DNA of 56,034 nucleotides, filler included, from Sphacelaria rigidula (lineage: Eukaryota), in assembly GCA_964200075.2 (NCBI GenBank). It is 4 parts of 4 records of this genome, joined end to end, with 100 filler letters (N's around TTAATTAATTAA, not from the genome) between each part and the next. Parts side by side here need not be neighbours in the genome. Positions count along the whole stretch, not along the records: positions 14,036 to 27,968 come from CAXNAA020002573.1; 3 more parts are not named here. One strand, 5' to 3'. Below, in pieces: positions 1 to 56,034 of this stretch. A program made the translations under genes and the position numbers. Below the pieces are notes generated by a model, which saw only the letters and a list, made by a program, of their open reading frames with translations, was not told where the DNA came from and searched no databases. The number at the start of each line of letters is the position of its first letter. Within the stretch, counting starts at the first letter, position 1.

Positions 1-269
1 GGGGAAAAAAAAAAGTCGAACGGGACGACATTGCAGACCAAGTCTTGACAAGAAAAAAAAGTAATAAGAAAGTCAACACAAGCAAAGCACAGGAATAGAT
101 GGCCGACCTAAAACCAAAAAAAAGGAACAGAAGAGGAAAGTATAGAGCAAATAGAATCAAATACAATGAAACGATGAAAAAGAAGAAGAAGGCCCAAGGG
201 ATTCAAGACAGCAGAGTAGATACAGATACACACCAGTGGGCACCGCAGAGCCACCGACTGAGGACATGA

Positions 270-614
270 TCAACAACCGATATGAGCAGACAGGATTCTC
301 CGATTGGCAGCCCTCGACGCAGCAGCCTCTCGCTTGTGACGGCGGTCTGATTCTCGCTTGTCCGCGCGTCGCCACGTGTCCTCAAGCTCTTCCGCCCCCT
401 TCTCGACTCCAATATGCCATTTGCCCATGTTCTTCGCCGCAGTGGCCCAATCGTGTGCATCTTTAACCTCTGCACCGTAGACGAACCACTTTCGTCGGAC
501 TCCTGTGTGCGGGACAGCCCCTAGCGCACGTAGATTCTCCTTTAGGGTACCCTCCCATTGCTTGGGGGGGCGGCCGACCTCCTTGGGTCCTCGTATGGAA
601 AGTCGACCGTTCAT
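270..614 (-). mobile_element. 5'-truncated non-LTR retrotransposon (RTE-like LINE) 3' remnant, intronic
   Basis: Minus-strand peptide MNGRLSIRGPKEVGRPPKQWEGTLKENLRALG...W...AAKNMGKW resembles the post-RT C-terminus of RTE-clade LINEs (GRP..W...L..L...W...A....W pattern). Stops lie upstream and low-complexity sequence downstream. Recognised by eye only. Confidence 0.6.
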
Positions 615-686
615 GACACGCGTCTTGTGTTACTATGTTTTGATATTGCCAGATATCTCGCCTCTCAACGAGACTGGATTCCACAG

Positions 687-776
687 CAAGATGACACAAG
701 TGTGCAGCGTGCGGCGGCGTCGGGGACAGGTCGAGCAGGACGGATGCGTGTGGACGGAGGCGTTATTGAGGTGGAG
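687..776 (+). CDS. Probable internal exon of the TRAPPC10-like gene (QDDTSVQRAAASGTGRAGRMRVDGGVIEVE)
   Basis: ccacag| acceptor, GAG|gtgagc donor, 90 nt, phase 0/0 compatible with the downstream exons. No recognisable homology. Confidence 0.4.
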
Positions 777-1279
777 GTGAGCGCACAAGGTGTCATTTTC
801 AATCGGCGCGTCATTTTTGTGTTTTTGTCCGTGCGGGGGAGCAATTGAGCTTCCATATTCCCCCCTGTAACAGAAGAAACAACTTTCAACCTTCGTGACC
901 TATCGCTCGACATGTGTCTTGATCGATGTGTCGTAAAGACGCGGGTTGGAGCCAGCTCCGCTCGAAACAATGTTTCAAGCGTGACTGGGATCTCCGTACT
1001 CATTGGCAGATGATCGTACTCTTCACGTTTTTCTGCAGTAGCAGCATGTGCAACGCGTCGAATTCGCGGATATACAGTACCAGAGAAGAAGCCCCGATCC
1101 GTGCTCAACAGTATGGACCAGTGCCACCTATAGCTCGAAATACGTGTCTCCGAAACTGTAGCACGTATTCCACGGGTGGGACGGTTATCCGTATCCACTG
1201 AATGAGCATCCTGAAAACGGCTTGTTCTCTTTTGATTCGAATGACGAAATACCGTATGAGGCTGTGTCTTGGCAAGCTA

Positions 1280-1850
1280 GTTTCGATCGAAAAGGCGCGG
1301 CGCAGAAGAAAAATCCCAGAGATGTACACGTTACACGTGACGTCTTTACGTGACACATTCGGAGAAACGCAACTTTGGGTCATTTAACGCTACGTAAGAT
1401 TTGATTTTTTGGATGGGATCAATGTAGGGTAACGTGATGTAACGTGTGGTCCTTAGAATGAACCCTAACATAGTGTTTTACTTTCCAAATGTGACGAAAG
1501 CTCTGCTTGTTTTCGTGAATATGTAACGTGTCACGTCACGTGAAAAAATCGCAAAAACAGCCTTTTTTTGCATGTGGAAAATCCCAAGATACACTGCTTC
1601 AAAGTCAACACGTTACATCACGTCACGTTTCACTTGTCCAGTCCAAAAAATCAAACCCCACGTAGCTTTGAATGGCCCAAACTTACGCTTTTCCCATTTT
1701 TTTCAAATGTGTCACGTGTGTAACGTGTATATCCCTGAAAAATTCCGATTTGATAGGTCGTCGTTTATTTCCGCGTCATTTTTGTCGAGATGGCCACTTA
1801 TCAGATTAGATTTGTTTTTCTCCCACCTCACTTTTTCGATCGAAAAATAA
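1280..1850. mobile_element. Foldback/MITE-like element with long imperfect inverted arms
   Basis: About 1325-1450 (cacgttacacgtga...tacgtaagatttgattttttgga...aacgtgatgtaacgtg) is the reverse complement of about 1605-1735 (cacgttacatcacgt...tccaaaaaatcaaaccccacgtag...tcacgtgtgtaacgtg). tttcgatcgaaa occurs at both outer ends. Confidence 0.65.
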
Positions 1851-2024
1851 TGCATAAAGACACGCCCCTTATTGTGTGAAATATTCGCCCAGTACTGAGG
1901 AGAGGGCCCTTCGAAGCAAGCAAATCGTAGCACCTCGTGTTTCATTTCTTCATCTACAAGCACCATGTTGTCGCCAATGAATCAGCAACAAGCTTTCAAG
2001 GTGCTTTTGAGAAGGTAACGATGC

Positions 2025-2660
2025 TCCACGGCACTGACCACTCCAGGTTATTTTCAGGACTGAGTACCGCCGAGTGTCTGGAGGACCCAACCCTCGAAAT
2101 ACTTGGTCTGGTACTCGGAGTATACAGTGCCCGATACCCTCGATTAATCGCAGTACTCGCACTCCAAAATACTGGGTATTCCACAGTGCGCGTAGTACCC
2201 ATTCCTCGCAATACTCGGTCTGGTACTTGAAGTGCGAAGTATGGCACTCACAGTACGCGGCAGGGCCTGGAGCACGGGCACCCTTGAGCTGGGTCCTTTT
2301 GAGCACCGGCAGTGTCGACTACCGAAGGTACTGAGTATTCCAGAGTACCCACCCTCGTAAGTACTGAGTACCCCGAATTAGAGACCAATTCTGATCTCTC
2401 AACTCTAGATGAACACACGTGCTAGACACAATAAACAGTTTATGTACCGCGGGTACGTATCAAAATGGTTGGCGTCGGAAGGTGACACGACTTGCGTTGT
2501 ACTTAATACAGCGAAGGTCCATCTTTACGTGTTACACATCACAATACTCCCACTTTTATGCAGAACCCTCCGTACAATACGTGGTCTAATTTTTTGGAGA
2601 ACTCAGTGTAGTACTCAATACTGACAGAGTACCTGGAATGCTAACCCCCAAGTACTCGTA
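2025..2660. mobile_element. GAGTAC(T)-rich MITE-like repeat
   Basis: Many gagtac/gtactc motifs. About 2040-2075 (ctccaggttattttcaggactgagtacc) is roughly the reverse complement of about 2605-2640 (gtactcaatactgacagagtacctggaa). Confidence 0.5.
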
Positions 2661-2799
2661 CTCGGGTTATATCGTGTCGTGAACACCCTCGCAACCTGTG
2701 CACGTTTTGGGCGTGTAGGGTTAACGCCCAATGCCCATGTTTGATGGCCTCTTTCTTCGCCGCATGTTTTGTCATTGGCTCGTGCTATCACGTTCGAAG

Positions 2800-2892
2800 A
2801 CGGTTTCCGGGCAGTACTTCTGGGATCCTGATGAAGAGGGAGAAGTCTTTGTTCCGCCGCAAGATGGGAGCAAGGCAGTCAACCCGATCAAG
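2800..2892 (+). CDS. Probable internal exon of the TRAPPC10-like gene (TVSGQYFWDPDEEGEVFVPPQDGSKAVNPIK)
   Basis: gaag| acceptor (gcag| at 2814 is an alternative), AAG|gtgtgg donor, phase 0/0, protein-like composition. Confidence 0.5.
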
Positions 2893-3364
2893 GTGTGGTG
2901 TACCCCGAGTATGTTGTGTGAGCTGAACAGGTATGTTGTGTGAAGTTCAAGTGTGCTGTAGCGGCGAATTGGATAGAAATGTGTTGTGTGTGGTTTGAGA
3001 TGACTCGTCCAGAGACGCTGCATATACAGCGCACGGTCTTGCAAGGTGATCGTTGTTGTATGAATCTACGCACCTGTGACACATCCAGCAAGTGGTCAGA
3101 TCCGTTGCGCTCGAGTCGTGTCAGAGTTGGAGCTCTTTTGGGGGGTAACGCATCATACAGCTGTACTGCAGAAGATAACCAACCGTACAAACGTTTCGGC
3201 GTCAACATGTGACTGCTTGCTTCGGTACTTGACTTTTTTCTAGCAAGGATTGTCCAGTATTTTGTCCAGGCCAACCAACCGAATGCGCATAATGTGTTTT
3301 ATCGGGTTTACCGGCGATGATGTTCATCGACGGGGTTGGTATCTCGTGCGTGGATTGTGCGCAG

Positions 3365-6300
3365 ATCCTGACAGGAGGGGACGGGGCGCCTTCCCCGCGG
3401 CGATCGATGCAAGCGTCATCCCTCATGGCCGACTTCGATGACGAGGACTCAGATGAGACGGAAGGCAGCGGCGAGAGTAGCTCGGTGACAGCCCCGGGCG
3501 CGACGCGAGCATCAGGAGTACGTAGCGTGGCGTCGGCCGTCGCCACTGTCGTATCTACGGCCATGCGGCCGCGCCAGTCATTGGCGTCTCGTAACTTGAT
3601 GGGAGGAAACGGAGATAGCAACGGTGGCGGAGGCGGGCCGTATTCTACCGAATCTCGCGGCCGTGGCGGCCGCAGTCTTGCGGACCCTGCAGTGTTGGAA
3701 GATGCGTATCTCCAGCTAACGCACTCGCTCGCGCAGCACAATCAGCGGGCCGGGAGGGTGCGTGCGGCAGCGAGGTGCTGGGGAAAGCGCGCGGAGTTGT
3801 TGTTGGAGAGGGGGGAGGTGGGGATTGCGCAAGCGAGGCTTGTGAGGTTGGCTGATCTGTACCAGGTGCGCGTTGTTTGTCGTATGCTTCCCGTTTGGGT
3901 AGCTGGGTGGGTTGTGGCATTCCCAGGCTATGGGCGTGACGCATCGCGAAACGCGGTGAGAAAACAGCACATGTGCGATCATCGTACCGCAGTCTGTTAC
4001 GGTCGACAGTCGTCGTGCTTTTTGAGTCGCTCACAGGACACCATCTCTGTGTCATCTGCAGCTTACTGGCAGAACGCTGACTTCTTCATCGCGCTCTTCG
4101 TTTGCTTGACAGCGTATGTGATGCTGCCTTTCAACATAACTCTTGCGGGTTCGCGTGCCATTGCGCAGTTTTGCTGTATCTCCTGCATTCGATGCCTGAA
4201 CGTAGGGTGCATTACGTGCGCGGAATCCCCCCCACTCGTCATTTTCTTCCGTCTTTGCACCGGTATATTTTCTGGTATTGTATCTCAACAGTCTGAAGGC
4301 TGGCTCCCGCAGGCGTTCTGGACACTGCACAGACTGGCACGGTGCCGCCGCACCATCGCTTCATCGTCGACGACAAACAGCGGTGGATGCGGCGGCGATG
4401 GAAACGCCAGCGGAAGCTATGTGTCCACGGTTATGCGGCTGGTGGCACTACTGAGGGACCCGCGGGTGCGGTCCGAAGGCGGATCAGCGGCGGTGAACCG
4501 AGCGGCAGCGGGGCTACTGCGTGATGCGCACGCGCTGACTTTGACGACCTCTCCTTCGCGAGCTGCCGAAGACGATTCGCCCTACCGTCCAGACACCCAA
4601 TCTGCCGAGGGCGGCGGCGCCGAGCCCGCGTACAAGTTGCAGTGCTTCGCTGATGTGAAGGCTTCGGTGTTGGTGGGTTGCAGTGGTGAAGGCGACGAAA
4701 AAGACCGATCTTGGTTGTGGAGCCCAGGTGAGCTGCCGACGGTTCACGTGGGCGATACGCTCCGAGTCTCGTGCATACTGACGAGCCACTTGCCCCAGGC
4801 GGTAACTCTAGATAGCCTGGCGCTTGAGATGACATACGAAGGGAGGTACGTCGGCGGCCGAGAGACTGATAACGGGGCTCACCGACGGGGGGGCAGGACG
4901 TCCATGCTGCCAGGCGGGCGGAGGAACCTACAGCGACTGGAGAGCGTGAAGAATATGTCAGGCGTTGATGACTCCCCTATCCCTCCTTCCCCTGCTAGCC
5001 GGGCTCCGGCTGCAAAGTTCCGTCCCCCGCCGCCGGTGGTCACTGCTACGAGCGCGCTGACGGAGTCATTGACTGATATGGACGCAAGTTTTGGACCCGC
5101 GGCGGCAGCCGCGGCGGCGACCGCCGACCGGGAGCTGATGGCGGGACAAAATTTTTCGAAGGCACGGAGTCAGAGCTTGAGCCCAAGATCTAAAAATCCT
5201 GCTGCGGGAAATAATTTCGCCAGTGTGGGAGGCATTGGTGGCGGCGCGGTTGACGCCCGCTCGGTGTTGGCTCTCCCCGACCGCAGCAAGAGCACCACCC
5301 GGTATTCGATTGGGGACTCGCCTGAATCCTCTCCCCGTCTGGCGGCGGATGGGCCGACAGTAATAGCCCCCTTGTCCCGTGCTCCGCGGCATCAACAACG
5401 GTCACCTGCTGTCTGCGGGGCAACGATAGATGGCCCGACACAGCTTGAGCCAGGCGAGAATATTGTTATATTCTCGCTGCGGCCAGCGATGCCGGGAATC
5501 GTGACTGCCACGAGAATTTCGATCTCCTGGGGGGGCGTGCATCTCGTAGGCGTGCTGCCGCAGGGTGGTCGAGGGGCGGCAGTAGGGGCTACGAACCCCG
5601 CCGCTCAGTTGACTGTGCCAGTCGGAGCGCCGCGCCCGCGCCCGGCACCGTCCGCAGTTGTACGTCCGTTCCGCCCGCAAGCTACTCTCGAGATACTACC
5701 GCCAGCGTTTCTCCCAGCCGGCTGTGGTGGATGGATGCGCGTTGTAGTCACCACAGGACCAGATACGATGCGTGGCACTCGGTTGAGGGTGGGCGTGGGT
5801 CACGGCCTTGCGTGGGGCTCGGTTGCGCTTGCTAGGATACGCCTGCGTCCGGTGGGCAGTGATGTAGGCGGTGGTGATGATGGGGAAGAAAGACAGGCGC
5901 TAGCGACGGCGAGGGAGGATCTTGCTGAGGTTGCAGTCGAGCTTCCCGACAGGATGCGCGCCGGGTGGCGGGCGGACGTATTCCTCCGCGTGCTGTCGAC
6001 CGCCCCGGCGGCGCCGCGCCTAGAAGATTTGTTCGTTTCCAGCACGTTTCGAAGCCCGACTCCGAAGGCGTGCACTGTCAAAGCGGAAATGCAGGCCGGG
6101 CACTCGCGAGATGCTGAGGATGCAGCAGCCAAGACGCCCCTGTCTCCTCCCGGGAACGACAGCCAGGCGGGGGTGGAGTGCCGTATTCGAGCACGGGGGA
6201 TTGTTCAGGCAAGACTGCCGTTCGAGACCCGAACGACCGTAATGCCGCGGCCTGGCGGGGTGGTGCTAGCTGAGGCGTCTCTGGTTTGTCGGGCTCCCGT

Positions 6301-7495
6301 CGCGCTCGTTCTGCGCTCGTGCGAGATCGACGAGCTGGAAACAGGCGCCACGGTCATGGCGAACCCGAACGCTCACCTGGACGGGGAGTTGTTGCCGCCA
6401 GGGCAACCTCTGCGTTTGGCAGTATGCCTGCGCCGCGACTGGCGGGCAAGGGTGTTGGCGACAGCCACCGAGGGGTTTGACGGCAGCAAAAGAACTAGCA
6501 TTGACAGTGACTTTTCTTCGTCCGGCTTGCCGCCGCCGCTTGCGGTGCTGAGGCTTCATTACGAGATTCACCACGACGGCACGGAGGACGACGGCACACC
6601 GAAAACCGCGGCGAATGAAGACGTTTCTCGGGAAAACGAGAAATTTATCTTTGACGTGACCATTCCTGCACCACCAGAACGCAGTGAAAGCACCGTCCGG
6701 TCGCTGCCGGCTTCCATCACCTCTGTTGGGACCGGTTCGATCCCGCGACCCCGTGTCACCCTCACTGCGTTCGTTGAGCCCAGCGATGGCGGGGGTAGTG
6801 CGAAAAACGTGGCCACGGGTGATGGGTCCATGCTTGAGCTGAAGCTCGCCGAGCCTCGGGCTTTCGAATTCGGTGTAGATGTTGGTTCAGAGGCGCCAGA
6901 TGGCGCGAAGGCGGGCGCGGAGCAACTAGCGACGTTTCAGGTGGCGGCTTGCCCGCTGGACTGGATGATCAGCGGGCTTGTGAAGGGGTCGGCAAAGCTG
7001 GGGACCGAGGTGAGGTCTCTGTTGAGAGTGGTCGTGTGAAGGGTGTTTTACACTACTCGGTGAAGGACCGGGGACCCTGGTTCGCGAAGTGACGTGCGTT
7101 CGGCATGTGTAAAGCCATCACCTCACGGTTCATTTGTGCACTGTGTCTTGGGCACCAGTGAACTGATGGTGGTTTTCAGCGGCTAGGATGTGCATTCGAG
7201 GCGTTGTGGTCGGGTAACGAGTGTACTCCCTGGTGAGATATTTCAAGTACTCGAAAGCGTCTTTCATTGTCACACAGCCGGTTTTCGCCATCCCAATACC
7301 GTTTCACGTGGGTCTGTGCGGTTGTATCAGATCGGCAAGCGCGTGCTGTGCAAGGTGCATCTCGTGCCCATCCGATGCGGGCTGCTACCCCTGCCCCACA
7401 TCGACGTCGTGGCAGATGCGAGCGTTGGCGAGGACAATGTGAGCCACAGCACCACCGTAGCCTGCCGCTACTATTCCGTGCACACTTGGCAATGA
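3365..7495 (+). CDS. TRAPPC10: Trafficking protein particle complex II subunit TRAPPC10/Trs130-like, last exons: 3365-3865, 4292-7009, 7331-7495 (stop); 5' part off-contig
   Basis: Spliced peptide LEDAYLQLTHSLAQHNQRAGRVRAAARCWGKRAELLLERGE...LADLYQ|SEGWLPQAFWTLHRLARC matches the TRAPPC10 helical segment (Y..L.......Y...GR.R.A......A......EGW). The C-terminal DWMISG and LVPIRCGLLPLPHI match the TRAPPC10 C-terminal beta domain. All junctions are GT-AG, phase 0. Confidence 0.8.
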
Positions 7496-8360
7496 GTCGA
7501 ACGGTAGAATTTTTATGTAGGGGAAACAAATAATACTTGAACTGCGGGCTGACGCGATTATGATTTGTGTCCACAAAGGAAGGAAACATATTGCCGTGTA
7601 GTAGCAGCGCACTCGATAGAATCGCCAGGGAACTGCAAGTTCGTTTACGCGACTTCCCGTAGGGGTTGATTCACCTAGTACGTCTTGTATCTCACTTGTG
7701 TGTCTCAGCACTTTTCCCCGGTGATCCATGCGGAGGTCCTGCAAATGATTGCTGTACTATACCTCCACACTGCGGTATCGTAACGGGGTGTTTCCGTTGA
7801 GTTGTACAGTGCGAGCACATTGTGAGATATGGAGGGTCTCTAGCCCTTTTACTAGGGTTACGTATTGTTATCTATCTACTTCATATCGCAACCTATTTGC
7901 CACCATCACTATGTACCGGGTGGAACTCTCTCGGAATTTGGCGTGTCATCTGTGGCCAGTCGTCCCTCCTGTTAGGCATGTGCTGCTACGAAGGGGTTCT
8001 TGGGGCAGAGCGCCAAGCATGGTGTACTTTTATTTATACAGCCTTTTCAAGCCAATTAAAAACGGCGTGCAGCACAGTCACTTGCACACCTTGAAGTGAA
8101 ATCATCTGGGTGTTTTCAGGCAGTAAGGAGCTAAGATGTACGTGGCAAACCTGAACCAAAGCGCGCCATGCTAAGGAATCGCTTGATGTGTTACCGCTGG
8201 AGTTCCCTCTGTGCCTGTCGAGGACCACCGTAACGTAACGAGTAGACCGTCGCGTAGTACACTCGCTTGTGCGTCTGCCGTCTCCCTGAGAACTTCCGAA
8301 GAATATCCCAATAACTTTGACTTTTTTCTTTTGCGGCACTTCAGGCTGTTGTTTGGAGGT

Positions 8361-8640
8361 GGGTTAACCGGCGTTGGGCTATGATATGCCCATGGCTGAT
8401 ACATTTTGCAACTCTCGCTACCCCTAGCCCAGGCCCCAACCCAACGCATACGAGAACCCTCGGGCAAGCGAGGTACACGAGGTTCCCTAGGCGAAGTGCG
8501 GCCTTGGTCGACCCAAAATTGGCGCCTGTAGCGCCGATTCGGACGAAAACGCGTTCTGGGCACGCGAGGAGCACGCGGGACTGTCAGCCCCACTAGAAAT
8601 TCGATTCTCGTTGTTCACACTCGAATCGAGTAATATCAAC
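8361..8640 (+). repeat. Dispersed repeat, copy A (about 280 bp)
   Basis: Colinear with 11485-11752 (gggttaaccgg...ccaacccaacgcatac...ctcgggcaag...gtgcggccttggt...gtcagccccacta...gattctcgttgt...acactc). Confidence 0.85.
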
Positions 8641-10589
8641 CATGGACATATGCTGACCAACCGCAGTTAACTCTACTTGTTGTTTGACTTTCGCCTGGTA
8701 CCCGCTTTAGTTTCTTTCTTATTCTTTTTCCTTTTTTTATTCCCCTGTGTTTGCTTCATCGACAGATCTCAAGCGTTTGTTGAGGTGTTGAGGCACACGA
8801 GCCATTCATGCACAGCTGTAGCCGGTCTCAATCCTTTTCCTCCACACGGTCAGATTGTCTACTAGCTATTTCCATCATGTCAATCGATATCTTGTCACCA
8901 CGAAAGTGCTCCGGGTTTGCGTCCGAATTTTGGCGTCAGATTTTACGAATAAATCCGGAGAAATCATGGAAACACCTTGGTCGAAAAAACTCCGATTTCG
9001 ACTTCTTGGCATTGGGCTGAGACCGGTGCCATCCCTAGCTGACTCCCGTGGAGATGATATCCACTTACTATTTGATTGCTTCCGTGTCATCGCGGGTATG
9101 AGTTCAGCGTAAAAAATAGATCGTTTCATGATTTCTGTCACAGCCTTGTGTTCGCCTTATTACCCAGCGTCAAGTGGATATACGGTATGGCACACGGTAC
9201 TGCACCTATTTCTCGTACTACCCGAGAGAAGTCGTGAGAACGTCCTTGTACATTTCCGAGCTTGTGTTCAGCCTCCACTACTTGGGCGGTCACAGCATTG
9301 CGAAAGGAGAGGGTAGGCACAACTGTTGCTTGGAGCATAACGGAATACCGCGAATATGACCTTTGTATTTCGTGAGGTCGGTTTTTTGTGCCGGCAGCTG
9401 TCAACTTGGAGATCCATCATGCAGTTGACAATCGCTATGTTTTAGCGGGGCGCAAGTAGGAGTTATGCCATACCCATGAATGCGACGGTGTGTGGTTGCA
9501 ACGCGTTTTATGAGAGGCCCCCTCGAAATCAAATAGTAATCCCTGTTCATAAGGCGCTCAGGTTACGGCTTGTCCTTCTGCCGTCGACAGTTTTGCTATG
9601 ATTGCCGCAGAGAAACGGGCGTGATGGGGAGGCAGCCATCTCTAGTTGCCTCTTGGGAATGACGCGAATATCGCTCCGCCACTAGTGCAGACATCTCTGC
9701 CATACATGTGGGCTGAACCTGACGTTGCGAATGTCCCTACCCTCTACTGTTCCCTCCGCGCTTTTCCTGTGTTGTCCGCCATGGTTTCTGCCATGTCGTT
9801 CAGATTGTGGTTTGGACTCCGGAACAACGTAAAGTGCTCGTGGTGCCCACCGGTGACGCCTCTTCCATGTGTCGAGCCCGGCTTCCGTAGCCTAGCCAGC
9901 GCAATGCTGTAACTGTAGTATTATGCGATATTCGAATACATTTTTTTGTTCACCCTTGATGGATGTGCCACGTTTCCCCCAAGTCGTTCGCCGAGGGTAT
10001 CACGCGACTCCCAACCTTTTTGGAAAGGTTGGAATTGCGGTACAACCGGGCGATATTTGAGGAAGAACTCGTATTTCGTTTGTTGTGGTGACGTTTACTC
10101 TGACGCTTAAGATGAAGGAGATGCTATGCCTCCCGTGCCCGCACCGTGAGATACCTTCCGATCTGTGTGTTACATGTAGTTGTACGGCAAGAGGATTTGT
10201 ACATGTTATTTTTTTTCGCCTTTGAGCTCGCTCTGTCCGACTACACGGAGGGTATCGGACTATTGATGGAAAGTGCGCGAGCATGGCGACTGTGTGCGCT
10301 GACGTCCAAGTCGGGGTGGTTACGCGCTTGCGCTCCGGTAGACCTGCCGACTTACTTTCGCGTATTGACATGAGTAATTTCAAAGTGTACAAAGTGAGTG
10401 GGGTGGCGACAACAACTTGGGGTAACCAAAGATCGCATCTGCTGTTGCCGGATAATATGTAGGCGTTACGGTGGAATGAAAGGTGCCTGAGCTATCCATC
10501 TGGGCTATTTTGTTTTGTCGCGTATGTCGACCTTCGAAACTTGACGAATTATGTTTCGACCCCATCATCGTGAAAATTTCATGGGCAAA

Positions 10590-10932
10590 GGCCTAGGAAA
10601 GGTATACCTTCTCGTTTTTTGTCTTTGAGAAAGGTACGGAAAATGGACAGAAACGCGAAAACAACCAAACACGCCCTTTTGACCGTTTTCGCTCCGAAGT
10701 TTTCACGCACATTATTCGGGGGGGGGCATTGGCACCCGGGCCTCGAAAAAAAGCGGGAAAAAAAACATATTACTCGAGAGACATGGCCACGCGAAAACGG
10801 ATGGCTCGCCTCGAGAATCCGCTCACCTTTTGTAGCCCAAATTTCGCCGAGGTATACCTGACCCAGGAATTCTTTTTCATCGTACCTTATCTGGGCCACC
10901 GATCGGCCGAGAACGTACCTTTGCTAGGCCAT
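10590..10932. mobile_element. Small MITE-like element with imperfect terminal inverted repeats
   Basis: ggcctaggaaaggtataccttctc (about 10590) is roughly the reverse complement of gagaacgtacctttgctaggcc (about 10908-10930). Confidence 0.45.
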
Positions 10933-11484
10933 CGCTCTTTCCACTGTACCTGATGCGGCACATGGCGCGCAAGGGAGTCTACGCGCCAACTCCAACCATG
11001 GCGCCCACACATTCGGCTCTTTTCCCGCTCAGTTGCTGTTCACGGACGCCATAACGACCACGTCCCTTTCTCGCCGGAAATGGTTCCCGAATCTCTCCGC
11101 ATCGACACAAAAACTGGACGCACAACTCACAGCGCGTCGGTCTTTTGTGATCTAATGGGTTGTGGAACACTGTTGTGCTGTTGCGATCTCGGGGTGTCAG
11201 GGTCAAGCTAGGCTCTTCCACCACCAACGGACGGTTGTCGTATCATCGATGGTTGGTTCGAGCAACCTATAAAGTACTGGTCGTCACGTATATAGAGATG
11301 GGGACGCAGCAGTAATAGCGTTCAGCACTACAGTGCAGAGCAACGTGCGCCCAACGAAAACACTCGCGGAACGAGGCTAGTTAACCCTTATTTGATCGTG
11401 AGGGTAAGTCACCTGCTGAATCGCCGTTAATTTCACTGGGATAAGTATGCGTGATCTATACGAACTACCCGCATCGCGGTCTGA

Positions 11485-11752
11485 GGGTTAACCGGTTATG
11501 GGCTACAAATGCTCATGACTGACACAATTCTATGAGTACCGCTACTGCTAAACCTTATCCCAACCCAACGCATACCGAGAGCTCTCGGGCAAGGGCAGTA
11601 GAAAGCGTTCCCTTGGCAAAGTGCGGCCTTGGTGAACCCCAAATTGATGCCTATGGCGCCGATTTAAACGAGAGCGCATTTCGCTCACGGGACAGTCAGC
11701 CCCACTAAAGATCCGATTCTCGTTGTACACACTCAAATAAAGTAATGTTAAC
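11485..11752 (+). repeat. Dispersed repeat, copy B
   Basis: Diverged direct copy of 8361-8640. Confidence 0.85.
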
Positions 11753-11894
11753 TATCAAATGATTGGTGATTGATTATTCCACATTAGCTGATTGCAACAA
11801 CTCAGCCCGTGGTCAGGAGCAGCAACAAAAAAAAACAGAATTACAAGTTCACGAAGTGAAGTTGGTTCCTGCTGCGGGTAAAAATTCGACTCAC

Positions 11895-12005
11895 TGGCTT
11901 TTTGCGTCAGGATTCTTGCAACCTGATTCTTGCGATCGGATTTTTGCGATAGTTTTTTCGCGTCAGGACTCTTGCGATCGGATTCTTGCGATATTTTTCT
12001 TGCTA
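11895..12005 (+). repeat. Degenerate short tandem repeat (ggattcttgcgatc-like, about 15 nt)
   Basis: Repeated gattcttgc/gatttttgcg units are visible directly. The minus-strand frame gives repeated SQESDRK peptides. Confidence 0.6.
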
Positions 12006-13935
12006 GACTCTTCCAGTCTAAAACCCCTATCGATTTCGTTTTTTTGCGGATAACTTCGTCAAATGGACACGAAACGCATCCTACTCCAAGAGGTACCTGG
12101 ACAAACAGCAGTTGCCGCTGCCCACCTAGTATCATACTTCAAATCGAAGTCTTGAGTAAGAACCTCCAGCGTTTGGTGCCCATGTATAAGGACGATCTAC
12201 ATCGAGTATCATGCTCCGAAACGTACCTGACAGTAGCAATGCTAGCGGATCCTACGTCCTGACAGTCTGTGACAGTCTGTGACAGTCTGGCAGCCGGCGA
12301 CGTGGTTATGGTAGTAACACTATATTCGTGAGATCAAGAGGGTAAGATCGGATTCAGAGTGAGACCCGAAACAAATGACAAAACCGTCGATTTTGACATC
12401 ACCACAGTTCGAGGAGTAATGCGCCCAGCTAGTGAAGCGGTGGCTTCAATGAAAGCTGTCACCTACACAATCAATTTGACACATCATTTTATCGCAAAGA
12501 CGTAGTCAGTTCATTGCAACAAAATATCCCCTCTTTCAGGAAAAAACGATTAGTGCCTGAAACAGTTTCAGTTCCGAAATTCCCCCGCAGGGGTAAAAAT
12601 GCTTTGTGCGGTATCTCACCAACCAGACCACCGAATTCCTCGAATGGGGTACTGTACAGTAGCTGCACGCACAGGACGTGTGCTCAAGCGAAAAAAAAAA
12701 GTTGGCTGTAAGGAACGCTAGAGCATCCACTCTGAATCCGATATTACGCTCTGAATCTCACGAATATGTCGTTTAGTGTCCTTCTAGCGATGTCAACTTA
12801 CAGTGCACTGGAGCAGAGCTTGCAGGTGAATATTTCGGCGATTGCCTCACCTGCAATTCGCCCAGATGTTGCCCCTGCATTGATTATGGAAAATGTACCC
12901 AACCGTGGACAAACCAATACTGCAGACAGTACGAACACGATGTGGAAAGTGTACTGCGCAACGTCCAGTGTGCTGTGTGTGTTGTCGTCCCATAAATTAT
13001 GGACGCCGGTCTCCACCTTTCGGTATATGTCGGCGCACCAGCCGCGGCTGTGTTACCACACAGCTTCGCCCAAGATATACAGGCAGCCATTACAACGACG
13101 GAGGCGGCCTTCACTCCTGCGTGCGCCACCTGGGGCAAACGCACGATGTAGCTGCAACACGGACAGCTTTACAAAACGTGACGTGGCAGTATAGCGCGTG
13201 GCGAGGAGGTTTATATCCCGCGTACACCTTGGCTACGACAAGCCAGCTGCACTCATGTCGTGGTCTGATCACGAGGTGATACTAGCTTTACTCCCGAAGA
13301 ACATACTAGGCCAGGGGTGACACGGAGTCAGCGGCTGGTTATGGTAAACAATTGCAGTCGAGAGGAATGACCATTCAACTCGCGAGTAACAGACCCTCGA
13401 GTCCGGCCAGTACTACACTATAAAGCAAGCAGGGACTCACTTTCACGTGCAGAAGAGGTGTTCTTGACTTGCTTGCAAGCGAGATGTCTCCAAGTGGTGG
13501 CTGATAACTCTGTTATCAATTAGTCTTAGCTAGGTGGCTAAAAACGAGTGACCAGGTTGGGACGATACTGCAAAACCCGACTGGAATATAACCGCACCAA
13601 CGTACAGCTGGAATACGACCTATCGCCCATATCACGCACATCGAGAACGCCTTCTATATAGGCGATTGATATCCGCCGTCACATCTCCCTCTCTTGCTTC
13701 GTGTGCGCTGTAATGCAAAGTAGGGAATGCCACGACTTGTTTCATATAAAAAATGATCCACTCAAATATATGCTATCAGCCTAAAAATCGACGAGAAAAC
13801 CGCGGAATTTCAGGGCTAGCGATGACCACGGGAAAAACTTGTCATGAAATCAAAAGATGGGCCAAACCTGGTTACTATTATTATTATTTATTATATCCAT
13901 CACATTAGCTCGATCTCTCGAACCCGTGGTCACAG

Positions 13936-14035
13936 NNNNNNNNNNNNNNNNNNNNNNNNNNNNNNNNNNNNNNNNNNNNTTAATTAATTAANNNNNNNNN
14001 NNNNNNNNNNNNNNNNNNNNNNNNNNNNNNNNNNN
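13936..14035. other. Artificial contig spacer N44-TTAATTAATTAA-N44
   Basis: Exactly 100 nt with stops in all six frames. Identical to 27969-28068 and 42002-42101. Confidence 0.98.
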
Positions 14036-14180
14036 GGCTACATGAAGCGCCTCATATTGGCGACATTGGCGAGAACGAACCCAAGCGTGGGAATTTCCAG
14101 CTGCCCGTTGTGCTCGGCTTTTCCCATTCCGATTTACCTAAAGATTTCGCCTCCCAAACCCATGCACTTTCAGGGGGGGT
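14036..14180 (+). repeat. Dispersed repeat shared (inverted) with 41590-41745
   Basis: ggcgacattggcgagaacgaacccaagcgtgggaat...gttgtgctcggcttttcccatt...aaaccatgcacttt is the reverse complement of about 41605-41715. Confidence 0.85.
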
Positions 14181-14329
14181 CTATCGTAGAAAGCGTCTTT
14201 GGCGTCAGTTCGGACACCCAGAATTCCCCGAAATTGTTTTTTCAGCTAATACGCCAACATTTCGGTTATCGAGATTCAAATTTATATAAAATGTAGTGCT
14301 TGTCAAAAGTTATCGGTAGGTGGAGAAAT

Positions 14330-14800
14330 GGGACCATATTTCGAAGATTTGGGGTGGATACGAAGATTTTAGTTCTCCGGGTTTCTCATCCCTCATGAAA
14401 GATTCATCCCCAATTTGAAAGATCCCGTGCTTCATGCAGAAAATGACCACAGAGTCATCCCACGATAGGGGGGGGGTGTTTGGTTCCACGAAAAACGAGG
14501 CTCATAAGTGTGTCAGACATCCTTCCACACTTGCGTTGTATTTGGTTCCAAACGTGTCAGGCAGTATGAATGAACGTTATTGATTCACAACAAGCTTGTT
14601 CGAACAACCGTTGCTGCTTTCAACGACAATCTGATTCGAAATTTCGAACAACAAATGGCCCAAAATACCCCCCCCCTTATCGTAGGATTACTCCACACGT
14701 GTGCACAACTATTCCACAAATATTTGAGGCTATAAAACGGTCCTCATGGATCTGACTTTGGCACATGAATCCCCCCGATTTTCACAGATTGGGGTCTCGA
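14330..14800. mobile_element. Arm of the 53055-53515 foldback family, followed by a second foldback element
   Basis: 14335-14410 catatttcgaagatttggggtggatacgaagat matches 53404-53490. gagtcatccacgatagggggggggg (about 14452) is inverted relative to ccccccccccttatcgtaggattactc (about 14667-14693). Confidence 0.65.
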
Positions 14801-16022
14801 CATAATTGAAATTGGACACGATGAAAATGAGTCTGACACAGCAGATTTGCTCGAATCTCTACATCAGCCACTAGATTTCACGTCTGCGAACGCCGTGGAC
14901 ATGCTCAACCATGGCAACATAAAACCAACATATCAGATAACAGCACGTCAGTGACGTTCATTGGTACCGCAATACAGTGGATCCAATCGATGTCTTCACG
15001 ATCAAACTGATAAGCGCGCACGATTACCTCCCTTCGACTCGAGGGTGTTGCAAGTACTCATCCAGTTCTCAGATTTACAGGATGAAGCTCGAACTTTGCT
15101 TCTCGATTCAGGGGTTCGCAGGTCTAACTCGACTTTTCTCCGCATTGGTGCAGGCTTTTACAGGCTGGTCCCACCAGAGGCAAACAAAGTGGGACTCTGT
15201 CCAGGTCCTACTCACGGACTGTAGCGCCGATACAAATATAGCCCGAACGTCGAAATCAATGAAGATCGATTAACTATAATACTGTTGTTCCCCCAACAAG
15301 GACCATAAACAGCGAGAGGAAAATGGGGTGGTGGCAACGACGGATGTTGAACGGATGACATACCTCGTTCCGAGCGCGGAAGCACTGTCCAAGCTGCGAT
15401 CGACCTGGTGACGGATCATATCAAGTTATTCCTGTATTTACATGCCACTCACACTGAAAGTCTGCTGTAAATGCCTGTCCCTCTGACCCACGATACCACG
15501 ACTACACCCTTCGCTCAGCCGTCTGACACCTGCGACTCACATGTCCACTCTGCCAAGTGTTGGGAGCTGGAAAGTTCACAAGCCATACGTTTTCTTACGA
15601 ACATGTGACATCCTCGACAAGCCGCTTGTTCCATTGGCAATACAGGGTTTGTTCCCAGCGAACATAAAAGCCAGGGAGCTGCTACGGTACTCACAGCAAA
15701 GCAGCACCTGGCGCATGAATGTATTGCAGTACACTGTACGTGTGCCAATCAACAGAACAGGCATTACGGCCATCATACCCGCTACAAGAACAAAAGCACA
15801 AACTTGCCCGAACTGCTTTTGTCACCGAGAACTCAACTGTTGCAACAGAACTCTGGCGCAGGCATCACCATGGTCACACAAGAATAGCTCCACCCTGCCG
15901 CAAAGATACGTACGAAAACAGGGGCTGCGGCGGCGAGTGCAAACATACCACCGAACTCTTCCAAGGTCGGCGTGAAGCAAGCATGTCAGAATAACGCAAA
16001 CTCTCGTTCGTCTTGAAAACAC

Positions 16023-18656
16023 TTACACAAGGTCGGGCAACGTAGCCGAAACTGCCAGCTCCATCTTCAAGCCTTCCTCTTCCCCTTGGAACACCACTGA
16101 TGAAGAATCCACAGGAGCATCTTCTGGCCGGAAGTGTTCACGAACGATCGATGGCGTCTTGCGAATCCGCTTCTTCATTCTTGCATCACAACCATCGCTG
16201 GAGTTACTGCCAATTCTGCTGCCCCCACCTTCATCAGAGTAAGTGACCGCGCCAACCCTCCTCCCCAGGCTCTGCTTGAGACACTGAAGGGAAGCAAATT
16301 CTTCCGATTTCACCCTCGCGTGTGGCCTAGTCCCCAGAGGTCCTCCTTCGGCGCCCTCGGTAGGCTGCGAACCAATGAGCTCGGGACTTACGGGCACAAC
16401 AGAGCCGAAGCCGACATCACACGCACCACCCTTGTGACCAGCGGAATGATTGGGTCGTCCGTCCTGCGCGAAATATTCATCGTACATGTCTCCATGTTGC
16501 TCTCTCTTGGTTGGTCGAGATATGACATGTTGGCATACGTTACCCAGTTCGAGATTCGAGCAACCCTTGTTGCCATACTTTTGACTCACGATCTTCGCCA
16601 TCCCCGCCATGGCGTAATCGGCACACAACTCCGCCTTCCGACTTCCCGCTACACCAGACGATGGTTGTTTGGAGCAGCGCTCGTTGCCGCACTTATTGCT
16701 CCTCACATCGACCATCCCGAACCTGGCGTGGCCGGCACAGAACTCCGCCTTTCGACTCCCTGCCACACCGTACGATGGTTGTTTGAAGCAGCTCTCGCTG
16801 CCGCACTTATTGTTCCTCACATTAACCATCTCGGGCCTGGCGTGGTCGGCACAGAACTCCGCTTTCCGACTACCCGCTACGCCGTACGATGGGAGGGGGA
16901 AGCAGCCCTCGTTGTCGCACTCTTTGCTCTTTACTTCGACCATCCCCACCCTCGCGTGGCAGGCACAAAACTCTGACTTCCGACTACCCGCTACACCATA
17001 TGATCGTCGTTCGGAGCAGCCCTCGTTGTCGCACTTTTTGCTCGTTACTTCGACCATTCCCACCCTCGGGTGGCCGGCACAGAACTCTGACTTCCGACTA
17101 CCCGATACACCGTACGATGGGAGTTTGGTGCAGCCCTCGTTGCCGCACTTCTTGTTCACTACATTCACCATTCCCATCCTCGCGTGCTCGGCACAGAACT
17201 CCGCCTTCCGACCTCCCGCTACGCCGTACGATGGTCGTATGGAGCAGCCCTCGTATCCGCACTTCTTGTTCACTACATCGATCATCCCGGACCTGGCGTG
17301 CTCGGCACAGAACTCCGCCTTCCGACTATCCGCTACACCGTACGATGGGAGTTTGGTGCAGCCCTCGTATCCGCACTTCTTGTTCACTACATTCACCATT
17401 CCCATCCTCGCGTGCTCGGCACAGAACTCCGCCTTCCGACTTCCCGCTAAACCGTACGATGGTCGTATGGAGCAGCCCTCGTATCCGCACTTCTTGTTCA
17501 CTACATCGATCATTCCGAACCTGGCGTGCTCGGCACAGAACTCCGCCTTCCGACGTCCTGCTACACCATACGATGGTCGTTTGCAGCAGCCCTCGTTGCG
17601 GCACTTCTTGCTCCTTACATCGACCATCCCCACCCCCGCGTGATCGGCACAGAACTGCGTCTTCCCACCTCCCGGTACACCGTACGATGGTCGTTTGCAG
17701 CAGCCCTCGTTGCGGCACTTCTTGCTCCTTACATCGACCATCCCCACCCCCGCGTGATCGGCACAGAACTGCGTCTTCCCACTTCCCGGTACACCGTACA
17801 ACGGAATTTTGGAGCAGTCCTCGTTGCCGCACTTTTTGCTCACTACATTTACCATTCCCAGGCTGGCGTGCTCGGCACAGAACTCCGCCTTCCGACCTCC
17901 CGCTACACCATACGATGGTCGTTTGGTGCAGCCCTCGTTGCCGCACTTTTTGCTCCTCACATCGATCATTCCGGACCTGGCGTGGTCGGCGCAAAACTCC
18001 CTCTTTCGATTCCCTGCTACACCGTACGATGGTTGTGTGAAGCAGCCCTCGCTGCCGCACTTCTCGTCCCTCACATTGATCATCCCGGGCCTAGCGTGGT
18101 CGGCACAGAACTCCGCTTTCCGACTACCCGCTACACCGTGCGATGGTTTTTTGGAGCAGCCCTCGTTGCCGCACGTTTTTCTCGTTACTACGTTGACCAT
18201 CCCCACCCTCGCGTGTCCGGCACAGAACTCTGACTTCCGACTACCCGCTACACCGTACGATGGGAGTTTGGTGCAGCCCTTGCTACCGCACTTCTTGCTC
18301 CTCACATCGACCATCCCCATCCTCGCGTGCTCGGCACAGAACTCCGCCTCCCGACTTCCCGCTAAACCATGCGATGAGACTTTGGTGCAGCCCTTGTTGC
18401 CGCACCTTTTGCTCGTTACATTGACCATCCCCACCCTCGCGTGCTCGGCACAGAACTCCTTTTCCCGACTTGCTGCTACACCGTACGATGGTTTTTTGGA
18501 GCAGCCTTCGTTGCCGCACTTCTTGCTCTGCACATCGACCATCCCGGACCTGGCGTGGTCGGCACAAAACTCCCTTTTCCAGCTTCCCGCTACACCGTAC
18601 GACGCTTGTTTGAGGCAGCCCTTGTGGCCGCACTCGTTGCTCCTTACATCGACCAT
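16023..18656 (-). CDS. Intronless EsV-1-7 repeat (Cys/His-rich, zinc-finger-like) array protein: 17 intact plus degenerate 38-aa units and a C-terminal tail of about 180 aa; possibly 5'-decayed
   Basis: Tandem 114-bp units encode GMV(D/N)VxxKKCxxEGCxxxPSYGVAGSRKAEFCAxH (C-x4-C-x16-C-x2-H). This is the EsV-1-7 motif known from Ectocarpus siliculosus virus-1 and the Ectocarpus IMMEDIATE UPRIGHT family. The first in-frame ATG is at 18656; the ORF track starts at GTG 18689. Confidence 0.88.
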   Translation of the reverse strand: MVDVRSNECGHKGCLKQASYGVAGSWKREFCADHARSGMVDVQSKKCGNEGCSKKPSYGVAASREKEFCAEHARVGMVNVTSKRCGNKGCTKVSSHGLAGSREAEFCAEHARMGMVDVRSKKCGSKGCTKLPSYGVAGSRKSEFCAGHARVGMVNVVTRKTCGNEGCSKKPSHGVAGSRKAEFCADHARPGMINVRDEKCGSEGCFTQPSYGVAGNRKREFCADHARSGMIDVRSKKCGNEGCTKRPSYGVAGGRKAEFCAEHASLGMVNVVSKKCGNEDCSKIPLYGVPGSGKTQFCADHAGVGMVDVRSKKCRNEGCCKRPSYGVPGGGKTQFCADHAGVGMVDVRSKKCRNEGCCKRPSYGVAGRRKAEFCAEHARFGMIDVVNKKCGYEGCSIRPSYGLAGSRKAEFCAEHARMGMVNVVNKKCGYEGCTKLPSYGVADSRKAEFCAEHARSGMIDVVNKKCGYEGCSIRPSYGVAGGRKAEFCAEHARMGMVNVVNKKCGNEGCTKLPSYGVSGSRKSEFCAGHPRVGMVEVTSKKCDNEGCSERRSYGVAGSRKSEFCACHARVGMVEVKSKECDNEGCFPLPSYGVAGSRKAEFCADHARPEMVNVRNNKCGSESCFKQPSYGVAGSRKAEFCAGHARFGMVDVRSNKCGNERCSKQPSSGVAGSRKAELCADYAMAGMAKIVSQKYGNKGCSNLELGNVCQHVISRPTKREQHGDMYDEYFAQDGRPNHSAGHKGGACDVGFGSVVPVSPELIGSQPTEGAEGGPLGTRPHARVKSEEFASLQCLKQSLGRRVGAVTYSDEGGGSRIGSNSSDGCDARMKKRIRKTPSIVREHFRPEDAPVDSSSVVFQGEEEGLKMELAVSATLPDLV

Positions 18657-18689
18657 CCCGGACCTGGCGTGGTCGGCACAGAACTGCAC

Positions 18690-19096
18690 CTTCCGACTTC
18701 ACGCTACACCGTAAATGGGTGTTTGAAGCAGCCCTCGTTGCCGCATTTCTTGCTCGTCAAATTGGTCATCCCCGACCTGGCGTAGGCAGCGCCGAACTCC
18801 GCCTTCCGGCTTCCCGCTACACCATACGATGGATTCTTGGAAAAGCTGTTGTGGCCGCAATCCTTGCTTACTTCATCGGCCACCCCAACCCTGTTCGCCG
18901 ACACCTCCACGACGTTGACGCCCGTCATGCCATCTGATGGTCATTCCAAGCAGCCCTCCCGAGGGCACTGCCAAGCTCGTGTCACCCCTACGCTGGTGAA
19001 GCCAGAGGCTATAGCTCACACAATTTCGGCTACTCCTAGCAGTCCCACTGCCAACATGACCGGACAAGAGGAGCACGCAGTTCCTCCTGATGCTGC
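18690..19096 (-). pseudogene. Decayed upstream EsV-1-7 units (frameshift and stops)
   Basis: The repeat consensus continues upstream but is broken: GGA>TGA at about 18699-18701, a 1-nt deletion at about 18714 (cca tt tac ggt versus cca tcg tac ggt), and further in-frame TGAs in CPREGCLE*PSDG (about 18941-18943) and near 19017. Confidence 0.75.
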
Positions 19097-20862
19097 CTGA
19101 GAATATTCAACGGTTCATAAGCCGACAAGATTGTCAAGTGATCGTCAACCGCGACATAGAGTGCTTCGAGGGAAAATGGTAAACACAGGCTGTTGATATT
19201 TCGCATGGGCATTCACTACGTGATAATATCAGTGAGGCGTTTGCTCTGTCAAACGTTCCATTCCCAAAACAAAACGTGGTGCTGCCGATTCTTCGGTGAA
19301 GAACTTGGCCAAACCCTGCATATTTCCTCCACTGGATTCTCCACTGGATTTTGCAGCTCATGTAAAACGTAACACCAACACATGTCACACACTCCGGCCG
19401 AAAACAGCAGTACGGGTAAATGGTATCAACCGAAATACAAACTACAGGATGTTTTTTTTCCATCATTGAGAGTTAGATCTCGAGCCTCTACAAGGAATCT
19501 ATAGTCCACCTTTCGATGTCGTGAGTTGCGTCATGCAGAAAGCTTAACAAACTCCGAGTGTGTGTATATCACAGGTGTCTGTATAAATACCTTCACTTGA
19601 CTTCAGCCATCTGATCGTATGAACTGGTACGCTTGAGAGGGCTTGAGAGTCATCGTCATAAGTACCATACTGAACATTTCTGCACTATTACGTGCTGCCG
19701 ATGTAGAGGTGCGTATTGACACAACCAGCCCAGGACTCCGGGCCTCAAAAGGCAGGTGGGATCCTCGACAACGGATGGCTACAGGCCTTCAGTCTCGGCA
19801 CGATCCGTTGACATGCGTGCAACACACGGGTACGGAAACTGATCGAACAAGCACGTGAAACTACACTACTAAAAACGGGGTGAACAACCGAAGGTGATAT
19901 TTCAATGAACGAGTCGGCAATCCTACCGAAAATGTACGTAATCCTTCTTTATTCTCGGTAAGTATCGACCCATCGACCAAGCGATAGCTCAGAAAGACGA
20001 CGTACTGAGGAGGAGGCACCTGAAGAAAACCGGTTATGAGAACAAGAGTAACACACACTGGAATTCCTGCCTATTCATGCGAGAAGCTGGAGTCAGTGCC
20101 TTGCTGCATACTGGACCTACTCAGCACACATGGACTCAACGCAACCAGGAGACAAGAGATCAATTGGTGAATGATACACTTCGAAATGTAGGGTAATGGA
20201 ATCACTCAAGTCGACTCGTTGAAAGAGTAGGACGTATCAGTGTCTACCGGCTACGGACTGTCCATTCCGTAGGGAAGTCGTCAAGTCACGGTATCGCTTG
20301 AGCGGGGAAGCCCACGCTTGAAGAAGGTAATTTTGCATTGGGTGGAGTTTATCAGAAGCTCAACTCCCGCCTCAACGCCGGCACAGGACAACCCCGATGA
20401 TTTCCGGTAGACAGCTCATAACGAATGCACGGCCACATCATGTATCCTCAACAAATACCCGATCCTCCAGGAAGCCATGATGAACCGCCACATTTACTCG
20501 GTGTTTCTCCATAGTATGCCTCGAGAGTTGATGCCGAGTTTGCGAATGAATATGGCTTCACATGTGCAGGGACATACACTACATGCACCGCCCCCCGTGT
20601 GTGTCACAATAAATCACACAACCACGCGATTGAGACACGCCACTGTGCATGGTCGTGGTGAAGTTGGATCGTTTGGTATGGACTGGAACCGAGGTGTTGG
20701 AGCAAAAAAGCACAGGTCCAGAGCACACTAAAAGAGGTAATTTTCCCACCAACACATTGGACACATTAGCCCTCGGAAAATGGCGCTTTCGGCAAACGAG
20801 AAGATCAACACATGATGGGGCCTTCACATTATGCCATCTCAGCCCACAGGACGTGTGAACAT

Positions 20863-21570
20863 CAGTGTTGCACATCGAATATCGATCATCGATATCAATA
20901 TCGGCGATGTGCCATATCGGTATCGGAGCGTAGAAAACCGATAAATGTGATATTTATCAATATCGAATATCAATATCGAATATCGATATTTTTTTATTTT
21001 TCGTCACATTAGCTCAAGTTCTCAAAACCGTCGTCACAGTAAACGCAGGGGGAGTGGTGGAAAACGCTGACAAACGCTTCCTGTTATTGGCGGTGAGAAA
21101 CGTTGAAAAAAACGAGCTCGCATGTTCGTTTTGACACCTTTTCGTTTTCCAATGAATGAGCAAAGTCGAGGTATGTGCTCATTCGATCGAAACACACGGA
21201 ATGGTGACTGTAGAAATTAAGTATAACCAATACCACACCCGGCCCCCTGTGATCAACTAGAATACATCTTCCACGATGACGGAAGATATTCGCAAGACAG
21301 CTGTATCACCGCATGCCGCCGCTGCCATGATGTCAATTTGCACACTACCCGCTGCTGTACATCATGTGTGCACTGCTGTCCACTGGAAACTACCGTGAGT
21401 TACTTGATATACCACGCCATACCGAAACAGCCATATCGTATCGAATATCGATATTCGATACGTATCATGTCATTTTCGGAATATCGACAAAAATATCGAT
21501 ATCGGCGGTTGTGGTTCAATATTCTAAAAATATCTATCGAACTTTATTCTCGGTCCGATATGCAACACTG
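20863..21570. mobile_element. Non-autonomous hAT-type DNA transposon (708 bp) with 8-bp TSD
   Basis: TIRs CAGTGTTGCA...TGCAACACTG. Perfect flanking duplication GTGAACAT at 20855-20862 and 21571-21578. ATATCGAT-rich subterminal repeats at both ends. Confidence 0.92.
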
Positions 21571-22519
21571 GTGAACATTACCCCAGGATCAAACCTCACT
21601 CAGCCCTCAACACAAGACCGGGAGTAACGGTTGGGAAGCACTTACTTCAGCAGGTCGACAGACTCAAGTTCTTGTGACCTCCGTGTTTGCTTCATGGCTA
21701 CTTTGTACATGTGGTGGCATTTGTTCATTTATTCCTGGTGCCGCATATATGCTCTCCGTGTTGCTCGATTGTCGCACACTCAGTGATCCCGGAAAAATCG
21801 AGGCGTGGTCTCAAGATAGACGCACGCAAGGCAAAGATAACGCAGTCACTTCCCATTAATGGCGGAAACTCGAGCGACGGGAGTGATTCATAAAAGGTTG
21901 ATAAAAATAGGGCACACACAATCGGCTGAAGACACAAGTGCTACAAACCTACCATCACATGAACCACTCTTGCCCTTGCTCTTTTTCGACGTGACTGAGG
22001 TTGACTGCAATCGTGTCTGATCAGTTGTTCCCATGCCGACAACACGGTTTTACACGTCTCTGGTTGCCAACTATGATATCACTGCTGGCGTGCAATGAGT
22101 ACTTCTGATGGCATCCCGCAAAGGCGCTTTCCCACATACAACAATCTCGCAACCTACCCTTATCATGCCATGCCCGGCCAACTTGCCCTCGGGGGAACAT
22201 GGTGGGTAGGAGCCACAGCCTACACCGGTCGATGCGAGTTTTGATGTATGTCGATACTTTGCATCGTAGACAGCATCCATTCGGGTCTTGACGTGTGCTG
22301 TAATTTGGAGTATAGATGTAACGTACGTTGGGTTCGTATGGGCATGTGCTGGACACGAGGTTGCCCCGCGAGCAACACGTTTCAACACATACTTCCCCCG
22401 CCGCCGGCAAGTATATCGACGGATAGATATATCGAGTCAAGGGGATACATGGGAAAATAGTGATGAGACAACATTCGTCGAGCACAAACCATACAAAGGA
22501 CATTATTATATTATCCTAC

Positions 22520-23430
22520 GCAAGCCTTTGCCGGCCTCCGGCCGGCTGCGGTGCTTTTTCAGCGGGCCACGGAGCTGAGGTGAACATAGTTCGAGGTGTT
22601 TAAGCTGAAGCGTCATCGACAGCCAAGCTCTCCTGTATTGTTGTAGATGGTGCCTTTGTGTTTATGCGGAGGCTGAGAAGAGCATTATTCATCATGTGTA
22701 CCGGCAGCGGTGCAGTTGCCGGTGCAGTAAAACAACCGAACGAGAAGCATAAACCAAATGTTTTCGAGGCCGGTTCCGGCGGGAGGGTTGGCGGGTAGAC
22801 GCTCAACAATGCGTGAGGACAATCGGCCGCTGCTGTGTGAATGCTTGCGGCCGTGGTAAAGCGATGACTTTCGAGAATGCTACCGATTGCGTCGCGAGAA
22901 ACCCAGACCTACTTTCGAGTCTCGGTGGTACGATATCTTACATTTTTTGTCGCCGCATAGTGTAGAGGAACAACAACGCCCTTGTCGAAAAGTGGCGAGG
23001 GTGCCTGGGATTGTTGATTCGACCCTTGCTTGGTAGTCATTGGAATCGCTCCTTCCTTCCCCTTTTTCTTTTGTACACTACAGTAGGAGATCCGATGGGT
23101 GTGTTTTTACCTTAACCCCCATCAACTCGGGGAACAGACGTTTTGGTTATTTTCCAACAATTATAATGATATGGGCACTTCCTATATCGTTTTTAGTGGT
23201 GTCGCTGGTGTGGTTGGGTACTGGTATGTCTAGGCTTGTCCGTACTCCGTTGATGGCGCGGAGTAACGCTTCTTGGAGAAATAATCGACTATGTAACGTT
23301 ATTATAGGTTGCAGCTCATGCCTTCTCAATGCTTTCCTTCGTGGTTTTGCGTGTTCTTATTGGGAGGTTTGGGAATTGGTTTGTTCGCCTTCTGTTCTCT
23401 TGGTATCTCTCATTGATTTTATTCGATGAT
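22520..23430 (-). mobile_element. Possible decayed retroelement 5'/ORF1-like remnant
   Basis: Minus-strand frame MTTKQGSNQQSQAPSPLF...RK*VWVSRDAIGSILES...DDASA*TPRT is interrupted by stops and preceded by an A-rich leader. No diagnostic motif was recognised. Confidence 0.25.
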
Positions 23431-23789
23431 ATCTTCTTGTTCTTATTCGGAAGCGCCGAAGAGCACCTTTTTTCCCCCCGCTAGCGGTGTAGTTGGCGGT
23501 GCCTAGTCGCACGACAAAAACATAGCAGATTGTTTCTGCGTCGCTCCCCGCTGGCGGGTCGGCGGGGACACGGGCAGAGATACGTGACGATCATCGGCCG
23601 TCACTATGTGCATACGGCCGTTGAACATGTGATCAATGTGATGAATGGTACCGACTGCACCGCGACAAACCTGAACCCGAGTTTGAGTCTGGGCAAAGCA
23701 GTTTCAGTGTTCAGTTTTATGCGCCGCATGACAAGAAACAAAAACGACTCCCAGTGTAGAAACTGTATTCTGATACCGCAACGCTAACG

Positions 23790-23870
23790 GAGAAACACAA
23801 TCCCGAGCCAGGACTCGAACTCGATCCCTGGTGTTAAGAAAACCTGTTTCACCTAAGTGCCACGAGCCGC
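23790..23870 (-). mobile_element. tRNA-derived SINE head
   Basis: Minus strand GGCTCGTGGCACTTAGGTG (A-box-like) ... GAGTTCGAGTCC (B-box). No complete cloverleaf. Confidence 0.5.
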
Positions 23871-25444
23871 GGGAAAAGACGCTCAGTTCGAGTCTCGGCA
23901 GAGCTTTTTCGAAATTTTAGTTCTTGTCGCGTGAAAAAAAAAAAAAACGACTCCCGGTGTAGAAAACCTGTGCTTTCATACGAGCTGGGCCAGCTCAAAA
24001 GCGGCTAAAAGTTGCTCACACCACAGCTTTCCCAATTTCCCGAATGAACCCGATGAAAGCATATCACTGTGAAGTGTAGACCAACCTGGTAACACACGGC
24101 ACCGCCGCTCAAAGAAAAAAAATGAAAGAAAAATGTAGTGCACAATGTATGAGCTCAACGACGGACGAAAATAAAATATAGTTTGTCGGGATTCGAACTC
24201 ATGACCTCCACAATTGGAGTTTCTCATTACTTCATTTTTAGGGGTACAGCAGCGTCACGGAAAATGTTGAAAGCACGGCCCAATTCGACGACTATTGAGC
24301 TGAAATTTCAGGTAGACCTTCTGCACCCAAGGAAGTGATACTTGACGTGAGCAGCTGCGGATTCTCTTTTTTTTTTCCTGGACTTATGGCATTGTCTTGT
24401 TATCGCTAAAATTTCAAATGCCCACAAAGTTTTATTTTCTTCTTTTTTTCGCTGCTCACGTGATCTTCTGCATTTTCGATCACGAATAAAGCTGCTGTCG
24501 AACTTTCAGCGTCCAACTCATACTATCGCGCCTTGCGTCGCCTGAGCGAGATTCACACCTACTCTTGTCTGGTCCAGCTCGTCCCGCATCACGAACAATA
24601 ACAAAAACGGCCGAGCCAAGACTCGAAGTCGACTCGAAGACTCGAAGTCGACTCCCGGTGTGAAGAATACGTGTTCCACTTGAGCACCACGGGCGGGAGG
24701 AAAAGAGCCCAGGCGAAGGCTCGAACACGGGACGACTGGTCAAGTCACATATACCGCCCGCCCAATGAAGTCATCCTCACTGCTCGGTAGAAGGGATAGA
24801 TTTTGCCTTATACAGATGTGAAGCTCCGGGCGCAGGCGAGTGCAGGGCGGTAGTATAGTAATTCCATCATATGAATGGTAATTGATGACGACAACGGAAA
24901 CCCAGAGCTTGCCGCCATAATTATTTGTCTGTGTGCGTGCAGCCATCACTTCTGAACTCCTGGTAAGTCGAGAGATATGCCTCCACGTGTTCGGCACCAA
25001 ATCACAACGGCGTACTTGTTGTACTGTGCGTGACGCAATATGACCTGTGGTTTACGTAGTTTAATTGAATGCGATGGATTAAAATCACTACGCAAAGGTG
25101 ACACTATATTGCGGCCGTGGAGCCGCTTTGGTATGCCCTTTGGGAGGTTGGTAACGTCAACCACGGTATCCAGGCACCGCGGTAATGCACGGCGTTTATT
25201 TTTTGTAATGTGCCACCCTGGTGGTCATTGGTACGGGAACCAGTCAAGATGGTGATAATGGCGTTTCGGTTCCTTGTGTGTATTTCTTCACCATGCGGCA
25301 TGATGGTGTTTCCGTTCTTTTGTGTGTGTTTCCTTGACGATGTGGCAACTCATGGTCAATACTTACTATGCCTAGACATGCGAGCAACACGAGATCGTAC
25401 GTGGACCTCATGCAGGTGAACTTGTTGTTTACAAAGCTGAAAAA

Positions 25445-25600
25445 GAGAGGATTCTCAAAAATGAGGTTTAACAAAAAAATGAGTCTTGATGCCGAAACAG
25501 TGCTTTCCCTATACCAAGCGTAATTCCCGTTGTGTAGAGAAAACACTGTTTCGGGGTTGAGACTCATTTTTTGTCCAACCTCTTTTCTCAGGATTGCCTC
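25445..25600. repeat. Compact hairpin (about 155 nt)
   Basis: agagg...gaggtttaacaaaaaaatgagtcttgatgccgaaacagtg pairs with cactgtttcggggttgagactcattttttgtccaacctc...cctct. Confidence 0.8.
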
Positions 25601-25834
25601 TTGAAGGTCATGTTGACCAAGCAGAGGAAGGAGTTCATTTTGCTTTGCTGTACAGTAATCGGGAGCAGTATATTTGCACGCTTATTCGTTCGGACGGGAA
25701 TGAGAGAACATGATTTGCTCAGTATGGATCTGGATGGGAACGGGAGAACATCATTGGCTCGGTAACGGTTTCGATGGTAGTGATCATTCCGATTGATCCT
25801 GGTGACCATTCAACACGGAATTATAAAAAAATGA

Positions 25835-26270
25835 AGAGAAGATGCTGATGAATGAGGTTGAACATTACCATGAGGTTCAACTCCAAAAATACAGTTATTT
25901 CCTCGGCCTGAAAGTCATGAAAACTGACTGTCATGCGAGCGACTTCGTGCACTACGACCTCCCTAAAATATTTTGGGGGGGGGTTTCTCGTCTTCCGTTT
26001 CCCTGAAGGGTATGTGCGAAAGCGCCTTTTTGGCACAATTTCGAGTTTGAAGAAAACGGACGATTTTAGCCCGACAACGGTGTTGTCACACATAACCTTC
26101 GGGGGAACGGAATACCGGCAGCCCCCGAAATAGTTTCAGGGAGAACGGGGGGCTTCAGGTTGTCCATGTGAAGAACATCTTTGTAACGACTTGAGGCCAG
26201 AGAAGCACTGTTTGGAGTTAAACGTTGTTTCAAAGTTTATCCTCATTTCTCATGATTCCTTCTTGTATTG
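25835..26270. mobile_element. Foldback element with diverged inverted arms
   Basis: ctccctaaaatattttgggggg...ttccgtttccctgaagggtatgtg pairs with cacataaccttcgggggaacggaa...cccccgaaatagtttcagggag. The outer aactccaaa...ggcct pairs with aggcc...tttggagtt. Confidence 0.7.
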
Positions 26271-27519
26271 CGGATGGGTTTGTTTCTGAGGATGAGCGTT
26301 GAGAACCGTCATAATAAGCATCGTTTCTTTTTAATGAAGATGCACGCTCCGGCCGTGACTTGAAGAATTTTGCCCCAGAGCTCTCGCGCTGTATGTTTTG
26401 AATTGGCGTTGAAGAACAACCTGACCGTGAGATTAGGAACGGATTGTTTTATTGAAAAGGGGAGCTTGTTCGTGATTCACATCAAAGAGGTCGAGTCAGC
26501 CGACACGGCCGTCACCCCCCTGGAAGACTGTGTGATGTCACAAAGTTATCAGGGATTGATGACGAGGAAAATGGGCTTCACGGTGGAACACCCCGAACAG
26601 AGAGGCGAGAAGGCCAGGAAAGAGGGCCATGGGCAACAATTCTCACGAACTCCAACCCGTCGTTGTCATCACCGCAGTAGCAGCAGTAGTAGACTGAGTA
26701 CTGCGGGAAGGGGCCCGAAGAAGAGGCGAAGGAAAAATGAATGTATGAGGGTGTGTCGTGGGGTGTGATTCCTTCGTCTTATTGCTGGATATCCTGAGTG
26801 ACGTACACCCGGTCGCTTTTTTTACTCGTGTATGTTACCAGTATGATGAAAACAGCATCCACTATCCGCTCTCGAGCCATCTGTTGTGAGGAGTAGATGT
26901 ATTTTGGTTGGATATTTCACACTTGGAACATTCGAAAACGTTTGAGGCCCGAAGACAGGGGATGTCGTCGGAATGAAGATACTGTAATGCAGAGGCTATG
27001 ACCATTTGCATGAATATCAGAGCAAATAACATTCAAATATGACATTTTGAGGTTTATTCTTATCCGGAGGCCATTCTCGACACCACAGGGCTCAGCGAAT
27101 CGGCGAAGTGGGCTGGACTTTTCTGCCTAAGGTGATGCATAATACGCAAGACACGCTGTGGTGATATTTCCTGTTTTGAAGCGAAACGCTGTGTCGCATG
27201 CCCCAGAGCTGAAGAAACAAAGAGAACAACACACGACAATCCAATCCCCGAACAGAGATGGCCTCGTGCGACGAGTTTCGTTTTGTGTGTGTGGTGCGTG
27301 TCTCATACATGTCTCTTTTTCATACTGTGGTGCCCGTTCATTGTTCTCTTTCGCTGGTGTGAAAACATGTTGCTTTTTCAGCTGGGATGCTGTTCCCTTA
27401 GGTTCATGTTTCGTTTCTCGGTCCCCCCGCCTCTCGTCTCATGAGTCACGTAACTAACCGCCGCCTCGACACCTACCCCCACACACCGAAACCCACAATT
27501 ATTGAAGGATGCCGTAGTC

Positions 27520-27745
27520 TCCCCCTCCTCGTTGTCATTTGTCGAAACATCGGAGCTGTTGGCGCTCCGAGCGGCATGTCCTCAACCGTGGTCAGCTCCA
27601 TGCGCCCTTTTTGTCGGAGGGGGGGGGGGGCGTAATGCTTACGGCGCCGCCCGAACAAAAAGAAGGCGCAGGGAGGTGACGACGGATGAAGACATCCCGC
27701 TTGAAGCACCAACAGCTCGGATTTTTTCGATCACCGACAGCGAGC
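27520..27745. mobile_element. Foldback element
   Basis: gagctgttggcgctccgagcggcatgtcctca...gcgccctttttgt pairs with acaaaaagaaggcgc...tgaagacatcccgcttgaagcaccaacagctc. Confidence 0.7.
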
Positions 27746-27968
27746 AGAGTTCCGACGAGGAGGCTATGACCATTTCGTCCATTTATGGCAACGGTTGACA
27801 CGCGCGAGTGGGGCGGGGGGGGCGTACTCATTTGTTACTTGCCTTAGTCATTTGACCATTGACCATTGACAGTGGGGCGGGGGGGGGGGGGGGGGGGGGG
27901 TGTACTTATTTGTTTTCTTTGTTGATATATGTATGTTTTGACTCCCGAGCCCTCCGAAGGGGAGGGGG

Positions 27969-28068
27969 NNNNNNNNNNNNNNNNNNNNNNNNNNNNNNNN
28001 NNNNNNNNNNNNTTAATTAATTAANNNNNNNNNNNNNNNNNNNNNNNNNNNNNNNNNNNNNNNNNNNN
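27969..28068. other. Artificial contig spacer
   Basis: N44-TTAATTAATTAA-N44. Confidence 0.98.
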
Positions 28069-28116
<48 letters not shown>

Positions 28117-28128
28117 GCAATGATAATA
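28069..28128 (+). repeat. (AAT)n microsatellite at the contig end
   Basis: Visible ataataata... run. Confidence 0.95.
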
Positions 28129-28246
28129 AATGTCGCTGGACATACTCATCAAATATGCAAAGTAGGGTCCTTGCGCGGGGAGAAGGTGAGCACGTGAGAC
28201 GGTGCCGCTATAAGGCCACCCGCATATCCAAAACGTAAAAAGTCAC

Positions 28247-31200
28247 CTGTGAGATCTCGAACACCACCATCAATCAGCACTCCTTGCGGATGCCACACGG
28301 GAGTGAACAGGCCGGGAAAGGTACACGAGGCTCTCAACGCAGGAGCGATGTTACCCTTCGTGATGCTTCGTTCTGCGAGACGCGAGATGTCGAACGCAGA
28401 GACCGCGAGAGGCACCTTGCAGTGGTCGAAGGTTGTCACCCCTTCAGGTAAATTTTCGCTGATTATCTCCTGTTCGGACACAACGGCAGACGACAAGAAC
28501 CTCGAAATAACTGACTTGTAAGAACGTCATTGTCTCGACACATGGCACCGATATGTATGTGCGGCTACATTCAGGGCTTGTCGCGAGAAAAAAGGCTGGC
28601 GGGAAATCGCGCAGGACTGAACGGGACATGAGTTGTCGTCCTGCCTCGTCGTGGGTTTGGCGACGGGCACGCGTTCCCGTCCCGTCCCGTCGTGTTTTGG
28701 TACCGGACAACATTCTCATCCCGTCCTGCTTTTTCCATGGCGACGGAAACATGTTCCTGCTCCGTCCTGGTGACGGGTGAACGTTCCCGTTCCGCCCCAT
28801 CCTCAAGGGAAAATTCTCCATACTTCGGCGAGAATTCCCGTCAATGGAAACGGAATTCCCATCCAATTTGAGGGAAGCTGAGGATATCTTCACAGGAGGT
28901 GGGATTTTCTCGATTTCCGCGCTTTAGTTTTTCCCACAATCCATTCGTGAATTTTGCATTAACGGACGAACGGTCAAAAATATCGAAACCGGGGCTTGTC
29001 ATAAACTTCGGGACGGGGAATCTTGGCCCCCTGAAGGTCACGGGACGTGGCGGGAACATTTCTCACCTATTCAACATCTGTTAGATTTTGCACCTCGAAA
29101 CCGGCGATTTATTTTCCGTGAACACGCCTGAGCGTCGATGCAATCAATTATCGCCTCATCGCGCTTGTTTCAGGGGGAGGGGTGAGGGGACGGGGCGTTT
29201 AATCCTCGCACCTACTGCCTCCCGTTCTATTCGGTATTAGTTGTACATACGCTCTACAAAAACTCGGAAAAATCCACTGCATTTGTGGTCACCTCTTCTT
29301 GAAACTCTTGCTGCTCTTCGTCTTCTCCTACTGAATCCATTTTCCTTTTTTGCAGTTTCCTACGTCGCCCATTTTTTTAATTTTTCATGTTGGCTGTTTC
29401 TGCACAGAAGGCAGTGATCCCTAGTTCCTACCTCCGGTACGTATACACGTACTTCCGTTTTCCCAATGCTTCCATATTCCACCGCTATTTGTCAAGAATG
29501 GAGCTTTTTCCCTATTGAATGCATTGCCCAGGCCGCCGCGTCCCGGTGAAATGGTCCGACTGTCGCCATTAGGGTGGAGAAAACGAGGGTTCGATCCCCG
29601 ATGTGTTGCGCTTTTTCTTCATAGTATCTGATTTCCACCGTGGGAAGCGTGAGTATGTGAGTAAACAAAGTAGTGGACTGAGTTTGTTGGACGTGAACTG
29701 ACGCGGTGCGGGAGTGGTGACCCAATCCGCGAGACCAAAATGCAAAGCGTGTACCGGGCAGAAATGCGTTGATCCCTTGAGACCACGGACTCGTCCCGAG
29801 GAAGGGGAGGGGTTCAAGGTGCGAAAAATAAAAAAAGAACAGTCCATTGTGGATATGGCTGCTGTACTTTATCGTATCACGCCATGTCGTTATTCTCCAG
29901 GAACTTAACATCTCTACCCCCTTCCTATTCCACTTCGCTTCCCCATGAGGAGGGGACGGGTCGGAAACATCTCAAGGGAATCGTTTTCATGAGGACGGGA
30001 CGGGACGGTAATTCCTGTCCTACTTGTCAACGAAAATTCCCGCTGTGTCACTCCATAAATCATTTCGCCCTGTTCGTCAAGTCTTTGGCGACAAAAAATC
30101 GTTCGTCCCGTCTCGCCGCAATTTTGGCTAGGGAAACACTGTCACATATCTTCCCGTGACCTTCGGAGGGGGCAAGGATACCTGTCCCGTCCCGAAGTCC
30201 CGTGACAAACCCTGGGTATTTTCCCTGTCATAATGTGGGTGGTTCGACTTCGGACAAGGCAGATGCACGGGAGCACGTCGACACAAAAATTTCATTTTTC
30301 TTTGCAGTATATGAAGTCCAACGGCACCAAGTACACAAAACTCACCTCGAACTTCACACCCCGGAGGACACCTCCAAATCCAAGAGGATCCCAAAAGTCC
30401 GACCGCTTGAACTTCACCACTATTTCTCCCATAACATTAGGGGAAAGTCCGGAGGCAAACAGTCCAGCTACTAACGCGCCCGCGCTAGCTCCCGTAGCGT
30501 AGCTCACCTACATTTGTTGTCGGGGGTGGGTGCCGAGTTCGGTAGATGTGCAGAGAGAACAACATTCATATGGCAGAAATATTGAGTGCACCAGCTGAGG
30601 TGTGACCCCGAGCCGCTAGCAGGACACGAGCCCGGCACATGCACATTTTCCATTCACCCTTTACCGTTTGCTAACTGCACGGAAAGGAAAACTCCTCGAA
30701 TAACGCCAATAGCTCGAGCTTTGCATTGCGATAATCGAGCACCACTGAGGACGCTCGGCATCATTTTTGTACTACCTTGTCGCGACAAGAGTACTATCTA
30801 CCGCTTGACGCCTCGACATGAAGAAAGACGAAGAGAAGTGAGAGCACAGGCAAGCAAATGAAAACTACTATGTTCACCATGCTGAACTAAGAACCTGTTT
30901 TACACCCGCTACACCGAAACCTGGGCACACGTACCCCTCCAAGAAGCTCCTCGTTTTCCAGGGCCATCAAGGCGCCGGTGTGAGCGTAAAACCCGAAGAA
31001 TCCAGGCGCCATGGACAATACATACGGGCCCTGAACAGGAACACGGGCGGGAGGTCCGGCGGGCGCAAGTCGAAGGCGGAATATCAGGTCGGGGACCCCG
31101 GAGGGGTGCAAAATATCTTGGATTCAGTATGACCTAAGAAAGAGAGGCAAATCGATGGCACAATACATTTGGAGGTCTCCATAAATGTACATAGGTCAGG

Positions 31201-31807
31201 CAAGAAAAAAGGGTGAGACATGGATGATCTTGTATGTGCGGGGAGAGAGGGGGGAACCAGCGGACTATAGACCTTAAGGAAAAAGTGGATATTGATGCTG
31301 ATAATTCGAGCGGCCAGGACCGACAAGAGTGAAGTAGGCACCATTTGCGCCTACCACCACCACGCGAAAGCTTATGTGGGGACAACGGTCAATTACCATG
31401 CACAAACCATGCAAGCAGGAGACTAAACCCACCTGCCTCAGCCACTCTGCCAGCGTGGGTGGCGATGAATCCAAACCTGAAGGAGCCACCACAACCCCTG
31501 ATGAGCCTGATCCTGAACTCGCAGTTGCGCCTTCAAGAATGCCACCCTTGTCGTTCGATTGATAACCAGCGGGCGTGACGGTGGCGCTGCTGCTGCTCCT
31601 GCTGCTACTCTCGCTGCCAGTCATCGACGCCTCCGGAAATACCCCTTCTCGTGGCCTCTCAGGAGTGACGCTGGTAGCCTCCTCGGATGTACGAGAACTG
31701 ATTCGGGTGGATCGTCGCGTGGCACATGCTCCGGATGTACTACCGGTACTTGCACGGTGTTGGGGAGAAACGGCAGGCATCGGCTGTTGCAATTTCGGCT
31801 TCGCCAT
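28247..31807 (-). CDS. Patatin-like phospholipase; exons 31807-31433, 31030-30935, 30507-30346, 28469-28247; 3' end off-contig
   Basis: The spliced peptide carries the patatin motifs in order: Gly-rich loop LSMAPGFFGFYAHTG, nucleophile elbow GASAG (GxSxG), ALRASCTFPGLF.P and catalytic DGG. All junctions are GT-AG and in phase. Confidence 0.9.
28610..30225. mobile_element. Intronic CCCGTCCC/GGGACGGG-rich repeat element(s) with inverted motif orientation
   Basis: Clusters of cccgtcccgt and acgggacggg motifs at about 28610-29060 and about 29940-30220. Confidence 0.5.
29530..29840 (+). mobile_element. tRNA-derived SINE with A-rich tail
   Basis: B-box GGTTCGATCCC at about 29588. The body ends in gagaccacgg, related to the (t)gaccacggg motif whose reverse complement is at 11805, 13923 and 21027. 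Tail aaaaataaaaaaagaa. Confidence 0.6.
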
Positions 31808-34406
31808 ACGCCTGGGAGTTTGGTTGTTGGGGATGGGCAACGTCTTTTGCTCTCAGATACGCCCACTGCGAGACGGGCAAAGCAGAATAGAGAGGATGAG
31901 TGCTCGGAAGGTAACCGGACAAACTAAGCCCTTTCGTTACGGGCAGCATTGGCTGTGCCATCACGAGCCGTCAGAATTCGTGCATACAGCTAGCTACAAA
32001 GGAAGACGGAGGCCCATGACCCTTGTGTTGCTGAAAGTACTCTCGCTTGCAGTGCGCACGAAGAATGTGGAAAGAGGTGGGGGCTGAAGGCAGCAGCGAC
32101 CAGTGGGAGCAAACTCGAGTCAACTACCCAAAGGCGCATTATCACGCCACAACCGACGGCTCAGCGATATTGTCAAGGACGAGCCACGAACTGCGATTAC
32201 ATTTCGAAGCATTGGCCGTGTCGATTTCCTGCTCACCAGCACTTCATGACAGCCGTTTATCTGGGCGTGTTCATGGAACGCTCCGACGTTCAATCCAATG
32301 AAAAGCCTGTGTCGACGTTTTTCCTGCACGAAGGACAAAACTGGGGACTACAGTACCCGCAATGAACGAGTACCTTCACGACCTATGCAACTCACTCAGC
32401 GTAGGCCATGAGTGTGCGGTGACAGCATCGCCTCAGCGAACAGGTTGCTCCTAGTACGTGACCCTCGAAAGGTGTATAACAGCCTTCAAATTGTCGGTGT
32501 ATACCCCTTCTCAAAAGTTTCGGGCCAAACTCTCAAACCTCGGGTGAGGGATCTACGATATCTACACTGTCAAGGGCTTCGAAAATACACACAATATTTG
32601 TCTTAGCCGTAATGATCTGGAAGGCAACGAGTTAAGAGCCAAAACAAGCATCGGTGTTTTTGCCTCGGCGTCACCTAACCGCCCACCAATAATCAGCGCA
32701 GTAGGGCAAGAATTAGAGTATCTATGTTCTTGCAATAAATCGTGTGAGAAACCATCACCGGTGGTTACCGCCACCAGGCCCGATTTGTAATATAAAATTC
32801 GGAGCCAGTCGAAGGCCGTTGACTAGTCGAGGTACATTTTCGCCCTTGGCGCCACCGCCATGACCTTAATAAAAGATGCGGCTAAACTATCCTCCAAAGT
32901 TGTCGATGGTGGTCAGTATGATACCATTGATGTAGTGACTATGGGTACTGTAGGTATTGCGACAGGTATTTGCTGACGGGTGAATTTCGGGTCAAAACTG
33001 TGACCCAGCCCGTATGTGAGCCTCAGACACTTTCTCTAGTCAAGTAGTGGGAACAGCCTGTGGTAACTTGTCTACCTTATCGTGGCTCTGACGAGATGCG
33101 GTAAGGGGCGCACGGCGCGATGAACATGAAGAGAAAACAGGATGGGCGCATTGCCGTCCGCAGGTAAAATGACTACAGCAATTTTAGTGCCAGGTCTAAA
33201 GGTGAGGGTGTATTTACTCGCGGATGATGCATTTTTCAGACGCAAAAAAATTCCAAAATCGGTGGCGAACTGGCCGCACGAAGACCAGGAAAAAGATAAA
33301 CTGGTGTCGAGACAGTCCCATTATTGTGGTTCCTCGAGAGCAGGGAGGTGTGTTTCTAGTAAAATTGCTTTGAGAACTCATCACCATGGGGGTGTTATAC
33401 CCCGTCAAGTACGAAGTCATGATATTGCCATTTCGAGCTGACCAGAGCCGTCAGGACACCTGAAAAACGTGCGCGCGGAATGTACCATACGAAGCGCAAC
33501 GTAAACACTACCATGCACACGCTTGAGCGCTTATAGCAAAAACTTGTGGAACGTTTTGGTGCAGAAGGGTGAACACGCGCGAGGGTGCTGCAGCATGCAA
33601 TTAATTGTACTGTAGCACATATAACTACGAGCATGGTCCCGTTGTTCTGTACAGTTATTCATCTTGTACTGGCTACAGCAACCCAATATGTCCGCATACC
33701 AACAACGGGGTGCAAAACAAGCACAGCTTGGGCAATCAGCAGCACGAGCCAAACGCATACTCAACGTCTCGCTGTGATCTCGGGGTGTGGGCGGGACGTG
33801 GTTGAGAGAAGTGCCAACAGTCAGTACAGCACCCTCCAAAGACGATGCGGTATACTGTGGTGTAAAGTTTATGCTCACGTACACGCCTGCTGCAGGTATA
33901 TGAATCCGTCTGCTCGCTGGAGGAGGAAAGCGCACGTCTCTCCACCAATAGCTTCCTTCGCCCCCGGCAGCTAGCAGGAAAGCTGTGGTAGGCACTAAGG
34001 TGCAAGCGATCCCCCACGTATACAGCCCCCGTTCCGTGCGTGTCCTCATGCGGTGTCACGTGAGATACAGCAGCTGATATACAGATCCGCAGATGCCACG
34101 CATGTACGATGTCATACTGGAGAATGTCTCTACAACGGTGCATGGGTACAGCTGCTCAGGCCAAGCTCAGACTGCCCAGTTCTGGGTTGCCGCACATAAG
34201 TGATATTGTGTCATACTGTGCCCTCTTCCCGCAGGCTGGAACACATACATGAAGACGTGTGTCACAGTATCCATACAACGATCCCTGTATATATCTGTTC
34301 GGGCTGTCGTGCAATACTGGGACGCAGACAGTGAGTGAGAGACATTATCAAGGTTTGACCATTCCACGCTACAGATATCAACCTCCGACCGATCCCACTC
34401 TTTACC

Positions 34407-37400
34407 ATGCTTGCCGGTGAGGCGAAGGCGCTGCATACGACAAAGCGCTCTTCCGGCGTGGACGTGTCTGACCCTGCGCTTGCGGAAGCTTGGGCGAAGG
34501 TGCAACGCGATAGTGATCCGCAAACTGATTGGTGCGCCTTCCACCATGCCGAGGCAAGTACAGTACCGCCTGCAGCATGTGTAAGGATTGAAAAAGGTGC
34601 ACGGGCACAGTAAGTACCGTACCGAGCGTGCCCTCGGTATTTACCGAGGTATCCCACACCGTGGTATGCGTGGGTATCGTAGGTATGAGTTTTGAAAATA
34701 CCGGATTGGGCGGGTACGGTAGGTATTGGTATCTCGAAATACCATGGTATCGTATGTATCGTAGGTTTGACATTTAAGAATACCCGATTGGGTCGGTATC
34801 GGTAGGGTATGAAATGTCCCAGATACCAGTACCGCGTACCTGCCTTACCCTCTATACCGGTTTCAAAACTGTCATCCGGCAGTACGGAGAAACGTTTCAG
34901 GGCGTGTCCTGACACTTATTTGTCGATCGAAAAAATAGGGCAGTCGAATTAATTCAAACGGAAATCGCTCGTTTTTGTCGAGTTGAGTCCAAGCGAATTT
35001 CGATCGAGAAAAGACAGCACACGTCGGACAAATCAGCTCCCTATAGCTCGAGCTAGCTCTCTTTTGGCGTAGCTACCTGGTGAGCTTTGAGAGCTACATG
35101 TGCTACGCATGTTTGTCCTGGGTGAACTACCAACCCGTAGCTCATCAGCTCATATTCGCCCTGGGTGAGCTATGAGAGCTACATGAGCTACGCATGTTTG
35201 CCCCGGATGAGCTATGAGAGATGCATGAGCTACACATGTTTGCCCTGGATGAGCTACGAGCTTGGCCGACCATAAACCCAGCATCCTCTGTCGTCACCAC
35301 AACTCTTCAAGTCTCCCAAATCAGCACGACCTGAGCATATCGCTGTGAACTGTAGACTAACCTGGTAACATAGGCACTGCCACTGCTCGATTGGTGCACT
35401 TTTGACGATGATGTTATTGTACTGCATTGAGTACCGAGTACGTCCCAATTCTCCGTGCGATAGCGTGTCTGGAGACTTGCGTTTCACAAAATGCGGTGGA
35501 ATTACGATAGTAAATTCAGGCGAAAGCAGTCGAGGAGTTCTGCAGTCTCTACAACACAACTCGATGTCGCTGCCTAACAGCAGAAAACGTGCGCGACCAC
35601 TCCCGAAAGGCAGGTTCAACAGAGAATGAAAGCTGCAGTCGTGTTGAAACGATTGTACAGTGTTTTCCCGAAATCACAGAAGACACGTTTGCCGAGCGAA
35701 ATCGCACCTGTCTCCGCCCCTTTTCATGCTCCTACAAAAGACCTGGCCACACTCTGCCATAAGAGGTCCTTGGTCGTGCTTGACATGAGAACTGGTCGAA
35801 GCAGAAGCGCCATGCAGCTCCTACACCGCGTGCACGGCTGTATCGTAGGACGCGGGTACCGCAACTGATGATACGGGCATGGCATCGTGCATGTGGTCAT
35901 GCCCGTTGTAAAAAACAGAAGTGGTCATGCCGGGATTCGAACTCATTACCTGTGTGTTTTGAGGCTGTTGAATCAGTTTGACCACCGGGGTCACACAAAA
36001 AGTGCGACGCGAACCCAAATTTTACGTATTTTTGGCTGAAACTTTACAAGGATGTGGGTGATGCGAGTGCTCGTATTTACCCGAGCGTTGTCATCGTTTG
36101 AAACATTTTTTGAGGAAGTTATAGCATTTCCCTGATTTTGCTAAAACTCCAACTCGCTCTAACTTCTTGTTTTTTTTTCTTCTTCTGCACCACTCGAAGT
36201 GTTACGCGGATTGATGATGAAAATGTTGTGTCAAAATTGCAGCGCCTAACTCTTCGATTTGCCAAACGCATATCCACTCTTCGTTTGAAAATCACTGATG
36301 GCCGGCCCAGCTTGTATGAGAGATGCATGAGCTACACATGTTTGCCCTGGACGAACTATCAGAGCTACGGGAGCTACGCCGATTTTGGAGTTGTTGCTGT
36401 TCCGATGCTCATGCACGTTGATATTGTTACGTACATGACAACTGTGAGATGTGCACACACCTGTTTCGTTTCGTGTAGCGATGGATTTGCTTCATGTAAA
36501 CATCAACAATCAACATGGCTGCATCAGAAGTCGCCCGCATCATAGCCACCACATACACACAACCACAGACGCACACACAACCACACATATACACACAATT
36601 CGCCCTGCATGGCGACCGCGGGGGGCAGCAGCTCTAGCCGCGCTTCAGTTGGGAATGATGCCGTGCATCTAGATCCTTCGCAACAGGCGATTGATGTGGA
36701 AGACGGAATTACACTTACTCACATCAGCACATGTTTGCCTTGGGTGAGCTATCAAGCGTAGCTCATCCTCACATGTTCACCCCGGGCGAGCTGTAAGAAG
36801 TGCGTGAGCGACACATGTTTTTCCGGAGTTACCTACAAGAGCTGGGTGAGCTACGCATGTTTGCCTTCGGTGAGCTACCGGACGTAGTTCACCCGCGCAT
36901 GTTTTCTCTGGGTGAGCTGTGGGAGCTAAATGAGCTGCACATGTTTACCGCACGTGAGCTATCAGCCCGTAGCTCATCAGCTCGTATTCGCCCTGAGTGA
37001 GCTGTGGGTTCTGTATGAGCTACGCACGTTTGCGATAGGTGAGCTACCAACCCGTAGCTCATCAGCTCAGATTCGTCCTGGGTGAGCTACCAACCCGTAG
37101 CTCATCAACCCATGTTTTCCCCTGGGTGAGCTATGAAAGCTGCATGAGCTACACGATATTTGTCCTGGGTGAGCTACCAACTCGTAGCTCATCAGCACAC
37201 GTTTACCCTGTGCTGAGCAATCGGACGTGGCCCACATGTACATGTTTTGTTTTGTTTTGGGGGGGGGGGGTTATCTTCTGTTTTCTTGACGTCTCTCTCT
37301 TACTGCTTTGCTTTGTGTGTTCGGCGTCTCGGAAGAAGCTGCTCCATGAGCGCTGCTATCTTACGTAATGAAGAGTAGTGACGGTACTGGGAAGGGGAGC

Positions 37401-39546
37401 CTACGTCTGTGACCACGGGTTCCAGGTATCGGGCTACTGTGCGGAAGTAAGAAAACAGCAAAGCAGGCACCTTGTCCGTGGCCACATGTCTACACCACTG
37501 CCATGTGCTAAACTTTCGGGCTGGGATTTCCTAGGCGGGCAGCCGCAGAACGCTTCTCGCCGGTGGGCATGTATCCGGGAACGGTTTCACCGCTTGATTG
37601 CCATTGCGTAGGTCTTGCACACTCCAGTAGGAGTACCCCATCCCAGCCTGTCGTCAGTAGCATAGCACGGGACCTAGATTTCTTCCAGAAGTAATGCGCA
37701 AGCCAAGCCTACAGGGTGCTATTCTGTGCTGGTCATCAACATGCACCCCTGTTTATACACCGTCTGAAACTACCATCACAATTGTAGTGCCCATTAACCC
37801 GTTGACTGGGATGATCCGTTGATTTTTTTATGCAGGAAGATTGACTCGCTCGTAACCTGGAGTCGCCAAATGTTGATATGTATTGGCATGTATGCACACG
37901 CTAGAAAATAACAAATTTGGCTCCAGCGGATTGGGTGGCAAGCACTACTTTTTTGTCTCGGGTTTTCACGGAGCATGCGGCTCACTCCAATGCTCGAGGG
38001 TGACGATGATATCTGCACTCAACGCACTTGTCACTACTGGCCGTGCGTGTTGGGATATCACGTCCCGTTCCGTGTTTTCGAAAGCAGGGATCCAACAATG
38101 TCATGGCCTTGCTTGGCTGCGGCTCCGGGGGACTGGCTGAGCTATGCTCTGCTCTTGACGAGTCCAAGGTGACGTATTGTGCTTTACGGCTAGGCACTGC
38201 TTCGGCGCCGCGATTCCACAGGTACGTCTTGTCACCAACCACGTCAACGTTGACGCCTTGCACAGAGAAATTGACAGGAAAGCATAATCTGCCGTGATGC
38301 GTACGCTCACCTACATCAGGCTTCTAGCCTACTCCGGGCGCACTGCGCTTCCTGCGGCGTCATGTGCGATTAATCGCCCGCAGTGTGATGGGCTCGACGT
38401 CGACCACGAGGGAGTGCATATGTTGGACCACCCGCTAGTACCACGGCTCGAAGCTTGTTGCCCTACGGTGCGTGAAGCTGTGGAGGGCCGTGACCCGTTT
38501 TAGTGTAGTGGGATATGCTCGCGGTATCTCGCGCGCGAAAAGAGTACCTGCTCTGTTGGTACCCTAGTGGGCTCAGTAGCGTTCGACGTAGCTCCTGGAT
38601 AACATGGCAAAGCACTGACAGCACACAGTGTCTGGCGAAAGCTGTTGGGTGGGATACTTCAGGACAGTCAAAGAGTTGAACGCGCAGCACACGGCCTGCT
38701 TGACGGTTGCAGCAGCTGCTGCAGAGGCTAGCTTGTAGCTGTATGTGCAGTGGTGTTGTCGTGAAGCAAGACCACGGCGATTCACCAACCATGTGGGCTT
38801 CGTTCAGCTGTTGCCGAAGGAATGAGTCGCTACGTGGCGACCCATTGCTCCGCTCTTAGTACCACAGATAGTTCGCTCACGTGTCCTCCACGCATGCCAC
38901 CGCGCAGCCTTGGTACTCGACTGCCGTGTAGACGCCATTGTTTCCTCGTTGAATCTGCCAAATGAAACAGCAGCCATACGATTTGAACTGTGAACGCGTG
39001 TCGCTTATCTTGAGTATTTTCCTTGAATGGTTATTTGTTTAGCCTGCAAAAAACGTCAGCGGGACGCCACACTGCATATCCATTTGTTAACCGTTATGCC
39101 TCTTTTTGTTTTTGATCGGAAGAGACAAGGGTTCCACGTCACCTCAAGAAGATGCGCCAAGGATTGACGATAGAACGTTATCGACAATTTTTTGTCCGGG
39201 TGGCGCAAACGGCAGCATTTGCAGTGAAAGGACATACAGGCTTGAGCTGAAGAAAGTGCGCACATATGGAAATAGCGCCATTGAGTTTGCATTTGAGCTA
39301 GAATCGGATCTAGAATTTCAGTAGTTGTGGCCGCGAGCAAACTAATCTGCAATTTATTTTCCTCGATCGCACGAATGATGAAATAAAAACAGGATAAAGT
39401 TTGTTGGGGAGGATGTCGGCGGCATGAAGAAGGGTCGCGCGGCTCTGCAGAAGAACGCAGTGTTCGCTGTTTTTGAGGGGGCTTCCGCCGGCGACCATGA
39501 GTTCAACTCGGTGGCTGAATTAGCCGCGGCCGCGGCGCTGAGCTGA
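34407..39546 (+). CDS. Coactosin-like ADF-H (actin-binding) protein, about 144 aa; exons 34407-34553, 38088-38221, 39393-39546
   Basis: Spliced: MLAGEAKALHTTKRSSGVDVSDPALAEAWAKVQRDSDPQTDWCAFHHAE|GSNNVMALLGCGSGGLAELCSALDESKVTYCALRLGTASAPRFHR|IKFVGEDVGGMKKGRAALQKNAVFAVFEGASAGDHEFNSVAELAAAAALS*. This follows the coactosin/drebrin ADF-H pattern and size, and the phases agree (0, 2). Confidence 0.88.
34610..34872. mobile_element. GGTAT/ATACC-rich transposon end (hAT-like terminus ...GGTTTCAAAACTG)
   Basis: Dense ggtat/tacc subterminal-type motifs ending in a CAG-initiated TIR-like sequence on the minus strand. The other end was not found. Confidence 0.45.
35257..36314. mobile_element. Tc1/mariner-type non-autonomous element (about 1058 bp) with TA TSD
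   Basis: TA|cgagcttggccgaccat ... atggccggcccagcttg|TA (17-bp imperfect TIRs). Removing it restores the host unit gagcTAtgagagatgcatgagctacac seen at about 35210-35235. Confidence 0.85.
35920..35996 (-). mobile_element. tRNA-derived SINE head nested in the mariner-type element
   Basis: Minus strand CCCCGGTGGTCAAACTG...GAGTTCGAATCCCGG (B-box). Confidence 0.55.
36541..36665 (+). repeat. Dispersed repeat shared with 51103-51195
   Basis: gcatggcgaccg..gg.gcagcagctctagc.gc.cttcagt.ggg.atgatgc occurs at both sites, preceded by a CA-rich stretch. Confidence 0.85.
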
Positions 39547-41589
39547 GCTGAGCTGATGTCCGTGTTATTTGCTTATACCGGCATTGGTGTTGTGTGTATT
39601 CGTGTGTGTTTTCTGCCCATGCGTGCTGCGGCTGATGTATCTTGTACCGCAAAGTCGTGCTGTTCTATCCGTCCCGTAGCGTGTTTTCCCTTCAACGGTG
39701 TTTTATTTCATGTGCGCCCCAGCGTCTTCTGGCCACCCCCACTAGGACAGGTAACGACCGGTCTGTCGGGGCGTATATTGCCCGCCTCGTGTCACTCAAA
39801 GCTGCGTATAACTTGCATTTGTATAGACGTGGAAGTGGTCGATTCGGGACTGTATTGTGGGTAGTTAATGTGGCGCAGTTCACTGCACATGCGCGCTGCG
39901 TCCGATGTATATGGCTGGTATTAAGGTATTGAGAAACACATGCGCTTTACGGGATACTCGCCCCACGGAAACTCCGTTCGAGTTGGGGGATTTCATGCGG
40001 CTGTTCAGGCTATGCGCCGGGGGATGTGATGCGAATGGAGCACACGCGGATATTCGTTGCATGGAGTGAAGTAAGTGTAGGAACAAAATCACCGGGCTGC
40101 TAGGGCTCACCTCCCACAGATAGGGGTTAGCCAAAGTGAATTCAAATATTTTCGCGCGAAGCGCGATTATGGTCGAGCGTTTGAAAAACGCCACTGGGCA
40201 AAAATCGAAGACCCACCCGAAATCAGGGAAAGTACTATCGGATCAGACTTGTCCTGTATCACTGTGCTGCAGCACAAACACACTCATGCTGTGTCTCGTG
40301 TGTTGTAGCTGTAGCTGTCGCTGCGCTGTGGCGTCTTCAGGCCTTTACGGAGACGGTTTGATCTCCGCTGGGAATGCCTGAGATGATTTATCTTGTCATT
40401 CCGTTCGTAGATATGAAAAACAACGTTGTTGGCACTCAGTGCTCTCTACGCGCTCTAGTAGTGGTGGAAGCCTCTAGTGAGTGTTCAGTGGACTGTGGCT
40501 GAAGGAAGCCCGCTTTCTGCGCAGCATGTTTCGTTCTCGTTTTCGTGTTGGTAGATGTTTTGGAATAAATTGTACGAGTTGCTTGTAGGTAACCCTGTGT
40601 GTGTTGTGCCTTTGGAAGTCACGACAGGTAACTTGATCAGCGTATTTGGTTTTTATCTGGTCTTCATTCTCGCATTCGATAAATCTTTCGTGGCTCTCAA
40701 CAACCGATTGACACGCCGTATATGTAACTACTGCCCGTCGGCTATCGGCCGATATTTTCTGCAGTCTGGTTCAATTTACACATCACGTAAATAATGGCAC
40801 GTACCTGCAGCTACAGAGGCAGAAATTGCAGATATGTAAACCCTCTCGCTTCGACTCGGAGTTGCAATTTTCGTGCGATTGAACGTCGAGTGGTGGTGCA
40901 GCCTGGGAGTGTGTTGAGTAGTGTAGCAGATGGAGAACAAGTACATGACTGTTAGCTTGCTTTGCCTGCAAAACCGAAATGATCCCGTGAGTGTTGGTAC
41001 ACTTTTGCGGCCTCGTCAAACCAATCGCTTATTCTTTGCAATTCCTTACACGGTGTGGGGCTGGTGGTGTGTCGCTCGGGTTGGAGAGAAGGATTTTTGC
41101 CAGAATATTGGGGGACGTCCTGGATTAGGAACCACACAAGATTGACTACTGCCGCATGTCGTGTGCGGCACGAGAATCTGCTAGCAAACGATTCCTGTTC
41201 GGCTACTACGACGAAGGCCAAGTTCGAGAGGAGCACCCTGTTGCATCGTTTTCTTTCGGGCTGCATGTCGAATGATTACAACGTAACGGATGACCTGCCG
41301 CACAACGAAGTATCGCGGCTCACGTAGGCCTTCGTTGACCATGCAGAGTTTCCGCGGGCATATGTCACTGCTATCTTAGAGTTGAGGTATTTCAATTCCG
41401 TCAACCATTCCCACAGGTTGGGGCCTTGTGATGTTCATCCCGGCGTGCTTTGCAACAGTACTGGGCGTGTGGGGTTATCTGTGTTTGGATCTTGAGCGGT
41501 GAAGAAGCCAGGAGGCCGGCCCTGGGCAAATTACATGGTATGTTTACTCCTTTTTCATTGTTTGTTTGGGGCCGCTCACAACTTCCGAT

Positions 41590-41890
41590 GCCCCCCCCCA
41601 AAAAAGTGCATGGTTTTGGGAAGCAAAATCTTCACGTGAGTCGAAATGGGAAAAGCCGAGCACAACGAGCAGCTGGGCATTCCCACGCTTGGGTTCGTTC
41701 TAGCCAATGTCGCCAAAACGGGGCGCTTTTCATACAGCCTGAATCCGAACATCAGGCGCTGTATGGCCATTTTTTTCGAGACACTTTTGGGCTGGTTTGG
41801 GGGGGGAGGGGGGGGGGGTACTCATTTGTTGCACGCCTTGTTAATAGTCGTGTGACCATTGACCATGCATCCCTTTCGAGAAGGAGCACC
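41590..41890. repeat. Composite dispersed repeat at the contig end
   Basis: 41590-41745 is the inverse of 14036-14180. 41810-41890 (gggggtactcatttgtt...gaccattgacc...atccctttcg...ggagcacc) matches 27815-27870 and 42195-42272. Confidence 0.8.
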
Positions 41891-42001
41891 GGTCCTACTC
41901 CAAATATGGTTTGGGGGGGGGGGGGGGGGTCCGTAAAAGGGGTCCAAAAAGGATTTTACCAAAGGAGGTCTCGCAGGGGGGGTAATGAGAGGTTGGAAGG
42001 G

Positions 42002-42101
42002 NNNNNNNNNNNNNNNNNNNNNNNNNNNNNNNNNNNNNNNNNNNNTTAATTAATTAANNNNNNNNNNNNNNNNNNNNNNNNNNNNNNNNNNNNNNNNNNN
42101 N
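42002..42101. other. Artificial contig spacer
   Basis: N44-TTAATTAATTAA-N44. Confidence 0.98.
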
Positions 42102-42879
42102 CAGCGTCATCGCCAAGCGACGCCAACCCCATCGGGGGTCCGCCCCTACAAAGCCGGGACGGAGCACGCCGGGTTCTCGCCGGACCAGGCTAGAGAAGGG
42201 GGGATTACTCATTCGTTAATTGCCTTAATCATTTGACCATTGACTGCGCATCCCTTTCGGGACGGAGCACCATTTTTACTCGTACTAGAGACACCTCCAA
42301 CATTTGGGCGCTCACTACATTTATTTCATACATTACATAGAAACGTTTATATATCTTTTTCCCTTCCTGTTTCGCTGTCCGTGACCACCATCCATCTCCT
42401 ACTATAACGATCGTTTTCTCGCTACTGTCTCATGCATGAAACGATTTCATGCCACCTTCGTTTACTCCCCCACATTTCCTCCCTTACACGTCCCTCCCCT
42501 CCTTGTCAAGTTCGCATTCTGCCACTACATGAGTTCTACTGTCTACTGCTTTGCCACAAGGACAATTCTGTGGGTCTACCTCCAGGGGGGGGGATTAAAA
42601 GCACGACAATCTATTCAAACTGTACGAGCGAGGCGTTTACATTTCAATGTGTTCTTGTTTTAGTACAATACATACATGCGGCCAATAAGCTATCCGCAGT
42701 ATTTTACTACCGTAACACCCGAGCCGCGCCGTTGAGAGGTCAGTGCTGACAACGATGAAATACGACCGATCGACTCCTCGCGGAGCCTGAAGGGCTTCAA
42801 CGTTTTCAAACAGAAACCTCTCGAAGGCGAAAGGTACCGAAGCCTGACCCACGCAGTACATATGAATGATCTTGTATTG

Positions 42880-43240
42880 TGCAAGCTTCATCTGGGACGT
42901 GGATATCCGAGATCAACGTCTATCCGAGATATCATACTCCCGATCGATATCTACCTGGGATGTGGACGTCCATCTGGGACATCCGTCTGTGATTACAAAT
43001 ATATATGGGATATCCATTTATGATATATACATCCCAAATGAATACGCCAGATAGACATTCATGTACCAGGTGGACGTCTGTATCTCAGATCGACATAGCA
43101 GACGGATTTGATATCCCGAATGAATCTGATGTCGCAGATGGGCACCCCTGGTGGGCATTGATGTCCCAGATGGATGTCCCGGATGGATTCGATATCCCAG
43201 ATAGATACCCCTGTTGGATATGGTATCCCAGATTCAGGTT
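42880..43240. repeat. CATCTGGGA/TCCCAGATG-rich repeat family (also 43985-44345, 44635-44870, 47210-47490)
   Basis: Dense catctgggat motifs switch to atcccagatg within this copy. Three more blocks occur in kinase introns in either orientation. Confidence 0.75.
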
Positions 43241-43465
43241 GAACGATAATGCAAGGCCTCCTCTGTATACCTTATTGAATCGTGTTCATGTCGTGCATAG
43301 AAGGTGAGATGTGGACATAGGTATAGGAGTTTAAAAGTTCTGAAGATGGCCTCCCGTATACAACACTTCGCACTTTTCTGAAGCATTTTGCACGAATCAA
43401 ATGTGAGCTACGGTGGCATCACCTTCTCGTTTGTACCGTGCTTCGGGCGCGCTCAATCACCCCAG

Positions 43466-46400
43466 GGATGGAGATCGCGGATGTAATGATGATCGAGGAG
43501 CGAGAAGTGATATTCGTCACTCAAGGTGATGACTACGTTGATGCCCCCCTCGCTGACGGGGTCGGGGGCGACGCCTCCTCGTCGGGTATCCCCGCAGTCG
43601 TCGGAGCCTACAAGGTATTCTTAGACACTTTGTGTTAAAGCACATCAAAACGGTTGGTTCAACATCTATCGCTAGAAACATAAAAAAAGTCATAAATGTA
43701 CATAGTGTTGATTTGGTCAGTCATGTGAATCTACAACACGTCGCGAATAGCGGAATGTCTTGGCAGGTATATCTTTCATACGCACACGTCATGACCTGTG
43801 GGCTGAGTTATCATCCCATCCATTTGTGAGGTTGAGGGCTTGATTCATGAACTCGTACATCAACTTCTCAACCTTCTGCGGAAAATAGTGGGCGGTGAAG
43901 GTAATTGCCCGCGTAAGCGAAAAGTGCGCTGAAGAAACCATATCGCCCCCTCTTAGAGCTCTGAATTATCGTGCTTTTATAGTGCCATCTGGGATACGTT
44001 ATGGAATCCATCTGGGATGTTTTTCTCTTGTCTCATGTCCATATCTGATGTTGGTATACTCATCTCAGACAACTACCAAGGATTCGAGGTCCGTCTGGGA
44101 GGTCAAATTCTACCTGATGTGTGGATACTCACCTAGGGTATCCCTTTGGGACATGCCTGTTCATCTGGGATGCCCATCTGGGATGTCCCTGTGGGATAGG
44201 GATAGGAGTGCCTATCCGCGAACTCCATCTGAGACGTCCATCTGGGACGTGGATTCCATTTGGGATGTTCATCTGGGTCTAGGGTGGGTGTTCAGGATAG
44301 ACGTCTGCCTGGGTTCCTTATGTGCACCTTGAACGTCTCATCTGCTGAGATCAGTTCGCCATGTCGACGTTGATTGTTCGGATGCATGTTCTTGGTTATA
44401 GCTAAATACAGCCTGAAACACCACTCGTAATACTATTAACCCTAACCCGCTTCCGTGAGCAGCTTGTGCGCAGGCGACCTACATCAGGGATAGCTTGCTC
44501 TTGTAGACCATAGTGCAATGTGCACTCGTGCCGCATACATCGAGGTTAGCGAACGCTGGTAGAACGCCGTGCAGCGTACTCTTGTAGGGTAAGACTCTTG
44601 GTTAGCGCCCGCTGATAGGACAGTGTGGAATGTGCAGAGATGGATGCCCCAGATTGACATCCCAGATAGATTCGAGGTCCCAACCGTATGTTTCAGATAC
44701 GTGTAAAGTCCCACCTTTGTATCCTGGTAGATGCCGTATTTCCATATGACAGAAGGATACTCCCCATGGATCTGAGATCCTAGATGAGTGTCCCAGATGG
44801 GTATGTATCTACCTCTCAGGTGGATATCCCAGATGAACGTTCGTATCTCAGATAGGTGTTCTAGATATATGAGCATATACCAGTCTGCCATTTCTTTCTG
44901 TGCTATGCTTGTGTTGAATTTTTCATTACTTTTTTTTGTCACGGCTTAGTCTGCTATGTCGTCCTGTTCGACCCCTCATTTTTTTTTTTTCTCAGAGCGT
45001 GTTTCAGTTTCGTTTTTTTGGGTACGTCTATCATAAGACCACGGCTGGACCCCTGGCGGGTCAGTTAAAGTGCGACAATCGACCAATCAATCAAAATCAA
45101 TCACCAGATGGAGCTTTCGGGAGAATGCCAGACCTAGCGTCGCTCTCAAGGCTGACTAGCCGGTAGAAGTGCTGCCCACCACGTCATAATGCAAGGCGGA
45201 CACTAAGGCGGCGCATGTCCAGCCCTCGATACTTCAGGTTACCAGTTGTGAAACTAACGGAGGGATACGAGGCCATCGTATTTGCGTTCGCACGTTTGCC
45301 AAATGTGAGGCTCCAATATGGTTTGTCAGCCCGACGAATGCATATCGTGAAGCTTGCTTCTGATCTTACCGTTGGGCTATTCCATCGCCCCGTGTTGCCA
45401 GACCCGCACACCGAAACGCTGAGTGAAATAGCTGCGATGAAGGAGACGTCTAGTGCTCTTCATGTCAATTGCACTGCTGCTTGGTTTTGAGCAAAAATAT
45501 GAGGGTTGAAGTTCTGTATGGTCATCGATATGCAACATGCGTTCGAGAAGATATAAGCGCTACACGCGGGTATCAACATACTCGAGTTGCGCCAAAAACA
45601 TGCGACCGGGCGGATCAGAAAGGCGGCAAAACAACAGCTCTGTTCTTTAATACGCATGACTCCATCCTGAAGCAACCAACGCTTGGCCACGAATTCTCTG
45701 GTTTTCCCCGACAGGTATGCGAATTTCTTGGAAAGGGTGGTTTCGGAGAGGTTAGGGTCGGGGAGCATCAGCTGACGACGGAACGCGTCGCCCTCAAGTT
45801 TCTGAGGAAGAGTGCAATAGCCGACATGGGCGCAGCGGAACGAACGACTACCGAGATACAGTGTAAGCTTCGACCCGGGCAGCAGGTGCTTCGAAGAAGA
45901 AGGAAAACGTTGCTTTCACGGCTTAGCAAATAAAACGGCGCACCACTTAGCCACAACGCTTTCTCACGAAGCTGAGTTCGAGGACACTATCGTAGGCTAC
46001 ACGCTTTACCCATCGTCGACGTTAATCGTCTGCCTACCAAATGATACCGTTCAGATATTTTCCCGCCACCCAAGTTAACCCCTCTGCTCTACTTTATTCA
46101 GTATGCGTCAAAATCGCCGGTCATCGTGCACTTGCGATCCATATCTACAGCTTTTGCCTTGATGGGACTACATGCCTACTTTCGCAAAGGAAACACGACC
46201 ATGATCGGGTCAGTGTTGGTGATACTGCATACTGCACCCTAGCAAGCCGACACTACTATCGGTTGTCCATTCTCTTTTGTCCTATTGCAGGTCTAACCGC
46301 ATTGAAGCACCCCAATATAATTCGGCTAGTGCAGCACATCAACACTCCCCAAAACGTGGTCATGGTTTTCGAGCTAGCAGAAGGAGGCGACCTGTTCCAG

Positions 46401-49400
46401 TTTCTTTGTACGGCGCCCGGGCAGCGCGTAGAGGAGGATGAAGGACGAGCGCTATTTCGGCAGGTACAGAAAGGTCTCACCGCTGAAGGAAGACGCTTTT
46501 TCTTGGCTGATTCTCGAGACAAGTATGATGGACTTCGGGCATTCAATACATGGGAATAATGATCGAGCAAAAGGGTACGAAACACAGTCGGCGGACAAAG
46601 ACAATAGAGCACGCACGTTCCTTTCCTTCGACTGAATATCTTACGATTATGCAAGCGTTAATCATCGATTCTGTTAGTCAGAAGAGCTGACGCGTCTCGG
46701 TGTGGCTTGGAAGGGTTTCTCGATGACCCTGGGCAGTATTTGATCTTACTTCATGCAGCAAACCGATGGCGACCCTTCTGCACATTTCTGCTTGCTGGCC
46801 GTTGCGTTTTTTTTTTTTTTTTCAGTACCGCGGCAGGTACCGGTGTCGTGGTTGTTAAAATGCATACCTTCATTGCTTCTACGTGCACGGTTACAAGCGT
46901 TTACCAGGCCGGTGTTCTTTTCTGGATAAAGGTCCACGAAAGTAAACAAACACAACTCAAAGCTCCAACCGTGACCCTCACTGCGACTCAAACCGATGGA
47001 CAACGTGTGTGCTGGCGACCATTAACGTGGGCTAGGTGCCCCAGTAGGGCACATCGCAGTGTGCGCTGGTGAAGCATCAATCTGTACTAGAGTGGAGGGC
47101 GGGGGGGGGGGGACGCTGTGCATTATGCGCTGGTAAAGCATACATCCAGGTCAGCGTACACTGGTACAGCACCGTGCAGGGTACCCTAGTAGGATACACA
47201 TCTATGTTCGCGTCCAATGGTGTATCGTCGTACGGTGTACGCAGAGATGGGCGTCCTAAACTGACATTCCAGATGAATGTGACGTCTCAGTTGGATGTTC
47301 CAGATTGACGTGAAATCCCGGGTAAATATCCCTGATGGATATCCTAGATGGACCTTCATATTCCAGATTGACATCACAGATGGGTATCCTAGATGAATGT
47401 CTTCTTCCTGGGTGAAAATCGCAAATGATGATTTATGTTCCGAATGGACGCCCCAGATGGACGCCCAGATAGGTATACTATACGTATCCCGGATTGAAGC
47501 TGCATACTGGTGCAGAACCGAGCTGCGGTTGACTTTTCCTCCGACACCTACTCGTATTGTTTCATCAGATTGTGAGTGGAGTGGGCTACGCACACAACCA
47601 GCACATTTGCCACCGCGATATGAAGCTGGACAACGTGCTCCTGTCTCGGACGGGGTGTTTGCGGGGGGTCAAACTGGCCGACTTTGGTCTCAGCGACTTC
47701 TACCGGCCAGGTGCTACCATGCGCACCAACTGTGGGTCGATATCCTACCTCGCACCTGAGGTAGGTACATACGCGCTTCGCTGCGTCGGGGACGGCGGGG
47801 AAGGAAAGCGTACGACTGAAGCCCACTAGTTCCTGAAATTTTGACATTGTAGCCGAGTGAAGCTTTTCGATCAATCTATGGCCAAGTCATTGACGAAGAT
47901 AGTAGTCACCCATGAGTAACATATATATTGCCACCAAACCTGAAACGCGATGGTCACGGTAGGGCAGGGTGGGGAGGGGAGGAGCGGCAACGAACACGGA
48001 AAAAAAGGATGATTGTCGGCTACGGCCCTAGTACTTGCTGACAAATGCCTTTTTCGCAAGTAAATACATTTTACGTTGCCTCTCTACATGGTCTATGATG
48101 CATGTCCGCATGCATGATCAGGTCTTTCGTGGGACGTCAAACGCGGGGCCGCCCCTCGACGTGTGGTCACTAGGGGTGATTATGTTCGCGCTGTTGTGCG
48201 GTCGGCTTCCATTCGAGGGCACCGATCTGCAGGTGAATAAACAGAAAGTACATTCTTTTGCTAGCGTACGCCGGTACGGTGTATAACGCAGATCAACGGA
48301 CTTCTGTTTTGCTACAGAACGCGTGAAGTAGAACTCTTGCCCCGTGTTTGACAGAACGATGTTGGCTGAATGATGCTACCAGCATTTTGAGACAATAGAA
48401 TGACTGAGCTGCGTCAAGCAGTATACGCAAGGTGATACTGCGATCGATGTCTTATGAGCCGACTTTTTTTTCTATCACTCTCTGTATCCCAACGGTCGCC
48501 AGGGAACAAATCGCCCGCGGGAGGCCACCATTCGACGTCGGATTATGGAGTGTCGCTACAAGCCTGCGGAGTCATTGTCTCCAGAAGCGAAGGTAAGGGA
48601 GAAATAACGTGGAGGCAGCATTGAATTGTTTTTTGCACGTATGACCTTTTGTGTGTGTTGTCATCTCATCCCTATCCTGGATGCCAGTCTACACCTTTCG
48701 GTATATGTGGGTGCCGAACACAGGAGGAAGGCCAACACAGAATTTTTGTACTTTGTTTTCTTCATACAACATCTTCCTTCTGCAGTGCTTGCCTTATGTT
48801 TTATCGCGAGAGGGGTTCAACGGTCCCTTTCCCTCGTCGACCGTGAAGTTGAATTTTGTGTACCCGTGTGACATAGTCGCTCTCTACTATCGGGCATGTA
48901 GTGAGAAAAATGCCAGATCGTGTGACTGCACCGAAACTCGAACCCATGGCCCAAACCGTCACAAGGATTCAAGCTTACCAACTCAGCTACCGGGGCAACC
49001 GACTCTGTTTTGCGCTCGGAAAATCCTTGGATCATCGGTTGTCCATTGTGGGCAAAGCGTGATGAGCTGCTTTTTTGCTGGACATGGTCCCCTGATAGAG
49101 ACAGATTGTCTTTTTTTGTGTTCCGCGTACTGGCGCGTGTGCACTGCCATCTCGAGTGTTCTCAGAATGACGGCTAGGATGTTCTCGCGACTGACCAGGT
49201 GATATCCGCTGTGGACCCTTCGTCGGGAATACCCGTTGTCGCCCGCACAACACTATTTTGAGAAAAAGTGGACTGAAACCATCGCACGACTTTACTCCGG
49301 TAGATTCAGGATTGCCAGTCAAACCCGCAAGTAGTGTTGATTGATACGTCCGGATCACACGGTTATGTACAGGGTGTTTACCTATAAATGTTGTTCATTT

Positions 49401-52400
49401 TGCATTCGTCTGTTGCATCACAACCCTTAACTAACGATGCGTTCACCGCGTGTTTCAGGACTTGGTGAGGAGGATGTTGAAGCTTGACCCCAGCGAGCGA
49501 GCCTCGATACCGGAGATCTTTAACCACAGCTGGCTCCGATTCAGGAACGTCACCACCCTTGATCCCCAGGTGTGCATGCTACGTTTGCGTTACAAAAACT
49601 TCGAATAGGTTTTTGCGAGTACTCTTTCTAATTCCCTTGGCATGGCGGATACGCATATAAGTGTGGGGTTTTAATCCCTTGATGGCCACGTTGCTGCAGG
49701 TTGTACAAGGACAACGCGATCAATTTTCTTCGCCGATCTGTTCCTTGCCGAGGACAGTTTGAACGCGAGGCATTGCGGCCTCTAAGTAGGCAAACGTAGC
49801 CTTTCTGTTTCTCATCGGTGTCGCCAAAACGTGAAGCGACATTTTGTCCCCTGCAGGAACCGTACATCATTTACAACTTCCGTTATTTACACACATTATT
49901 GCAAGGGTTGGACAAATAATGATTCGTCTGGAAATACTTGGTTTTAGTATAATTGATTCGAATCGTGCGTATCAACCCCCAGGCTTTGTTTTCAGCGTTG
50001 CAACCCAGATACACGTAGCCCAGACACGTAGAATGGCGCAAACATTGCGTGGATACCCCTTGGACCAGCAGTCATTTTTTTTCTCCCTTTTGGGCAATGA
50101 GGCGGAAGAAATCGTGGATTTTGTGATTCGTAGTCGTGGTGATTCGTCCTAACCGTGAATCCTTGCAATAAACGATGGCTGTGCGATGCATTTTGGAAGT
50201 TCCTTGCGACGAGCGGAGGTATCATTCGGGCCAGCGTAATCGGTGGTCGTCGAGCGGTGATCGACGTTGCGTTCGTAAAACCATTGCAGAAGCAGACGCG
50301 GGATCACTCACTCTCACAGCGCAGGGTGGCTTGGCCTAACTCCTGATGTCATCATCTCAAAAATCAGCGGGGCGTGTCCTCAAAGCTCCGCATTAGCGCA
50401 GTCTACGATGATTTCAATGCATCATAATAGTAGCTATAATGCGCTCTAGGCGCCGAAGTTGCCCTGACACGATTTTCCACATACTACAGGATTGAAATAT
50501 TTCCGATTTATCGGGTATCATCTCCCCAAATTCTTGATACGATGCCCGAAAATGAGCCCCATAACATATTCTGGTATTGAAATTTATGGGAATATCGATA
50601 CGGCTTTATATCTGATGAGTATCGCAGGTAACCACACGTTCTACCCTATTCACCCGTTTTCCACTATACAAGTGTGGGATGGGTTCATGACTTGCACTTC
50701 CAGGCCGAACTAGCGGTGCCTTTTCGATTATTCTTTTTGTTTCTGAGCCGCTCGTGGACTTTCTGCGTAGAGGTTGTGTCCGCCTGGGGTTCTACATGCT
50801 GCTGAAATATTTCATAGATAGGACAGATCAGCTCTATGTAGCTCGAGCTAGTTCGTTTGAGCGTAGGTCCCTGCTAAGCTGTGAGAGTTACATGAGCTAC
50901 GCATGTTCGCCCCAGGTGAGCTACCAGACGTAGCTTATCCGCACATATTTATTTCCTGGGGTGAGCTACACACGTGTGAAAGCTACGCATGATTCGCCAA
51001 GGAATAGCTGTTTTTGTTCACGTGTTTATGGCTGTGTCACGCATCTGTATTTAGTGTTCAGCATCGGTGGATGTTGTTTGGAACCTCCGGGGCGCTCCGA
51101 ACCCTAGCCGCCACACACTCACGGCCACACAACCGCCCGCATGGCGACCGTCGGGTGCAGCAGCTCTAGCGGCACTTCAGTCGGGCATGATGCGCCATTT
51201 TTTTCTTTTTCATGTCCACATATTCGCCTTGCCACACACACATGTATTTAGGGGGTACGAGGCACAAACATATATGTATGTATATGTATATATATATCGA
51301 CGTACATCCAATTGTGTAGAGAATGACCAAAAATGCCTCACAGACAGAAGTGGTTCCCGGCATGATGCCTGCGCAGCCCTTATACGTGGTCACATTGCCT
51401 ATCGCTCGTACCATGTGTGGGACCTACAAACCAGGAAGCTATCTGCTCATGTCATGAGTTGTCAACCTCCGCGAGATTATAACACGAACACTCTACCATG
51501 CCCTCCCGCATGTATGGTTACTTGCGCTTTGGTTACCAGACGGTCAGAAATATTCCCGAAATGAGAAAGCCATGGAATGCACACGGCAACAATTCCTGAC
51601 GCTTCGCACTCGAATTTATCCTCGAAATGTCGAATCGTACGAGACCACAGCCCGCACAAAAGGACGACCGGGGCGGACTGCGGGATGCGTTTCCTGAAGG
51701 AGGTGGCTTAGGCGCAAGCCCTCGAATTTCTCATGGCGGAAGCGAAAGGGGTTCTCCCCGAAATTCCACCTTATCCCGGGCGTCGAACAGTCCCCGCTTG
51801 GCTCCCCTCTCCCAAAGGTCTCCGTCACCTCCTGGTAGGGGCGTACTTGAGTGCTGGTGATACAAATACGAATGCTACCGACACGTGACCGTGCGCTCTT
51901 TACGCGCCGTAAAATTCGCATTACCAACACCTGTATCATTTGATGAATCTACCTTTACCAACCAGCCTTTAGTTACAGCACCTATTTTTTCGGGAAGATC
52001 GTATCTGCCTCTTCGATCGGACACCCCCCGCCTAGTAATCCGTCTCCCAGCGATCTTCGTCCCGATGAACCGAGCGGTAAACTATCGAAAAGGATAGCGG
52101 TAAAAATATCACGTTGTATCAGTTGTAACGACTACGCTCTACCGGTAGTCCAACTAGGTGTCGCTGAAACTAATGTTCCCAGATTCTTCGCCTTGCTTAC
52201 GTCTACCCCCGACAAAAAGAGTCATTTGCATTCAAATATTGCTGAAGCAATCCATTGCTTGGAAGACTATGCTTGCACTCTCTCTTTACGACCAGGTAGA
52301 CGGTTCACACTTGCAGGTCAACAAAGGCACAGATCACCGAAAACGTGATCTAGATGGAACAGATCAGTGCCGAATCTGATCTGAACCGCTTCAGATCATT

Positions 52401-54992
52401 TCACTTGATCTAAGTATAGCGCCATAAATAACTCGGTCACAGTGTACCATTCTAAAACCAATATAATAGCGCGCGCGACCTGATCTGGAGACCTCATATC
52501 ACCGAAAAAGTGTTCTAGATCACACAGATCAGTCCCGAAAATGATCTAGATTACTTCAGATCACATTAATTGATCTCATTATGGAGTAAAATTCACTTGT
52601 CTACAGTGTAGTGCCCCGAACACGCACTATCCGCCTCTTCACGTACGTTATGTTGTGTCGGATGTTGACTCGAATGCATATATTATATCCGACTGTTCTC
52701 AGAACATGATAACTGCAGGGGCGACCCGCCTGCTCGTCAAAACATCCGCCGTTAACAGCAGCAGTAGTGTGTACTGCATCGGGTCATGTTTCTTCATGGT
52801 GGTGCTTCGTGAGAGCGTTTGAGATCTTTAGATCCTTGAGGAGACTCATGGCAGACCGCGAAAAAGGGGGGCGATATGCTCTTTATGTGAAGACGTGTTA
52901 CGCTGTGCTTGCCGATCACAGTCGCTCGTCGCAAATTAACATGAATTAAGTAATACTGCGTGGTAACCAGGTGCATCGTGGTGTGGAGCAGACACAGCTT
53001 TTCTTGTGTTTCGCAGGTGTCTTGCAATGGGAAACGCTACTTCACGTACACACATATATAACCGCCGATCATCGAACTTGGGGATGGAGCTTTTCTTTGA
53101 GGATGAAAACCCGGAAAATTAAAATCTTCGTATCCACACCAAATCCTCCAAATATGATTCCATTCCTTCATCTACTGGAAGCTAATGACAACTACTACAC
53201 GCCCTACAAATTTAGACTTCGATAACCGAAATGTTGGGGTCCTAGGTGAAGAAACAATTTTCGGGAATTCAGGTGATTCGATCGGATCGCCGAAATTCCT
53301 CGGAATTGGTCTTTCACCTAGGACCCCAACATTTCGGTTATCGAAACCTGAATTTGTAAGGCGTGTAGTTGTCAAGAGCTACCAGTAAGTGAAGGAATGG
53401 AATCATATTTCGAAGATTTGGTGTGGATACGAAGATCTCAATTTTCAATTTTCCGGGTTCTCATCCTCGATGAAAAAGCTCCATCCTCTATTTCGATGAT
53501 CGACTGCTATATATACGAAGGAGTAACAAAGACTATGAGCCATGTTACCAGGCGAGATGGATTTCCAAATTACCATTTGGTTACCATCTGGATTTACAGA
53601 AGCAGAATAGCAAGATACCCCGCATCTTGTCTCGTCTAGATTCTTCATAGGGATACCGACCACCTTAGCCACCCTATCCTAATTAGTTTCACCAAACTCT
53701 CATTTGCAATCAAAGCCGAAAAGAACAGCCACTGAAAGGACTGGCCATGTCTCAATATTTACCTGCAATGCTTGTCTTGGGTTTCGCTTCGAATGACCGT
53801 ATTCATGCGCCCGTGAAGCACATTGGTGTAGCCCCTCAAGTTCCTTTGAACACCCTCGCATAGCCTGCCTTGAGGCTCCCATCCCCGCCGTAGTATTTGT
53901 TTGGGTTAGCGTCGGTTGGCAACGGCGCTGAAAACCACGCCATTCACTGCGTAAGGTAGGCAACCAGGTTATCGTTTTATTCTTGCTTGCGTTTTTCTTT
54001 GCGGTAACCATAGTGGTAGTCGAGCCAGATCATGTTGTGCGGGGTGGAGAACCTCAACTCCGCGCAAAGGGAGTGATGGTACTAAGTAGTGTTTACATGG
54101 TGAGCCATCTATGAGGCAGTGTGTAACGGGTGGAGAACCTCCACTCTACGCAAAGGGAATGATCGTACCACGTGGTGTTTTATGGCGAGCCACCCATGAG
54201 GTAGTGTGTAGCTCATGTGCGTCTTTGAAAGTGGCGATACCAGAAAATGAAGCAGCTCATCGGAGGCTGTCATCCAGTTGCAAGATAATCAGTACGCTTC
54301 GGCCCAAATAATCTCAGCAAGATGCAGCTCACTCTTCATGCGACTCGCCGAACAAATCACGCCCGGTCGTGCATACTGGTGATTGCGAGCCTGGCCCGGC
54401 GTAAACCCGGCATACTCCGTCTCGGCTTTTGTAGGGATGCGAAGTCGATGGTATTACGACCGCGGCATGCAAGATCACGAGTACATCCCCGCTGTACTGT
54501 ACGCGCGGCTGCATCTATTATTTCTCGTGTAATTAGTTCACCGTCTTGAGGTCTGATGTCGCACGGTTCATGGTAGCTGCTGTGTGAACCCAGCAATTCC
54601 TGCTGGTGGTTCCGTCCATTGCAAACGTCACTTTCACCAACAATTCCGTGCAAACCTCTTTTTACAGATACACACAAAAAAACTCCTCTCTTTACTCCGA
54701 CCACCTAGGCACTAGCGACTACAAAATCCCGGAACCGTCGCGGCAGTGTTCACCAGATTCCCCCAGGCGCACGGGCGCAACGCTCGACCCGCTAGAGTCC
54801 AAAGCGAGAGGAGGCGGTGCGAGCGAGTGGCTGTCGAGTCCGGCAGACGTGGGCGGCGCGGGAGCATACGATGTGGATATGTTTAAGGTTGCCGCGTTTG
54901 CGGTTCGAGCTACGGGTATAAGGGAAGAGGCCGAATCGAAAGAGTCTACATCTGGGCGACACAGTGAAGGAGAAGACGACGGGGATAAAAAG
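43466..54992 (+). CDS. AMPK/SNF1-related (CAMK group) Ser/Thr kinase, incomplete at both ends; exons 43466-43614, 45715-45862, 46291-46463, 47569-47760, 48122-48232, 48503-48592, 49459-49569, 51651-51834, 54709-54992
   Basis: All kinase subdomains appear in order after splicing: LGKGGFGEV, VALK, TEIQCL..LKHPNII, HRDMKLDN, DFG..MRTNCGS..YLAPE, DVWSLGV..GRLPF, DLVRRMLKLDPSER..HSWL. An SP/R-rich tail follows. Every junction is GT-AG and in phase. Confidence 0.93.
48740..49002 (-). mobile_element. tRNA-derived SINE, intronic
   Basis: Minus-strand head CCCCGGTAGCTGAGTTGGTAAGC (A-box) ... GGGTTCGAGTTTCGGTGC (B-box), followed by a non-tRNA body. The far boundary is approximate. Confidence 0.65.
52325..52610 (+). 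repeat. AGATC-rich degenerate tandem/subterminal repeat
   Basis: cacagatcaccgaaaacgtgatctagat...cttcagatca recurs at about 52328 and about 52495. Confidence 0.6.
53055..53515. mobile_element. Near-perfect palindromic foldback MITE (about 460 bp) in a kinase intron
   Basis: The arms pair along their whole length, e.g. tcgataaccgaaatgttggggtcctaggtgaa / ttcacctaggaccccaacatttcggttatcga (32 bp exact). TATATA occurs at both ends and the loop is near 53280. Confidence 0.9.
54041..54212 (+). repeat. Two-copy tandem duplication, unit about 86 nt
   Basis: gggtggagaacctc.actc..cgcaaaggga.tgat.gtac...atgg.gagcca.c.atgagg.agtgtgta occurs twice. Confidence 0.8.
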
Positions 54993-56034
54993 GTGCTTCT
55001 TTTGTTTATAGACTACACATCATACAAAATTCTCTGTAAATACGCGGAATGCGAAACCGTTCAGTAAAGATCGGATACAAGCAGAATTAATATATCGCCA
55101 CGTGGGAAGCACGTACTCGATGTTTGTGGGGTTCGGTGATCCCGGTCCCTCAGATAACATTCACAAGGATCACCTCTCGCGACCAAGAGCTTGCGAGCTG
55201 TGTAGTATGGCAAAGGAAGACTCACTCTCGCTTGGACTACTAACCTGTGTGTGTTTCCCCAGTACATCAACGAACCCAGACTGTACACGCCGAGCACCGA
55301 CACAGCACCCGTGGCAGCCAAATGTACGTATATTTGGCGTCGACAGTAGGGCACAAGATTCTCAGGCCATTGATAGCTCTCAGCGGCTGTACCCATTTCA
55401 TTCATTCGGCTATTTTACGGAGTTTATGCAAGTTCCAACTTCCGTGTGGTTTCGAAAATTTGTAAGAGCGTCACAGTTCAGCGGGATCGTGTTTTCATCT
55501 TGAGCGCCCGAGTGGCGAATGTTTATGTCGGCGGCACCTGTGCTTCGTTCCCGCAGAGTATTCTGTGTAAGGCTCTACGGTCGTTTGTACAAGGTTGGAG
55601 TCGTACTAGATGTATGAAGCATATCGCTTTGCTTGGTTGTTGGGGATATTTTCGACGGTCATTATTTCTTCATGCCTCGAAACATTTTGTAACCGCAGCG
55701 CAAAACGGGAATTCAGTAGAAGTACAGACACGACGGTAAGGTATAATTTACCCATTCGAGGAGAGCTCGTATAATGCTCACCGAGCTTTGCGTGGCAAGC
55801 CAAAATGATATTAACTCCACCACAGGTTGGGATTAGTTCCCCATTTCCAGAGGTGCTGGAAGGTGCGACATACCTGAGCAGACCTTTGTTATTCATTGGC
55901 ACGGGTACGCCTTGTGTGTACGTTTCGATCGATCGGTAAAAAGAGCTTCTAGCCGATATCTCTACCCCCCCCCCTACGCTCAATCTCGCCCACTTTCTCC
56001 ACTTACCCTCCCCCCCCCCTCCCCACCCCCCCCC

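What the first reader, a model, noticed from the sequence alone, without database searches (positions are those of the whole stretch)
16600..18690. EsV-1-7 array has a conserved scaffold with a hypervariable triplet per unit: a candidate modular recognition code (TALE/PRDM9-like logic)
Seen: 38-aa units keep C-x4-C-x16-C-x2-H, GM, YG, G and FCA almost invariant. The three residues after the second Cys change from unit to unit: LKQ, SKK, TKV, TKL, SKK, FTQ, TKR, SKI, CKR, CKR, SIR, TKL, SIR, TKL, SER, FPL, FKQ, SKQ. Secondary variable sites are HAR-x (S/V/M/P/L/F) and V(D/N/E)V-xx. The units are strongly basic and encoded in one uninterrupted exon. Known: EsV-1-7 repeats form an expanded, virus-shared family in brown algae that includes the developmental regulator IMMEDIATE UPRIGHT; to my knowledge their ligand is not established. 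Inference: a fixed metal-binding scaffold with a few surface positions varying per unit is how TALE, PPR and C2H2 arrays encode specificity. This could be a reprogrammable nucleic-acid (or protein) reader used in virus or transposon conflict.
Basis: partly seen in the sequence, partly recalled or inferred. Interest (0 to 1): 0.8.

Follow-up and report, generated by a model that had tools for sequence, protein, structure and literature searches.

The report
Brown-alga-type EsV-1-7 zinc-repeat array
This is a long tandem array of a known, functionally uncharacterised zinc-binding repeat (EsV-1-7) whose units differ most at a few fixed loop positions, a pattern shared by the whole family that fits, but does not show, a modular DNA-reading role.

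Summary
The array is real. It lies on the minus strand: 18 intact 38-aa EsV-1-7 units (18632-16578; Pfam PF19114, E 3.9e-258) plus two decayed 5' units, in an 891-codon open frame with a conserved non-repeat tail.

- The middle residue is K in 13 of 18 units.
- The most variable position is 29, then 9, 7 and 35.
- The triplet holds only 16% of all unit-to-unit differences; mean unit identity is 67%.

The same positions (9, 36, 11, 29, 35, 7) vary most within 17 other homogeneous EsV-1-7 arrays, so the pattern belongs to the family.

Codon models on a tree give omega above 1 at positions 7 and 9. The units recombine (PHI test), and tree-free independent pairs give only 1.3-1.9 (p 0.009-0.26). 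Constraint is clearly uneven; positive selection is not shown.

Indirect support for a DNA ligand:
- 78 of 120 homologues, some on giant-virus contigs, fuse the array to a PD-(D/E)xK-like nuclease domain. This scan noted that architecture before on other DNA.
- A published Ectocarpus mariner transposase carries the domain.

This copy lacks a nuclease and has a stop and a frameshift at its 5' edge. It is a new member of a known family; a recognition code remains a hypothesis.

The parts
16023..18698 (-). Stop-to-stop open frame of 891 codons holding the intact array and the tail. The stop codon is at 16023-16025.
16578..18632 (-). 18 canonical EsV-1-7 units. Seventeen are 38 aa; unit 4 is 39 aa. 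Unit 1 starts at 18632 and unit 18 ends at 16578.
   Evidence: PF19114, 19 stretches, E 3.9e-258
18654..18656 (-). First in-frame ATG, the conserved Met of the G-M motif of the broken unit. It is a candidate start giving an 877-aa protein with 18 units.
   Evidence: inference
18633..18745 (-). Broken unit 0: one base lost in the codon for position 11 (about 18715) and TGA in place of Gly16 (18701-18699).
18746..18859 (-). Degenerate unit -1, with the second and third Cys and the His replaced. It is read in another frame.
18704..18928 (-). Upstream 74-residue frame, ATG at 18928 to TAG at 18706-18704, covering unit -1 and the start of unit 0. It is probably the former N-terminus, now cut off by the frameshift.
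   Evidence: inference
16026..16577 (-). Non-repeat C-terminal tail of 184 aa (pI 6.1). It starts with a half-decayed unit and is conserved, with the same C-terminus, in 5 other records (42-66% identity).
16158..16175 (-). KKRIRK, a basic cluster of the kind found in nuclear localisation signals. The K-K-R core is conserved in 5 of 6 aligned tails.
   Evidence: reading it as an NLS is an inference from the pattern

Best explanation

Architecture. The protein has 18 tandem C2CH zinc-binding modules of 38 residues, joined by fixed-length basic linkers. A conserved tail follows, carrying an NLS-like basic cluster.

Origin. The array grew by duplication of single units and multi-unit blocks. Gene conversion or recombination between units has kept reshuffling it. 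Its 5' edge has decayed, while the 18 units and the tail have stayed open.

Fold. Each unit folds on its own: a zinc knuckle (C1, C6), a beta-hairpin (12-14, 20-22), a one-turn helix carrying C23 and H26, and a third short strand (31-33). Neighbouring units are not predicted to pack firmly. The array therefore resembles beads on a string, like classical zinc-finger arrays, rather than a solenoid like TALE or PPR proteins.

Variable positions. Positions 7, 9, 29 and 35/36 lie in loops next to the zinc ligands. They are the least constrained sites across the whole family and evolve here at about the neutral rate or slightly above.

Proposed function (inferred, not shown). The array binds DNA in the nucleus. 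The conserved K8 and the K/R linker would give general affinity, and the variable zinc-flanking positions would contribute sequence preference.
For: Shown:
- Family membership and unit anatomy.
- Block duplications: units 11/13 are 97% identical, 8/9 92%, 6/17 89%, 4/14 88% and 5/16 85%.
- Recombination among units: PHI 0.49 against 0.58, with 0 of 2000 permutations as low, and 49% of informative site pairs incompatible.
- At positions 7-9 each recurring residue always uses one codon, for example S7 = TCC in 7 of 7, K8 = AAA in 13 of 13 and R9 = CGA in 6 of 6. This points to identity by descent or conversion.
- Purifying selection on the positions other than 7-9, 29, 33, 35 and 36: pN/pS 0.37; overall omega 0.65.
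- The 3-unit AlphaFold2 model has mean pLDDT 87.7 and the secondary structure given above. The 6-unit model has pLDDT 66.4 and pTM 0.29, so there is no confident inter-unit packing.
- The same positions vary within 17 other arrays: position 9 in 16 of 17, 36 in 16 of 17, and 7, 11 and 35 in 12 of 17 each. Spearman rho with this array is 0.49, p 0.003.
- Unit period: spacing between adjacent units is 37-39 residues in 690 of the 775 neighbours that lie 45 residues or less apart.
- Host type: G13/A27 as in the 42 nuclease-less homologues, among them named brown-algal proteins. The 72 nuclease-bearing homologues have N13/K27.
- The tail is conserved.

For a DNA ligand (indirect):
- 78 of 120 homologues carry a C-terminal RPD...E-x-D-E-x-Q-H...NPD domain.
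- 3 of 4 giant-virus loci do so too.
- That domain aligns in register with the D...E-x-K motif of the Hjc resolvase, but only at E 1.9.
- A PHROG 'homing endonuclease' family matches P0010 residues 521-582, which end at the E-x-D-E-x-Q-H motif (residue 575), at E 8e-4. The ESM Atlas gives PvuRts1I-like (0.88) and DUF559 (0.85) as leads only.
- The array is basic, pI 9.3.
- An N-terminal EsV-1-7 domain sits on the TcMar-2_Ec32 transposase (PMC12477816, passage read).
Against: - No DNA binding has been shown for any EsV-1-7 protein in the papers I could read (passages of 5 papers).
- This copy has no nuclease or other enzyme domain.
- Its former N-terminus is cut off by a frameshift and a stop, and translation from the internal ATG is assumed.
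- No run on record as RNA was available to test expression.
- Omega above 1 at the variable sites is not robust. They may simply be unconstrained.
Confidence: 0.5

Rival explanations
1. Modular recognition code under diversifying selection. Each unit reads one element of a nucleic-acid target through positions 7-9, with 29 and 35/36. The array is one of many fast-evolving readers used against viruses or transposons, as KRAB zinc fingers or PRDM9 are.
For: - Tree-based codon tests: M2a against M1a gives LRT 21.5 (p 2e-5), with site 9 in a class of omega 9.5.
- Omega is 3.4 for positions 7-9 and 2.0 for the site set chosen from other arrays (LRT against 1 is 9.9, p 0.002).
- Tree-free point estimates are all above 1, from 1.34 to 1.91.
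- The same positions vary in independent arrays.
- The unit period is fixed.
- Relatives carry nuclease and transposase fusions.
- Very many contigs at 90-95% likeness lie on the array in all 4 runs laid, for example 925 of 1462 in X1. This fits a large, young paralogous family, but it is not a copy number.
Against: - Recombination among units is a known cause of false positives in such codon tests.
- With 9 independent unit pairs the triplet gives 1.49 (p 0.086). With the 5 closest pairs no site set is significant (p 0.11-0.26).
- The triplet holds only 16% of the differences, and variability across positions is graded rather than bimodal.
- Closely related unit pairs mostly keep the same triplet: 11/13, 8/9 and 4/14.
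- No viral or transposon genes lie nearby.
- An earlier scan note on a viral array reported no fixed-position code (not checked by me).
Confidence: 0.17
2. Decaying relic. The locus is a pseudogene left by family turnover. The pattern of variation reflects constraint that acted before inactivation, plus conversion from functional paralogues.
For: - A frameshift and a TGA lie within one unit at the 5' edge, and a further unit has lost its ligands.
- No protein above 54% identity was found among 5.8 billion clusters, so the locus is not represented as a gene model there.
- All three minus-strand frames and some plus-strand frames stay open for 250-400 codons across the repeat, so openness within the repeat is weak evidence of coding.
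Against: - Both lesions lie in the 5'-most 230 bases. The following 2676 bases have none, including the 555-base non-repeat tail, which ends at the same C-terminus as 5 homologues.
- The positions other than 7-9, 29, 33, 35 and 36 show pN/pS 0.37.
- Every unit offers an in-frame ATG with G at -3 and at +4, so a 5'-truncated array can still be translated.
Confidence: 0.2
3. Protein-binding scaffold. The zinc modules serve as protein-protein interaction units, as in LIM or RING-type treble-clef domains (a recalled comparison). The variable loops are then partner-contact or merely exposed sites.
For: - The fold is a small zinc module without a long recognition helix.
- The family's one genetically studied member, IMM, is described only as a developmental regulator of unknown biochemical function (passages).
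- Several variable positions hold hydrophobic residues: position 29 is V/M/L/F/P and position 7 is F/L/C.
Against: - The recurrent fusions in relatives are to enzymes that act on DNA: a nuclease-like domain, a transposase, and a helicase-associated HA domain in P0027 and P0092.
- The array has a strong net positive charge.
- The inter-unit period is strict.
Confidence: 0.13

Closest known systems
EsV-1-7 cysteine-rich repeat family (Pfam PF19114; Ectocarpus virus EsV-1 gene 7; the Ectocarpus IMMEDIATE UPRIGHT protein; large families in brown algae)
   Same: - The Pfam model matches 19 times.
- Ligand spacing, the roughly 38-aa period and tandem arrangement agree.
- The closest named homologues are brown-algal proteins from Ectocarpus, Sphacelaria, Ascophyllum and Scytosiphon, at 39-54% identity.
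- The literature calls it a possible novel zinc finger of unknown function, expanded in brown algae and often in tandem gene clusters (10.1101/2024.02.19.579948, passages).
   Different: - It has many more units (18 intact) than any of the 120 homologues under my strict motif count (at most 11). P0002 has 15 Pfam stretches.
- It lacks the IMM-specific N-terminal domain, and the N-terminus here is decayed.
- It is the only EsV-1-7 motif-bearing stretch in this 56-kb window.
- It has its own conserved tail, shared with only 5 records.
Giant-virus EsV-1-7 array fused to a Vsr/PD-(D/E)xK-like nuclease
   Same: It has the same repeat with the same most-variable positions (9, 11, 36, 29, 7, 35 in 14 nuclease-bearing arrays) and the same period.
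   Different: - This protein has no nuclease motif.
- Its units are of the G13/A27 type, not N13/K27.
- The nuclease assignment is itself weak here. Pfam and NCBIfam are silent. A PDB profile search of the domain finds nothing. The only in-register alignment is to Hjc at E 1.9.
C2H2 zinc-finger arrays (KRAB-ZNF, PRDM9) and TALE repeats (compared from general knowledge, recalled)
   Same: - It is a tandem array of small modules with conserved fixed-length linkers.
- Constraint is uneven, with a few fast positions per unit.
- Growth is by unit duplication and conversion.
- The charge is basic.
   Different: - The ligand pattern is C-x4-C-x16-C-x2-H, not C2H2, and no zf-C2H2 hit appeared.
- There is no long recognition helix in the model.
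- Units are only 67% identical and the 'specificity' triplet holds 16% of the differences. In TALE and PRDM9 arrays nearly all differences sit at the specificity residues (recalled).
- No code and no ligand are known.

Membership tests
EsV-1-7 cysteine-rich repeat family (PF19114) | Match to the Pfam model above its gathering score (25 bits) | tested here: met
   833.3 bits, E 3.9e-258, 19 stretches
EsV-1-7 cysteine-rich repeat family (PF19114) | Ligand pattern C-x4-C-x(15-16)-C-x2-H, repeated in tandem with a period of about 38 residues | tested here: met
   18 of 18 units, with unit 18 having Y for H; 16 of 17 intervals are 38 residues and one is 39. In the family the spacing is 37-39 in 690 of 775 adjacent pairs.
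EsV-1-7 cysteine-rich repeat family (PF19114) | Zinc binding by the Cys3His ligands | not testable with these tools
   Inferred from invariant ligands and the confident AF2 unit fold. No metal was modelled.
IMMEDIATE UPRIGHT (IMM) orthologues | IMM-specific N-terminal domain ahead of five repeats (the criterion used in 10.1101/2024.02.19.579948, methods passage) | not tested
   No IMM sequence was available from a tool. This locus has 18 repeats and a decayed N-terminus of 74 residues made of repeat remnants, so orthology is unlikely.
Giant-virus EsV-1-7 array-nuclease proteins | C-terminal domain with RPD ... E-x-D-E-x-Q-H ... NPD motifs | tested here: not met
   The motif is absent from the ORF and from all six frames of the window. 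It is present in 78 of 120 homologues.
TALE / PRDM9-type 'coded' repeat arrays (works-like comparison) | Near-identical repeats whose differences are confined to a few specificity residues | tested here: not met
   Mean unit identity is 67%. Positions 7-9 hold 16% of the differences and the top 8 positions hold 46%.
TALE / PRDM9-type 'coded' repeat arrays (works-like comparison) | dN/dS above 1 at the specificity residues | tested here: inconclusive
   Tree-based omega is 3.4, p 1e-5, but the units recombine. The tree-free estimate is 1.49, p 0.086.
TALE / PRDM9-type 'coded' repeat arrays (works-like comparison) | Specificity residues line one ligand-facing surface; one unit reads a fixed number of bases | not testable with these tools
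   The model's coordinates are not returned and no protein-DNA modelling is on offer. Only secondary structure is known.
C2H2 zinc finger (PF00096) | C-x2-4-C-x12-H-x3-5-H pattern and a Pfam match | tested here: not met
   The pattern differs. Pfam reported only PF19114 and a biased DUF1490 score with no stretch.

The most novel reading that the evidence does not exclude
EsV-1-7 repeats are a third natural class of modular, array-forming DNA readers, beside C2H2 fingers and TALEs. On this reading:
- Each 38-residue zinc module contacts a short step of DNA through the zinc-flanking positions 7, 9, (11), 29 and 35/36.
- Giant viruses use such arrays to aim homing-type nucleases.
- Brown algae have taken the array without the nuclease and expanded it into hundreds of fast-evolving genes. 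These would act as regulators or as blockers of viral and transposon target sites.
- This 18-unit protein would then read a long site of some tens of base pairs.
Probability: 0.17. Interest if true: 0.85.

Novelty: new member of a known kind. Interest (0 to 1): 0.4.

Why it matters
The EsV-1-7 family is one of the largest gene-family expansions in brown algae. It includes a developmental regulator, yet its biochemical function is unknown.

This work adds three testable points:
- The same few zinc-flanking positions vary within arrays across both host and viral members.
- The unit period is fixed at 37-39 residues.
- Most long relatives carry a nuclease-like domain.

Together these give a concrete proposal: DNA binding, with named candidate specificity positions. 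If confirmed, the family would explain how giant-virus homing-type nucleases are aimed. It would also offer a new programmable DNA-binding scaffold. As it stands, this particular locus is an ordinary, possibly 5'-truncated, family member.

Tried and rejected
- Whole genome: none is held, so paralogues and alleles could not be compared directly.
- Sequencing runs: no RNA holder is listed.
- Reads laid: all four runs are contigs. Exact contigs cover parts of the array in runs of 3 studies, for example 16409-16728, 16851-17136 and 17928-18122. Paralogous contigs swamp the tables, so the listed 'other letters' could not be read as alleles.
- Two runs guessed to be RNA (X5 and X7, one study) have almost no cover at 19188-19400, and their contigs stop fitting at 19100, near a ttctcag|g site on the minus strand. 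With one study and a guessed library type I draw nothing from this.
- Fold searches all came back empty:
  - Foldseek on the 6-unit model (best E 2.5) and on the 3-unit model (best E 4.0).
- PDB sequence searches: the array, P0016, profile A2 (best E 1 and 1.9) and the nuclease-domain profile A4 (no hit). The link to I-Bth0305I (3R3P) named in earlier scan notes was therefore not reproduced by sequence.
- NCBIfam and PHROGs on 6 homologues gave only weak or spurious rows, apart from phrog_9084 'homing endonuclease' on P0010 at E 8e-4.
- Orthologue hunt through the tail:
  - No hit among proteins of 490-1560 aa.
  - 5 short records in the representative library, all from contigs of 0.5-2.8 kb without names.
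  - No locus in metagenome contigs, two scans.
  - So no orthologous array DNA was obtained.
- ESM Atlas: closed for the window's own sequence. For the stored homologue P0020 it returned only other EsV-1-7 clusters.
- Macaisne et al. 2017 (Development 144:409) is not held. What I say of it comes from citing passages and recall.
- Supplements are closed. Table S17 of 10.1101/2024.02.19.579948 lists the EsV-1-7 genes and might show whether this locus is an annotated gene.
- Rejected, a provirus or transposon setting: 112 ORFs of 100 aa or more outside the array gave only a patatin exon and a protein-kinase exon.
- Rejected, convergent reuse of a limited residue alphabet: at positions 7-9, every residue seen in more than one unit always uses the same codon, which points to shared descent or conversion.
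Full report
**What is there**

The region holds a 114-bp tandem repeat. TRF reports 16618-18832, 19.4 copies, 81% matches and score 2417. It is read on the minus strand. A stop-to-stop frame of 891 codons runs from 18698 down to 16023.

[quoted passage not shown] Eighteen units carry C-x4-C-x16-C-x2-H; unit 18 has Y for the His, and unit 4 has one extra residue in the linker.

The array is basic, with K+R 117 against D+E 66 and pI 9.3.

**The edges of the array**

Upstream of the open frame the repeat continues for two more units that have decayed.
- Unit -1 (18859-18746) has lost three of its four ligands.
- Unit 0 (18745-18633) has lost one base in the codon for position 11. It also has TGA where the other units have Gly16 (18701-18699).
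- A 74-residue frame starts at an ATG at 18928 and covers these remnants. It ends at the frameshift and looks like the former N-terminus.

The first ATG of the long frame (18656-18654) is the conserved Met of the G-M motif. It has G at -3 and at +4. A protein started there would have 877 residues and all 18 intact units.

Downstream, the array ends in a half-decayed unit and a 184-residue non-repeat tail (16577-16026, pI 6.1).
- The tail has five relatives in a library of 1.84 billion representatives (E 2.5e-50 to 3.4e-11).
- They are 42-66% identical in the alignment and share the same C-terminal end.
- The tail holds a conserved basic cluster, KKRIRK at 16175-16158. I read it as a likely nuclear localisation signal; this is inferred from the pattern.
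- One relative (P0123) also keeps the decayed last unit ahead of the tail.

Both disabling lesions sit in the 5'-most 230 bases. The next 2676 bases, non-repeat tail included, have none. That fits a gene that has lost its old start better than a dead locus, but expression was not tested.

**Surroundings**

- No other EsV-1-7 motif occurs in any frame of the 56-kb window.
- Of 112 ORFs of 100 aa or more outside the array, only a patatin-like exon (28152-28526, minus) and a protein-kinase exon (46026-46559, plus) match Pfam.
- Nothing viral or transposon-like was found.
- Named homologues are brown-algal, from Ectocarpus, Sphacelaria, Ascophyllum and Scytosiphon, at 39-54% identity.
- No genome is held for the window.

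**How the variation is distributed**

Per-position entropy among the 18 units is highest at position 29 (2.56 bits). It is followed by 9 (2.31), 7 (2.06), 35 (1.88), 20, 25, 33 and 3. Position 8 is K in 13 of 18 units. The 'triplet' is therefore two variable positions around a conserved lysine, and it is not the most variable site.

Positions 7-9 hold 16% of all amino-acid differences between units. Positions 7, 9, 29 and 35 hold 25%, and the eight most variable positions hold 46%. Mean identity between units is 67%. Variation is clearly uneven, but it is far from the near-identical repeats with a few changing residues that define TALE or PRDM9 arrays (recalled).

**Is this pattern special to this array?**

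No. I extracted 652 canonical units from 114 of 120 homologues.
- In the 17 arrays whose units are at least 60% identical to each other (out of 82 with five or more canonical units), the positions that differ most within an array are 9, 36, 11, 29, 35 and 7. Position 9 reaches a mismatch of 0.5 or more in 16 of 17 arrays, 36 in 16 of 17, 11 in 12 of 17, 29 in 9 of 17, 35 in 12 of 17 and 7 in 12 of 17.
- This array's profile correlates with theirs: Spearman 0.49, p 0.003, over 34 non-ligand positions.
- In 27 host-type arrays the order is 35, 36, 9, 7, followed by a smooth gradient.
- The alternation of variable 7/9/11 with conserved 8/10/12 suggests an extended chain with one exposed side (inference).

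**Selection**

- Over all unit pairs, Nei-Gojobori pN/pS is 1.77 for the triplet. It is 0.37 for the positions other than 7-9, 29, 33, 35 and 36, and 0.56 overall.
- In my own codon-model code, on an IQ-TREE tree of the units:
  - M0 gives omega 0.65.
  - M2a beats M1a (LRT 21.5, p 2e-5), with only site 9 in the positive class.
  - A partition gives omega 3.4 for positions 7-9 (against omega = 1: LRT 19.3).
  - The site set chosen from the other arrays (7, 9, 11, 29, 35, 36) gives omega 2.0 (LRT 9.9, p 0.002).
- The units do not share one tree.
  - 49% of informative site pairs are incompatible, and a PHI test gives 0 of 2000 permutations as low as observed.
  - At positions 7-9 each recurring residue always uses the same codon. 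For example, TKL is ACC AAA CTC in units 4, 12 and 14, although unit 12 otherwise groups with units 7, 10, 11 and 13.
  - Recombination of this kind inflates tree-based omega.
- A tree-free test on nine non-overlapping unit pairs gives the following:
  - Triplet: pN over pS of the whole unit is 1.49 (one-sided p 0.086).
  - Positions 7 and 9: 1.75 (p 0.036).
  - Positions 7, 9, 29 and 35: 1.72 (p 0.009; these sites were picked after seeing the data).
  - The family-derived set: 1.34 (p 0.11).
  - With the five closest pairs nothing is significant (p 0.11-0.26).
- Conclusion: constraint is strongly heterogeneous. The variable sites evolve at about the neutral rate or somewhat faster. Positive selection is suggested but not established.

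**Structure**

A 3-unit AlphaFold2 model built on 132 aligned sequences is confident (mean pLDDT 87.7, pTM 0.52). Each unit shows:
- a coil over residues 1-11, which holds the C1/C6 knuckle and positions 7-11;
- a strand at 12-14 and a strand at 20-22;
- a one-turn helix at 24-26 carrying C23 and H26;
- a strand at 31-33, followed by the linker.

I read this as a treble-clef-like zinc module. That is my reading, and no search supports it. No solved structure matched.

A 6-unit model is much less confident (pLDDT 66.4, pTM 0.29). The units are probably independent beads joined by conserved linkers, not a packed solenoid.

All the variable positions lie outside the strands, within one to four residues of a zinc ligand: 7 and 9 after C6, 25 and 29 around H26, 35/36 before the next C1, and 3 between C1 and C6. 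They may therefore surround the zinc site in space. Coordinates are not returned, so the 'one face' test could not be made.

Adjacent units in the family are 37-39 residues apart in 690 of 775 cases. This points to a geometric constraint between neighbours.

**What the relatives say about the ligand**

- 78 of 120 homologues carry a roughly 110-residue domain after the array, with the motifs RPD, E-x-D-E-x-Q-H and NPD.
- 3 of 4 loci fetched from giant-virus contigs of IMG/VR encode such proteins.
- Evidence that the domain is a nuclease is weak:
  - Pfam and NCBIfam do not name it.
  - A family profile aligns it in register with the D...E-x-K motif of the Hjc resolvase, but only at E 1.9.
  - One PHROG 'homing endonuclease' family matches at E 8e-4.
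  - The ESM Atlas gives Nucleocytoviricota hypothetical proteins (0.97), and PvuRts1I-like and DUF559 only as weak leads.
  - A domain-only profile finds nothing in the PDB.
- Earlier notes of this scan describe the same array-nuclease architecture in several giant-virus windows and compare it with Vsr-like homing endonucleases. I reached the architecture independently and could confirm only its presence, not that comparison.
- Nuclease-bearing arrays have N13/K27. Nuclease-less ones, this one included, have G13/A27.
- The window's protein has no such motif.
- Two homologues carry helicase-associated HA domains.
- These fusions, the positive charge and the NLS-like tail make DNA the most likely ligand. 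No paper I could read shows binding. They call the motif a possible novel zinc finger of unknown function (passages of 10.1101/2024.02.19.579948, 10.64898/2026.04.27.720984, PMC7457493 and PMC12993054).
- 'EsV-1-7' occurs in 11 held papers. With 'nuclease' it occurs in one, which does not describe the fusion.

**Verdict**

The pattern is a property of the whole family.

The locus is a new, unusually long, possibly 5'-truncated member of a known family. The modular-reader idea is reasonable and now has named candidate positions and indirect support for DNA. The TALE/PRDM9 signature is not met, selection is unproven, geometry is untested, and nothing links this copy to virus or transposon conflict.

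Noticed in passing
homologues P0004-P0120; L001:2986-5034, L002:2995-4344, L003:2995-4767: 78 of 120 long EsV-1-7 homologues, and 3 of 4 giant-virus loci, join the array to a C-terminal domain with RPD / E-x-D-E-x-Q-H / NPD motifs. It looks like a PD-(D/E)xK (Vsr/DUF559-like) nuclease, and Pfam and NCBIfam do not name it.
   Followed up: partly
window 16026-16577 (minus): The non-repeat tail defines a small subfamily. Five other records (99-615 aa, from short unnamed contigs) share it at 42-66% identity, with the same C-terminus and a conserved K-K-R basic cluster.
   Followed up: partly
window 3293-7039 (plus): A 1248-codon open frame in the most GC-rich part of the window (up to 62%), rich in A, G, S and R, with no Pfam match. 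It is probably a large exon of an uncharacterised host gene.
   Followed up: no
window 28152-28526 (minus) and 46026-46559 (plus): These are the only other Pfam matches in the window: a patatin-like phospholipase exon (E 6.5e-9) and a protein-kinase exon (E 7.1e-9). They are ordinary, intron-split host genes.
   Followed up: no
window 16023-18698 (minus): Pfam also lists DUF1490 (PF07371) at E 9e-27 but with no stretch passing on its own. This is a summed, repeat-driven score that should not be taken as a domain.
   Followed up: no
homologues P0013, P0015, P0024, P0003: The 24-residue Pfam model Zf_WRKY19 (PF24906) partly overlaps EsV-1-7 units in some homologues (whole-protein E down to 6.4e-9, matching model positions 1-13). 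This hints at a link between the knuckle half of the unit and a plant motif.
   Followed up: no
window 15800-19400 in runs X1, X4, X5, X7: Between 1462 and 2833 contigs per run lie on the array, and most of those in each run (925 to 1557) are at 90-95% likeness. The organism seems to hold many closely related arrays. This is not a copy number.
   Followed up: no
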